From: Candidatus Enterousia sp.
GTDB taxonomy: Bacteria; Pseudomonadota; Alphaproteobacteria; Rs-D84
NCBI GenBank assembly: GCA_045536625.1
Contig: JAZSNY010000028.1
Coordinates: 1-56,490, forward strand
DNA: 56,490 nucleotides
Direction: 5' to 3'
The notes under the pieces are model-generated. The model was given only the letters and a program-made list of their open reading frames with translations, did not search any database and was not told the DNA's origin. Position numbers and translations under genes: made by a program. Shown in pieces: positions 1 to 56,490 of the stretch; the stretch's first letter is position 1; the number at the start of each line of letters is the position of its first letter.

Positions 1-81
1 CCCTGGACCAACATTTCACCCATGGAAAAATCCTGGCCCATGCGGACCATAGCTTCGTAGATAGAGCTGTCGCCGTGGGGG
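1..81. repeat. Exact duplicate of 166-246 (second copy of the library insert; artefact)
   Basis: 81 bp identical to 166-246, separated by a sequencing adapter. Confidence 0.95.
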
Positions 82-165
82 AAGTCGGATCGTAGCCATG
101 TCGTTCTGTGGGCCAAGGAGTTGATCATTTGGTTTGTCTTCCTAAGACCGCTTGGCCTCCGACTT
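82..165 (+). other. MGI/BGI DNBSEQ library adapter with 10-nt barcode (contamination)
   Basis: AAGTCGGATCGTAGCCATGTCGTTCTGTG(G)GCCAAGGAGTTG + ATCATTTGGT + TTGTCTTCCTAAGACCGCTTGGCCTCCGACTT matches the MGI adapter pair with one mismatch. Confidence 0.95.
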
Positions 166-491
166 CCCTGGACCAACATTTCACCCATGGAAAAATCCTG
201 GCCCATGCGGACCATAGCTTCGTAGATAGAGCTGTCGCCGTGGGGGTGATATTTACCCATAACATCACCAACGATACGCGCAGACTTAACCGTCGGCTTG
301 GTTGCTGGCGCAACATCGTTCATAACATACAAAATTCGACGATGCACAGGTTTGCACCCGTCGCGCACATCTGGCAACGCACGATCAACAATAACCGACA
401 TTGCGTAATCCAGAAAACTGGTCCGCATTTCATGTTCCAATGATGATGTTGGAACCCGTACTTCATTTACTTCATTGATATTTTCTGACAT
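166..491 (-). CDS. gyrA: DNA gyrase subunit A, 5' part only (cut off by adapter/contig end)
   Basis: Manual translation: MSENINEV...[33 protein letters not shown]...[34 protein letters not shown]. Absent from the ORF track. Confidence 0.9.
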
Positions 492-573
492 ACTGCCTTT
501 CCTATTGTTTTTAACATACAAAACATAGCAGATTTTTGGGCTTTTGGTCAAGAAATAAAGCCCAAAAAATCAT

Positions 574-601
574 TTGACAAAAACTTCATTTAGGATACAA
601 T
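574..601 (+). promoter_or_regulatory. Sigma70-like promoter
   Basis: TTGACA-16 nt-TACAAT upstream of ORF 629. Confidence 0.6.
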
Positions 602-628
602 TACGAGAGTAATAAGAAAAGATAGAAT

Positions 629-814
629 ATGAGTCAGATTAAGCAAGCATTGATAGAAGCCAAGGAAATCACAGACGAATTTCAAAACACACATAGTGAT
701 GATCGCTTTGCAAGGGCACATTATTCGTGTCAATCGTGGATACTGGGCAGAATGATTCGTATAACGAACGCATTGACCCGCACATGTTGTAACACACAGA
801 ACAAGCAAAAATAA
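629..814 (+). CDS. Small hypothetical protein (61 aa)
   Basis: ORF directly downstream of a consensus promoter with a purine-rich leader. Confidence 0.55.
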   Translation: MSQIKQALIEAKEITDEFQNTHSDDRFARAHYSCQSWILGRMIRITNALTRTCCNTQNKQK

Positions 815-827
815 GGAATCAGTAAAA

Positions 828-923
828 ATGTTTTTACCATTTTATAAACTGTTTGCCGCAATATTCACATATTATTTGATTTTGGAAGGCCTGAAAAAAA
901 CAGGTTTGATAAAATCAAAATAA
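828..923 (+). CDS. Putative 31-aa hydrophobic peptide MFLPFYKLFAAIFTYYLILEGLKKTGLIKSK
   Basis: AAGGA RBS at the preceding stop codon; single TM-like segment plus basic tail. Confidence 0.45.
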   Translation: MFLPFYKLFAAIFTYYLILEGLKKTGLIKSK

Positions 924-1060
924 TTTGAATAAAACTGTTGCGTTTTTATAAATCCTGTGATTAAATAGACGCACAAACGGATTTTTCCCAGGGTGTGGAT
1001 GATGCTGCTCGGGCACAGATGGGAACAAAAAAGAAAAAAGAAAAACAAGGGAATTAAGTC

Positions 1061-1213
1061 ATGGCAACAAAACGTACATATCAGCCTTCTAAGACGCGCC
1101 GTATTCGTACACACGGCTTTCGTGCACGTATGGAAACCAAGGGCGGACGCGAAGTATTAAATCGTCGTCGCGCGGCGGGCCGTAAAAGAATTGCGGTATC
1201 GGCAGTTAGATAA
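1061..1213 (+). CDS. rpmH: 50S ribosomal protein L34
   Basis: Manual translation [50 protein letters not shown]. Confidence 0.97.
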
Positions 1214-1214
1214 T

Positions 1215-1240
1215 AAAAAACGCCCAGTTGGGCGTTTTTT
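1215..1240 (+). terminator. Intrinsic terminator after rpmH
   Basis: AAAAAACGCCC-AGTT-GGGCGTTTTTT. Confidence 0.85.
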
Positions 1241-1309
1241 GTTGGATTAAAAAAAACAATCGTCCATGTATTCGGGACGGTTTTATTTTTTATAAAATAT
1301 GTACACAAT

Positions 1310-1339
1310 AAAAATCCCCACGATTGTGGGGATTTTTTT
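1310..1339 (-). terminator. Intrinsic terminator after ppdK
   Basis: AAAAATCCCCAC-GATT-GTGGGGATTTTTTT. Confidence 0.8.
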
Positions 1340-1343
1340 GTTT

Positions 1344-4004
1344 TTAGTTCTTGCGTGGGTATTTAACCGCAGCCTGGGCCGCCGCAAGACGTGCAATTGG
1401 CACGCGGAACGGAGAACAGGATACTGAATTAAATCCAACCTGGTGGAAGAAGGAAATAGATTCCGGATCACCACCATGTTCACCACATACACCCAGATGG
1501 ATTTTGTCGCCCTTGGTCGCACGCGCCTTGGCAACGGCGTCCTTGATCAACAGGCCAACACCCAACTGGTCAACGGATGCAAACGGATCCGCAACATATA
1601 CGCCACGGGCACGATATTCATCCAAGATTTTCGCCGTGTCGTCACGCGACATACCCAATGTTGTCTGGGTCAGGTCGTTTGTTCCAAATTCAAAGAATTC
1701 GCAACTTTCCGCAATTTCATTTGCCAAAACCGCCGCACGTGGTAATTCAATCATAGAACCAACAGTATATTCGACGGATTCGCCCGTTTCTGCAAACAAA
1801 GACTGGGCCGTGGCATCAATAACAGCCTTGACAATATCCACTTCTTTTTTCGAACCAACCAATGGAACTTCGATTTCTGGGAATACGGCGACGCCTGCTT
1901 TCTTGACCTCTAATGCGGCGGACAAGATTGCGCGTGTTTGCATTTCGCAGATTTCCGGATATGTGATTGCCAAACGGCATCCACGATGCCCCAACATTGG
2001 ATTTTGTTCGTGTAATTGTTCTGCACGTGCCTTGATGAATTCAACAGATTTGCCAATGTGCGCGGCCAATTCTTCAATTTCCGCTTCGGTATGTGGCAAG
2101 AATTCATGTAACGGTGGGTCAATCAAACGAATTGTAACCGGCAGACCATCCATAATCTTGAACAATTCTACAAAGTCAGATTTCTGGTATGGCAACAATT
2201 TTGCCAAGGCCGCACGGCGACCCGCTTCGTCTTCGGCCAAAATCATTTCACGCATATCCTGGATACGGGACGGATCAAAGAACATGTGTTCCGTACGCGC
2301 CAAACCGATACCTTCGGCACCAAAGTCACGTGCCTGTTTCGCATCTTTTGGTGTTTCGGCGTTTGCCTTGTCCGTCAATGTTTTGATTTCATCAACCCAT
2401 TTCATCAATGTGCCAAAGTTACCGGTCAATTCAACGGAAACCGTTGGGATTTTGCCTTCGATAATTTGACCCTTGGCACCATCAATAGACACCCAATCAC
2501 CTTCGTTGATAACAACGCCGGATGTTGTTTTCAGTGTCTTGGATTCATAATCAATTTTGATATCAGGTGATCCCGATACGCATGGCGTTCCCATACCACG
2601 CGCCACAACGGCGGCGTGCGATGTCATACCACCACGTGCGGTGATAACACCCTGGGCCGCGTTCATACCCGCGATATCTTCGGGGGATGTTTCGATACGA
2701 ATCAACATTACCTTTTTGCCTTCGGCCGCCCAGCGTTCTGCATCTTCGGCGTTAAACACAGCCTGACCAACGGCCGCACCAGGGGATGCCGGCAGCCCCG
2801 TTGCGATAACTTTCTTTTCTGCCCGTGGGTCCAACATCGGATGCAACAGATGATCCAACTGGTCCGCACCGACGCGCAAAATCGCTTCTTCCTTGGTCAA
2901 CAGTCCTTCTTCGACCATTTCCACCGCCATGCGAACGGCCGCGGCCGCGGTACGTTTACCATTACGGCACTGCAACATCCACAATTTGCCATGTTCGATT
3001 GTGAATTCCATATCCTGCATGTCTTTGTAATGTTTTTCCAATTTTTCACGAACATCACACAATTCTTGGTAAACCGCAGGCATCGCTTCTTCCAAAGACA
3101 GACGACCGGAATCATCCTTGCTCATAGGCTGGGGGGTGCGAATACCCGCCACAACGTCTTCACCCTGGGCGTTAATCAGGTATTCACCATAGTATTTATT
3201 TTCACCAGTTGCAGGATCGCGGCTGAAACATACGCCGGTTGCAGAATCGTCACCGGAATTACCAAACACCATTGCCTGGACGTTAACAGCGGTACCCCAA
3301 TCGGCCGGGATATTGTTCAATTTACGATATGTGATGGCCTTTTTGGACATCCAAGAACCGAATACGGCACCAATACCCATTTCCAACTGTTTCCATGGAT
3401 CCTGGGGGAATACTTTGCCGATTTTAACACCGATTTCTTTGAACTTTTCAACCAAGTCTTTCAAATCATCGGCTGTCAATTCTGTATCCAATTTGTAACC
3501 CTTGTCTTCCTTCATGCGTTCCAGGGTGTGTTCAAACAAATCAATGTCGGCACCCATAACAACTTCGCTGAACATCATGATAAAGCGACGATAGGAATCG
3601 TATGCAAAACGTTCGTTGCCAGAAATTTTTGCCAATGCCTTGACCGTTTCGTCATTTAAACCCAAATTCAAAACAGTGTCCATCATACCCGGCATAGATA
3701 CGCGCGCACCCGAACGTACAGATACCAATAATGGATTTTCCAAATCTGCAAACTTTTTACCCATAATGGATTCAACGTGCGCAATACCGGCGCGAACCTG
3801 ATCCATTAAGTCAGATGGATATGTCTGTCCGTTTTCATAATAATATTTACAAACATCGGTTGTTACCGTAAAGCCCGCAGGAACAGGCAAACCAACCAAG
3901 TTCATTTCGGCCAAATTTGCACCTTTGCCACCCAGCAGATTTCGCATATCTGCCTGACCTTCGGCATGACCATTACCAAAGGTATATACCCATTTGTTGC
4001 TCAT
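1344..4004 (-). CDS. ppdK: Pyruvate, phosphate dikinase
   Basis: LLGGKGANLAEM, SVRSGARVSMPGMMDTVLNLG, GGMTSHAAVVARG (phospho-His), GVCGEHGGDP; start MSNKW at 4004 with AAAGGAGA RBS. Confidence 0.98.
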   Translation of the reverse strand: MSNKWVYTFGNGHAEGQADMRNLLGGKGANLAEMNLVGLPVPAGFTVTTDVCKYYYENGQTYPSDLMDQVRAGIAHVESIMGKKFADLENPLLVSVRSGARVSMPGMMDTVLNLGLNDETVKALAKISGNERFAYDSYRRFIMMFSEVVMGADIDLFEHTLERMKEDKGYKLDTELTADDLKDLVEKFKEIGVKIGKVFPQDPWKQLEMGIGAVFGSWMSKKAITYRKLNNIPADWGTAVNVQAMVFGNSGDDSATGVCFSRDPATGENKYYGEYLINAQGEDVVAGIRTPQPMSKDDSGRLSLEEAMPAVYQELCDVREKLEKHYKDMQDMEFTIEHGKLWMLQCRNGKRTAAAAVRMAVEMVEEGLLTKEEAILRVGADQLDHLLHPMLDPRAEKKVIATGLPASPGAAVGQAVFNAEDAERWAAEGKKVMLIRIETSPEDIAGMNAAQGVITARGGMTSHAAVVARGMGTPCVSGSPDIKIDYESKTLKTTSGVVINEGDWVSIDGAKGQIIEGKIPTVSVELTGNFGTLMKWVDEIKTLTDKANAETPKDAKQARDFGAEGIGLARTEHMFFDPSRIQDMREMILAEDEAGRRAALAKLLPYQKSDFVELFKIMDGLPVTIRLIDPPLHEFLPHTEAEIEELAAHIGKSVEFIKARAEQLHEQNPMLGHRGCRLAITYPEICEMQTRAILSAALEVKKAGVAVFPEIEVPLVGSKKEVDIVKAVIDATAQSLFAETGESVEYTVGSMIELPRAAVLANEIAESCEFFEFGTNDLTQTTLGMSRDDTAKILDEYRARGVYVADPFASVDQLGVGLLIKDAVAKARATKGDKIHLGVCGEHGGDPESISFFHQVGFNSVSCSPFRVPIARLAAAQAAVKYPRKN

Positions 4005-4070
4005 TAGTTCTCCTTTGTGTAGAAATAAAAATGCCAACCGATTGTGGGGCATGAAACATGCAATTGCAAG

Positions 4071-4100
4071 AAAAAAATCGGCACACATGCCGATTTTTTT
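4071..4100 (-). terminator. Intrinsic terminator after the phosphate acyltransferase gene
   Basis: AAAAAAATCGGCA-CACA-TGCCGATTTTTTT. Confidence 0.75.
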
Positions 4101-4992
4101 ACATTGTGCACGCACAGCAAATCGAAAACAACTTGGACAAATCAGAATCAGAACGCGAGTTTAATACAATCGGCGCACGCGCCCCCAGCACCACACCGCC
4201 AAATATCCAATCACCAAATTGTACCATTGCCTTTATAGTATTATTGCCCGCTTCGATATTATCGAACAGCAAAATATCCGCATCACCACGAATTGGACCG
4301 TTGTATCCCTTGGTCATGGCGGCGGATTGTGACACCGCGATATCAAACGATATTGGCCCGGAAATAACACACCCATCAATTTCACCGGACATATTCATTT
4401 TTTGCAATGCGTCCGCATCCACCGTTGCCTGCATCGCAGGATTTAATGTTTCAACCGCACACAGTGGCGCCACGCGCGGACACTTCACCCCCATATGATG
4501 CGCAAATGATACCGCGTTTTTTACCAAACCAATCTTTTTTTCCAAATCAGGATACATCACCATTGCAATATCGGTTAAAAACAGACGGCGCGCACGCGAT
4601 GGGGAATACAATACCGATACATGCGACAATATTCCATCGCCACGAATACCCGTTTCACGATTTAATACGGCACGCAAAATATCCGCGGTATGAATCAGTC
4701 CCTTCATCAAAATATCGGCAGGTCCATCACGCACCAGTGATACCGCCATATTTGCAACCGATAAATCATCGGCACAATCAACAATTTCAAAATCCGATAT
4801 ATCTAATCCCTTTTCCGATGCGGTATTTTTGATTTCCGTGGCATTACCACATAATATAGCGTTTACAAAACCCATTTCATGCGCACGAACGACCGCCCCC
4901 AATGCATTTGGATCGGTTGCCCCCGCCAATGCAATCATGCGTGGCGCATCCGGACGCATGGATAAAATAATTTGTTCAAAATCTGATTTCAT
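4099..4992 (-). CDS. ptb: Phosphate butyryl/acetyltransferase (PTA/PTB family)
   Basis: ADILMKGLIHT, GPISFDIAVS, GDADILLFDNIEAGN, GARAPIVLNSRSD motifs; likely start MKSDF at 4992. Confidence 0.88.
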   Translation of the reverse strand: MKSDFEQIILSMRPDAPRMIALAGATDPNALGAVVRAHEMGFVNAILCGNATEIKNTASEKGLDISDFEIVDCADDLSVANMAVSLVRDGPADILMKGLIHTADILRAVLNRETGIRGDGILSHVSVLYSPSRARRLFLTDIAMVMYPDLEKKIGLVKNAVSFAHHMGVKCPRVAPLCAVETLNPAMQATVDADALQKMNMSGEIDGCVISGPISFDIAVSQSAAMTKGYNGPIRGDADILLFDNIEAGNNTIKAMVQFGDWIFGGVVLGARAPIVLNSRSDSDLSKLFSICCACTM

Positions 4993-5069
4993 ATTTTTAT
5001 TCCCTGCGCGGTATAACATAGGATATTTTTGGTTACATTCGCAACAAAAAATATTCGGTATTAAAAAAT

Positions 5070-5098
5070 TTGAAATTTTAAATTCTTGTGTGTATAAT
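5070..5098 (+). promoter_or_regulatory. Sigma70-like promoter
   Basis: TTGAAA-17 nt-TATAAT. Confidence 0.7.
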
Positions 5099-5103
5099 GC
5101 ATA

Positions 5104-5251
5104 GGCATCGGGAAATCCCGGCGTGGGGCTTAAGCACTCCTTTGAACGCGTTAGAGATAACGTCAAAATCTCCAACCTATGCGGTTGGAGTGTGGTGAAT
5201 ATATTGAATAAACCCGCAATTTCGTTCAAATTGTGCTTAAACTCCAACCGC
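5104..5251 (+). ncRNA. Structured leader resembling the phage c4/CI antisense-RNA plus target architecture
   Basis: Four short hairpins; TTAAGCAC/GTGCTTAA, TTTGAACG/CGTTCAAA and GCGGTTGGAGT/ACTCCAACCGC long-range complementary pairs. Confidence 0.5.
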
Positions 5252-5293
5252 TTTTGATTTTCAATTGCGGTTTAATTTTTATTGGGGGATATT

Positions 5294-5518
5294 ATGACAA
5301 GTCAACAAATGCAATCGCTGTGCGTGCTGAAAGAAAAAATTAGGCAAACAATCGAAAACCGCCCAACCCGTGACCAGGCACTGTATGCGGTTTGCAGCGC
5401 GCGCCAGTTCCTGAAACACGCCATTGATATTTTGGATGATGTTTTCAATCGCGAGAACGAATTCCATTTACATCAGGATATTTATAAAAAAAGAAAAAAC
5501 GAATTGGATAAAATCTAA
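5294..5518 (+). CDS. Small hypothetical protein (74 aa)
   Basis: GGGGGA RBS, ATG at 5294, followed by a terminator hairpin. Confidence 0.6.
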   Translation: MTSQQMQSLCVLKEKIRQTIENRPTRDQALYAVCSARQFLKHAIDILDDVFNRENEFHLHQDIYKKRKNELDKI

Positions 5519-5531
5519 ATATATTTAATAA

Positions 5532-5567
5532 ATGCCATCCCTGTTGTCGCAGGGATGACATCTTTTT
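5532..5567. terminator. Terminator between convergent genes
   Basis: ATGCCATCCCTG-TTGTCG-CAGGGATGACAT followed by CTTTTT. Confidence 0.65.
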
Positions 5568-5570
5568 GAT

Positions 5571-8500
5571 TTAACGCTTCCATTTTGGGCGCCAATGACG
5601 CGCACGTTCAACCAGGAAGAATAATGCAGGGGTCAGGGTAAATGTGAAAATCAAACTGGCCAACATACCACCAATCATAACCGCACCCATGGCGACCTTC
5701 ATACCGTCAACCGACCACAGTTGGGGAACCATACCCGCAACAACGGCGATGGATGTCATAAGAACCATGTTTTTCTTGTCCCGCAATTCCGCCCACAGGG
5801 CCGCAAACGGCTGCTCCCCGGAATTTACACGATTTATGGTTGGTTCCAAAACCAAGATATTATTATTTACCACCAATCCCACCAACATAACAAACGCCAA
5901 CATCGCACCAACGTTCATCGTTGCCCCCGACAGGAACATCATAATGAAGACGCCGGTAAAACTGGTCAAAATGGATGTGGCAATCGTAAATGGGTGCGCC
6001 ATGGAATTTAATATTGCCGCCAATAACATAAATGTCAATATCGTCGCCAACATGAATGCCATGCCGATTTCACTGGCCGATTCCGCCTGGGTATCAGACA
6101 TGCCACCAAATTCCGCATAATATCCCGACGCCCAATCAATTTTATTTAATTCGGATTGAATCTTGGCCTGGACCGGGCCCATTGTTGATTTACCGATATT
6201 GATATCAATTTCGGTATACCTGTTTTTGTTTTCGCGACGAATATCCGGTGTTGCGCGGGCAGTTTTTACCGTACCCAATGCAGACAGCGGAACCATACCC
6301 TTTTGCGAATTAACATAGACATTATCAAACAATGACGTATTTTTAAACGGTTTGGCAAATTCCAAAATGATTGGATACTCTTCGCCGTTTTCTTTGTATT
6401 TATAATCATCATTACCGTAAAGGGCAGTGCGTAATGTGGTACCCGCATAGGAATTTTGTATTCCCCAGAAATTCATCTTTTCTTGGTCGGGAATAAACTG
6501 AGTTTCCATGGCGGGCAACTGTTGGGCACGAACCGCCGATTGAACTTCGGGGATCTGATTTACCATATCAATAATACGCCCCGCGTATTCTTCGCGGATA
6601 GAATCGTCCGGCCCAAAGATGTTTAGTACCAAATCTGACGAAATTCCCGATGACATGGCTTCACCTGCGCGGATTTGAATTTCGGCATCGGCAATATTTG
6701 ATATTGCCGGCAATATTTTCTGTGCCAACATCTTGTCCGATATGTTTCGGTCAGACACATCAACCAATTCAACAGTTATTGTTATATTCTGTAAACCGCG
6801 TTCACCTATTTTTACGGTGGTCGATTTGATTTCTGGAAATGCCGCCAATCCCTGCTCTATCTGTTGGGCGATAGATTCGGACTTTTCAAATGTCGCACCC
6901 ATGGGGGCACGTGCACTGATGGTGATTTCGTTCGCATCGGTCGACGGGGAAAATTCATTACCGACAAACTTCATCAGCATAGTTGATGCAACAAATATCA
7001 CCGCAACCAATCCAACAACGCGCCATGGGTGTGCATATTGAAATTCATACCAACGCTGCATCCCCGTGCGGGTTACGTCACGAACATCCTGTTTTAAATT
7101 ACCGAATGTTTTTGATTGCTTTTTTTTGCCGGTCAGTCGTAAAAAACGCGCAATCATCATTGGGGTTAACGTAAACGAGAACATCAAAGATAACAGTGTT
7201 AAATACACAACGGTTAATCCAAATTGAACCATAAACTGTCCTACAATCCCCCCCATAAATGCCAAGGGCAAGAACACCACAACGTTTGTGCCAACACCGG
7301 CCAACACGGACACAGCGACCTTTTTCGTACCATCGATTGCGGCATCTTCGGGTGTTTTGCCGGCACGCAATTCCTGTAATGCAGATTCAATCAGAATAAT
7401 GGCGTTTGACACCAATGTTCCCAAAGCGGATGAATATGCCAACAATGTCATTGCATTGACGGTAAAGCCCGACCCCTGCATAAAGAAGAAGCCCGCGAAC
7501 AAAGATGCCGGAATAACAACGCCCGCAATAACCGTTGAACGCCAATTGCGTGTAAACACCAACAAAACCAAGACAGTTAACAAAACGCCCAAAATAATGC
7601 CATTGATAGTACTGTCCGTTTCATCAGATACGGCAACAGAAGAATCCGACGCAATTAACATTTGTGCCCCCGGAAAACGGCGTGATAAATCCGACTGTAA
7701 TTCGGGCATCCGTTTACGCAGTTCACGTGAAATATTTATCGAATTGCCATCAGATGATTTTACAACGGACGCAACCACAACCGATTGCCCGTTGTAACGC
7801 GCACCCGTTTCTATATCACGCGCAGCATCCGTAATAGTCGCAATATCAGATAATTTAAATTTGTTGCCTTCTACCGTCGTTAAATACAAATTTGCAATTT
7901 CATCAACAGACGCAAATTCGCCAATAAAACGGACATTTGAAGAATCAACCGTTCTTTCAATTTTTCCACCGGGGACATTCAGATTATGCGCCCCCAAGGC
8001 CGCAACAATATCCATGACGGTAACACCACGGGCGGCCATCTGGTCCGGGTTCAACGCAACACGTATGGCGCGTTCACGACCACCAAAAATGGACACACTG
8101 GCCACGCCACTGATGGCGGTAATTTTGTTAGATAGTTGATTATCTACATATTCTTCCAAATCACGCGCATCGGCACCATGCAACACAATATCAACCACAG
8201 ATTCCTGTAATGGGTTTAACTTTTCAACAACCGGTTGTTCCATATCATCCGGGAATTCAGAAATCAGGGAATCAAGCTTGGTTTTAATCTCGGTCGCTTT
8301 GTCATTAACGTTTACACCCAGATTAAATTCGGCCATAACAAAGGCACTGTTTTCATATGCGTATGACGTAATATTTTTTAATTCGGACACTTCGGAAATT
8401 GCGTCTTCGGCACGCTTGACCACCTGGGATTCGATTTCTTCGGGGGCGGCACCAGGATATACAAATGTCGCCGTCACCATCGGAAAATCAACCGATGGGG

Positions 8501-8603
8501 TTCGTTCAATATTCATCTTGGGGAAAGATACCAACCCCAATACAACCCAAACCAAAACAAACATTAATGTCGTAATTGGACGACGAACAAAAAACTTTAA
8601 CAT
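5571..8603 (-). CDS. RND efflux permease, AcrB/AcrD/AcrF family (proton-relay residues atypical)
   Basis: 1010 aa; FFVRRP N-terminus, YPGAAPEEIESQV, two 1+5 TM repeats with large periplasmic loops. Confidence 0.93.
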   Translation of the reverse strand: MLKFFVRRPITTLMFVLVWVVLGLVSFPKMNIERTPSVDFPMVTATFVYPGAAPEEIESQVVKRAEDAISEVSELKNITSYAYENSAFVMAEFNLGVNVNDKATEIKTKLDSLISEFPDDMEQPVVEKLNPLQESVVDIVLHGADARDLEEYVDNQLSNKITAISGVASVSIFGGRERAIRVALNPDQMAARGVTVMDIVAALGAHNLNVPGGKIERTVDSSNVRFIGEFASVDEIANLYLTTVEGNKFKLSDIATITDAARDIETGARYNGQSVVVASVVKSSDGNSINISRELRKRMPELQSDLSRRFPGAQMLIASDSSVAVSDETDSTINGIILGVLLTVLVLLVFTRNWRSTVIAGVVIPASLFAGFFFMQGSGFTVNAMTLLAYSSALGTLVSNAIILIESALQELRAGKTPEDAAIDGTKKVAVSVLAGVGTNVVVFLPLAFMGGIVGQFMVQFGLTVVYLTLLSLMFSFTLTPMMIARFLRLTGKKKQSKTFGNLKQDVRDVTRTGMQRWYEFQYAHPWRVVGLVAVIFVASTMLMKFVGNEFSPSTDANEITISARAPMGATFEKSESIAQQIEQGLAAFPEIKSTTVKIGERGLQNITITVELVDVSDRNISDKMLAQKILPAISNIADAEIQIRAGEAMSSGISSDLVLNIFGPDDSIREEYAGRIIDMVNQIPEVQSAVRAQQLPAMETQFIPDQEKMNFWGIQNSYAGTTLRTALYGNDDYKYKENGEEYPIILEFAKPFKNTSLFDNVYVNSQKGMVPLSALGTVKTARATPDIRRENKNRYTEIDINIGKSTMGPVQAKIQSELNKIDWASGYYAEFGGMSDTQAESASEIGMAFMLATILTFMLLAAILNSMAHPFTIATSILTSFTGVFIMMFLSGATMNVGAMLAFVMLVGLVVNNNILVLEPTINRVNSGEQPFAALWAELRDKKNMVLMTSIAVVAGMVPQLWSVDGMKVAMGAVMIGGMLASLIFTFTLTPALFFLVERARHWRPKWKR

Positions 8604-8606
8604 TGA

Positions 8607-9230
8607 TTATATCCCCTTTGAATTGTCTTGAATAGAAACCTTGTCACCGGCATTTACGGTGGATAATATCACAATATCCCCGGTTTCCAATCCCGATGTA
8701 ACATATGCTGTATCAGAATCCGTACGTGCAACAGTTACCACACGTGGCGTAGCAACACCATCAAGTACCACAAAAACAATATCATCATGTATGGCATATA
8801 ATGGCACAAAAAAACCATCTGCCGAAAATTCTGCGTAATGCAAACCATCCGGGACATCGCGCGTTTTAACAACAAACATCCCCGTATCCAAATCCAAACC
8901 ATTGGACACAGATACAATACGACCATCACCAACACGCTGACCCGCACGTAATTTTTCAGCACGTGCACCCGTTACATATGCACGATTATTCTTGACCGCC
9001 AGGGGTTCATACAACACGCCCATTTTTCTGTCCATTTCCAAAACCTGGACCGGGGTACCAACATCGGCCGCAACACGCGACGCATTAAAAACATAACGTG
9101 CATTTTCAGATGCAACCGCGCCAAAACGAAACACAACCCAACCAACCAACAGCACAGCAATTGCCGCATGCATAATATGCTTGAAGCGTTTACTGTTTAT
9201 AGTTTCATATACTTTTTCCATTTTATTCAC
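8607..9230 (-). CDS. Short periplasmic adaptor (MFP-like) subunit
   Basis: N-terminal TM; GRIVSVSNGLDLDTGMFVV, FVPLYAI and VTSGLETGDIVI motifs; lies between TolC and the RND gene. Confidence 0.75.
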   Translation of the reverse strand: MNKMEKVYETINSKRFKHIMHAAIAVLLVGWVVFRFGAVASENARYVFNASRVAADVGTPVQVLEMDRKMGVLYEPLAVKNNRAYVTGARAEKLRAGQRVGDGRIVSVSNGLDLDTGMFVVKTRDVPDGLHYAEFSADGFFVPLYAIHDDIVFVVLDGVATPRVVTVARTDSDTAYVTSGLETGDIVILSTVNAGDKVSIQDNSKGI

Positions 9231-10551
9231 CCAACTTTTTTACCGTTTCCGCAGACATTAATATTTTGTATTTTGTGTTTAATAACGCCAAATCCAACTG
9301 ATACAATCCCGCCGACACATCCGCCAATTCCACCGCAGACGTTTGCCCCGATGCGAAACGATTTTGTGACAAAGTATAGGTCTTGGCCGCCAAATTTCGT
9401 GCGTTTTCCAGTGATGCCAAATTGTCACGCAAATGATTGTATTGACGAATTGCATTATCATATTGTTCCGTTGTTATCTTCTTGGCCTGGGCCAGGTCTT
9501 GACGCGCAGCTTCGGCATTCATGGCGTCAATCGTTGCGTTTGCGCGATTTAGACCACCACTGAAAATCGGCACCTGCAATGCAATACCCCATGATGCAGA
9601 TTGACCGCCTTTTTTATCAAACAGATGCCCGATATCACCCGACATTGATGAATATGTATAAGATGCAGTCGCCGCCAACGTAGGGTATCCATTCGCACGT
9701 TGCGAACGCGCCAAACGTTCATACATATCCACCTGTTGTTCAAGGATACTCCATTGGGGCGTAGAGTTTAATTTATCGGCCGACAAAACAGAAAATTCAG
9801 ACGGAAAACCATCCGTCAAAACCAATGGTTCTGACACATCAATACCCGCCAAAATCTTTAACATGCGGTGCGCGGTATCACGATCAAATTTGGCATCAGA
9901 AACATTTATTTCCTTGGTCGCAATATCCGATTCTATTTTTAATAAATTGCTGCGATTGGCACGCCCCGCAGATGTCAATTTCTGTTTGGCAGCACGCGCA
10001 TTTTTCAAATCATTTTCGGCCAACTTTACAATTTCATCGGTCATCTTGGCCGTCCAATATAAGTCCGCGGCGGCATAACGCACCTCGCGTTGGGTCAATT
10101 CTTGTGACGATTTGGCCATTTTTAATGCAGACTTTACAGACTTGACCGCATTACCAATCTTGCCAAAAGTATAAATAGGCTGACTGAGTGTCAAACCCGC
10201 CTGGAAAATATTATCGGGAAATTCAATCACAATTGACTGGTCCTTTAATGTTTCGGATATCAGCCCACCCAAAGACGGTGGCAATTCTATCTTTTGGGAT
10301 TCTGATGGATTTTCAACATTAACCATGTTCATATACGATACAGAACCATCCAATTTAAACCAACGATTTGCGTTGGCGGCATCAAGTGACGCCTGGGCCC
10401 GAGCCAAATTTGCGTCAGCCTTTTTGATATCATGCGATTCATGCATAATTTTTTCAACCGCATCCCCCAACGACAAATCCAATGCAAATGACGGCATGGT
10501 TCCCATCATTGCCGCCAATACACCAAATACAGAAATAATTTTTTTATTCAT
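9223..10551 (-). CDS. TolC-family outer membrane efflux protein
   Basis: Signal peptide, LSQPIYTFGK, LQVPIFSGG, FASGQTSAVEL; OEP repeats. Confidence 0.92.
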   Translation of the reverse strand: MNKKIISVFGVLAAMMGTMPSFALDLSLGDAVEKIMHESHDIKKADANLARAQASLDAANANRWFKLDGSVSYMNMVNVENPSESQKIELPPSLGGLISETLKDQSIVIEFPDNIFQAGLTLSQPIYTFGKIGNAVKSVKSALKMAKSSQELTQREVRYAAADLYWTAKMTDEIVKLAENDLKNARAAKQKLTSAGRANRSNLLKIESDIATKEINVSDAKFDRDTAHRMLKILAGIDVSEPLVLTDGFPSEFSVLSADKLNSTPQWSILEQQVDMYERLARSQRANGYPTLAATASYTYSSMSGDIGHLFDKKGGQSASWGIALQVPIFSGGLNRANATIDAMNAEAARQDLAQAKKITTEQYDNAIRQYNHLRDNLASLENARNLAAKTYTLSQNRFASGQTSAVELADVSAGLYQLDLALLNTKYKILMSAETVKKLGE

Positions 10552-10993
10552 TACCTAACTCCACCTTTTTCAAAATATCACGCATCGTACGCAACGCATC
10601 GGTCAGACGCGCCTCATCCTCGCGCGAGATACCTGCAAAAACCCGCTCAATCCCTACACGAAATAAATCCATTGCCATGGTGGCCAATTCCGCACCACGC
10701 TGGGATACACAATACCATGTGTTACGGCGATCTTCTTCATCAATAGTACGAATAACCAGACCATCCGCCTCTAACTTTCTGAATGCCGCACATAGATTCG
10801 GCGCGGACACATGTTCGCGACGCGCAATATCTTTTAGGCGGGCACGACCACCATTATGCAAACGAACCAATATCGACATCATTTGACGTGGATAACCCGT
10901 TGTATCAACACGGTCCAAACGTAATTTGTCCGCAATTTTATCTAATGTCCAAATATTTTCTTCCATTAAACGAACAAAATCCTTGCGTGGCAT
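10544..10993 (-). CDS. MarR-family transcriptional regulator
   Basis: Winged HTH, KLEADGLVIRTIDEEDRR; GGAG RBS; first gene of the efflux operon. Confidence 0.92.
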   Translation of the reverse strand: MPRKDFVRLMEENIWTLDKIADKLRLDRVDTTGYPRQMMSILVRLHNGGRARLKDIARREHVSAPNLCAAFRKLEADGLVIRTIDEEDRRNTWYCVSQRGAELATMAMDLFRVGIERVFAGISREDEARLTDALRTMRDILKKVELGNE

Positions 10994-11029
10994 TTTAAAC
11001 TCCTATATAATGAGCTTGATTTATAAATT

Positions 11030-11062
11030 TGTTAAAAATCTTAATTATTATATATTTTAACA
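11030..11062. promoter_or_regulatory. Candidate MarR operator
   Basis: TGTTAAAA...TTTTAACA inverted repeat upstream of the MarR gene. Confidence 0.4.
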
Positions 11063-11164
11063 TTTTTTATTTCAAGTGCAATTTTCAATTTTTTTATTTT
11101 ATTTGACAGCAACGCGTGCAAGTGCCACTATTTCACAGATGAAAATATTAGGACACAAATAAAA

Positions 11165-11839
11165 ATGACTTTGAAAGATATATTGATACGCTTTGGATTG
11201 GCAAAAGACGACATTTTCCAAATCCCACACGAACTGGAATACTATGCAAAAATGTTCTTTGATCAGATTTTACCCCAAATCGAGCAAATAACAAATCAGT
11301 CACGACATGGATATCATGGTCTGACACATACATGCCAGGTGGCCTTGTTTGGTTTGGATATTGCGTACACCATCAAGCAAGACCCCCTGCCCGTTTTATT
11401 GGCGGCCGGATTACACGATTGCGCACGCACAAATGACGAGTGGTGCACCGAACACGGCCCACGCGCCGTGCCAATCGCACGTGAATTCCTGGGGAAAAAT
11501 TATCCGTATATGTCAAAAGACAATGTAAAAAAGATATTATACGCGGTAAAAAATCATACGTGTGGCATGCGGGCACGCGACGGGGTATCGGCATGTCTGT
11601 GGGACGGGGACAGAATTCGCCTGTCATGGGAATTTGAATACAGACCGGAATTCTTTTCGACCATGCGTGGTCGTCAGATTGCGGCCCTTGGGTATGCGGG
11701 GCAATTAACATACATTAATAACCAAGAAGATATGTTAATAAAAAATAATATACGAACACGCGAACAAATTGAATACGACCGCAAACACGATGAAATACAA
11801 AATAACATCGGTACAAATTTTAAATCACGCATAAAATAA
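11165..11839 (+). CDS. HD-domain metal-dependent phosphohydrolase
   Basis: HGLTH...LHDCAR...EHG...NH...WDGDR motif order. Confidence 0.8.
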   Translation: MTLKDILIRFGLAKDDIFQIPHELEYYAKMFFDQILPQIEQITNQSRHGYHGLTHTCQVALFGLDIAYTIKQDPLPVLLAAGLHDCARTNDEWCTEHGPRAVPIAREFLGKNYPYMSKDNVKKILYAVKNHTCGMRARDGVSACLWDGDRIRLSWEFEYRPEFFSTMRGRQIAALGYAGQLTYINNQEDMLIKNNIRTREQIEYDRKHDEIQNNIGTNFKSRIK

Positions 11840-11888
11840 TTTTATTATTGCAAAAACGCAAAATATATTTATAATGCGTAATCGCAAT

Positions 11889-11962
11889 TGGGGTGTCGTC
11901 TAATGGTAGGACAAGAGATTTTGGTTCTCTTTATCATGGTTCGAATCCGTGCGCCCCAACCA
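11889..11962 (+). tRNA. tRNA-Gln(UUG)
   Basis: Cloverleaf TGGGGTG/CGCCCCA, anticodon arm AGAGA-TTTTGGT-TCTCT, GGTTCGAATCC, encoded CCA; promoter TTGCAA-16-TATAAT at 11848-11875. Confidence 0.97.
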
Positions 11963-11968
11963 ATATTC

Positions 11969-11991
11969 AAACGCCCCTTTTTGGGGCGTTT
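11969..11991 (+). terminator. Terminator after tRNA-Gln
   Basis: AAACGCCCC-TTTTT-GGGGCGTTTT. Confidence 0.75.
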
Positions 11992-12122
11992 TAATATTGA
12001 ACGGGGCCACGGTTCGTAATCAGCAACGCCAGTTGCCGGTTCGACAATGAGTAGATTTGATAAACAACGTGCAATCAAATCGTCAGGAATGCCCCGCAGG
12101 CATAATATGCCGAGGGAATTGA

Positions 12123-12137
12123 GTGCGCCCCAACCAA
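12123..12137 (+). repeat. Direct repeat of the tRNA-Gln 3' end (att-like)
   Basis: GTGCGCCCCAACCAA identical to 11949-11963, followed by its own terminator at 12145-12166. Confidence 0.8.
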
Positions 12138-12255
12138 AATAAACAATGCCCATAGGGGCATTTTTTGCTATACATACGGATTGCGTAATCTGTTGCGGTG
12201 ATTGCATCACAAAACATTATCAAGGTTTTTACCATAAAAAATTATTCTAATTGGC

Positions 12256-12284
12256 TTGAAAAACATAAAAATATTGTCTAGAAT
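12256..12284 (+). promoter_or_regulatory. Sigma70-like promoter for the structured RNA / glycan operon
   Basis: TTGAAA-17 nt-TAGAAT. Confidence 0.65.
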
Positions 12285-12300
12285 TCGGATTAAGTAAAAG

Positions 12301-12445
12301 TTACAAGAAATTGACCAAGCTTTTTCTTGACAAGCTTAGTTCCCTGGGACTTTTGTGGTTAATAGAATCTTGTAATATGGAGGAGTGGTGCAATCGTAAG
12401 ACCATCAGGGCTGCCGACTAAGCAGTTGTTTGAGCTCCTCCGCCA
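12301..12445 (+). ncRNA. Unassigned structured RNA with a 3' tRNA-like CCA-ending module (12379-12445)
   Basis: TTACAAGA/TCTTGTAA and ATTGACCA/TGGTTAAT stems enclosing two hairpins, then GGAGGAGT...GCTCCTCC-GCCA. Confidence 0.55.
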
Positions 12446-12463
12446 AAATAAAAAGGAAGAATT

Positions 12464-13318
12464 ATGCGCCCCACGCCACGCGTGTCTGTATTGACGCCGA
12501 TTTATAATACTAATCCACAACATCTGCGGGAATGCATTGAGTCCATATTGGCGCAAACCTTTACCGATTTTGAATTTTTAATTTTGAATGACAGTCCCGA
12601 CAACACCGAAATTGAAAAAATTGTGTTGGAATATGCAACACGTGACAAGCGTATTAAATATTTAAAAAATGATAAAAATATGGGGATTACGCCTTCGCGC
12701 AACAAATTAATCAAGATGGCGCGTGGTGAGTATATTGCAATTTTTGACCATGATGATATTTCCATGCCCAACCGTTTGCAACGCGAAGTAGAATATCTGG
12801 ATGCCAATCCGTATATTGGTGTCGTGTCTGGGTTGATGCAAAATTTTGGTTCCAACAATGCGATACGCACCGCACCAGAATTGGACACGGATATAAAGAT
12901 AGCAATGACCAATAATTGCAGCGTTTGGCATACGGCGGCAATGGTACGAAAATCTGTGTTGGTTGATAATGGTATAGAATATGAAGAATACTATTCCCCA
13001 TGTGAAGATTACCGTCTTTGGTCACAGCTGATGGATAAAACTAAATTCTATAATCTGCAAATAGTTTTGGTTAAATACCGTATGTTTCAGGAACAAACTT
13101 CGTCCAAACAAAAAACAAAAATGAATACCATGCATCGTGCAATTCAGTTGGAAATGGCCAATCGTTTTCCAGCATATTATGACGCATGGCGCGTGTCAGA
13201 TGCACACACAACAAGTTTTCGTCTGCGACTGTTTGGTTTTTTGCCACTGATAAAGGTAAAGCACAATATTGTATATCTGTTTGAATTTGTACCGTTGTTC
13301 AAAATCAAGTGGAGATAG
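12464..13318 (+). CDS. Glycosyltransferase family 2
   Basis: VSVLTPIYN, ILNDSPDN, GEYIAIFDHDD, CEDYRLW. Confidence 0.93.
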   Translation: MRPTPRVSVLTPIYNTNPQHLRECIESILAQTFTDFEFLILNDSPDNTEIEKIVLEYATRDKRIKYLKNDKNMGITPSRNKLIKMARGEYIAIFDHDDISMPNRLQREVEYLDANPYIGVVSGLMQNFGSNNAIRTAPELDTDIKIAMTNNCSVWHTAAMVRKSVLVDNGIEYEEYYSPCEDYRLWSQLMDKTKFYNLQIVLVKYRMFQEQTSSKQKTKMNTMHRAIQLEMANRFPAYYDAWRVSDAHTTSFRLRLFGFLPLIKVKHNIVYLFEFVPLFKIKWR

Positions 13319-13322
13319 CACC

Positions 13323-14009
13323 GTGAAACGTGTATTTGTCAATTTTTTTGCTTTTCTTATACCATTTCCAAATACTAGGCGGCAAATACGCGAAAAACTG
13401 TTGCACCCAAAACAATATGAATGGAAGCAAAAAAATCTGCATAATTTTACAACCCTGGGGGTAGCGACGAATCCAAATGTAATAACTGTTGGACGCGGAA
13501 CATATGGTGTGCTGAATGTCGAAGCGCCAAGTAATGAAAAAGCAAAACTTGTTATTGGTAATTTCTGTTCAATTGGGCCAAATGTACATTTTATTTTGGC
13601 ATCCGAACATCCGTATCATGGATTTTCAACATATCCGTTCAAAGTAAAACTGGGGCTGCAACAATATGAAGCAAAATCCAAGGGCGACATTATTGTAGAT
13701 GACGATGTTTGGATTGGACATGGCGTAATTATTAATTCCGGTGTACACATTGGACGCGGTGCAATTGTCGCATCTGGGGCAGTTGTGGTCAAAGATGTAG
13801 AACCGTATTGTATTGTTGGTGGGAATCCCGCCAAACAAATAAAATATCGTTTCGCGGACAATATTCGTAAAAAACTTATGAAAATTGATTTCGCAAATTT
13901 GAATACCGATGAAATTGCAAAAAATATTGACGTTGCATATATGGAAATAACAGAAGATAATGTTGATAAAATCATTGAAACTATTACACAAAGAAAGGGA
14001 AAAAAATGA
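13323..14009 (+). CDS. Hexapeptide-repeat O-acetyltransferase (CatB/Vat-like)
   Basis: IGNFCSIG, KGDIIVDDDVWIG, GAIVASGAVVVKDVEPYCIVGGNPAK; probable GTG start at 13323. Confidence 0.9.
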   Translation: MKRVFVNFFAFLIPFPNTRRQIREKLLHPKQYEWKQKNLHNFTTLGVATNPNVITVGRGTYGVLNVEAPSNEKAKLVIGNFCSIGPNVHFILASEHPYHGFSTYPFKVKLGLQQYEAKSKGDIIVDDDVWIGHGVIINSGVHIGRGAIVASGAVVVKDVEPYCIVGGNPAKQIKYRFADNIRKKLMKIDFANLNTDEIAKNIDVAYMEITEDNVDKIIETITQRKGKK

Positions 14010-14788
14010 AAGTACTGATCTTGGCAGGGGGACTGGGGACACGTTTGGGCGAAGAAACATCTTTGAAACCTAAACCAATGGTTGAAATTGGTGGATATCC
14101 TATATTATGGCACATAATGAAAATTTATTCACATTATGGGTTTAATGACTTTGTCGTTTTGACAGGGTATAAACAAGAAATCATTAAACGCTATTTTGTT
14201 GATTACTATATGAACAATTGTGATATCACGGTAAATCTAGCGGAAAACAGTGTCAATATACACAAAAATCATTGCGAACCATGGAATGTTACTATGTTGT
14301 ATACCGGCACGGAAACATTAACGGCGGGACGCATAAAACGCGCACGCGATTTGGTTGGTGATGAACCATTTATGCTGACATACGGCGATGGCGTTGCCGA
14401 CATTGATATCCAGGCGTTAGTTAAGGCCCACAACGAATCCGGGAAATTATGCACCCTTACAGCATATCAGCCAACGGGAAAATATGGTGCGTTGGATATA
14501 CAACCCAATGGTACAATAACATCATTTTTGGAAAAACCAAAGGAAAGCGGTTCGTGGATAAATGCAGGATTTATGGTGTGCGAACCAGGTGTTTTCGATT
14601 ATTTGCCAGACGATTCAGACAGCATGATGTTTGAAAAAGGACCGCTTAACGAACTTTCCAAAAACGGTCAATTAAATGCGTATAAGCATGTTGGCTTTTG
14701 GCATCCTATGGATATGTTAAAGGACAAAAATGATTTAAATGAAATGTGGGATAAAAATATTGCACCCTGGAAAAAATGGAGTAACTAA
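14006..14788 (+). CDS. rfbF: Glucose-1-phosphate cytidylyltransferase
   Basis: ILAGGLGTRLGEETSLKPKPMVEIG, FMLTYGDGVAD, GFWHPMD. Confidence 0.96.
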   Translation: MKVLILAGGLGTRLGEETSLKPKPMVEIGGYPILWHIMKIYSHYGFNDFVVLTGYKQEIIKRYFVDYYMNNCDITVNLAENSVNIHKNHCEPWNVTMLYTGTETLTAGRIKRARDLVGDEPFMLTYGDGVADIDIQALVKAHNESGKLCTLTAYQPTGKYGALDIQPNGTITSFLEKPKESGSWINAGFMVCEPGVFDYLPDDSDSMMFEKGPLNELSKNGQLNAYKHVGFWHPMDMLKDKNDLNEMWDKNIAPWKKWSN

Positions 14789-14790
14789 TT

Positions 14791-15882
14791 ATGTTTAATA
14801 ACATTTATAATGGTCGTCGGGTATTGATTACTGGTCATGCCGGTTTTAAGGGCGCCTGGATGGCGTTTTGGCTAAAGCAAATGGGCGCGCATGTTTATGG
14901 GTATTCATTGTTACCGAACACAAATCCACGCATGTATAATGTCTTGAAATTGGGCGATTTGATTGATGGCGAAATGATTGCAGATATTCGGGATACGGAA
15001 AAATTGAATGCTTTTTTTGAATCTGTACGCCCGGAAATTGTATTTCATTTGGCGGCGCAACCAATTGTGCGCCTGTCCTATGCAGAACCTGTCGAAACCT
15101 ATACAACAAATGTAATCGGCACGTTAAATGTATTAGAGGCCGCACGTAAAATAGAATCTGTGCGCGCATTTGTAAATGTAACAACAGATAAATGTTATGA
15201 AAACCAAGAAAAAAAGGAAGGATATAGAGAAGAAGAACCATTTGGTGGGTATGACATGTATTCTTCATCCAAAGGATGCAGCGAAATCCTGACGTCTTCA
15301 TATCGTCGTTCATTTTTAACCGATGGCAAACCGTTTGCTTTGGCAAGTGCACGTGCCGGAAACGTTATTGGCGGGGGAGATTGGGCGACCGACAGATTAA
15401 TTCCAGATTGTATACGCGCCTTTAAAGGTGGCGAAACCGTTTCTATACGCAATCCGTTCGCAACACGTCCGTGGCAGTTGGTGTTAGAACCGTTGGCAGG
15501 ATATCTGCGCCTGGGGCAAATGCTGTTGGAACATGGGACAGAATACGCAAGTGGATATAACTTTGGCCCAGAAATGGATGCCGATGTTCGTGTGGCAGAG
15601 GTAGCACAAATGGTTGCCGATTTCTGGGGCAATGGAGCGACCGTATCGGTGGGATCGGGTGATGGGTTGCATGAAGCAAACCTGTTACAATTAAATGTAG
15701 AAAAGGCGGCACGTGAATTGGGGGTAATGCCGGTATACGACGCAAAAACAGCCGTAAAAAAAACGACCGACTGGTATCGCGCTTTTTATGACGAAAATAC
15801 CGATATGACACAATTTACAATTCAACAAATTAACGATTTTGTTGCATCGGCACAAAATAAAAATATCAAATGGAGCTTATAA
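14791..15882 (+). CDS. rfbG: CDP-glucose 4,6-dehydratase
   Basis: ITGHAGFKGAW, FHLAAQPIVRLSY, TTDKCYEN, YSSSK, ARAGNVIGGGDW. Confidence 0.96.
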   Translation: MFNNIYNGRRVLITGHAGFKGAWMAFWLKQMGAHVYGYSLLPNTNPRMYNVLKLGDLIDGEMIADIRDTEKLNAFFESVRPEIVFHLAAQPIVRLSYAEPVETYTTNVIGTLNVLEAARKIESVRAFVNVTTDKCYENQEKKEGYREEEPFGGYDMYSSSKGCSEILTSSYRRSFLTDGKPFALASARAGNVIGGGDWATDRLIPDCIRAFKGGETVSIRNPFATRPWQLVLEPLAGYLRLGQMLLEHGTEYASGYNFGPEMDADVRVAEVAQMVADFWGNGATVSVGSGDGLHEANLLQLNVEKAARELGVMPVYDAKTAVKKTTDWYRAFYDENTDMTQFTIQQINDFVASAQNKNIKWSL

Positions 15883-17246
15883 TGACCAAAGAAGAAATAA
15901 GAAGTAAAATGCATGAATTGGCATCACAATATGCCGAGTGTTTGGATGTTGAAAAAAGAACTTCTGAAAAAAAGTACATACCTGCATCGGGAAAAAATAT
16001 CGGTGCAGAAGAACTGCAAAACATGATTGACGCCTCTTTGGATATGTGGTTAACCGCTGGACGCTTTAATGATCAATTTGAACATGATTTTGCAGAAAAA
16101 TTGGGGGTACGTTTCGCACTATCAACCAATTCAGGTTCCAGTGCAAATCTGTTGGCTTTTACCGCGTTAACATCTCCAAAACTGGGTGAGCGCGCATTAA
16201 AACGCGGTGACGAAGTTATCGCAGTGGCCGCCGGGTTTCCAACAACCGTTAATCCGATTATTCAAAATGGCATGACACCGGTGTTTGTTGATTGTCATGT
16301 CGGAACATATAATGTAGATATTGAAAAATTAAAATCTGCAATTTCGCCAAAGACACGCGCTATTTTCTTGGCTCATACATTGGGAAATATGTATGACATG
16401 GACGAAATAATGAAAATTGCAAACGAGCATAATTTATGGGTAATCGAGGACAGTTGCGATGCCCTGGGGGCAAAATGGAACGGAAAATATGCAGGTACAA
16501 TCGGACACATTGGGACGTTTAGTTTCTATCCGGCGCATCATTTAACCATGGGAGAAGGTGGCGCCGTTATTACCAATGACCCAAAACTGCATCGTATAAT
16601 TATGTCATATCGTGATTGGGGGCGTGACTGTTGGTGTAAGCCGGGCCGTGATGACACATGTCATAATCGCTTTAAATTAAAGTTGGGGGCGTTACCGGTT
16701 GGATACGACCATAAGTACACATATTCACATATTGGATATAATCTTAAAATTACTGATTGGCAGGCCGCGATTGGTGTCGCCCAATTGAAAAAATTGGATT
16801 CTTTTTTGGAACAAAGAAGAAAAAACGCAAATGCTTTGTTGGCGGGGCTAAAACCATTTGAAAATTATCTGATTCTGCCACAGGTACACGATATGTGTTC
16901 CCCATCATGGTTTGGATTTTTAATATCTGTGCGTGATGATGCGCCGTTCTCTAAACAGGAACTGGTTGAACATCTTGAATCACAGGGAATTGGCACACGC
17001 CAGTTGTTCGCAGGTAACATTTTGCGTCAACCAATGGTTACAATGGCAGATTTTGATTTACGTATCGGCGATAGTGGGGTGGTAAACTCGCACAATCTGT
17101 CCGAAAGTGATTTTGAAAAGTTACCCGGAACAGAATTCATTATGAATCATACTTTTTGGGTTGGATGCGCACAAAATCTGACCGAAAAGGATGTACAAAA
17201 GACAGTAGATGTAATTTCTGAATTTATCAAGGCCAAAACAAAATGA
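15882..17246 (+). CDS. rfbH: CDP-4-keto-6-deoxyglucose 3-dehydrase (E1, DdhC)
   Basis: NSGSSANLLA, SFYPAHHLTMGEGG (His in place of Lys), WGRDCWC...C, GYDHKY. Confidence 0.95.
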   Translation: MTKEEIRSKMHELASQYAECLDVEKRTSEKKYIPASGKNIGAEELQNMIDASLDMWLTAGRFNDQFEHDFAEKLGVRFALSTNSGSSANLLAFTALTSPKLGERALKRGDEVIAVAAGFPTTVNPIIQNGMTPVFVDCHVGTYNVDIEKLKSAISPKTRAIFLAHTLGNMYDMDEIMKIANEHNLWVIEDSCDALGAKWNGKYAGTIGHIGTFSFYPAHHLTMGEGGAVITNDPKLHRIIMSYRDWGRDCWCKPGRDDTCHNRFKLKLGALPVGYDHKYTYSHIGYNLKITDWQAAIGVAQLKKLDSFLEQRRKNANALLAGLKPFENYLILPQVHDMCSPSWFGFLISVRDDAPFSKQELVEHLESQGIGTRQLFAGNILRQPMVTMADFDLRIGDSGVVNSHNLSESDFEKLPGTEFIMNHTFWVGCAQNLTEKDVQKTVDVISEFIKAKTK

Positions 17247-18016
17247 TGAAAACACCGAATCAAATCAGGCGAAATATTGTGCATATGGCACATTATTCGC
17301 ATGCTTCGCATATTGGGGCGGCTTTGTCATGCGTTGATGTGCTGTATGCAATATACAAATACGTTGCCGATATAACCCCCGAAAATATAAAATCCGCAAA
17401 TCGTGACCGTGTTATTTTATCCAAAGGCCATGCATCAATCGCGCTGTATTCTGTGTTGGCAGAAACTGGGCTGATGGATGCTTCTTTGTTGGATAAATAT
17501 TATATTAATGGCGGTTTGTTGCCGGGACATTTGGACCAAGAATCTGTACCAGGGATTGATTGTTCGGCGGGTTCGTTGGGACATGGGTTACCAATAGGAA
17601 TTGGGATGGCAATGGCCAATCCCGACAAACGCGTATTTGTTGTAATTGGCGATGGAGAAACCAACGAAGGTAGCGTATGGGAAGCGATTATTTTCGCAGG
17701 CTGTCATAAAATCCCGAATCTGACCATTATTATAGACAATAATAATTTACAGGGGTTTGGATGTGCAGACGAATGTGCAGATTATTCAAAACTGTCAGAT
17801 ACCTTAAACAACTTTGGCCTGTGCGCGGTTGATATTGACGGACATGATACCGACCAAATCGTTTCTGCATTGAAAAAGACGTGCGATAAAACATTGGCAA
17901 TTGTTGCACATACAATCAAAGGACGCGGTGTTTCGTTTATGGAAAACGAATTAAAGTGGCACTATAAATCACCAAATGACGAAGAATTGGCCATCGCGAT
18001 GGAGGAATTAAAATGA
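17243..18016 (+). CDS. Transketolase-like, N-terminal (TPP-binding) subunit
   Basis: SHIGAALS, ILSKGHA, GSLGHGL, GDGETNEGSVWEA, HTIKGRGVSFMEN. Confidence 0.93.
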   Translation: MMKTPNQIRRNIVHMAHYSHASHIGAALSCVDVLYAIYKYVADITPENIKSANRDRVILSKGHASIALYSVLAETGLMDASLLDKYYINGGLLPGHLDQESVPGIDCSAGSLGHGLPIGIGMAMANPDKRVFVVIGDGETNEGSVWEAIIFAGCHKIPNLTIIIDNNNLQGFGCADECADYSKLSDTLNNFGLCAVDIDGHDTDQIVSALKKTCDKTLAIVAHTIKGRGVSFMENELKWHYKSPNDEELAIAMEELK

Positions 18017-18918
18017 GAAATACATTTTTAAACACTTTGGTTGAAATGGCAAAAAAAGATGAACGCATTTGGCTGATAACGCCCGATTTGGGTTATGCGG
18101 TTTTGGAACCATTCAAGGAGTTATTCCCAAATCGGTTTATAAACGCTGGCATTTCCGAACAAAACGCGGTGGGTATGGCGGCGGGGTTGGCCATGTCGGG
18201 CAAGATTCCATATGTATACAGTATTATGCCTTTTGTCACATCACGACCGTTTGAACAGGTCAAGGTAGATGTTGCCTATATGAACACAAATGTACGCCTT
18301 GTTGGTGTTGGCGCGGGGTTTGCATATGGACCAGCGGGCGCGACACATCACAGTATTGACGATTTGGCGATTATGCGCGCGTTACCAAATATGTCGGTTG
18401 TAGCACCGGGCGATTTGCACGAAGCCGCAGATTTAACACGCTATTCGGTGAACCATAATGGGCCGATGTATATTCGATTAAATAAACGCGGCGAACCAAC
18501 ATACGATTACCCTGTTGAATTCGGCAAATTTTCGCAGGTGTTTGACGGCGATGCATTCGCAGTTATTGCGACATCGGGTATGTTGCGTGATGCGTATGAT
18601 ACGGTTGTCGGATATCGCAATCGTGGGATAAATGCGGCATTATATAGCGCGCATACGATAAAGCCATTTGATACCGAATGTGTGCTTGATTTGGTTCGGC
18701 GACACATACCCATTATCACAATTGAAGAACACAATGTGATTGGCGGGCTGTATTCCGCGGTTGCGGAAACGGTTGCGCGCAGCGGTATGGCGGCACGTAT
18801 ATTGCCAATTGCCGTTCCGGACCGTTTTTCACACTTTGTTGGCGACCAAAATTATATCCGTGAAAAAATGGGTTTGTCACATTTAGATGAACAAATAAAT
18901 GAGTTTTTGAAATGCTGA
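18013..18918 (+). CDS. Transketolase-like, C-terminal subunit
   Basis: NAGISEQNAVGMAAGLA, GATHHSIDD, TIEEHNVIGGL. Confidence 0.93.
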   Translation: MRNTFLNTLVEMAKKDERIWLITPDLGYAVLEPFKELFPNRFINAGISEQNAVGMAAGLAMSGKIPYVYSIMPFVTSRPFEQVKVDVAYMNTNVRLVGVGAGFAYGPAGATHHSIDDLAIMRALPNMSVVAPGDLHEAADLTRYSVNHNGPMYIRLNKRGEPTYDYPVEFGKFSQVFDGDAFAVIATSGMLRDAYDTVVGYRNRGINAALYSAHTIKPFDTECVLDLVRRHIPIITIEEHNVIGGLYSAVAETVARSGMAARILPIAVPDRFSHFVGDQNYIREKMGLSHLDEQINEFLKC

Positions 18919-19916
18919 ACGATATTTTAGAAATTGTTTTGGTAACATATAATCGCCGCGACAAGTTGATGCGCACAATGGAACAATTGTTGGCAGAGAC
19001 ATCACCTGTACGCGATATTGATATAACTGTTGTAGATAATCGTTCAACAGACGGGACGTCTGAGTATATTCGAACATTAGCGGATATGCATAAAAATATA
19101 CACCATATTCGTCGACCACGCAATGTGGGCGCGAATGCTAATATTGCATATGCATATGAAATTGCATGCAAAAAATATTTATGGGTATTATGTGATGATG
19201 ATGTATATGATTTTACCGCATGGGATAATATCGTTGATGCGATAAATCAGGAACGAGATATAATCATTACATCTAAATATGCATTGCCACGAAAAAAATC
19301 AAAAATAGGCACATTGGCCCTGTTGTCACAAGCCACGTTTGTCCCAGGTGTGATTATCAAAACAAATTGTTTAGACGATACAACATTACGTAATATATAC
19401 GACAATGTATGGACGATGTACGTTCAATTAATACCAGTTGTAACGATGTTGAACAATGGTTGTGAATTCTTTATACCAGATGGTCCCGCTATTGTAAAAA
19501 ATGGATTTGATTACGGGAAGGAGTTAAGATCTGGGTTTGATGGATGTAAAAATTATTGCAGAGGTGCAAATTCAGAGAGAATGTACTATCGTAGCGCGCA
19601 CATGTCACAATTTGTTGGTTTTGCCAATGTGTTATCTTTGCTGAAAGACGAAGAGTTGAAAAGAAAACATCTTGACGGATTTATTAGAGGTTCAAAGCCC
19701 TTGTTAAAAGAGATGCTAAAAAATATTCAGGACAGAATATATTTTGCAGATATATATTCGCAATTATCTAGAAAGCAACGATTAAAATTTTGGTGTAATT
19801 GTATACGCCCCGGCAAGTTTTGGAAATGGATTTTTCATATAGATCATATTAAGCAAAATGGACACACAATGCCACAAAAGCAAATAACCTTTTTTGGCAA
19901 ACAAATTAAGCTCTAG
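18912..19916 (+). CDS. Glycosyltransferase family 2
   Basis: VTYNR, VVDNRSTDGT, NVGANAN, YLWVLCDDD. Confidence 0.9.
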   Translation: MLNDILEIVLVTYNRRDKLMRTMEQLLAETSPVRDIDITVVDNRSTDGTSEYIRTLADMHKNIHHIRRPRNVGANANIAYAYEIACKKYLWVLCDDDVYDFTAWDNIVDAINQERDIIITSKYALPRKKSKIGTLALLSQATFVPGVIIKTNCLDDTTLRNIYDNVWTMYVQLIPVVTMLNNGCEFFIPDGPAIVKNGFDYGKELRSGFDGCKNYCRGANSERMYYRSAHMSQFVGFANVLSLLKDEELKRKHLDGFIRGSKPLLKEMLKNIQDRIYFADIYSQLSRKQRLKFWCNCIRPGKFWKWIFHIDHIKQNGHTMPQKQITFFGKQIKL

Positions 19917-19922
19917 GAACCT

Positions 19923-20774
19923 ATGATGAAAATACTGTTAACTGGGTCTGGTGGTTTTATTGGACGAAATATTTTAGAAAAAATGGGTGATAAGTACGAA
20001 TTTATTCACCCGCGTTCGCGTGAATTAAACTTGATGGATGATAATGCGGTTAATGATTTTGTAAAATCAACAAAGCCAGATTTGATTATTCATTCTGCGG
20101 CGGCGGGGGTTCGTATTACGGCGGATGCAACACGCGATGATGTCGCCATACCAAACATAAAAATGTTTGATAATTTGGCACGACACGTATCAAAAAAATG
20201 TCCAATGTTCGTATTCGGTTCAGGGGCAGAATATGACAAATCGCGCGAGCTGAATTCTGTTGCAGAATCAGATTTTGGAACATCAATACCAAATGACCCA
20301 TATGGATATTCAAAATACATGATTTCCAAACGTATTGAACAAATGGACAATGTGTTAAATATGCGTATCTTTGGTATTTATGGCAAATATGAAAGCCCAA
20401 CACGTTTTACATCATATGCGGTTACACAAAATATAAAACATCAACCAATTGAAATAAATCAGGATGTTGTTTTCCAATTCTTGCATATAAACGACTTTTG
20501 CAATATTGTGGATTGGTTTATAAAAAACCAAACAGATGAACGATTTATCAATGTTTGCCCAGATGAAAAGATTACCTTGGTCGAACTGTCTAAAATCGTA
20601 AACAAGAATTCAACATATCATTCGGAAATTATTGTAAAAACACCGGGAATGAACCGTGAATATACGGGCAACAATCGTCGATTGCATGATATTATTCCAA
20701 ACCTTAATTTCACATCATATACAGATGGATTGAAACAATTTATGGAATTTATGATACACGACATGATGAAATGA
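19923..20774 (+). CDS. NAD-dependent epimerase/dehydratase/reductase (extended SDR)
   Basis: LTGSGGFIG, GSGAEY, YGYSK. Confidence 0.9.
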   Translation: MMKILLTGSGGFIGRNILEKMGDKYEFIHPRSRELNLMDDNAVNDFVKSTKPDLIIHSAAAGVRITADATRDDVAIPNIKMFDNLARHVSKKCPMFVFGSGAEYDKSRELNSVAESDFGTSIPNDPYGYSKYMISKRIEQMDNVLNMRIFGIYGKYESPTRFTSYAVTQNIKHQPIEINQDVVFQFLHINDFCNIVDWFIKNQTDERFINVCPDEKITLVELSKIVNKNSTYHSEIIVKTPGMNREYTGNNRRLHDIIPNLNFTSYTDGLKQFMEFMIHDMMK

Positions 20775-21682
20775 TGATGACAGAATCACCAATACTTTCG
20801 ATTTGTATCCCGACGTATAATCGTGCAGAATATTTGGCGCGAACATTGGACAGTATTATTGCACAACCACGATTTCAAAGCACCGGGGATGTAGAAGTTA
20901 TAATTTCTGATAATTGTTCGACGGACGATACACAAAATGTTGTAAATAAATATATCGAACAATACGGCAATAAAATCAGATATTTTCGCAATAACGAAAA
21001 TATATATGATAAAAACCTTGAGTTGGCGATGGCACGTGGACAAGGTGTGTTTTTAAAGGCACATAATGATACATTGATAGTACGTGATGGTACATTGGAC
21101 AAAATGTGTAGTTTTATTGAAAAATACATTAAAACAAAACACATCATTTTCTTTTTAAACAAAGCAAACAGCAATACCGTTCATGAATTCAATAATGCAA
21201 ATGATTTTATATCGCATATTTCAATTTATTCAACATGGATTGGTGGATTTGGATTGTGGAAAAGCGATTTTGATAAAATCAACGGTTTTTCACGGTTTGC
21301 CAAACAGAAATTGCCACAAACAGATGTTCTTTTTTCTTTAATGGAAATCAAGAATTATTTTGCCGTTATGGATGATATATTATTTGATGTTCAATCTGTA
21401 CCCAATAAGGGGGGATATAATATCGCAGAAGTATTTGGGAATAATTATATGATTTTACTGCGCCGAATATTGGGCAAAAAAATTATATCGCCACGCGTCT
21501 TTAATCAACAAATGCGAAAAATATTAAGACATATAAATCGTTTTTATTTTGATGTAAAGCATGAATATGCTTTTATGCGTGGCGATTACTGGCACCATAT
21601 GCACGATTGGCATTTTAAACCGTACTTTTATATAAGTATTATAAAAATATATTTAAAATTAATCTTTGCAGGGAATAAATAG
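20771..21682 (+). CDS. Glycosyltransferase family 2 (RfbV/abequosyltransferase-like)
   Basis: LSICIPTYNRAEYL, ISDNCSTDDT. Confidence 0.88.
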   Translation: MMMTESPILSICIPTYNRAEYLARTLDSIIAQPRFQSTGDVEVIISDNCSTDDTQNVVNKYIEQYGNKIRYFRNNENIYDKNLELAMARGQGVFLKAHNDTLIVRDGTLDKMCSFIEKYIKTKHIIFFLNKANSNTVHEFNNANDFISHISIYSTWIGGFGLWKSDFDKINGFSRFAKQKLPQTDVLFSLMEIKNYFAVMDDILFDVQSVPNKGGYNIAEVFGNNYMILLRRILGKKIISPRVFNQQMRKILRHINRFYFDVKHEYAFMRGDYWHHMHDWHFKPYFYISIIKIYLKLIFAGNK

Positions 21683-22120
21683 TGCAATCCAATTCCCTGA
21701 TACATATGTTTTGGTTATTGTTTCCCCAGATTGTACACGATACATTAACGATTGACATGTTCCTTCGGGATTTAAACATCCATACGAAAATGGGCCATAT
21801 TGCGAAGTTTCGTATTTATCGGATACAAATTGAACGCTGCTGGCAACATTTGTCCTGATAAATAACCAACCATCTGATGGAAATGTATATGTATCATATG
21901 CACCTATGTTCATTTGTTTATCTGTATCTGGAATTGCAACCCCTGGGGCTTTTGATGGCATGATTTCATCTGCACGCGCCAACGGCACACCACCAAGCGT
22001 AGCGCCATCATGTATGCGTATCGTATTGTTTGTCGTATCCATTGTTATTTCACCGATTGCACCGGTAAAGTTTTTGTGTTCGGCGGCTGTGCCACGTCTT
22101 ATTTGTATTTGTCTTGCCAT
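21659..22120 (-). CDS. Small protein with a phage tail-fibre/Mtd-N-like N-terminus
   Basis: QIQIRRGTAAEHKNFTGAIGEITMDTTNNTIRIHDG..GG.PL; C-terminal YTFPSDGW beta module. Confidence 0.7.
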   Translation of the reverse strand: MARQIQIRRGTAAEHKNFTGAIGEITMDTTNNTIRIHDGATLGGVPLARADEIMPSKAPGVAIPDTDKQMNIGAYDTYTFPSDGWLFIRTNVASSVQFVSDKYETSQYGPFSYGCLNPEGTCQSLMYRVQSGETITKTYVSGNWIALFIPCKD

Positions 22121-22492
22121 TTTCTTGACTCTTGTGTTCGTACTGCCACGTCTGAAAATAGCAGGATTATATATTTTTATCGACTAAAGTTGGGTCGGAA
22201 TCAAGCCTTAAAAAGCAAACAAAAAAAATGCAGTGGGACACCCCATAAAATATAAAAGCCCCACCATAGGCGGGCTGTTCACGATGGTTATTATATCAAA
22301 AAAATGGCCAAAAGTCAAGCTTTCTATTTAAGTTGGTCAATATTTTGATACAAAAATTATAAAAAATACTGTATCCTTGGCCAAACATAGTCGTAAGCAT
22401 ACCCGGAGCATAGAAAACAAACATATTGACAACAAGCCGTTTTGTACTATACTAAATAGAGTAAGAAAGATATTAAACAAAAGGATATACAG

Positions 22493-22753
22493 ATGAAAGA
22501 GGATAGACGTTCAATGATACGAACACTGGCCACGATGTCTGCGGGGGTTGGATTTTTCCTGGCGTTGGGCGCGGCCGGAACATCGGATTATCGTGAAACA
22601 CTGCGATACGAAGACGAAGAAACACGCGAAAAGGCGGAAAGCGTGATTATTAGCGAAAAAGCCGAAAAAGCCATGATGGGCACTGCCTTTGTGGCACTTG
22701 GACTGGGGGGGATTGGATTGGCATTGACGGAAAAGAAAGAAAATCAACGCTAA
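22493..22753 (+). CDS. Small two-TM hypothetical protein
   Basis: AAGGA RBS, promoter TTGACA-16-TATACT (22426-22453), terminator 22770-22791. Confidence 0.75.
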   Translation: MKEDRRSMIRTLATMSAGVGFFLALGAAGTSDYRETLRYEDEETREKAESVIISEKAEKAMMGTAFVALGLGGIGLALTEKKENQR

Positions 22754-22803
22754 GACAATAACATATTTTCACCCGCCCGTTTGGGCGGGTGTATTATTAG
22801 ATG

Positions 22804-25800
22804 TTAAAATTCATATCTGAATTTTAAACGTCCGGTTTGGGATGTATAGTCGGCACGCGCTTCGATATCATAATTTAACGATATGTCCAACGCACCATAC
22901 ATCATGCCTATACTTACCCCAAGTTCGTTCGCAATGCGCGACAGATCATTGCCGTTTATGACATACGCATCTACACCAGGCATAGATACAAGCGCACGAT
23001 TATCGTCACTTATCAGGTCATATTTTACCGCATAACGAATCCCGGGACGCAATATCCAACCGTTATTTAACAGTACGTCAAAGCCATAGCGTGTACCAAT
23101 CGCAGCAGTCAGATAATCCGAACGGTCAATCTTGTTTGTAATCCCCAGGGAATTTGTATAACGAACAGAATCCAGGTACATATAGCGCAACGATACTTCG
23201 GGGGTTATGCCGCCAAAGAAATCGTATCCCATGGCAACGTTTGCACCAAACGCATCCATATCGTAATCAGACGTTACATTTATGCCCAAGGCCGAACCAT
23301 TTTCGGAATAATCAGACATAGTATAATTTATTATCGCATTCATGTACCAGTTTGCAGGCTTGTATTGACCATAAACAAAGAATGAGTGTGAATCAACATT
23401 ACTGTTACGCGCATCGGCACCAATACTTGAATGACCAAACATGTAACCAATACCCAATGTTAACGCTTCGCCAAACATGCCGTCAATACCCATGGATACG
23501 CCACGCGTGTACGCATTAAATGCATCGTTTAATTTTGATTTGTTATACAGCCCCTGGGCCCAGATGCCGGACGACGTCAGGTTAATGTCGCCACCGTTGC
23601 GCCCCATTGGAACCAAGGATAACCTGTCTGCGATAATCGAATTTAACACGTTTTGAAGCCCCATTCCAACCGAACGAGATACCGGTGCGGTTTCTGGATT
23701 AATGGCAATGACCGCATCTTCTATGTTCGCACGTGCCACATCCGTACCAATCGCCAGATTGGATTGAATCAAGACAGACAAATCATTTAGCAGTTCTGAT
23801 GTTGCACCCGCAACAGATGCAATCGTACGCGCCGCAGATTCCGACAAATCATTTTGCGACGCAATATCCGATGCAGATTTTGCAATCGCGGTTACATCAC
23901 CACCATTCCATGTCAGGTCATATAAAGGACTGCTGATGTCAATATTGTCAAAGATTTGATTGCCAAAAACCTTGTACGTACCTGCGGAATCAAAGGCCAA
24001 ATTTAACACACCTTGACCGGCAAAACCGTTCGCTGTCGTTACATTTATCTGGGGCGTGTTACCGGTACGCAATGTTGCCAACATTGTTCCATCTAATGTA
24101 ATTGCACCCTGGCTTAATGTGGATGCGCCAATATCAAAAACAGTACCGGATGCAATATTTAATGTACCCGTCCCAGTTACGCCCCCAACAATAGTTGTAT
24201 TGCCCATAAAGTTTATAACACCGTCATTATGGATATCGTTTGCAACACCATTTGCGGTATTACCGCGGAACGCGGCATCCCCATTAAATGTGACTGTATC
24301 ATTATTATATAATGCACCACCCATTTCACCGGCGTGATTATTAATAAATGATGTGGTGCCATTAAATACTATTTCTGCAGCACCAACCGTACCATCCGAT
24401 GGTGCGACCGTATTCCAAATTGCACCGCCGTTCAGCGTTGATTGATTACCGACAAATCGCGTTGTCCCGTTAATGGTAATGTGTGAATCCTGGGTTGCGC
24501 CATCAAATGCACGCGAAACAATTGCACCACCATGCGCCATGGACGTATTTGAATCAAATAAATTTGTGCCGTTTGTAACCCCAATCACCAAATCAGCAGC
24601 GCCGGTGTTGCCACGATTATGAATTGCACCACCGCCACTTTTGGTCGCACCCGTATCATGCGCAATATTGCCACGGAACACATTTTCAGAACCAATAATA
24701 TTCATATCGGCCGCGTTGAATATTGCACCACCATATCCGGCAGCGGACGAGTTGTTAAGGAACGAAATCATTGGCGCATTTATATCAATCGTACCACCGT
24801 TATCCAGGGCGCCGGCAGTACTGCTGGTGCTGTTGTTATTAAACAAAACCTGGCCGGTTGTATTTGCAGTCACGGTACCAGAATTTTTAAGACCGCCGCC
24901 ATTACTGCCCGTATTTGCTGAAAAGATAAAATCACCACCCGTCAGGGATACCGTGCCCACATTTACCAATGCACCATTATAATTGTTCGTGTTACCCGAA
25001 AATTCTGTGCCACGTGCAAAGGAAATCGTGCCCGATGCATTATTATTTAATAATGTTCCAACCCCCGTGTTACCAGAAAAGATTGCGGTATCTTTAAAAG
25101 TTAGGTTGGAATCAGATTGATCCATCAGGATTGCAGACGCACCCGCGGCCGTATTATTAGAAAATGTGGCCGTGCCTTCAAATTCAACCGCGCCACCCAA
25201 TATGGCAAGTGCACCACCGGACGTACCCGCAGAATTACCAATAAACTGCGCCGCCCCATTAAAAATGACATCACCCGCAGTCATGATGGCGCCACCCTTG
25301 GTTGCGGATTCGTTATTAGAAAAAGAAACCGCGTCGTTGAACACAATCATGCCATCCCTGTGGTTAATGGCACCGCCACCGATATAAACACTGGTCATGG
25401 ATCCGGTTGCTTTATTTTCACTGAACGTGGCGGGACCGACAAAAATTATATCGGGGTCGGTCGCATTACCCGCGCCATAGTTAAATATTGCGCCACCCCC
25501 GTTTGGATTGTTTGTGGTATTGCCCGTAAAAGTGGATGCACCATTAAAAACAATTTTTCCACCAACGGTATAGCCCGTGCCCGTCGTGGACGACAACCAA
25601 CCATTTCCAATCGCTCCACCCATGCCACCATTGTTCAATGAGTTACCCGAAAATAATGTATCGCCATCAAATATCAGGGCCACATTTGGGACGTCCTGCA
25701 TGTAAAAAACACCACCATTGTTTGCGGTTGTTGACGCTATATTTTCTGCAACAAGGTTTGTATATGTTGTATCAGATGAAATAACCGTACGCGCGGTTAC

Positions 25801-25872
25801 TACATCGCCCATCGCCGGCATTACCAATAATGCCGGCAAAACAGAAATTCCAAAAATCGTATTACGTTTCAT
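22804..25872 (-). CDS. Autotransporter with Pmp-like GGA(I/L)/FxxN passenger repeats
   Basis: Signal peptide, about 14 GGAI-type repeats, RNGGD linker, beta-barrel ending KFRYEF. Confidence 0.92.
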   Translation of the reverse strand: MKRNTIFGISVLPALLVMPAMGDVVTARTVISSDTTYTNLVAENIASTTANNGGVFYMQDVPNVALIFDGDTLFSGNSLNNGGMGGAIGNGWLSSTTGTGYTVGGKIVFNGASTFTGNTTNNPNGGGAIFNYGAGNATDPDIIFVGPATFSENKATGSMTSVYIGGGAINHRDGMIVFNDAVSFSNNESATKGGAIMTAGDVIFNGAAQFIGNSAGTSGGALAILGGAVEFEGTATFSNNTAAGASAILMDQSDSNLTFKDTAIFSGNTGVGTLLNNNASGTISFARGTEFSGNTNNYNGALVNVGTVSLTGGDFIFSANTGSNGGGLKNSGTVTANTTGQVLFNNNSTSSTAGALDNGGTIDINAPMISFLNNSSAAGYGGAIFNAADMNIIGSENVFRGNIAHDTGATKSGGGAIHNRGNTGAADLVIGVTNGTNLFDSNTSMAHGGAIVSRAFDGATQDSHITINGTTRFVGNQSTLNGGAIWNTVAPSDGTVGAAEIVFNGTTSFINNHAGEMGGALYNNDTVTFNGDAAFRGNTANGVANDIHNDGVINFMGNTTIVGGVTGTGTLNIASGTVFDIGASTLSQGAITLDGTMLATLRTGNTPQINVTTANGFAGQGVLNLAFDSAGTYKVFGNQIFDNIDISSPLYDLTWNGGDVTAIAKSASDIASQNDLSESAARTIASVAGATSELLNDLSVLIQSNLAIGTDVARANIEDAVIAINPETAPVSRSVGMGLQNVLNSIIADRLSLVPMGRNGGDINLTSSGIWAQGLYNKSKLNDAFNAYTRGVSMGIDGMFGEALTLGIGYMFGHSSIGADARNSNVDSHSFFVYGQYKPANWYMNAIINYTMSDYSENGSALGINVTSDYDMDAFGANVAMGYDFFGGITPEVSLRYMYLDSVRYTNSLGITNKIDRSDYLTAAIGTRYGFDVLLNNGWILRPGIRYAVKYDLISDDNRALVSMPGVDAYVINGNDLSRIANELGVSIGMMYGALDISLNYDIEARADYTSQTGRLKFRYEF

Positions 25873-25988
25873 AAATCATCCTTTGGTTTAGATGATTTAT
25901 GTATAAAATATTAACGAATAAAAATAACTAGGTTCGTTTTCATAAAAAATTTATAACCATAAAAAAAAGGCCCAAAATTGGGCTTTTT

Positions 25989-26327
25989 TTAACGGGTCAT
26001 CTGTTCCAATGTAGACAACATGGAATCAATCGCATCTGTTGTGGGTTTAATTCCATCCTGGACAGATTGACTCATATTCCCCGTAATCAGCATCAGATTG
26101 CGGTTCTGTTCCAAGGCGGTCTTAGGCGAATCAAAAACCATCGCATCAATCAGTTCAGATTGCCCGCGTATCATTTCCGACACCAATTTAACCCCCTGGT
26201 CAAATCCGACCGATGTCTTTTTACCACGCGCAGAAGCAACAATGCGGTTCAATCTTTTTGCACGTTTATCCAATTCACTTTGCGCGGTATTAACGCGTTC
26301 ATTTACAATATCCATTTTTTCTGCCAT
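25989..26327 (-). CDS. Hypothetical helical protein
   Basis: GGGGGA RBS, followed by terminator 25961-25990. Confidence 0.7.
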   Translation of the reverse strand: MAEKMDIVNERVNTAQSELDKRAKRLNRIVASARGKKTSVGFDQGVKLVSEMIRGQSELIDAMVFDSPKTALEQNRNLMLITGNMSQSVQDGIKPTTDAIDSMLSTLEQMTR

Positions 26328-26464
26328 TATGTATCCCCCTGGGTTATTTATGGTGACATTATAACATATTTCATGTTTTTAGTAAAAAAATATTATCAGT
26401 GTTGACAAATGCTACTTTTCATAATACCGTTGTGGGTTGCATAACCTAGTAGGATTAAGAAAAA

Positions 26465-27670
26465 ATGAGTAACAAAAAAGATTTTAAATACTTTTCATTT
26501 AGTATATCCAAGAAAACACTGAAAGACTACATTGCAAACACGTCCAGCGAAAAACGCTTTAAAGGCGGGCCATATGAGCCATACAGATATTCAACCGAGC
26601 TGACACAATGTGTTATTCGGGCGATTATTAATGACGCGGTCGAATACGACGTAAAAGATGAAGAAATGTTTAACATTTTAGTGTCTTTGGTTAAAACATG
26701 TGGTTGCAATGATAAAGGAGTCTATTCAAATAATGCACATAATGCATTAAAGAAAATCTGTATTGCACGCGGATTACCAGAAAATGCAATTACCCTGAAT
26801 GATAAAAAAGAAGTTGGGCCCCTTGAAACACTGGGGAATAAGATAAAGGGATTTTTTGGATTTGGTAAAAAAAATAAAAATACCAACGAGGTAAAAGATA
26901 CACAAACACCCCCGGAACAACCAAAAGAAAAAGTCGCCGAACAGAAAAATGCCAAGGTAAAAAACAGGGGGCTTTGGAGAACGCTTGCGCTGACCGGCGC
27001 CGTGGTAACGGCGGGGTTGGCAACAATGCTTGTTGCAAAGTGCGCATCAGACAAACAAAATAATCAGAATGCAAAAACGCCCGTCAAAAGCGAGATTGTG
27101 AAACCAAATACGCAATCGAATTTGGATACAAAATGGACATACGCTTGGGGGCAGACGAACGACAAAAAAACGGCCCAGTGGCCGGTCAAACCATTTACCA
27201 CAAAACAAGAGACAAGCAAAACACATCAACAAAATATCGCAGATGCGGATTCCGCAAAAATTGTTGCAATTAATAACTTTTGCGACAGTTCATTGGATAT
27301 TTTAATGGGCAAGAAAAAACGAGACGCACTGTATAACAAGATACAAAATCAGGTTACCCGCGGAATCTTCAAAATACCAAATGGCATGTCGGTTCAAAGA
27401 ATCGCACACGCCATGGAAATGAGTCGTATTTATGAAGGCAAGAGCATAATTTTGGATGCGCTGAATTCAGATAAAGCCCTGAGTCAGGCCGAACAGGAAG
27501 CCTTTGCAAAACATATTGACGGCATTGGCGAACGTGGTGAAAAACTGCAAAAACGCATGATGCAAAAACACAAACTGTCATCGCACAGTAAGTTTAACAA
27601 AGCATCATACGCACAACAAAAGGTACATATAAAAAACCTGAAACAGTTGCGACAATTACGTGGCAGATAA
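26465..27670 (+). CDS. Hypothetical Lys-rich protein with one central TM
   Basis: 401-aa ORF with own promoter; TM LALTGAVVTAGLATMLVA. Confidence 0.8.
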   Translation: MSNKKDFKYFSFSISKKTLKDYIANTSSEKRFKGGPYEPYRYSTELTQCVIRAIINDAVEYDVKDEEMFNILVSLVKTCGCNDKGVYSNNAHNALKKICIARGLPENAITLNDKKEVGPLETLGNKIKGFFGFGKKNKNTNEVKDTQTPPEQPKEKVAEQKNAKVKNRGLWRTLALTGAVVTAGLATMLVAKCASDKQNNQNAKTPVKSEIVKPNTQSNLDTKWTYAWGQTNDKKTAQWPVKPFTTKQETSKTHQQNIADADSAKIVAINNFCDSSLDILMGKKKRDALYNKIQNQVTRGIFKIPNGMSVQRIAHAMEMSRIYEGKSIILDALNSDKALSQAEQEAFAKHIDGIGERGEKLQKRMMQKHKLSSHSKFNKASYAQQKVHIKNLKQLRQLRGR

Positions 27671-27680
27671 GCCCAATAGA

Positions 27681-27705
27681 AAAAAACGGCAAATGCCGTT
27701 TTTTT
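27681..27705. terminator. Bidirectional terminator
   Basis: AAAAAACGGC-AAAT-GCCGTTTTTTT. Confidence 0.8.
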
Positions 27706-28456
27706 ATTTACGGATGCATTTTGATTCAAAGTACAATCTTGCATATTCCGCCAATACCGCCACCATCAGGCCATAATACCCCTTTTTATCCCAAAAGTGT
27801 TCGGCGTTGGCCAAAGAATCACGGAAATCACAGAAACACGCCTTTTCACAATCGATAAAACCAACGATATTCAAATCATCATCCAAAATACAATTATTAC
27901 CAATGTCATTGTGAAACCAACCGTACATAAAGTCGGGCATGGCATCGGGCGTGGGCTTTAAATCGCGCAAAGCGGCGGGATCAGCACAGCCGATGACATA
28001 GATAAAATTTGCAAGTTGCCGTGCAATCTTGTCACGGTTCTGATTTATGTACGACGCGTCAAAATCCGTTAACATCTTGCCCGGGATAAATTCATAAAGA
28101 CGTAACACCGTGTCACCATATCTTATCAATTCCATTTTCGGCAATCGGATTGGCGATATTTCGCGAAACGCATTTACGACACGTTCTTCGTGATATGCGC
28201 GCAATTCACGACCCGGGACCAAAAAAAACTTGAATACATATTTATCATTTAACAGTACAACCAAGTTATGACAACCAACACCAAATTCCAATTTTAACTT
28301 TTGGACACCACCGCAATTTTCGTCCGCCCAACGACGTACAAACTTTATATGCGCCTTTATAGATGGATTATTCAAAACAACACGCACGCGACTGCGTGTT
28401 TTTTGATTGGGGATAAAACCACAGACTATATTTGATACAAGACGACGAAAACTCAT
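27704..28456 (-). CDS. APH/choline-kinase-like phosphotransferase
   Basis: YVFKF, YEFIPG, HNDIGNN and FIDCE (Brenner HxDxxxN and DxE motifs). Confidence 0.8.
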   Translation of the reverse strand: MSFRRLVSNIVCGFIPNQKTRSRVRVVLNNPSIKAHIKFVRRWADENCGGVQKLKLEFGVGCHNLVVLLNDKYVFKFFLVPGRELRAYHEERVVNAFREISPIRLPKMELIRYGDTVLRLYEFIPGKMLTDFDASYINQNRDKIARQLANFIYVIGCADPAALRDLKPTPDAMPDFMYGWFHNDIGNNCILDDDLNIVGFIDCEKACFCDFRDSLANAEHFWDKKGYYGLMVAVLAEYARLYFESKCIRK

Positions 28457-29184
28457 TTTAAATCCTTGTTATACAACTTGTCATACTCATTCAATGCGGC
28501 ATCCATTAATTCACGATTGGGCGAACGACGATCACCGATGAATGTATCCGAAAAGTCACCAAAATAACAATCTTCCCAATCGATAAAGGCGATTATTTTC
28601 ATTGTATTTGTGTCCACCATAAAATTATCACCTATGTCACCATGAAACCAACCGTATTGATATGCAGGCGCAGAATTTTTAGACGGTTTTAGGTCACGAA
28701 TCTGCGCCGGGTCCGAACGTCCAATTTCATATATAAAACGCGCCACCTGGGGGGCCAATTTTTTTATATTTTTCATCGCAACATCCAGTGGTATTTCACG
28801 CAGGCGTACCCCCGATATAAACGGATATCGACGAACCAATACACCACGGTATTCAAACACGGTAACCGGCGGGATATAAATCGGCGACAATGGGGACAGC
28901 GCATCAACAATACGCTTTTCACGCAATGCAAGTTCATCGGAATTTTCACGTCGCAACGGGAATTTATATATATATTCGTCATTTACACTAATCAATAAAT
29001 TACGCGCCTGGTATCCGACAAAGGTTTTCATTTTTCGTATTGGCGCACCCGTATTTTTTCGAATAAAACGAATATAAGACGTCATGGGGGAATTCAGCAC
29101 AACACGTAAACGTTTACGCGTATCCTTGTTATATACAAAGCCACAAATTATATTTGAAAAAAAACGTCTAAGTTTGCCAAACAT
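28453..29184 (-). CDS. APH/choline-kinase-like phosphotransferase (paralogue)
   Basis: YIYKFP, YPFISG, HGDIGDN, FIDWED; likely start MFGKL at 29184. Confidence 0.8.
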   Translation of the reverse strand: MFGKLRRFFSNIICGFVYNKDTRKRLRVVLNSPMTSYIRFIRKNTGAPIRKMKTFVGYQARNLLISVNDEYIYKFPLRRENSDELALREKRIVDALSPLSPIYIPPVTVFEYRGVLVRRYPFISGVRLREIPLDVAMKNIKKLAPQVARFIYEIGRSDPAQIRDLKPSKNSAPAYQYGWFHGDIGDNFMVDTNTMKIIAFIDWEDCYFGDFSDTFIGDRRSPNRELMDAALNEYDKLYNKDLK

Positions 29185-29274
29185 AACGTATTTTATCCTA
29201 AGAGAAAAAAACATAGTGCGCAAGAAAAACTTTCATTTGAAAAATATATTATTTAGTATAGAATGATGGCAAAC

Positions 29275-29349
29275 GGTCCCATCGTCTAGCGGTTAGGACA
29301 TCAGATTCTCATTCTGGTAACACGGGTTCGATTCCCGTTGGGACTGCCA
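29275..29349 (+). tRNA. tRNA-Glu(CUC)
   Basis: GGTCCCA/TGGGACT acceptor, TCAGA-TTCTCAT-TCTGG anticodon arm, GGTTCGATTCC, CCA. Confidence 0.97.
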
Positions 29350-29523
29350 TTATTTTTTTAACACTTACATTTCATAGACAATGAAGGCGTTGTGTCTTTC
29401 AATTTTATGATTTTTGTCGTCCCGGGATAAGTTTAACAAGCCACGCACCAAAGACTAACCCCTTGACAGTACAAGAAAATTATCATATTATGTACGTTGT
29501 ACACAATAACGGAGACGTACACT

Positions 29524-29943
29524 ATGATTTTATTCATTTCTTGGCACAACATAAGAAAATCAAAATTTATAAATTATGACAAAAACGGGTTGCTGATGGG
29601 TTGGCGAAACAATAATAAAGACAACACTGACGGCGGTGTAAAAATAGACTGGGATGCTTATGATGACTTTAATAGCAACAATCAGAAAGACAGGGGGGTG
29701 ATAGAGGTTCCTGCTGGCAACGAATCTGTGATTTATCAAGACGAAGACGGGAATTATTATGAAGTCGACATTGGTGAATTGGAAGACTATGATGACGAAG
29801 GAGAAATAGAGTATTCAAAGACAGGAACTTTAATCAAGCAAATTAAAACAACACCTAAAAAAAGCACGGCCATATCACAATCAAAAAAGCAACAATATAA
29901 TAATCAAATACGATACAATTCTTTAAGGAATCGTATTCGTTAG
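29524..29943 (+). CDS. Hypothetical protein, acidic core with basic tail (start 29524 or 29596)
   Basis: GGAG before ATG at 29524; D/E/Y-rich centre. Confidence 0.6.
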   Translation: MILFISWHNIRKSKFINYDKNGLLMGWRNNNKDNTDGGVKIDWDAYDDFNSNNQKDRGVIEVPAGNESVIYQDEDGNYYEVDIGELEDYDDEGEIEYSKTGTLIKQIKTTPKKSTAISQSKKQQYNNQIRYNSLRNRIR

Positions 29944-29963
29944 TTCAAAACAAGGAGGAGATA

Positions 29964-30152
29964 ATGACAGACAAATGCAAGGTATTAACACCTGAAATTG
30001 TTGCGAAATTAGACGACTTGATTGCCGAGTTTCGTAAAATTGAAATTGAAAATGATTATGACAAAAAAAATGTGGAAAGCAGAATCGCCGTGCTGGAATG
30101 GTTAAAATCCGGAAAGGCAGGAAGGTTGGAAGTTGGCAAGAAACCACAATAA
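29964..30152 (+). CDS. Small hypothetical protein (62 aa)
   Basis: Perfect AAGGAGG RBS. Confidence 0.75.
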   Translation: MTDKCKVLTPEIVAKLDDLIAEFRKIEIENDYDKKNVESRIAVLEWLKSGKAGRLEVGKKPQ

Positions 30153-30176
30153 TGAATAAATAAAAAAGAAAACATC

Positions 30177-30836
30177 ATGAAGAAGATAAAAACACCCTTG
30201 CGTCTTTTGGCGGTGGTCGCGCCGTCGGTGGCGATTATATTAATTGGAATTGGCGCATTACAAATTGATGACGCGCGAAAAAGCGCAGAAATTCACGCGT
30301 TCGCCCTGGAACAAAAGTTACATCAACAAAATGTTATGGCACGTGATGAAATTGCACGGTTGGACAAATCGATTGCGGCACACTATGACATAATTGAGCA
30401 AATAGAAAACGCCAAGGAAAAACGCATCAGCGATTCTTTAAACAACAATCGCAATTACACGACACGCAAACAGATTTTACGCGCCATTGATTCTATGAAC
30501 GGCGATAACAAGGTTTATATAAAACGCGCATATAGGGCGGCGATTGCAAATCATCCCTATTATGACGTGTCAAAAATTCCATGTACTGAACGCGTAATGT
30601 ACAAGTTCTTTCATGACGATACGGTAAAACGTGAATATCGTAAATATCATGAAAACGTCAGAAAAATAGACGACATGAAGGTAACGCTGGCAAAAATACC
30701 ACGCACAAGCAACCTGCCGGCGAATGTCAGGATATATTTTGAAAATCTGACCAATGCGCAAATACAAGATCAATTAAAAGCGATAAAAAAATTACTGCGA
30801 AAGAAAGACAGTTTAGTTACGCATAAAATAAAATAA
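30177..30836 (+). CDS. Hypothetical protein, N-terminal TM plus coiled coil
   Basis: 219-aa ORF followed by a bidirectional terminator at about 30835-30862. Confidence 0.75.
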   Translation: MKKIKTPLRLLAVVAPSVAIILIGIGALQIDDARKSAEIHAFALEQKLHQQNVMARDEIARLDKSIAAHYDIIEQIENAKEKRISDSLNNNRNYTTRKQILRAIDSMNGDNKVYIKRAYRAAIANHPYYDVSKIPCTERVMYKFFHDDTVKREYRKYHENVRKIDDMKVTLAKIPRTSNLPANVRIYFENLTNAQIQDQLKAIKKLLRKKDSLVTHKIK

Positions 30837-30867
30837 AAAAAAACGGCAACGCCGGTTTTTTTATAAA

Positions 30868-31590
30868 TCAAATTACACGTACAACCCGACAAAATGTCAC
30901 ACCGTATACCGCAGATGCGCCCGCACGTATCAACACGCGACGCATTTCGGCAAATGTGGCGCCCGTTGTCATAACATCATCAACCAACAATATTTTTCGC
31001 CCACGAATTTTATTTGGATTCACGACGGAAAATACACCATGAATATTTTCCATGCGCTGACGTGCGTTTTTATGTCCCATATCGGGACGATATTTTCGGC
31101 GCACAGAATCTAAATCCATTGGCACGCCCAGGGCACGTGCGATTGGATGTGCCAGTAAAGTCGCCTGGTTATAACCACGTTTAAACAAACGACGTGATGC
31201 CAATGGCACAGGCATAACAACATCCGCATCAACGTCCATATCACGCAAAGCCCAAATCATTGCACGCGACATAAATTGTGAATATTTTATGCGACCGCCG
31301 TGTTTAAACGGCAACATTGCCGAACGCGAAGCATCATCGTAAATACATGCACTGCGAATCCAATCCAATTCATTTTTACCCGATGCACAAACCGGGCACA
31401 GCGGCGCACCACCCAAATCTAAGTCCGCAGGAAAAGGATATCCGCATTTTATACACCTGGGATCTGATATCCAATTTATCGACGTCCAACAGGCGCCACA
31501 CAGTTCCCCATGTGTTGACACCGGCGTATCACATAGTGGACACGCCGGCGGAAATAGAAAATCAACAATGGGTTTAAAAAGTTTTACCAC
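30868..31590 (-). CDS. comF: ComF-family protein (double zinc ribbon plus PRTase)
   Basis: CPLC/CGAC/CIKC/CPVC, VPLASRRLFKRGYNQA, LLVDDVMTTGAT. Confidence 0.95.
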   Translation of the reverse strand: MVKLFKPIVDFLFPPACPLCDTPVSTHGELCGACWTSINWISDPRCIKCGYPFPADLDLGGAPLCPVCASGKNELDWIRSACIYDDASRSAMLPFKHGGRIKYSQFMSRAMIWALRDMDVDADVVMPVPLASRRLFKRGYNQATLLAHPIARALGVPMDLDSVRRKYRPDMGHKNARQRMENIHGVFSVVNPNKIRGRKILLVDDVMTTGATFAEMRRVLIRAGASAVYGVTFCRVVRVI

Positions 31591-32882
31591 GACATGCTTT
31601 TATATGTTTTTTTGGAAACAGTATCACCGAACATATTGCGCGATTGCTTGGTCAATGTTTCGTATTCATCGCTGGATATAATACGCAAAACAAAACTGGG
31701 CTCATCACGAGATGATAATACCGGAACAATACGCTGTTTCGATACACCATTATCGGTCAGCGCCTGCTCTACAATCGCCAGACGTCGCGCCGCCAATTTA
31801 CGATCATCCGTTTTTTCCGTCATATATTGCGGTATTGCAATTTGAATTGCACGCGTGGGTTTGTTTACAACAATCGCCGCATATTCAGTCAACAAATTAT
31901 AATTGGCACGCGACAGGGCGGAATCTGCGTTGCGGAAACTAATCTTAACCTCTAACGGTCTGATTCCCGCCGAACCTTCGGACAGGTCACGGGCCGCGGT
32001 AAAACCTTCAACAGATGCGGACATATCACTGGCCGTGTCAAAACGCGAATCTATGGAAAATGTTGACAGGTGTTTATTATCGGCCAAAAAGGTTCTTCGA
32101 AACGCGCGACGTAATTCGGTCGGATTCATTTTGGTCATATCTTCACGAACGGCCGCGATACGAGGTGATTGAACCTTGTTAACAGTGCGCATCACAACAT
32201 CTTCTGTTTCCATTGGCACAACCATACGATGCAGGGAAACGGGTTCATCCGCGACAGGCGCGACATGTGCAATCGTTGTTGACACAGGTTCAATTTGTTC
32301 GGGCACAGGTACGGATTCAATAACGGTTTTATGTGAAACAGTACGAACACTGTCGTTTGCGCGTTTTTGTAATTCATTTAATCGGGCAAGTTGCGCATCC
32401 ATATCGGGTACATCCGGCGTTACGGGCGCGACACGTGGCGTTACCGTGGCGGGCGCCGCAATCGGCGCACTTGGCACAGTGGCAATTTTTTTATCCAAGC
32501 TTTCTTCGGGCAAAATGTCATCGGTTCGAATAACAGAAAATTCGTTTGGCGTTGGCATACGTAATTTCGAATCGCCGTGCGCCCATAAATCATTACTGGG
32601 GCGGCGTGGTGATAATACATCGTTTGACGCAACAATGTTTTCACCGGCATCAATCGCCGGTGATGGCGCAACACTGCGCGCGACAACACGTTTTGTACGT
32701 GTCGAAGGAACCCGCGTTTTTTGTGCAACAGAAACTTTTTTCGCGGGTTCTTCTATCTCTTCCCCAAATGCAGCGCGCGCGGAAACGCCACCCGACGCAA
32801 TGTTTACAACGGGCAAACGACCGCCCGCAAACACAGGCAGTACAACGAACACCGACAATAAACTAATTGTAAAACGACGCAT
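31584..32882 (-). CDS. Exported protein with P/V/T-rich linker and a degenerate OmpA-C-like domain
   Basis: Signal peptide; ISFRNADSALS...KLAARRLAIVEQALTDNGVSKQRI resembles OmpA_C. Confidence 0.6.
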   Translation of the reverse strand: MRRFTISLLSVFVVLPVFAGGRLPVVNIASGGVSARAAFGEEIEEPAKKVSVAQKTRVPSTRTKRVVARSVAPSPAIDAGENIVASNDVLSPRRPSNDLWAHGDSKLRMPTPNEFSVIRTDDILPEESLDKKIATVPSAPIAAPATVTPRVAPVTPDVPDMDAQLARLNELQKRANDSVRTVSHKTVIESVPVPEQIEPVSTTIAHVAPVADEPVSLHRMVVPMETEDVVMRTVNKVQSPRIAAVREDMTKMNPTELRRAFRRTFLADNKHLSTFSIDSRFDTASDMSASVEGFTAARDLSEGSAGIRPLEVKISFRNADSALSRANYNLLTEYAAIVVNKPTRAIQIAIPQYMTEKTDDRKLAARRLAIVEQALTDNGVSKQRIVPVLSSRDEPSFVLRIISSDEYETLTKQSRNMFGDTVSKKTYKSMSW

Positions 32883-32982
32883 TTTTCTTTCCTTCCTGGT
32901 TCAATCATAGAACAAATGACGAATCGTGCGCAAGTAGAAAAATGTTTTTACATAAAAACACCCACCAAATGGTGGGCTTTTT

Positions 32983-34026
32983 TTAACCGGTAACAACATC
33001 CGAGATAAGAGACACCGCATTATTTTCAACGCGCGCGCGTGCCGCCATTTTTTCCAGACGTAACGGATTGTCAAACAATTCCGTCAATATAGCTGCCAAC
33101 CAACGCGGTGTAAACTTGGATTGTTCAACTGCAAAACCACCGCCGTTTTTGGCAAAGGATGCAGCATTGGCGGCCTGGTCCGGATTAATATTTAATGGTA
33201 CCAATATTGCAGGACGCCCGATGGTTTGTAATTCTACAACAGTACTGGCCCCACTGCGACCAATTACCAAATCCGCACCGGAAATTGCGCCCGCCATATC
33301 ATGAATAAAGGATAATACATTTGCACGAATTTTATTTTCAGCATAAAAACGTTGCAGACGTTCCACATTTTCGGGACGTGTTTGGTGTGTGACAAAAATC
33401 TTTTTGTTTTTCATTCCGGCAATTGCTGTGGGGACAACTTCATCCAAAATTTGCGCCCCCAGGGACCCACCCGTCACCAACAATTTTGATGCGCCGGGCA
33501 GTGGAGAACCCGCCACAGATAGAAAATCCGGACGAACCGGCAAACCGGTATAAACAACACGTGCGCCCGATGCAGGAATACCCGAAACGTTGGGAAAACT
33601 GGTCATCAATGTATTAACCCAACGCATAGTAAACTTATTCGCACGCCCAATTGCCGCATTTTGTTCATGAAGAAAGGTCGGTATACGCCATACATGCGCC
33701 GCAAACACCGCCGGCACAGATGCATACCCCCCAAATGCAACAACACGATCAGGGCGCGATATCATAAACCGCAAAATTAATGCACATGCAGACACCCCTA
33801 TCTTGGTCAAAGCCCATAGTTGTCTGACACGACTTTTTGCACCAACACCCGATGCCCACACATGCGAAATGCGCGTACCGGACGGCGCACCGCGACGAAC
33901 CATCTGGCGGACACGTCCATCACACGATATAGTTATCCGATGTCCACGTAACGCCAATTCTGATGCGACACTTAATGCAGGAAACACGTGCCCACCAGTT
34001 CCACCCGTTGCAATCCATATCTTCAT
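32983..34026 (-). CDS. murG: UDP-GlcNAc:lipid I GlcNAc transferase
   Basis: GGTGGHVFPA, FGGYAS, HEQN, GGSLGA, RSGAST. Confidence 0.96.
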   Translation of the reverse strand: MKIWIATGGTGGHVFPALSVASELALRGHRITISCDGRVRQMVRRGAPSGTRISHVWASGVGAKSRVRQLWALTKIGVSACALILRFMISRPDRVVAFGGYASVPAVFAAHVWRIPTFLHEQNAAIGRANKFTMRWVNTLMTSFPNVSGIPASGARVVYTGLPVRPDFLSVAGSPLPGASKLLVTGGSLGAQILDEVVPTAIAGMKNKKIFVTHQTRPENVERLQRFYAENKIRANVLSFIHDMAGAISGADLVIGRSGASTVVELQTIGRPAILVPLNINPDQAANAASFAKNGGGFAVEQSKFTPRWLAAILTELFDNPLRLEKMAARARVENNAVSLISDVVTG

Positions 34027-34048
34027 AATACACCCCATATTTTTTTGT

Positions 34049-35191
34049 TTATTTCCACCTGTCTTCGCGAACCAAGGCCAAAATCATCCCAAACAGCAAG
34101 CAGTATGCTAAAAGCGAACTGCCCCCATAAGAAATAAACGGCAACGTCATACCCTTGGGCGCGAACAAATTTAATGTTGTTAACATATTGAAACAAATTT
34201 GAGTCCCAAACAATGCGGCCGCACCGCCCGTCGCGTACAAGACAAATAAATCACGCGCATTTGTCGCATTCGTTATCAGGCGACGAAACACATAAAACAA
34301 CAGCACCAATAATCCACACGCCATTATCGCCCCCATGTCTTCGGCAATGGCCGCAAAAATAAAATCCGTATGTACGTCGGGCAAATATTGCTTAACAAAC
34401 GCGTCATCGCCCGACCCCAACAATCCCCCATGACGAATAGAATCAACAGAATTGTCAACCTGGTACGTGTCACCTGTGCCCGTAAAGAATGCCAATATAC
34501 GACGATGCACGTGCCCCAATGTAAAAAACGCCACAACCAACATCAATAACCCCAGACCACCAATAACCGGTATCAGTACAAGGGGCAATCCCGCAATAAA
34601 AATCATCGCCGTAAATACGCCTAAGTACAAAATAGATGTACCAAAATCCGGATGATTAAATACAATGAATAAAAATAAAGCGAACGCTGCCAAATAATAT
34701 GACCAACTGAGCCAGGTATTAAAACGCCACGCTTCTTTGTTAAAGAAAATATTATCACCATAACGTTTTTTCATAAGAGATAAGAAATATGCCGTCATTA
34801 TGATAAAACCCGGCTTCATAATATCAGCCGGCATGATGTTCACAAAACCCAAAGACACAAATCGTGCCGAGTTATTAATCATATGCGGCACAATAACCGT
34901 CAGTGGCAACAAAGCCAAACCAAAGGCCAAATTCGCCCCGGCAAGCCACAAAACCTGTTTCCTGTTTAAAAAACTGGCACCAAAAAGGGTAATAAGTCCC
35001 GCAATATAGAAAGGTGTTGCCTTGGCCAAAAAATAATACCATGGTTCGCCCATATGTTCGGCCTTAATCGAACCGGCCGACACCACAAACACCACCGACA
35101 ACAAAATCATAACCAACACGCATCCCAACAGGCGACGATCGGTCTCAAAATACCAACTGGTTAATTTACTTTCTTCACTGCGTTTTAACAT
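34049..35191 (-). CDS. ftsW: SEDS-family cell division protein FtsW
   Basis: HPDFGT, LPDVHTDFIFA, KGMTLPFISYGGSS; lies between mraY and murG. Confidence 0.93.
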   Translation of the reverse strand: MLKRSEESKLTSWYFETDRRLLGCVLVMILLSVVFVVSAGSIKAEHMGEPWYYFLAKATPFYIAGLITLFGASFLNRKQVLWLAGANLAFGLALLPLTVIVPHMINNSARFVSLGFVNIMPADIMKPGFIIMTAYFLSLMKKRYGDNIFFNKEAWRFNTWLSWSYYLAAFALFLFIVFNHPDFGTSILYLGVFTAMIFIAGLPLVLIPVIGGLGLLMLVVAFFTLGHVHRRILAFFTGTGDTYQVDNSVDSIRHGGLLGSGDDAFVKQYLPDVHTDFIFAAIAEDMGAIMACGLLVLLFYVFRRLITNATNARDLFVLYATGGAAALFGTQICFNMLTTLNLFAPKGMTLPFISYGGSSLLAYCLLFGMILALVREDRWK

Positions 35192-35203
35192 ATCTTCCTG
35201 TCT

Positions 35204-36292
35204 TTATGCGAACTTTAACAACACCAATGCCAACCCAGAAAACAGTATCGACAATATGAAAAACCTGTCCACAATTTTTGTTTCGGGCCACCCCAACTCT
35301 TCAAAATGATGATGTAATGGGGCACGCAAAAATATGCGACGCCCCGTCCCGGTCGCACGACGCGTTATTTTAAAGAACATAGTTTGGGCAAACGATGACA
35401 ACAAAATTAAAACCATCATACCGGCGGCAACCCCCATGATAATTTCGGACTTTAATAACATTGCAACCGTTCCCATAAAGCCCCCCAAGGCCAACGATCC
35501 CACGTCCCCCATAAAAATCGACGCAGGTTTTGCATTATACCACAAGAATCCTAGAACTGCGCCAAAGGCACCACCAAGAACGGCGTACAGACCACTGGCT
35601 GCGGGCAGAAACATAACTGTGTCCATAAAACCAATTCGGGTTGCACCATACAGCGCAACAACCAACACAACCAACACCGGCAAATATAATTTAGACAACA
35701 TTCCGTCAAGCCCGTCCGTTATATTCGTTGCATTTGCACCACCGCAAATCACAAAATATGCAAATACGTAATATAATAATCCCAATGGTAAAATTATGCC
35801 CGCACCAATTGCCAACGAGTATTCCGGAATATATGGGGGCATTGTTTTGTTTATAAAATATGCAAGAATCGCAACAAAAAAACCTTCGACAACAAGGCGT
35901 GTTAAAGGCGATAGACCGTTGGCGGCCTTGTTCGATTGAGATGTAACCTTTTTATAATCATCAACAAACCCCAGGGCACCAAACATAATCAGGGCCGCCA
36001 ACGCAATCCAACCCGTCGGATTATGCAACGGCATGAACAGTAATGCACCAATTAAAATCGCAACAATAATTAAAATTCCACCCATGGTTGGCGTGCCCGC
36101 CTTTTTCAAATGGGCATTGGGTACATTTTCGCTGATAGGTTGGCCTTTTTTTTGAAGCGCGCGCATCGCACGAACAAATGGCCGTCCAAATAACAGCACA
36201 ATCATAAAAGAAACAAAAAAAGCACCGGCAAATTGAGTCCAACCACTGGCAAAAAATGAATATCCATAACTTAAGAAATAATCGGTTAGCAT
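35204..36292 (-). CDS. mraY: Phospho-N-acetylmuramoyl-pentapeptide transferase
   Basis: KAGTPTMGG, GFVDDY, NITDGLDG, FMGDVGSLALG, APLHHHFE. Confidence 0.97.
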   Translation of the reverse strand: MLTDYFLSYGYSFFASGWTQFAGAFFVSFMIVLLFGRPFVRAMRALQKKGQPISENVPNAHLKKAGTPTMGGILIIVAILIGALLFMPLHNPTGWIALAALIMFGALGFVDDYKKVTSQSNKAANGLSPLTRLVVEGFFVAILAYFINKTMPPYIPEYSLAIGAGIILPLGLLYYVFAYFVICGGANATNITDGLDGMLSKLYLPVLVVLVVALYGATRIGFMDTVMFLPAASGLYAVLGGAFGAVLGFLWYNAKPASIFMGDVGSLALGGFMGTVAMLLKSEIIMGVAAGMMVLILLSSFAQTMFFKITRRATGTGRRIFLRAPLHHHFEELGWPETKIVDRFFILSILFSGLALVLLKFA

Positions 36293-36360
36293 AAAAAATC
36301 CTTTTCCTTATGCCAACATTTTATCACAAAAGATTTGATATACAAATGTTAATCTGATAA

Positions 36361-38400
36361 TTAAAAAACACCACCTACGACCGGACTGTGACCAGATAAC
36401 GATTTTCGTGGCGCCGGGTTTGGTGATTGACCGGGTTTAAAGACCTCTTGTATTATCATGCCGTCTGGATCGGATGCGGCGGCGGCACCGCTGCGACGAT
36501 TAACACGCATAAAGGTCAAACCATCTGGGACGGCAAATGGCTGATTCTTTTCATTTGCCAATGCCACACGCATAAAATCCGAAAACACGCGCGCCGCCAT
36601 GTGCGAACCTGCGCCACGTCCCAACGATTTTGGCGTATCAAAACCCAAATATACACCGGCAATCAAATTTTTTGAAAAACCAACAAACCACACATCTTTG
36701 ACATCATTGGTTGTCCCGGTCTTACCCGCAATAGTATGCCCAGGAACACGCGCCTGTTTGCCCGTACCACGTTCAACCGCGCCCTGTAATATAGACACCA
36801 TTTGATACAGACTTTGCGCATCTGATAATGGTTCGGATTCCGTTGCGGTTTCGGGTGGCATTAAATCTTCGGACCAGGTTACAATTTCAGACGGCGTGCC
36901 CCCAATAACACGACCATACCTGTCTTCGATATAGTCAACCAATTTTGGTTGGATTAAGCGGCCGCCATTTATAAAGGCCGAATACCCCAAAACCAATTTT
37001 TCCAATGTTGTTTCACCAGACCCCAGGGCCATAGACAAATTCATATCACGCATATCCGATGGATAAACACCGAAACGTTGGGCGACTTCAATCGCATTTT
37101 GGGTACCAATTTGTTCCACCAAACGCACGGTCGGCACGTTACGCGATGTTTCCAACGACAAACGAAGGGGGACATCACCCAAAAACTTTTTATCATAATT
37201 TTCCGGTTTCCACAGTGTGTCATTTTCGCGCCAACCAACAATCGGGGCATCCAGTATCATTGACTGGGGACTGAAACCGCGTTCAAGTGCGGCCAAATAA
37301 ACAAATGGTTTGATGGTGGAACCTATTTGGCGATAGGCCTGGGTGGCACGGTTAAAAGAACTCTCGGAAAAAGAGCGCCCACCCGCCATCGCAACAATGC
37401 GACCCGTATGTGGATTCATGGCGATAATCGCACCCTGCAATTTGTCATTGCGGCCCGCGTTATACGCATCCAGTTCCCGCGCCAAGGCCGCCGATGCCGC
37501 ACGTTGCAATTCCGGAACAATGGTCGTTTTGATGTACAGGCCCTGGTTATATAAAACTTCGCGCCCCAAACTGTTTAACAACTGACGACGAACATCTTCG
37601 GCAAAATATTGAAAATCCTCTTCCATCTGGGCGGTAAATCCACTGTTGATATTTAATTCTTCGGCAGCGGCGGCGTCCGCTTCGGATTGGGTGATAAAAC
37701 CCTCTTCTACCATGCGGCGCAGAACATAATTTCGGCGTTCGACCGCACGGGTACGATTGTTTGGCGCCTTGGGCAGGGATGCAAGGAACGCACACTGGGC
37801 CAGGGATAATTCATTTACCGGTTTATTAAAATACATTAATGCCGCCGAACCAACGCCATAGGCACGGGCCCCCAAAAAGATTTGATTTAAATAAAGCGTT
37901 AAAATATGTTCCTTGGAAAAAGTTCGTTCCAGACGCAGGGCAAGTATAGCCTCTTTTATTTTACGGGAAATCGTACGTTCGGACGTTAGGAAGAAATTCT
38001 TGGCAACCTGTTGTGTGATTGTTGATGCACCGGACAGTGTTGTGTCATATCCCAACATACGCATACCATTGTTTACAACGGCACGAATTATACCCTGGAC
38101 ATCAATGCCGGGATGCGTCCAAAAATTCTGGTCTTCGGCCGCGATAAACGCATTTACCAACTGGGGCGGTAAATCCGCATAGTCGATAAAGACACGACGT
38201 TCTTCGGCATATTCAATTAATAACGAACCGTCCGATGCATACAAACGCGTGGCGACCGGCGGGGCATATGTTGCCAGCTTTTTATAATCAGGCAAATCAT
38301 TACCGTAAATCAAGATTAATGCCGCCAATGTGGCAATTCCCACAACAAACGACCAAAAGAAAATATTTAATAAAACACGTAAGATTTTTTTAAATTTCAT
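36361..38400 (-). CDS. mrcA: Class A penicillin-binding protein (PBP1A)
   Basis: AEDQNF, GASTITQQVAKN, STIK, SRN and KTGT motifs. Confidence 0.93.
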   Translation of the reverse strand: MKFKKILRVLLNIFFWSFVVGIATLAALILIYGNDLPDYKKLATYAPPVATRLYASDGSLLIEYAEERRVFIDYADLPPQLVNAFIAAEDQNFWTHPGIDVQGIIRAVVNNGMRMLGYDTTLSGASTITQQVAKNFFLTSERTISRKIKEAILALRLERTFSKEHILTLYLNQIFLGARAYGVGSAALMYFNKPVNELSLAQCAFLASLPKAPNNRTRAVERRNYVLRRMVEEGFITQSEADAAAAEELNINSGFTAQMEEDFQYFAEDVRRQLLNSLGREVLYNQGLYIKTTIVPELQRAASAALARELDAYNAGRNDKLQGAIIAMNPHTGRIVAMAGGRSFSESSFNRATQAYRQIGSTIKPFVYLAALERGFSPQSMILDAPIVGWRENDTLWKPENYDKKFLGDVPLRLSLETSRNVPTVRLVEQIGTQNAIEVAQRFGVYPSDMRDMNLSMALGSGETTLEKLVLGYSAFINGGRLIQPKLVDYIEDRYGRVIGGTPSEIVTWSEDLMPPETATESEPLSDAQSLYQMVSILQGAVERGTGKQARVPGHTIAGKTGTTNDVKDVWFVGFSKNLIAGVYLGFDTPKSLGRGAGSHMAARVFSDFMRVALANEKNQPFAVPDGLTFMRVNRRSGAAAASDPDGMIIQEVFKPGQSPNPAPRKSLSGHSPVVGGVF

Positions 38401-38483
38401 AATAAATAAATTTTACGATAAAAAAGGGCCGTTTGCAAATATTTTAAGTAATAAAAAATCCCGCCATGTGACGGGAAAAATCC

Positions 38484-39188
38484 TTATATTTCGACATGAC
38501 CGTTGGTCGCAACCAAATCAGCCATCATTTCTATGTGGCCACCCGCTTCGCGGACAATCAAATCACCCGCCGCAATTTCTGCAAAGTCCAATGGGTCGGA
38601 CACAAAGGCATCCAACTTGCCCGCGGCAACCCATGCCAAATCCAATGCCGGACATCCGGTACGACGAACATCACCAATCATTGGACGTGCATCAGATGTA
38701 TTGTATGCAATCGTCAGTTCAGATGGTTCGGACAGATTTGAAACCTTAATTCGGGCGGAATGATACGCCGAGAAGATGTATGCGCCGCGTTCACTTTCCG
38801 CATAGTACAGACGTTCGTCAATCGGTGAATATATCAACGCAATCTTTGTTTCATCATTGGAACGCAGGGCCAAAGATATTGCAAAATGCGGATTACCACG
38901 AACAAAATTTGACGCCCCCGACAAGGACAAAACAAATTCATCACGGCCATCACCCGGACGTGATACATTTGGTGTCAAAAGACCCGCCGATGGACGAACC
39001 AACAGCAGGTCATTTAATATACTTTCTTCGATACGATTAGCGGCCTTGTGCACAAAGTCACGTGCACCACGCAATGATTGTTGCAGGTTTTCCACTTCGC
39101 CAAAATCGCGACGCAGGCCAGACGCCGTACGTTGCAACGCCATAAACATTTTGTTTAATTCGGTCGAACCCTTGATCAACAATTCCAT
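38484..39188 (-). CDS. suhB: Inositol monophosphatase family SuhB-like protein, catalytic motifs degenerate
   Basis: LRRDFGEVENLQ, NFVRGNPHFAISLAL, RRTGCPALDLAWVAAGKLD, AAGDLIVREAGG. Confidence 0.8.
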   Translation of the reverse strand: MELLIKGSTELNKMFMALQRTASGLRRDFGEVENLQQSLRGARDFVHKAANRIEESILNDLLLVRPSAGLLTPNVSRPGDGRDEFVLSLSGASNFVRGNPHFAISLALRSNDETKIALIYSPIDERLYYAESERGAYIFSAYHSARIKVSNLSEPSELTIAYNTSDARPMIGDVRRTGCPALDLAWVAAGKLDAFVSDPLDFAEIAAGDLIVREAGGHIEMMADLVATNGHVEI

Positions 39189-39218
39189 GTCGTTGCCCCC
39201 CGTAATCGAATATTAATA

Positions 39219-39431
39219 TTAGAAGTTGAATCCGGCAAACTTGCTCTTAAACTCGGCCGCACGTGCACCCTTTTCACCGGCATTTGAACGCTGACCCGTC
39301 CAGGCCGAGTGGTTCAAATTGTCCGTTGACAACAACAAATCTTTTTTAACGGATGAATACATTTTAATCGTTTTGCCATCCGTTCTGGTGACGTTGATTT
39401 CATGGTATTCTGGATGAATTCCTTGTTTCAT
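39219..39431 (-). CDS. rpmE: 50S ribosomal protein L31 (Cys-free type)
   Basis: MKQGIHPEYH...HSAWTG...FKSKF. Confidence 0.95.
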   Translation of the reverse strand: MKQGIHPEYHEINVTRTDGKTIKMYSSVKKDLLLSTDNLNHSAWTGQRSNAGEKGARAAEFKSKFAGFNF

Positions 39432-39506
39432 TGTGTTACCCTTTTTTTAAATTTTAGCCCGTAAATTATACATGGATTTTTATAGAAATCAAGCAATAAT
39501 AGCATT

Positions 39507-40016
39507 TTAATATCGACCAATGCATCCCAAATATGAATTTCCCGTGGTTTCCAGGACATTTATAAACTGGGACATGTTATGACCGGAAAATAACGCCAAT
39601 ATGGTTCCGGTGTTTGTGGCCAACATATCTGCAACGGTCGCAATACCAGAATTCATCTTCTTGAAAAATCCACTGGCCGGATAAATCTCGGCCGCCAATA
39701 ACTGGGTCTGGCCATGTGGCTTGGATGTTTTTTGGGATTCTATAACCATCAACTGACATTCAGGCGATATGATTAATTTATCACATACAACCGCATCGCC
39801 CCCCAACAATTCCCCCCACCATCCGGTCGATTCGCAAAAGACCGGATAATAAATGGACGCATTTGGGTTGGCCGACAATATCGCCGAAATGTCGATATCT
39901 TCGGTACATACATCCGGCATTACACCGGTTGAATTATTTATAACCTTGCGCGCCAACTGGTATTCAGAATCACCGGTTGTTCTGCGTGGCCAATAAAGAA
40001 TCGGAAACTTTGTCAT
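39507..40016 (-). CDS. Hypothetical protein
   Basis: 169-aa ORF filling the gap between rpmE and the membrane-protein cluster. Confidence 0.65.
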   Translation of the reverse strand: MTKFPILYWPRRTTGDSEYQLARKVINNSTGVMPDVCTEDIDISAILSANPNASIYYPVFCESTGWWGELLGGDAVVCDKLIISPECQLMVIESQKTSKPHGQTQLLAAEIYPASGFFKKMNSGIATVADMLATNTGTILALFSGHNMSQFINVLETTGNSYLGCIGRY

Positions 40017-40084
40017 TGCTATGAATTATATCAGATTCGGCAGATACAAAAAAGGGGGCCTTGTTAAATAAAGCGCTTGATTTT

Positions 40085-41383
40085 TTATTTTTTCATAACT
40101 TCGTACCATTTTTTCAGATTTTTCCACACGATATCAATGTTATTTTTTGTGGTCTTGTAGAAGTCATCCGAAATCTGGACACTAAATAAAGTCTTGGCCA
40201 GCGCGGGAATCATGGTCATAAACATGGCAATAAAAACGCCCATCAAAATTATGGTTATTAACGAATCGTTTCGCATCATTAACGCATCCATCAATATTTT
40301 TGCCGATTCTGATTCGCCGGCCGACAGCGCAGTTCGAATCGTGGTGGCGCCCGCCCAATCGCCAAATATTGCATTTAAAAACATTACCGCAAACGATACA
40401 AAAACACCGGTTATTGCCAACCCCAGGGTTCCATTTATCACGTCGTCAATAATACCGCGAATCGTTTTTCCCGCCCCGGCAAGTGATATCTGCCAGCCCT
40501 TGAACAACCATGCCAACAACATCAATGGCAACATCACCAAATCCAATGACAACTTAATAAATATTTCCAAGAAATACAGCGGGATTGGTAATAACGCCAT
40601 AAAGAATAATGCCAATATCAGCGCCCCCGCAAAAAATATCACAACATTGGGAAAGATTGGTATATTCCACATTATTTTATGCATATATTCCGAATTAAAG
40701 GCCATGTTTAACATGGTCCATCCAACCGCCATCCCCAAACCCGTCATCTGATGAACACCCGCCAATTCACATGCCAGATTATGACGCAGGCGCGGGGAAA
40801 ACGCACCCGAATTTGCGGCATCGGCACTGGTCACACTGGGGTCTGCGATTGCGGTCGCAATAACACATGTATCAAACGTTTCGTCATGCGCCACCGCACG
40901 GTTCAGCGTTAATCCAACGTTAAAAATAGGCTGAATCGCGATTTGCGAAATCATGCGTGGCAGGGGCGCCAACAACAAAATGCAAACAATCCCCGTTTTT
41001 ACAAAATGATTGGTAAACGTACTGGTTAGGGACCAAGGGTCTTCGGTTTTTCCGTTTAAATAATTACTGACCAGGCGCCAAGCAAACCAAATGGCCGTCA
41101 ACATAATAGCAAACGGAACTATTGTATGCCCCAGCGCAGAATATACACGTGGCAGGATGCGCGACATCGTTAACATGATGTCGGAAAACATCTGACAGGT
41201 CCAACAACTGCTGAAAAAATCCAGGGCGCCCGCCATATCAACGGGAACAAAAGAACGATATATTGAAAATCCCGCAATAACACCGATACCCGCGATACCA
41301 CCAACAACCAATGGCGCGGCCGCACCCGCCGTGAACGGCAAGAACGATAAAAATACTATCCAAAATTTTTTTATTCGGTTCAT
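40085..41383 (-). CDS. Polytopic membrane protein, VirB6/TrbL-like (paralogue 1, divergently transcribed)
   Basis: CWTCQMF motif, several TMs, LVMLPLMLLAWLF segment, terminal amphipathic helix. Confidence 0.6.
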   Translation of the reverse strand: MNRIKKFWIVFLSFLPFTAGAAAPLVVGGIAGIGVIAGFSIYRSFVPVDMAGALDFFSSCWTCQMFSDIMLTMSRILPRVYSALGHTIVPFAIMLTAIWFAWRLVSNYLNGKTEDPWSLTSTFTNHFVKTGIVCILLLAPLPRMISQIAIQPIFNVGLTLNRAVAHDETFDTCVIATAIADPSVTSADAANSGAFSPRLRHNLACELAGVHQMTGLGMAVGWTMLNMAFNSEYMHKIMWNIPIFPNVVIFFAGALILALFFMALLPIPLYFLEIFIKLSLDLVMLPLMLLAWLFKGWQISLAGAGKTIRGIIDDVINGTLGLAITGVFVSFAVMFLNAIFGDWAGATTIRTALSAGESESAKILMDALMMRNDSLITIILMGVFIAMFMTMIPALAKTLFSVQISDDFYKTTKNNIDIVWKNLKKWYEVMKK

Positions 41384-41452
41384 TGCTTTTAAGTATATCA
41401 TATTTTGTCATAAATGTGATATAATTGAAAAGATAAATATATAAGTAAGAGA

Positions 41453-42721
41453 ATGTTTCGCATAAAAAATTTAATTACAGCCATGGGGTTTGGTGCAGTT
41501 TTATTTGCGCCCGGTGGGGCGTATGCGGGAAATTTAGTCGACACTTTGAATTTGGCACCGTTTGTACCAATGGTTTTGGATGCTTTGATGATGGTGGCAA
41601 CGGGGGTATACGAATACTTTGTCGACAATGGCCACGGAATAATATACGTACTGATTTGGACGTTTTTGGGGATAACGTTGGCACTGACCGCGTTTAAAAT
41701 GTTTATGCCAAAATCGTGGCTGTCTTTCCTGGGGATGTCGGGCGGTGGCGAATTGGCCGATGGCAAGGTTACAGGATACGGCATTGTTGAAAGCACAATG
41801 AAATCGGGTATGCGGGCGGTTATTGCGGCGGCGTTGCTGTTACAAATAAAACCGGTATATCTGACACAATGGTTGGTTAATCCCTTTTTACAACTGGGGG
41901 CGATTTATACACACCAAATTACAGAGAACATAAATGTTGCCGGAACAAGCGTGGAACCAATTAAATGCCCACAGGATATTTTGGACAAAGCATGGATCAG
42001 CCAGGATTCATGTGAATTTTTAATTCAACCCGTTTTTGACCTGTCAAATGCGAACAACCAGGTTATAAAACAAGGTTTTGATTTTCTGTTGTCGGGGTTG
42101 CGGGGGTTGATGACACTGATACCAAATGGTGGGGAAGATTTTTTAAATCTGATAACCGGCATTATTTTAATTTCAACATTTGTGGCCAGTAATTTGTTTA
42201 TGGCGCTGTTGGTGATTCAGGGGATTTTTAATTTTGGCATGCAATTGATATTGTATCCTTTTTATGTTTTAACATATGTGTTTAAACCCAGCGACAAATG
42301 GTTTGATGTATGGCCCGCTTTTAATGGTATAACCAAGGCATTGCAACAACTGATTGTGACGATGATTGCATGCGCTTTTATACTTAGCATCAATGTAGCG
42401 ATTATCAAAGCGTTGTTCCAATGGAATTCTTCGGTCTTTGTTGTTGCCGCAGGTGGCAGCGCATCCAGCAACGTTCCCACAATCGCGAACAGCACAGTGG
42501 GATTTGGTGGACACAGTATTATGTGGTTGTCGGGAATATTAACGTTCTATTTAATGTTCAAGATTTTTGATTTAACACAACAGCAATTAAAAAAATATAT
42601 CGGTGGTGGGATGGACGGACTGTACAAAGATGTTATGTCTGATTCCAAGACGATTGGTAAAAATATTGTTAACGTTGGCAAAACAATCGGCAAAGCAGCG
42701 GGATGGATTAAAAAGAAATGA
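41453..42721 (+). CDS. Polytopic membrane protein, VirB6/TrbL-like (paralogue 2)
   Basis: Same layout; LILYPFYVLTYVFKPSDKWF segment. Confidence 0.6.
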   Translation: MFRIKNLITAMGFGAVLFAPGGAYAGNLVDTLNLAPFVPMVLDALMMVATGVYEYFVDNGHGIIYVLIWTFLGITLALTAFKMFMPKSWLSFLGMSGGGELADGKVTGYGIVESTMKSGMRAVIAAALLLQIKPVYLTQWLVNPFLQLGAIYTHQITENINVAGTSVEPIKCPQDILDKAWISQDSCEFLIQPVFDLSNANNQVIKQGFDFLLSGLRGLMTLIPNGGEDFLNLITGIILISTFVASNLFMALLVIQGIFNFGMQLILYPFYVLTYVFKPSDKWFDVWPAFNGITKALQQLIVTMIACAFILSINVAIIKALFQWNSSVFVVAAGGSASSNVPTIANSTVGFGGHSIMWLSGILTFYLMFKIFDLTQQQLKKYIGGGMDGLYKDVMSDSKTIGKNIVNVGKTIGKAAGWIKKK

Positions 42722-43914
42722 ACAATATGTTAAATTCTTTTGTTGATGATGCCGTCCAATGTTGGGGATGCGCACTGTTTGACAGACTGTTTCAAATCGT
42801 GTCTGTGGCGGCGGCGCAAATCTATGATTATTTCAGCAATTTATGCATGATATTGTTTTTGGCAATGTTTACGGTGTTCATGCTGAACGCGATTTGGCAA
42901 AATTTTAAAAATCAATTTCCAGACCCATGGTATAAAAAATCAATTCAAAAGGTTTTTATTAATTCACTGGTCGCAATATCGTTGATGGGCGCAGGTGTTG
43001 CGATACCACGATTGATTACAACGATAACTTTTGAACCCGTGGCACAAATCACGTTGATGTATACGCAAAGCATGATAAAACAAGATTCTGATATCGTTAA
43101 TCAAAAGGTTACATATACACCAACAAAAATGACAGAAGAAGGCTTTTATCGACCCGAACTGCGCGATAAAATTATAATGCTGATGAAAACGACAATAACC
43201 CAATTCCAGGCGTACATAAAATTGGGAATTGCGGTTATGGAAAATGCGTTTTCTTGGACCGCGTTGTTGGGCATCGGGAACCTGATTAAACATGTTATTT
43301 TATTCTTTATAGGTCTGTATTTGGCATGGGGATTTTTTAAATTATTCTTTCGGTATTGTTGTTATTTTGCAGATGCGATTGTCGCAATGGCCTTTTTTGC
43401 GTTTTTCTTTCCATTATCATTGGCAACGATTGCGTTTAAGGGCGCAGACAGCGTTCCGGGATTTATCAGCAAAATTGGTAATGGTGTCGGAATTAATCAA
43501 ATTAAAAATCTGATTAGTTCTATTGTCACATTGGGGTCGGTTATTATTACGTATACGGTCATTATGGTGATTATCGCCAAATTCTTTTCCGCACCGGATG
43601 CATCGGTCGTGCCACTGATGGATGCAATAACCAGTGGTGAAATATACGAAAAAGATTTGAACACAGAAAATTTACAGGCAATGACACTGATGTCATGTAT
43701 CGCACTGATGTACGTATTGAATTATATTTATAAACAAATCCCACAAATAACAAAAATGATTTTGTCCGCGTTCCATGTCGAAGAAAAGAAGGAATATGGC
43801 GAAACTTTGGCAAATGATATGATGCAACTGACCAAGAATATTTTTGACACAACGGTCAATGTTGGTAAAATTATCATCGACGGTGGCAAAGAAGAGAAAA
43901 AGGATTCCAAATAA
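42718..43914 (+). CDS. Polytopic membrane protein, VirB6/TrbL-like (paralogue 3)
   Basis: CWGCALF motif; FFFPLSLATIAF; overlaps the previous stop codon. Confidence 0.6.
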   Translation: MNNMLNSFVDDAVQCWGCALFDRLFQIVSVAAAQIYDYFSNLCMILFLAMFTVFMLNAIWQNFKNQFPDPWYKKSIQKVFINSLVAISLMGAGVAIPRLITTITFEPVAQITLMYTQSMIKQDSDIVNQKVTYTPTKMTEEGFYRPELRDKIIMLMKTTITQFQAYIKLGIAVMENAFSWTALLGIGNLIKHVILFFIGLYLAWGFFKLFFRYCCYFADAIVAMAFFAFFFPLSLATIAFKGADSVPGFISKIGNGVGINQIKNLISSIVTLGSVIITYTVIMVIIAKFFSAPDASVVPLMDAITSGEIYEKDLNTENLQAMTLMSCIALMYVLNYIYKQIPQITKMILSAFHVEEKKEYGETLANDMMQLTKNIFDTTVNVGKIIIDGGKEEKKDSK

Positions 43915-45404
43915 TGTTAAAGGCACAATTAATTTTAATCGCCGTTCGCGTGGTAATGTGCCTGATTGCATTGGGTTTGGGGATATGGTATTTGTCGTCT
44001 TCGATTGGCGGGGCCGCGTTAACATATACCAGCATGGATAATTTCTTGACCGCGGTCGGCGTACAAAATGGCGATATCGCAAGTGCCAATGGATGCTTTA
44101 TGTGCGGATATATCGCAGATTTGTTTTCGGTTATTGGAAATGCCGCACAAAGATTTTGGGGAATCATGGTGGATAACCTGTGGATAATTATGGTATTGGG
44201 GTTGGGAATCTATGTGTTTATCCACAGCATAAAACATATAATGGATGCCGCAAAAAAGACAGCCACACTGGACGGCAAAGAAAAAGGCATCGAATTTAAA
44301 TCGTGGTTTGACCCAATTTGGAAACAGGTTGTACGATTGATGGTTGTTGGTGCCCTGATGGGGATGTTGGGAATGGGTGGGGTCACGGCAATGAAGACCG
44401 TATCACAAATCACAATAACACCCGTACTGTATGTCGGTGCAGAATTAAGTATGGCCGCCACAGGCGTGACGGATGCCGCACAATGTGGTGCGTTGACACC
44501 AACAAATAAAATGGACGGCGACGATGTATTAAATCCGATTTTACAACCCTTTATGTGTGTGATGGGTAATATAAATTCCGTTATGTTGGCGGGCGCCGCG
44601 GGCGGATTTGCCATGATGAATTATGCATGGTTGGGGTTGGGTGGTGGCGCGTTTACGTGGCTGGCGGGATTGGCGTTGGTGTTAATGTTTTTGGTCATTG
44701 GTTTTGATTTATTCTTTCAGATATTATCCGTCGTGTTTAAGTTGGTCTTTATAATCATATTTTTGCCACTGTTGTTGGCGGCATCGGCATTTGAAGGCAC
44801 ATGGGCCAAGGCCAGCGGACTGCTTAGTAAATCTGTGGGCACATTGGCCGCATCGGCCGTGCGATTGGTGGCAATTACGTTAAAGGTGTTGGTGATATAT
44901 GCAACCGTATCTTATACCGCAGATACATTTATGCCCGGCCCCGCCGATGGATACAGCGCAATATTACCACCCATGATGGGGACCGCACCCGAAAACCCAG
45001 ATGCAAAAACACTGTCGGTGATGAACGTGTTTTCTACATGCGAACAGGTCGCAATGACAGACGGCGAAATGGACAAGGACAGGTTTAAAGATTGCTTTAC
45101 CGCGCGCAAGGCCGAAGTCGAAAGACAATATCCGGGCGCATTTGATTTCCTGGGCGATGGATTTGATTTTCTGTTGATGATGTTGTGTTTGTTCTTTCTG
45201 TATTATTATGCAATCAGTCCGAAAATCGACAAACTGTTGCCGGCGGGCTCTATCAAATTACCAGTTCCGGGCGAAAATGCCAGCGTTAGTGGCAAGGAAG
45301 AATTTGACTATGGCGCATGGATACATGACCTGGGGCAGAAGATATGGCATGTACCGGTTCAGATAGCAGAAAAAGTCACAAAAAATATGGGCAAAAAAAG
45401 TTAA
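43914..45404 (+). CDS. Polytopic membrane protein, VirB6/TrbL-like (paralogue 4)
   Basis: CFMCGYI motif; IFLPLLLAASAF. Confidence 0.6.
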   Translation: MLKAQLILIAVRVVMCLIALGLGIWYLSSSIGGAALTYTSMDNFLTAVGVQNGDIASANGCFMCGYIADLFSVIGNAAQRFWGIMVDNLWIIMVLGLGIYVFIHSIKHIMDAAKKTATLDGKEKGIEFKSWFDPIWKQVVRLMVVGALMGMLGMGGVTAMKTVSQITITPVLYVGAELSMAATGVTDAAQCGALTPTNKMDGDDVLNPILQPFMCVMGNINSVMLAGAAGGFAMMNYAWLGLGGGAFTWLAGLALVLMFLVIGFDLFFQILSVVFKLVFIIIFLPLLLAASAFEGTWAKASGLLSKSVGTLAASAVRLVAITLKVLVIYATVSYTADTFMPGPADGYSAILPPMMGTAPENPDAKTLSVMNVFSTCEQVAMTDGEMDKDRFKDCFTARKAEVERQYPGAFDFLGDGFDFLLMMLCLFFLYYYAISPKIDKLLPAGSIKLPVPGENASVSGKEEFDYGAWIHDLGQKIWHVPVQIAEKVTKNMGKKS

Positions 45405-45412
45405 ATAAAGCG

Positions 45413-46711
45413 ATGAAGTTTATACAAAAAATTTTATCAAAAGTATTAATCATCATTATGATGGTGGGATTGGTGTTGCCTGTGCTTGGCGCAACGTCTA
45501 ATCTGCCGGCGGCGGATATCGGTGATTTTGGCACATGGGCAACAGAAAATAACCGCGAACGATTTATCGGTGAAATGTCCGGTGACATAGAACAATTTCA
45601 AAGCGGGTTTCAAAAGCAAATTGTTGACAACTATGTCCCGATTGAGGCCAAGGTTGGAATTGCCTTTATGAATGCCTTTTCGTTTATTGCACATGTATTG
45701 GATTCTTCGTTGGTGCGTTTTGTTATAATATTTATTATTTTTGCATATTTATTTTGGATGTCATTTGAAGCCTATACACTGATTACGGCAAAAAGCGAAG
45801 TTAAATCCAAGGTTACAGAAATTTTAAAACGTGGTGCCATGGTTTTGTTATGGACGGGGATTTTATCCATTGGACCGGCCGAAACCTTTATGATGGTTAT
45901 GTCGCCAATATTACAGGCGGCCACATTGGCATCAAACGCAATATTGGACGCGGTATCAAGTGTTGTTGGTGTTCGTTTGCCGGACACATGTGCGGCAATA
46001 CATGAATACGCCGCCCAACATGTGTCGGATACAAATATATTAAATTCTGGGGCGGCCGCGGATATTATGTGTTTGCCAACCAGACTGTCTGGTTTTTGCT
46101 ATACCGCGGTGGCGGTTGGATGGAAGTGGATGCGATTGGGAATCGGGGTCAGTGCTTTTTCATTTTTGTGTGGGTTATCGTTTGTGGCGGGATTTATATA
46201 CCTGGCATGGCGGTTTGCATTTGTTGCGTTTGGGGTTATTGCGGATCTGTTCCTGGGGGTGATAATGTTGCCATTTACGGCGCTGGCGGAAACAATTGGA
46301 AAAACATCGTACAAGGGTATTGCCGGTGATATATTTAACACATTTATGGGACTGTTCAAGGCGGAATCGTTACAGGCACAGATTATGCGTTTTGTTAACG
46401 CGGCGTTACACTTTGTTGTTTTGGCGATTGTCATTGCGGTATGCACGGGGCTGTTGTCCGGGATGATTGATATTAACGCGGGTAATTCTTTGCCACAATT
46501 TGATGATCCGGGGATTTGGATATCAATACTGATTGCGGCATTAACGTGGTATTTGGCCAGTAATGCAACAAAATTCGCAACCGAATTTGGTGGCGCAATA
46601 AATACCGCAATGGGCGATACATTACAGGGTGATGCAAAAATATTAATCAACAGAACAAAAGATAACGCAAAAAAATGGTGGAAGATTATCAAGGAAAGCA
46701 GAAAAAAATAA
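45413..46711 (+). CDS. Polytopic membrane protein, VirB6/TrbL-like (paralogue 5)
   Basis: IADLFLGVIMLPFTAL; periplasmic Cys pair; likely start MKFIQ at 45413. Confidence 0.6.
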   Translation: MKFIQKILSKVLIIIMMVGLVLPVLGATSNLPAADIGDFGTWATENNRERFIGEMSGDIEQFQSGFQKQIVDNYVPIEAKVGIAFMNAFSFIAHVLDSSLVRFVIIFIIFAYLFWMSFEAYTLITAKSEVKSKVTEILKRGAMVLLWTGILSIGPAETFMMVMSPILQAATLASNAILDAVSSVVGVRLPDTCAAIHEYAAQHVSDTNILNSGAAADIMCLPTRLSGFCYTAVAVGWKWMRLGIGVSAFSFLCGLSFVAGFIYLAWRFAFVAFGVIADLFLGVIMLPFTALAETIGKTSYKGIAGDIFNTFMGLFKAESLQAQIMRFVNAALHFVVLAIVIAVCTGLLSGMIDINAGNSLPQFDDPGIWISILIAALTWYLASNATKFATEFGGAINTAMGDTLQGDAKILINRTKDNAKKWWKIIKESRKK

Positions 46712-46731
46712 AAAACGGCGTTCGCCGTTTT

Positions 46732-47409
46732 TTATTTGTTTATTTCCGCAATAAATTTTTCATGATTTTCCAATTCTGCCGCCAACGGTTCAAATTTACG
46801 ATATGGGAAATTTCCACCGACCTTGGGGTGCGCCAACATGGCGGCATGTTGCTTTTCAATTATTTCTGAAACATCCGGTGCCGGGGCCGTGTTTTCCAAT
46901 TCCAGATATACCTTGGCCAGAATTTCCGAGTCGATTAACGCCCCGTGCGCGTCGGCACGCGCGGTCAAAGATATACCATACCATTTGGCCAGCGCATCCA
47001 ACGTATAACTTTTGGGACCAAAAACACGATTTCGCGCAATTACCAACGAATCCATTTGTTGGGAACGTGGAATCTGGGGCAGATTTAACATAGACAATTC
47101 ATGATTCACAAAAGGGAAGTCAAAATCCAATCCATTGTGTGCAACAATTGGCGCATCACCAACAAACGCCAAGAACTTTGGCGCAATTTCCGACATTTTC
47201 GGTTTGTCTTCCAAAAAGGCATTTGAAATCTTGTGAACCGCGTATGTGTCGGGTGGAATAATCTTGCCTTCGGGGTTGATGTATTCGTGAAATGTGTTGT
47301 CCGTGATTTTTCCATCAACCACTTCGACCGCACCAATTTCGATAACACGGTCGCCACGCATATAGTCAAACCCCGTTGTTTCTATGTCAAAACAAATAAT
47401 ACGTGCCAT
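46732..47409 (-). CDS. dnaQ: DNA polymerase III epsilon subunit
   Basis: FDIETTG, VAHNGLDFD, TLDALA, HGALIDS (DEDDh). Confidence 0.96.
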   Translation of the reverse strand: MARIICFDIETTGFDYMRGDRVIEIGAVEVVDGKITDNTFHEYINPEGKIIPPDTYAVHKISNAFLEDKPKMSEIAPKFLAFVGDAPIVAHNGLDFDFPFVNHELSMLNLPQIPRSQQMDSLVIARNRVFGPKSYTLDALAKWYGISLTARADAHGALIDSEILAKVYLELENTAPAPDVSEIIEKQHAAMLAHPKVGGNFPYRKFEPLAAELENHEKFIAEINK

Positions 47410-47467
47410 AACTTTTCCGTTCCTTGATAAAGATTGTTTTTGGTATTATAATGGAACGGTGAATTTA

Positions 47468-49537
47468 ATGCTAGAAAATCTTAATAACGAACAAAAATTG
47501 GCGGTTCAGACAACCAAAGGACCGTTGTTGGTACTGTCGGGGGCGGGCACGGGCAAGACACGCGTTCTGACCACACGTATTGCATACATACTGAATAACG
47601 AAATGGCGCAACCGTGGCAGATTTTGGCCCTGACCTTTACGAACAAGGCCGCAAATGAAATGAAAAATCGGTTGGCCAATTTTTCCGATGGCGCATGGTA
47701 TGCGGGGGACGTTTGGTGCGGGACATTTCATTCGATTTGTTTACGAATACTGCGCAGTAATGCAGAACGCGCGGGGTTACGGCGGGACTTTCTGATATTC
47801 GGTGAAGACGACCAAAAGGCGGTTATAAAATCTTTGTTGGTCGCATCAACAAAGACACCCGGTGATTATGTAGAAGAATTTTCCGCGATTAAGGACAAAG
47901 GACTGGTTGCGTTACAAAACAAAGATAAATTATTTAACGCATATAATGCAGAACTGGCACGATTAAATGCCGTGGACTTTGGCGATATTATATTAAAAGT
48001 ATTAGAATTATTTGATAAAAACCCCGATATACTGACGCGATATCAAAATCAATTTAAATATATATTGGTCGATGAATTTCAAGACACTAATAACGCCCAG
48101 ATGGAATTGTTGGGGCTGTTGACACGTGGGGTGGACAATCCAAATATTTGCTGTGTGGGGGATGATGACCAATCGATATATTCATGGCGCGGGGCGGAAA
48201 TTAAACATATATTGAACTTTGAAAAAACATTTAATAACGCCCAGATTATTCGATTGGAAACAAACTATCGCAGTACGGCAAATATATTAAATGCGGCAAA
48301 TTCCCTGATACGACATAATCGGGGGCGCCTGGGCAAGGATTTACGCGCAACGGACGAAGCGGGGGTGGGTGAACCGGTGTATGTTCTGACCCTGCCCGGG
48401 GACCGGGACGAAGCACGAATTATAGCCGATGCAATTTTGCGTGACGGGACAAATGATTTTGGAAAATTTGCAATGCTGATACGTGCGGGCAGTCTGTCAC
48501 GTATATTCGAAGAAGAATTTGCATTGCGCGGAATTCCATACAAATTAATTGGCGCGACCAAATTCTATGATCGGATGGAAATACGTGATGCGATTGCGTA
48601 CCTGCGCCTGTTGGTGCACCCATTTGATGATGTGTCTTTTCTGCGCGTTATTGCCAAGCCCAGACGCGGTTTTGGTGACAAGGCGATACAGAACCTGCGC
48701 GGGGCGGGTGCGTGTCTGATGGACGGACTGAGGGATGCGAAACTGACCACCAAGCAACGCGTGGCGGCGGATGAATTTTTAGGCGCATTTGATTTCGATT
48801 GGAACGCCATGCGCCCCATGGATGCGGCAAAAACATTGTTGGAACGCGTGGGATATATAAAAATGTGGACCGAATCCAAGGATGCAGATGCCCCTGACCG
48901 TATTGCAAATATTCGCGAATTGATTACTTCGGTGATTTCTAAGTATGATACATTGTCGGAATTTCTGGAACAGGCGGCACTGATGATGACTGATGATAAT
49001 GACAGCACCGATAACCCACAGGATACCAACACGGTCAGTATTATGACAATTCATGCCGCCAAGGGACTGGAATTTGATACGGTGTTTTTACCCGCGTGGG
49101 AAGAAGGTATTTTCCCAAATGACAAAGCCATTAACGAAGGTGCAATCGAAGAAGAACGCAGATTGGCATACGTTGCGATAACACGTGCACGCAAGCGCTG
49201 TGTGATATCAAACGCAATGTCACGCGTGGTATTTGGTTCGCGCCAATATAACTCGCCCAGTCGTTTTATCACGGAAATGGATAACAAATACTTGGACTTT
49301 CAGGGTGGCGCACCACGTACATATGCCACGCCAACATATAATAATATCCCGCGTTCGTATGATGCGCCCAAGAAGCCTGCGGCCAAGAAATTAGAATCGG
49401 CGGTTGGGAAATTGGTTTCGCATACCGAATTGGGTGGCGGTGTTGTAATTGAAGATGGCGGCGCAATATTAACCATTGCGTTTAAAACACGCGGCATAAA
49501 AAAAGTCGCCCGTGAATTTGTGAAATTTATTGGATAA
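47468..49537 (+). CDS. uvrD: UvrD/PcrA SF1 helicase
   Basis: SGAGTGKT, LTFTNKAA, VDEFQD, VGDDDQSIY, TIHAAKGLEF, EERRLAYVAITRA, C-terminal Tudor-like tail. Confidence 0.96.
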   Translation: MLENLNNEQKLAVQTTKGPLLVLSGAGTGKTRVLTTRIAYILNNEMAQPWQILALTFTNKAANEMKNRLANFSDGAWYAGDVWCGTFHSICLRILRSNAERAGLRRDFLIFGEDDQKAVIKSLLVASTKTPGDYVEEFSAIKDKGLVALQNKDKLFNAYNAELARLNAVDFGDIILKVLELFDKNPDILTRYQNQFKYILVDEFQDTNNAQMELLGLLTRGVDNPNICCVGDDDQSIYSWRGAEIKHILNFEKTFNNAQIIRLETNYRSTANILNAANSLIRHNRGRLGKDLRATDEAGVGEPVYVLTLPGDRDEARIIADAILRDGTNDFGKFAMLIRAGSLSRIFEEEFALRGIPYKLIGATKFYDRMEIRDAIAYLRLLVHPFDDVSFLRVIAKPRRGFGDKAIQNLRGAGACLMDGLRDAKLTTKQRVAADEFLGAFDFDWNAMRPMDAAKTLLERVGYIKMWTESKDADAPDRIANIRELITSVISKYDTLSEFLEQAALMMTDDNDSTDNPQDTNTVSIMTIHAAKGLEFDTVFLPAWEEGIFPNDKAINEGAIEEERRLAYVAITRARKRCVISNAMSRVVFGSRQYNSPSRFITEMDNKYLDFQGGAPRTYATPTYNNIPRSYDAPKKPAAKKLESAVGKLVSHTELGGGVVIEDGGAILTIAFKTRGIKKVAREFVKFIG

Positions 49538-49591
49538 CTGATATGAATTAAGGTTTAGATAAGTTATTAGTTTAAAAAAATTAAAAACCTT

Positions 49592-49697
49592 TGTCATTCC
49601 GCGGCTTGACCACGGAACCTGGGCTATGTGCGCGAAACGCGCACATATAATATATGTTTTTATTACCTGGGTCCCGCGGTCAAGCCGCGGGATGACA
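49592..49697. repeat. REP/REPIN-like palindromic element (Rickettsia RPE style)
   Basis: TGTCATTCCGCGGCTTGACCACGG...CCGCGGTCAAGCCGCGGGATGACA inverted termini with internal hairpin ATGTGCGCG-AAA-CGCGCACAT. Confidence 0.8.
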
Positions 49698-49796
49698 GAA
49701 TTTTTTATAAAAAAATTCTGTTTATATTTGCTGTGTTAAACTTTTATTTATTTTGGCAAAAACGCAAAACTAAAAATGCCCCAAACGGGGCAATTT

Positions 49797-51974
49797 TTAA
49801 TTTGGCGCCTGTGTATTACGGTTATCTTCCAACCATGTACGTACGGTTTCAACACCGGCATCACGCAAACACTTTTCACGTATCGCAGCCGAATCGGTGC
49901 TTTCGCGCAGATTGACTTTTTCAATCGCATCTTCGGTTGCGCCGGTACCGTTCAGGATTTCATTTAATGTCACAACATTGCGACATGTGTTTGTTGTGTA
50001 ATCCTGGGTATTGTTACACTTATCGCTGTCCGCTTCGGCAATAACGGCACGGAATTGCGAAGTGGACGGATTACAAATCATTTCATCATAGCAATGCGGT
50101 ACGTTTGCAATTTGGGAACAATATGTTTTTATACGTGCATTTGTCCATGATGGATTTGAAGACAATTGCGTTTCGTAACAATCGTAAATTTCACTGATAC
50201 ACTCATCAAAGTTTGTACCGGCGTTAATCGCCGCCGTCAGGATAGATTCTGTTTCGGCCTGGGCAAATTCAAGACGCTTTTGTTGCAGGGCCTGTTGTGC
50301 GGCAACCTTTTGATAGCCGATATTTTGTGCCGTTGTGCGCAACTGTTCACCATAAACGTCACAGTCTGCATTCGCATCCAGGGCGTATTTCTGCATAATG
50401 CTGCGACGGGCATCGGCAACCGGGCCACGCAGTTCTGCGTAGGGGTCACCATTTGCAGTTGTATAACCAAAGCATGTTGCCGAATTTGATGATGTATAGC
50501 CGGTGTTCGGGCTTACAAAATTCAATTCGTACGTTCCGGTATTGTTTACAGAAATCACGCTGTTGTAATTAAATGGACATTGGGCCGCACCATTACCACA
50601 TTTGCGTCCGCCGGATGGGGGCATACCACAGCCTTCGTATATGCCATTAAAACAAGAGTCCAAAACGCGAGAACAAACGTTGTTATGCGCGTATTCAAAC
50701 AGTTCGTACCCCCATGTTTCCGCCAGGGAATCCTTTAAATTATCCGAATCTGACAGCGCCCCGCCAAAACCGGCCAGACCATTTACAACCGCGGACAGAT
50801 TATCAAATGCATCGGTCAAACTTTTTGTATCTTCGGTCAGGATTGTAATTGTATTATCCTTGGCATCGGCCCATGCCTGTAAAGACGCCAAGATATCCGA
50901 ACCAGTGCCGTCCAATTCACTTACATCAAAACCAAAAGAATTTCCAGAAGAAGAACAATATTTTGGCTGTGTCTTGTCCGAACATTCGGAATCATTGTAA
51001 TATCCATGCGCCTGACACCATTCCGTTGCATCGTCTTTGCCATTTCCATTGTTATCCGAATCAACTGTGTACTTGGCCGCCATATCCTTCCATGAAACAC
51101 AATTCATAACCTTTTCCGCGTCGGTCAATTTAAAGGCGTCTGATACATCTTTGCCCTTGTTTGCAATTAACAGGGCCAATTCACCGGATACCTTAATCAA
51201 TTCTTCGTTTGCGGTTTCAAGGGCGGCTTCGGCCTCGGCAAATGCCTTGACACGACCTGCACAGGCACAACGACGTTGGGCCGCGTTACGTGCGGTACAG
51301 ATTTCATCCATGCATGTATAGTATGACTCCATACAGTTATTAAACGCTTCGTTCGATATCAGACCGGTTGTTGTATCAATAATATTAGAATAATTCCCCG
51401 TATACAGTTTGTTAGACAGCGTCGAATAAGATGTGCTGCTTTTGGTAGAGCCACGGATTCCACCACTGGCCATCGAGACACGTGCCCCACCCGTTGCCGC
51501 AGTTGTTGCGGTACGCGCACGCACACTGCGCGTGTTACGCGCATTTGCACGATTGGCGGCCGCAGTTTGACGGGACACAACATTTCGCGTACCGGCCGCA
51601 TTTGTACGGTTGGCAGCAGCTGTAGTTGCACGATTAACCGTTGCGCGGGATGTTACTGCACGGGATGTTGACGCCCCGCGTGCGGGCGTATAATTGACCG
51701 CGTTGGCATTTGCATTTGGTGCAACCGCCGTACGTGCAACCGTTGTACGCGTTGTGCGTGTTGCGTTTGCACGTGGATTTGTTCGCCCCGATGCGCGTGT
51801 CGTTTGCGCACGTCCCGAATTCGAACGCACATTCACTTCATTTATTGGGGCAACAGGATCCGCAAACACCGTACGAATTGAAAATAAAGTAGAACAAACA
51901 AAAAACGCACCGGCCAAAAGAAAGACCGTGCCCATGGCATTCTTGAACGAATTTGCGATTTTTTGACTTTTCAT
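49797..51974 (-). CDS. Large exported Cys-rich protein with R/T/A-rich N-terminal tract
   Basis: Signal/TM, low-complexity tract, about 24 Cys, coiled-coil segments; GGGAGA RBS before MKSQK at 51974. Confidence 0.8.
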   Translation of the reverse strand: MKSQKIANSFKNAMGTVFLLAGAFFVCSTLFSIRTVFADPVAPINEVNVRSNSGRAQTTRASGRTNPRANATRTTRTTVARTAVAPNANANAVNYTPARGASTSRAVTSRATVNRATTAAANRTNAAGTRNVVSRQTAAANRANARNTRSVRARTATTAATGGARVSMASGGIRGSTKSSTSYSTLSNKLYTGNYSNIIDTTTGLISNEAFNNCMESYYTCMDEICTARNAAQRRCACAGRVKAFAEAEAALETANEELIKVSGELALLIANKGKDVSDAFKLTDAEKVMNCVSWKDMAAKYTVDSDNNGNGKDDATEWCQAHGYYNDSECSDKTQPKYCSSSGNSFGFDVSELDGTGSDILASLQAWADAKDNTITILTEDTKSLTDAFDNLSAVVNGLAGFGGALSDSDNLKDSLAETWGYELFEYAHNNVCSRVLDSCFNGIYEGCGMPPSGGRKCGNGAAQCPFNYNSVISVNNTGTYELNFVSPNTGYTSSNSATCFGYTTANGDPYAELRGPVADARRSIMQKYALDANADCDVYGEQLRTTAQNIGYQKVAAQQALQQKRLEFAQAETESILTAAINAGTNFDECISEIYDCYETQLSSNPSWTNARIKTYCSQIANVPHCYDEMICNPSTSQFRAVIAEADSDKCNNTQDYTTNTCRNVVTLNEILNGTGATEDAIEKVNLRESTDSAAIREKCLRDAGVETVRTWLEDNRNTQAPN

Positions 51975-52132
51975 AAAACTCTCCCTGTGTTCTGGGGGTG
52001 CCCAGAAACCCGACCTTTCCGAGACGATACATCGCATAGATATACGTCTATTTTGTCTAATTATAACAATTTTTTTTTTGTCTGTAAACAGTTTAGTGTA
52101 TTAAAAAAAACCGCCCTGCGGCGGTTTCTATT

Positions 52133-52726
52133 TTATAGCGTTCTTTGTAAACTTGCCAACAGACGCATTTGCGCCAATCGCCTGTCTTCAAGAGTTTTTA
52201 GTTCCGGCACCTCGTAAGTGCGAACATCTCTTCTGCGACGTATGTATTCTTTATCAAAAAGCCTATATAACCTCTGCGCGGGTCCAAACAACTGGGGGTT
52301 GCGCATTAAACACAGATATTCAAAGCAATCTGAATTTTGATTAATAAAACGTTGCTTGGCCGGATAAATACCCAGATTGGTGGCCATAGTGCCTGCAAGC
52401 ATGATATTATTATTCAGTTCCGGCATCGGACAATCTTCCGTCCTTTTGTTACTGGCATTTTCAGAAACGCATATTTCATACCGTTCATAAATATCGGGCT
52501 CAAAAACCCAACGGCCTATGCACAGAACACGACGCCATTTTTCCGGGTACGCCCACACAGGTGTGCGCACAATATCGATTTCATAATTTTCAATCAATAA
52601 ATTATGACGATGATGAAAATCGCCCGACGTGCGTAAATCCAAGCGCGATAAATCCGCCTGGGACAAACGACTAAATAAATCCGTCAGGAATACATTATCA
52701 TTTAATTGTTTTAGTTTATTTGACAT
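52133..52726 (-). CDS. Hypothetical protein
   Basis: AAGGGA RBS, TTGACA-16-TAAGAT promoter, terminator at about 52103-52127. Confidence 0.75.
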   Translation of the reverse strand: MSNKLKQLNDNVFLTDLFSRLSQADLSRLDLRTSGDFHHRHNLLIENYEIDIVRTPVWAYPEKWRRVLCIGRWVFEPDIYERYEICVSENASNKRTEDCPMPELNNNIMLAGTMATNLGIYPAKQRFINQNSDCFEYLCLMRNPQLFGPAQRLYRLFDKEYIRRRRDVRTYEVPELKTLEDRRLAQMRLLASLQRTL

Positions 52727-52823
52727 AAAATCCCTTTTTTTACTATCTTAGACCAACAGTATAAATTGTCAACCGCTTTCTTTCCCATGGCGATTGATAT
52801 TGCGATTTGCTAGGATTAAGATT

Positions 52824-53309
52824 ATGCAGAAAAAGATGAAGATTTCAGGTGCAATTGTTCTGGGGATGCATGACGCATTGGTATCACTGACGGGACTGAT
52901 TGCGGGGTTGACATTTTCACTGACCGACAGATATATAATTATCCTGTCCGCAGTTATTGCATCGGTTACGGCCGGATTGTCCATGGGGGCATCAGAATAC
53001 CTGGCAGAAAAAACAAATGAAAACCCATATGCATTACACGCGGGGGCCATGACGGGTGTGGCATACCTGGGGACATGTACAATGTTAATCGCACCATTTT
53101 TTATAATCAGAAATGCTTACACGGCATTAATCGCTTCTTTTACAATTGCCATATTAATGATATTGATTTGCAATCTGTGTATTGGACATGTGCGGGGACG
53201 GCCCTTTTGGCGACACGCGGTGGAAATGTTGGTTATATGCGCGGGGGTATCAATTATAGCATTTATAATCGGCGAAGTTGCAAAAAATATACTGGGGATA
53301 GCAATATAA
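52824..53309 (+). CDS. VIT1/CCC1-family metal transporter (short form)
   Basis: IVLGMHDALVSLTG, GLSMGASEYLA, about 5 TMs. Confidence 0.88.
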   Translation: MQKKMKISGAIVLGMHDALVSLTGLIAGLTFSLTDRYIIILSAVIASVTAGLSMGASEYLAEKTNENPYALHAGAMTGVAYLGTCTMLIAPFFIIRNAYTALIASFTIAILMILICNLCIGHVRGRPFWRHAVEMLVICAGVSIIAFIIGEVAKNILGIAI

Positions 53310-53347
53310 GAAAAAACACCCGATTGGGTGTCCAAAATTACATTTCA

Positions 53348-53629
53348 CTATTTCGTTTTAATAGATGGATTTTTAAAGACATCACGCATCTTGTCACGTG
53401 CCACATCATATATAGTGATATAGAAATCCGCAACATCACGCGCGCCACGAAATTTTGTGCCGGCCAACATCAACAACGGGACATATACCCCCATTGCCAC
53501 ACAACCAAACAGATAACTTTGTGCATGATTTGGCCCAAATATCAGTGCAGGCGACGCGATTATCGCCGTGCTTAACGACCATACGGTCGCTCCCTTGGCA
53601 ATGTTCGTCAATAATCTTTTATCCAACAT
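53348..53629 (-). CDS. Small two-TM hypothetical protein
   Basis: AAGGA RBS, own promoter and terminator. Confidence 0.7.
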   Translation of the reverse strand: MLDKRLLTNIAKGATVWSLSTAIIASPALIFGPNHAQSYLFGCVAMGVYVPLLMLAGTKFRGARDVADFYITIYDVARDKMRDVFKNPSIKTK

Positions 53630-53705
53630 TTTATTAATTCCTTTTTGGGCTTATATTAAACGCGAAAATTTATTTTGCAATAAAAAACGCCCAAAATATG
53701 GGCGA

Positions 53706-54089
53706 TTAACGTGTACGTGTTTTGCGCCATGGACACGCGCCAGCAAATATCTCCCTGTAATCTGCGCCCCCCAATTTTTTGGGACAGTTTTTATCTGTGC
53801 AACCACACGATTTATGTGGGTTGTATTTACAGGTGAATTTGCGGGTGGGCTCGGTCCACTGGATTTCATTACGAAGATAACGACATGCGATGTCAAAAAA
53901 TTCGTTCGCAGCAATCGCATCCAAACGCCCACGGGCTCTATATTCTTCACTGTATGCAGATGTTTGCTTAATAATATGTACCGCATAAAATTTTTCGCCA
54001 CGCGTTACGTACACATCGCCATTTTCATGATTATATACTTTGATTGCCTCCGAAGAACTGTAAAATCTGCCCAATGGATCGATTGGCAT
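53706..54089 (-). CDS. Hypothetical protein with C-terminal Cys cluster
   Basis: AAGGA RBS; CKYNPHKSCGCTDKNC...CPW. Confidence 0.7.
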   Translation of the reverse strand: MPIDPLGRFYSSSEAIKVYNHENGDVYVTRGEKFYAVHIIKQTSAYSEEYRARGRLDAIAANEFFDIACRYLRNEIQWTEPTRKFTCKYNPHKSCGCTDKNCPKKLGGADYREIFAGACPWRKTRTR

Positions 54090-54177
54090 TTTGCATCCTT
54101 TTATTTTATGTTTTTGATATTAGCATATCAGTCAACGCATGCAACAAAAAAACCGCCCATTTGGGCGGCAACCAATT

Positions 54178-55215
54178 CTATAACCTAACATTTTTTGCGC
54201 GCGATATCATCTTGGCAACCTCTTCATTTGCATTTAGAACCAATATCTCTATGTCTGGATGCTCGTTGGCAAACACACGAAATATTTCGTCTGCAAATGC
54301 CTGGCCAATATATGGAACATCTTTAAAATCCAAAATAACGCTTTTAAATAAATCTATGCGCGCCATGACTCGTTTGGCCTGAGAACGAGAAATCAAGTTG
54401 TCATCGCCATAACGTGCCAACTCAATCGGTATCAAGGTTTTATCAAAACTGTATTCATCATCAACAGAAAACGTGTTAAACACATCCAATAAATTACGTT
54501 TACTGTTGTTAGATAAACGCATCAATACCGACGTTCCGTCGCAATCGTTGGCGCTATCTAATTTTTGTTCAATAAATATGTCTTGATAGGATCGTGCGTT
54601 ATCATTGTGCGAAAAGCTAATACCATAAGATAAAATGATAAATATATCAAAAATACGCGATGTGAAAAATATGCCCTCACCACTATGTTTCTTACGGTCC
54701 GTTGTTAGTTTTCCTTTGGACAATTCTAGGAGCGCTTCGCGTTCATTCTGCAAGTTAAATCTATTTTTAATATTACGAAAAATACCGATGCCATTATCGC
54801 TAATAATTATCGTAGTATTTACCGCATCAACCTGCACCAACACATTTATCTTTGTGCCTTGCGAATGGTCAATAGCGTTGTTAAACATTTCAGTAAAACC
54901 ATGTTCCCAGATACTACTGATATTATCTTGTTTTGGGACAAGTGGTGCAATATCTGTTGACCAGACGGCAGACTCTGATAAACCATCCGTTATATCGTAT
55001 GAAAACCTGTATTCCTGTGCTATCAAGCGATACCTGCGTCCCTTGGGCGCGTCATTGTGTTGGATAATGTTTTGCTCTGTCAATTGCTTTAAGTGACGAT
55101 ATACTGCGGCACGGGTAATACCGAATTTTGATACAGTATCCGAAACCAGGTTTTTACTATCTATATTAGACAATAAAAATTGACGAATTTCTTGGGTATT
55201 ACGTATCTTTTTCAT
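54178..55215 (-). CDS. HTH - HATPase_c - STAS-like (DUF4325-type) protein
   Basis: ITRAAVYRHLKQL; EMFNNAIDHS, DNGIGI, HSGEGIFF; ISRSQAK...LDFKDVPYIGQAFADEIF. Confidence 0.88.
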   Translation of the reverse strand: MKKIRNTQEIRQFLLSNIDSKNLVSDTVSKFGITRAAVYRHLKQLTEQNIIQHNDAPKGRRYRLIAQEYRFSYDITDGLSESAVWSTDIAPLVPKQDNISSIWEHGFTEMFNNAIDHSQGTKINVLVQVDAVNTTIIISDNGIGIFRNIKNRFNLQNEREALLELSKGKLTTDRKKHSGEGIFFTSRIFDIFIILSYGISFSHNDNARSYQDIFIEQKLDSANDCDGTSVLMRLSNNSKRNLLDVFNTFSVDDEYSFDKTLIPIELARYGDDNLISRSQAKRVMARIDLFKSVILDFKDVPYIGQAFADEIFRVFANEHPDIEILVLNANEEVAKMISRAKNVRL

Positions 55216-55227
55216 AATTATTATTCC

Positions 55228-55280
55228 ATATTGTATACTTTATATGAAAATATTGTATACTTTTTTGATTTTATTGTCAA
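55228..55280 (-). promoter_or_regulatory. Promoter with tandem operator repeats
   Basis: TTGACA-17-TACAAT on the minus strand; ATATTGTATACTTT (plus strand) at 55228-55241 and 55250-55263. Confidence 0.65.
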
Positions 55281-55320
55281 CTTTTATTTAAACTAAAACC
55301 ACCCTGAACGGGCGGTGGGA

Positions 55321-55923
55321 TTATTTTTCGGGCGCAACCGACGGATCTTTTCTGCGGCCACGTGTATGTGTTGATTGATATGCGCGACGCTGTTTGGTTA
55401 TTTCGTACAAAACGATACCGGTTGATACGGCCAGGTTAAAGCTTTCTATTATTCCATGCATTTCTATCGCAACGCATGCCGCCGCATGCGCAACAGCGGT
55501 ATCACTGATGCCCGTGGCTTCGTTGCCAAACCAAACAGCCAAACGTTTTTGTGTAAAATCACCGTTCTGCAAAACAACGTTGGTTTTACCCTTGATGTGT
55601 GGGGATGTGACGACCGACACATATTTATTTTTGTTCAAATGTTCTATACAATCAATCGTGGATTTAAACTTTTTAACAAAAGTCCACTTAACCGCCCCGA
55701 CCGATGATTTAAGCAATGTGTTACGCGTGCGAATTTCGTCCCAGGTATCCGGAACGACCCCTCTTTCATCGACAATATATAACTTTTCCACCCCCAGGGC
55801 ATTAATGTTACGAATAACGGCGCCAATGTTTTTAGGATCGCTAGGGTTTTCCAATACAGCAATCAGGTTTTTACATCTGCCACACTTTGCGGCATTTGCC
55901 TTGATACGTAATCCAGATAACAT
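55321..55923 (-). CDS. SpoU/TrmH-family RNA methyltransferase
   Basis: VLENPSDPKNIGAVIRN, FGNEATGIS, IEMHGIIESFNLAVS. Confidence 0.93.
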   Translation of the reverse strand: MLSGLRIKANAAKCGRCKNLIAVLENPSDPKNIGAVIRNINALGVEKLYIVDERGVVPDTWDEIRTRNTLLKSSVGAVKWTFVKKFKSTIDCIEHLNKNKYVSVVTSPHIKGKTNVVLQNGDFTQKRLAVWFGNEATGISDTAVAHAAACVAIEMHGIIESFNLAVSTGIVLYEITKQRRAYQSTHTRGRRKDPSVAPEK

Positions 55924-56003
55924 ATTAAATCCTTTGGCTTGGCGATATTGTAGCACACACATATGAATTGGCAATAAAAAAACCGCCCGGTGGGCGGTGG
56001 GGG

Positions 56004-56189
56004 TTAACGCTGCTTTTTATTTTTAATTTCTTTCAGATATTGCATGCGTTCTTTTAGCCGCTTTTCTTCGGCCTTTATTTCTTCCAGACGCCAACGAATT
56101 CTTATTTCCTCGTCTGGATATGCTCCAGAATCAGGATGTCTGTCAGGGTTAAAGAAATAGCGTATATTGCGTGGTATTCTGTTTACCAT
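56004..56189 (-). CDS. Small hypothetical protein (61 aa, C-terminal coiled coil)
   Basis: AAGGA RBS, terminator 55975-56002. Confidence 0.65.
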   Translation of the reverse strand: MVNRIPRNIRYFFNPDRHPDSGAYPDEEIRIRWRLEEIKAEEKRLKERMQYLKEIKNKKQR

Positions 56190-56352
56190 AATTATGTCCT
56201 TTGCTTTGTGTTTGTATAAATTGAGATATAATAAAAAATATGTATGTAAAAATATGCCCCGTCCTTACAGGGCAAAAAATAAACCAAAGAAATTGTATCT
56301 TGTGGATTTTACCATGGTTTTATTATTTATCACCATGCAAGCAAAGTCAAAC

Positions 56353-56376
56353 AAAAACCCGCCCGGATGGGCGGTG
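56353..56376 (-). terminator. rRNA operon terminator
   Basis: Minus strand CACCGCCC-ATCC-GGGCGGGTTTTT downstream of 5S. Confidence 0.75.
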
Positions 56377-56438
56377 AAATTCGGTTTTTACGTCAGTCAC
56401 CCAAAGCCTTGGCGACGGGTGATGAAACTGGATTTATT

Positions 56439-56490
56439 CTGGCGACGACCTACTCTTCCGTGGCTTAAGCCAAAGTACCATCGGCGATAC
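56439..56490 (-). rRNA. rrf: 5S rRNA, 3' half (truncated at window end)
   Basis: Minus strand ...CGCCGATGGTACT...GGAAGAGTAGGTCGTCGCCAG. Confidence 0.93.

Follow-up and report, generated by a model that had tools for sequence, protein, structure and literature searches.

The window, the whole 56,490-nt stretch of Candidatus Enterousia DNA analysed here, carries a glycan operon that extends to about 21682 and is preceded by a leader with the following features:

12256..12284, plus strand: promoter-like site, TTGAAA-17 nt-TAGAAT, matching 10/12 consensus positions
12301..12376, plus strand: domain 1 of the initial annotation, a predicted four-helix fold (minimum free energy)
12379..12441, plus strand: reduced three-way-junction module (family domain D2), by homology and covariance models
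12379-12386 with 12434-12441, plus strand: helix P1 of the window copy, by pairing
12387-12390 with 12403-12406, plus strand: P2 remnant of the window copy, by pairing
12407-12409, plus strand: junction J2/3 (AGG) of the window copy
12410-12414 with 12422-12426, plus strand: helix P3 of the window copy, by pairing, with its loop at 12415-12421
12427-12433, plus strand: junction J3/1 (UGUUUGA) of the window copy
12442..12445, plus strand: GCCA, where the end of P1 joins the spacer before the ribosome-binding site
12453-12459, plus strand: Shine-Dalgarno-like AAGGAAG, read from the sequence
12464-12466, plus strand: ATG of the first operon gene, from the sequence and the ORF list
12464..13318, plus strand: family-2 glycosyltransferase, first gene of the glycan operon (Pfam PF00535, E 9.7e-31)

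The promoter-like site claimed by the initial annotation is present at 12256-12284; its -10 hexamer ends 94 nt 5' of helix P1, and the interval 11800-12700 holds seven promoter-like sites against 3.0 ± 1.5 in shuffles. At the other end of the leader, P1 of the window copy finishes 22 nt ahead of the glycosyltransferase start codon, and no terminator-like site was found between 12441 and 12464. DNA contigs from four strains in four studies are identical over 12256-12463, and the region therefore offers no population evidence of selection.

The helices that had been named in both domains occupy the positions they were assigned and are the minimum-free-energy folds: nested helices in domain 1 and, in domain 2, an 8-bp GGAGGAGU/GCUCCUCC helix enclosing two inner hairpins. 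The folding energies are not clearly above chance, whether for the whole leader (12290-12470, -41.4 kcal/mol against -39.99 ± 3.5 in shuffles, z -0.40, 69/200 shuffles as good), for domain 1 (12301-12376, -17.4 kcal/mol, z -1.77, 11/200 as good; taken as 12285-12378, z -1.36, 14/200 as good) or for domain 2 (z -1.14, 26/200 as good). As judged by comparison among sequences, domain 2 exceeds chance by its conservation and not by its energy.

A single close homologue

Blastn searches with the leader against 60 relatives, 29 tRNA-Gln loci, its own genome and 257 genomes of the genus recovered one homologue, in the species G118, where domain 2 forms the same three helices; the remaining matches are A/T-rich promoter or ribosome-binding-site stretches of at most 45 nt. 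For domain 1, blastn finds no homologue among the genus's 256 other genomes. Searching metagenomes with a pattern of the reduced form returned three loci, all unrelated GC-rich sequence, and G118 is the only other species in which this form was found. Being carried by just 2/257 genomes of the genus, the element cannot be an essential RNA, and the weak likeness to SRP RNA that had been flagged is excluded by this distribution and by the lack of any RF00169 match in the region at E ≤ 10.

The window copy and the copy in G118 (L043:1501-1563) are 75% identical over 63 nt, and on either side of this element the flanks cannot be aligned. All 17 base pairs are retained in both, two of them changed on both sides and three on one side. 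P1 (8/8 pairs) and J3/1 (all 7 nt) are identical, and P3 reads GCUGC/GCAGU in the window and AUUAC/GUGAU in G118, so that four of its five pairs are altered with pairing kept. With two sequences only, this covariation is anecdotal, and 136/500 shuffles equal it. The G118 copy likewise lies 5' of a glycosyltransferase cassette, and the glycosyltransferases downstream of the two copies, which are orthologous, share 64% identity.

Two candidate roles for the leader were rejected. As regards sequestration of the Shine-Dalgarno sequence by the P1 3' strand, 12426-12480 folds no better than shuffles do (z 0.27), and G118 forms a different alternative hairpin. A leader peptide was rejected because the short ORFs overlapping P1 are unlike between the window and G118.

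An abundant family of leader RNAs

A covariance model built from the window and G118 copies (R1) finds, at E about 1e-5, full-length copies of a larger RNA. A second, independent model (R2) was constructed from 29 full-length copies with the window copy left out. From 5' to 3', a full copy of about 250 nt comprises a promoter, an upstream structured domain (D1) with CCCUGAC at its end, a junction domain (D2), an intrinsic terminator and a ribosome-binding site. D2 is a three-way junction of P1 (GUCGGGG/CCCCGAC), P2 and P3, in which P2 contains a AUACAACA/GAAAG internal loop and a tip mostly capped by a GNRA-type loop. In 45 copies, of which 42 are distinct, the paired fraction of cells is 97.7% (shuffles, 87.2%), and double changes occur at 14 of the 21 family pairs, a level reached by 0/500 shuffles (slid controls, 30-60%). 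Conservation is high at the nucleotides of the junctions and loops. This comparative evidence marks the family as a genuine structured RNA with covarying helices.

The copies also share a layout around P1. Counting as terminators only perfect hairpins with 5 bp or more and, behind them, 5 or more U within 9 nt, we found such a hairpin after P1 in 41 of 43 distinct full copies, its common form being GACCGCC-loop-GGCGGUC. In 40 of these 41 the 5' arm begins within the last 3 nt of P1, and in full copies the first 3 nt of that arm are held in common with the P1 3' strand. The anti-P1 segment at the end of D1 changes together with the variants of P1 (GUUGGGG/CCCCAAC, GCGGGG/CCCUGC and GUCGGGU/ACCUGAC), with a mean run of complementarity of 7.38 against 6.55 ± 0.17 in shuffles, a modest excess; because P1 is so conserved, cognate runs (7.38) are hardly longer than non-cognate ones (7.14). 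Where full copies have a promoter site matching at least 9/12 positions, the distance from the end of the -10 hexamer to P1 is in most cases 113-132 nt (79-132 overall).

The family is widespread in this lineage. Nine copies occur elsewhere in the window's own genome, 128 of 151 sampled genomes of the order carry it, as do 101 of 107 genomes of the genus as sampled, and single genomes of roughly 1 Mb have up to 30 copies or more. This survey of the order gave more than 1000 matches; among the taxonomic families, f1, f3 and part of f2 have the RNA and f4-f6 lack it. A full copy lies, for instance, at G000:C6 6160-6430. Such densities, from 9 copies to 30 or more in about 1 Mb, place it among the densest structured-RNA families known to us in a bacterial genome. 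In all eight own-genome copies examined a co-directional gene starts 33-131 nt downstream, and in all full copies examined the orientation towards the following ORF and the distance to it are fixed. The genes that follow encode Stealth, RgpF, GT8, GT2, outer-membrane (OMP), DNA methylase and PLD-like proteins, many others without a Pfam match, and also exported proteins; surface glycans, exported proteins and DNA methylases are classes that host-associated bacteria usually vary. A pattern scan of viral contigs gave 19 loci, of which 0/19 were family members by R2, and a literature search combining Enterousia and riboswitch gave no mention of Enterousia among the matches listed.

The family leader is probably an on/off transcription switch, and from the arrangement of its parts we infer the following logic for the full form. 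An ON-type attenuator would arise from three pairings that exclude one another, namely the D1 tail with the 5' strand of P1, P1 itself, and the P1 tail with the terminator. A putative effector would stabilise the folded junction together with P1, whereupon the terminator, with its roughly 7-8 pairs, would be deprived of 3 and transcription would continue into the gene. The family is in this sense a candidate orphan switch. In a search for protein antiterminators, NusG was present in one copy with no paralogue, and ANTAR gave no match, its control likewise matching in no genome.

The window copy as a probable reduced member

With filters off and 113 kb searched, 12377-12443 is R2's top match in the whole window, though with a weak score (15.7 bits, E 0.35); in its own locus, the copy of G118 ranks first as well (18.1 bits, E 0.099). 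We assign the window copy to the family from its rank, its architecture, the reciprocity of the two models and the existence of intermediate forms, and not from a significant score. P1 of the window, GGAGGAG/CUCCUCC, differs from the GGGGGAG/CUCCCCC of its nearest full-length relatives by one compensatory change from G-C to A-U. In alignment A5, GGUGCAA...AAGACCAUC of the window corresponds to the tip and 3' strand of P2 in full copies, and alignment with full-length relatives puts the deletion in P2 at about 16 nt. The window and G118 copies both lack D1 and its tail, P2's 5' half including the AUACAACA loop, and the entire terminator, in whose position the window has its GCCA. These comparisons show the homology of the window copy, its structure and the absence of the expression platform.

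The D1 profile of the family, run with nhmmer, matches six full copies in the same genome (E 3e-24 to 7.5e-15) and matches neither 12290-12378 nor the region upstream in L043 at E ≤ 100. By these searches domain 1 is not homologous to D1 and is not conserved. The claim of an unannotated, genuinely structured RNA module in the leader, between a good promoter-like site and the first glycan gene, is supported; the description as a two-domain RNA suits the full-length family and, in terms of homology, does not apply to the window copy.

We therefore favour the reading that 12379-12441 is a deletion derivative of this abundant leader-RNA family and that its stump is probably still functional in the 5' UTR, to which we give a probability of about 0.7. 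With D1, its tail, the P2 loop and the terminator gone, the window copy cannot switch transcription in the manner proposed for the full form. We infer some retained role in the 5' UTR because P1, the P2 stump, P3 and J3/1 are intact although the glycosyltransferases have diverged to 64% identity; the stump would most likely act as a constitutive structural or stability element, or as a residual effector site acting on translation.

The strongest competing explanation is that the copy is an inert relic, a decaying full-length leader from which D1, part of P2 and the terminator have been deleted, leaving the operon constitutively on and the helices persisting through short elapsed time or by chance. 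The reduced form may be such a relic because the family's most conserved unpaired motif has been lost; every part of the expression platform is missing from the window copy, and the unremarkable folding energy, the non-significant covariation of two sequences and the restriction to two genomes point the same way. We nevertheless judge it unlikely, since the same deletions are seen in two species whose glycosyltransferases are at 64% amino-acid identity and since, between flanks that cannot be aligned, 63 nt retain every pair, with identical P1 and J3/1 and a compensated P3.

Far less probable is a tRNA-like, CCA-ended module, acting as a processing signal cut by RNase P or as an aminoacyl carrier, or a c4-like antisense RNA. 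The initial annotation had proposed a tRNA mimic from the 8-bp terminal helix followed by GCCA, a likeness to tRNA, tmRNA, allo-tRNA and tRNA-Sec that is confined to the window copy, and the RNase P RNA that such processing would use is encoded in the genome. Within the window, however, ARAGORN and Rfam at gathering score each report only tRNA-Gln (11889-11962) and tRNA-Glu (29275-29349), both RF00005 in Rfam, and Rfam finds no tRNA-, tmRNA- or SRP-like match in 11960-12560 at E ≤ 10. The genuine ssrA, a permuted tmRNA, lies elsewhere (C8 16395-16749, minus strand). The window RNA has three helices and lacks a fourth arm and a T-loop; what had been called the acceptor helix is family P1 with its one compensatory change, the D-like arm is what the deletion left of P2, and the GCCA, present at 12442-12445, is not conserved, CUCCUCC being followed by ACUU in G118; a CCA not kept in relatives is among the outcomes that the initial annotation had itself named as refuting its claim. 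For the glycan locus, the tempting picture of a tRNA or aminoacyl carrier serving envelope synthesis is thereby removed.

The c4-like version of this explanation fares similarly. The phage P1 c4 repressor is an RNase P substrate, and in the leaders of Stealth genes the P3 loop complements the downstream ribosome-binding site (-9.4 to -13.6 kcal/mol). Among 39 independent copies, however, cognate loop-target complementarity is no better than non-cognate (631/5000 permutations as good for the P3 loop, 275/5000 for the terminator loop), the window's loops, as read from the sequence, have no complement near their own ribosome-binding site, and RF01695 (C4) has 0 matches genome-wide at E ≤ 1.

An independent gene for a trans-acting small RNA, as for sRNA-Xcc1 in Xanthomonas, is likewise very improbable: PMC2996969 records sRNA-Xcc1 as a discrete species of about 88-100 nt, and full copies, because they end in a terminator, would release a short RNA in the off state, but the window copy has no terminator and meets a ribosome-binding site and start codon within 22 nt, and the full copies examined keep their fixed orientation and distance before an ORF.

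A wider proposal and known systems

As a tentative extension, which we hold possible and no more than that, the family may form a new ON-type riboswitch or attenuator class whose junction senses one global signal and so coordinates surface and contingency genes; sRNA-Xcc1 might then be a cis-acting leader, and the window copy a minimal, terminator-less form that binds the effector. If so, the coordinated set would consist of glycosyltransferases, exported and outer-membrane proteins and restriction-modification genes.

A parallel in mechanism is offered by ON-type transcriptional riboswitches with a three-way-junction aptamer, such as the pbuE adenine riboswitch, where the P1 3' strand also serves in the terminator's 5' arm. 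By analogy, a stabilised P1 would prevent termination in the family as it does in pbuE-type riboswitches. The family shows no sequence or Rfam relationship to them, possesses an additional upstream domain and precedes surface and accessory genes that make up no metabolic pathway; a typical riboswitch class would also be expected to have far fewer copies per genome than the 9 to 30 or more seen here.

The c4 RNA of phages P1 and P7 and IsrK (RF01695, RF01394) resemble the family as short multi-hairpin RNAs in the leader of the operon that they control, on mobile DNA, and differ from it in that the family shows no general copy-specific antisense complementarity. In the part of PMC12189769 that covers Xylella annotations (Table 4), C4, isrK and sRNA-Xcc1 matches appear side by side.

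Within Rfam the family resembles sRNA-Xcc1 (RF02221), which is 88 nt long and comes from integron cassettes of Xanthomonas campestris; the two have in common the three-way junction, a P2 loop AUACAA.A / GAA, a P2 tip mostly capped by a GNRA-type loop, the P3 hairpin and a U-rich J3/1. RF02221 matches the lineage's full-length copies at 33.2-45.5 bits (E 2.4e-5 to 0.02), with three matches in the window's own genome (33.4-38.5 bits); no copy here reaches its gathering score of 53 bits, and it has no match to the window copy at E ≤ 10, in which the P2 5' strand, the AUACAA loop and the tip are deleted. The hosts also differ: sRNA-Xcc1 is found in Xanthomonadaceae, the family in gut Alphaproteobacteria whose genomes measure about 1 Mb. 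In the Xanthomonas cassettes sRNA-Xcc1 lies upstream of and co-directional with symE, as described in passages of bioRxiv 10.1101/2025.06.18.660453, and in the relevant portions of that account and of PMC2996969 it is treated as a trans-acting small RNA. Those portions describe no upstream domain, anti-P1 segment or terminator overlapping P1 for sRNA-Xcc1, and the family supplies a mechanistic lead for an Rfam family that is annotated in many proteobacterial genomes.

The leader of the glycan operon and the tRNA-like reading

The assembly containing this contig (928,893 bp in 47 contigs, G+C content 43%, completeness 90%; genome G000) carries the following features at the head of the operon:

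12256-12284, sigma-70-like promoter site TTGAAA-17-TAGAAT, 10 of 12 positions matched
12464, start of a family-2 glycosyltransferase gene, the first gene of the operon
12464-21682, glycan operon of ten genes

The promoter claimed in the initial annotation is indeed a good sigma-70-like site, and the leader extends about 170 nt from it to the ATG at 12464, with no differences across the region in four metagenomic strains. The helices that had been drawn for an upstream domain 1 (12301-12376) and a tRNA-like domain 2 (12379-12445) are exactly the minimum-free-energy structures of these intervals. Folding energy is unexceptional for the whole leader (z -0.40; 69 of 200 shuffles equally good), and neither domain 1 (z -1.77; 11/200 as good) nor domain 2 (z -1.14; 26/200) has helices singled out by energy alone. 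DNA downstream of the tRNA-Gln gene is kept in several species of the genus to about 12230 and no further; promoter, leader and operon are therefore part of a variable island.

The roughly 170 bp immediately 3' of tRNA-Gln (11963-12140) form a unit that is kept in six relatives, with tandem repeats of it in two (loci L033 and L040), and that ends with a second tRNA-Gln 3' end (GTGCGCCCCAACCAA at 12124-12138, identical to 11948-11962); a separate terminator hairpin stands behind each of the two 3'-end copies. The unit has the look of att-site debris left by islands that integrated repeatedly at tRNA-Gln, and the glycan island adjoins it. Just upstream of tRNA-Gln, positions 9223-10993 hold a TolC-like outer-membrane efflux gene (OEP, E 1.9e-41), by which this genome of about 0.9 Mb encodes outer-membrane functions, and a MarR-family regulator gene.

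Domain 2 had been interpreted as a tRNA mimic with a CCA end, a reading we reject. ARAGORN found tRNA-Gln (11889-11962) and tRNA-Glu in the window and nothing else, as did Rfam at gathering scores; a permissive Rfam search (E <= 10) of 11960-12560 gave three weak, unrelated matches, none like tRNA, tmRNA or SRP RNA, which also disposes of the suspected SRP likeness. The terminal GCCA, replaced by ACUU in the one homologue found, joins the end of helix P1 to an A-rich spacer ahead of the ribosome-binding site. The genome encodes other relevant RNAs:

C8 16395-16749, minus strand, permuted tmRNA (whole-genome ARAGORN)
C1 18936-19268, RNase P RNA (175 bits)

Among the genes that the initial annotation proposed to seek elsewhere, ssrA is thus present, and neither SRP RNA (ffs) nor 6S RNA (ssrS) was found in G000. 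ARAGORN detected all four tRNA-Ser genes in the genome and no tRNA-Sec. Small SRP RNA (RF00169) was undetected in G000 even at E <= 10 and in all 13 genomes of the genus searched (G000 and 12 others), whereas 7 of 8 genomes from the order's other families have it; a motif expression for it yielded no candidate. The SRP-RNA-binding M domain of Ffh is present in G000 (C4:2356-2655, 79 bits), and the SRP RNA of the genus may be highly divergent.

A reduced element and its full-length relatives

When 12250-12466 was compared by blastn with all 257 genomes of the genus, the sole meaningful match lay in one relative, G118 (C37:19468-19530), with 75% identity to 12379-12441, exactly domain 2. There the element likewise occupies a leader, 33 nt ahead of a gene for a 190-aa HTH protein that is followed by a glycosyltransferase gene (64% identity to that of the window), and a resolvase (serine recombinase) gene lies directly upstream of this leader and cassette (locus L043, 672-1289), consistent with mobility of the cassette. 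The two elements align without gaps, and their flanks are unalignable. P1 (GGAGGAGU/GCUCCUCC) and the joint J3/1 (UGUUUGA) are the same in both, the P2 stump is GGUG/CAUC in the window and GGUG/CACC in G118, and P3 is GCUGC/GCAGU and AUUAC/GUGAU, respectively. All 17 pairs are preserved, with two two-sided and three one-sided changes; with two sequences this covariation is not significant (136 of 500 shuffles equal it). This reduced form is known in two species only, and a metagenome scan for further copies returned chance matches only.

A covariance model of the two copies (R1) retrieved longer relatives in three genomes (G127, G063 and G107; E about 1e-5, E-values of this and the following model being rough owing to shortened calibration), one of which, used in blastn, matched 90 of the 257 genus genomes, often several times each and twice in G000. 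RNAalifold applied to an alignment of 29 full-length copies (A3) gave 21 pairs, nine with compensatory changes. The model built from A3 (R2), from which the window and G118 copies were excluded, places its best match of the whole window, with filters off, at 12377-12443 (15.7 bits, E 0.35) and ranks the G118 element top of its locus (18.1 bits, E 0.099); the low scores of both reflect the absence of most of P2. The nearest full-length relatives of the window copy are leaders of Stealth-family capsule genes: their GGGGGAG...CUCCCCC aligns with GGAGGAG...CUCCUCC of the window, one compensatory change apart, and the window's GGUGCAA...AAGACCAUC aligns with the tip (GGU-GCAA-ACC) and 3' strand of their P2. 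About 16 nt, comprising the P2 5' strand and the AUACAACA loop, are deleted in the window copy. Copies in G204 and G220 lack the P2 tip instead; shortening has therefore arisen more than once. Elsewhere in the window, R2 matches 5184-5248 weakly on both strands (14 bits, E 0.82), a palindromic hairpin GUUGGAGU...ACUCCAAC that has no inner helices and is probably unrelated to the family.

Anatomy and distribution of the full-length family

Realignment of 45 copies, 42 of them distinct, to R2 (A4) gave pairing in 97.7% of cells versus 87.2% in shuffles, with 14 of 21 pairs changed on both sides, statistics to be read in light of an alignment fitted to the model; none of 500 shuffles attained any of five measures, and slid controls paired at 30-60%. 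In 41 of 43 distinct copies P1 leads directly into a perfect hairpin (5 bp or more) and then into at least five U in 9 nt, and in 40 of these the 5' arm of the hairpin starts within the last three P1 nucleotides, so that P1 and terminator compete for three bases. Full copies also share a conserved upstream domain of about 130 nt (D1), containing hairpins GAAUCCA...UGGGUUC and GGGGC...GCCC followed by variable hairpins, the tail of which (e.g. CCCUGAC) is complementary to the P1 5' strand. This anti-P1 segment tracks P1 variants (GUUGGGG/CCCCAAC, GCGGGG/CCCUGC, GUCGGGU/ACCUGAC), and its overall statistic is modestly above that of shuffles (7.38 vs 6.55 +/- 0.17). Promoter-like sites (at least 9/12) precede 21 of 42 copies examined, mostly with 113-132 nt from the end of the -10 element to P1 (range 79-132). 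All eight G000 copies examined have a ribosome-binding site and co-directional ORF 33-131 nt downstream; by a cruder count, ORFs of 50 aa or more begin within 260 nt at 30 of 32 loci.

R2 identified nine full copies in G000 (E 4.5e-16 to 4.8e-5), to which a search with RF02221 adds one candidate at C40. Matches occur in 128 of 151 sampled genomes of the order, exceed 1000 in total and reach at least 30 per genome.

Genomes with R2 matches, by group (f1-f6, families of the order)
Genus: 101/107
Family f1: 111/121
Family f3: 14/19
Family f2: 2/4
Families f4-f6: 0/6

When one genome per prokaryote species was scanned with a pattern, at least 119 loci matched. Among the 80 matches listed, R2 recognized 32 true members, in records named Candidatus Enterousia sp., uncultured Alphaproteobacteria (gut MAGs) or Rickettsiales bacterium, three of them from bins that carry a Muribaculaceae or Bacteroidales label; of the 19 viral-contig loci that matched the pattern, none was a member. 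Downstream genes match Pfam families for Stealth capsule phosphotransferases, RgpF, GT8, GT2, OmpA-like beta-barrel, N6/N4 DNA methylase and PLD-like proteins; Pfam matches are lacking for five of eight in G000, whose N-termini by eye resemble signal peptides, and for 10 of 22 in other genomes.

Predicted attenuation, the reduced form and known RNAs

The three mutually exclusive pairings of the full-length family would constitute a classical attenuator, in which P1, and hence the folded junction, would act as antiterminator; the pairings are observed, and switching between them we infer. A bound effector, which could be a small molecule, a protein or an RNA, is suggested by the strong conservation of the unpaired nucleotides in the P2 loop and at the junctions. 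A c4-like antisense RNA was discarded: a search of the genome with RF01695 gave nothing at E <= 1, and cognate loop-target pairing is no better than non-cognate. Over 39 independent copies, 631 of 5000 permutations equalled the cognate complementarity of the P3 loop and 275 of 5000 that of the terminator loop, the latter borderline. No dedicated-antiterminator NusG paralogue was found, NusG itself numbering one. In the Stealth subgroup the P3 loop pairs with the copy's own ribosome-binding site (-9.4 to -13.6 kcal/mol). Many terminator loops are rich in pyrimidines (UCCC, CUUUCUU) and can pair with the G-rich ribosome-binding site downstream (L096, L097, L101, L110 and other loci), and at L086 and L101 the minimum-free-energy fold prefers this pairing over the terminator. 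This pairing of the terminator loop suggests a possible pseudoknot or a second, translational layer of control.

The window copy retains P1, a 4-bp P2 stump, J2/3, P3 and J3/1. It has no terminator, and no anti-P1 segment was found by eye. An nhmmer profile of D1 has no match in 12290-12378 or at L043 (E <= 100) and six at full copies in G000 (E 3e-24 to 7.5e-15). Domain 1 of the initial annotation is therefore unrelated leader sequence; its fold stands as a minimum-free-energy structure but draws no support from conservation. Lacking this platform, the window copy is unable to act as the full-length switch, and might be a decayed relic; this appears less likely, the same deletions being found in G118 despite a neighbouring protein at 64% identity and flanks diverged beyond recognition. 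For these reasons our preference is for a function kept in the 5' UTR, which could be structural, concern stability or consist in residual binding of the effector, rather than for decay alone.

Among the best matches of a literature search confined to main texts, none linked Enterousia to structured RNAs. The closest described family is sRNA-Xcc1 (RF02221), originally reported as an 88-nt RNA on Northern blots (PMC2996969), found upstream of symE in integron cassettes (preprint 10.1101/2025.06.18.660453) and present in seven copies in Xylella, some adjoining C4 and isrK annotations (PMC12189769). The upstream domain, anti-P1 segment and P1-overlapping terminator are not described for sRNA-Xcc1 in the main text of these three reports as consulted in part. 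Full-length copies score 33.2-45.5 bits against RF02221 (gathering score 53; E 2.4e-5 to 0.02), in alignments that span P1, the AUACAA.A/GAA internal loop, the capped P2 tip, P3 and J3/1.
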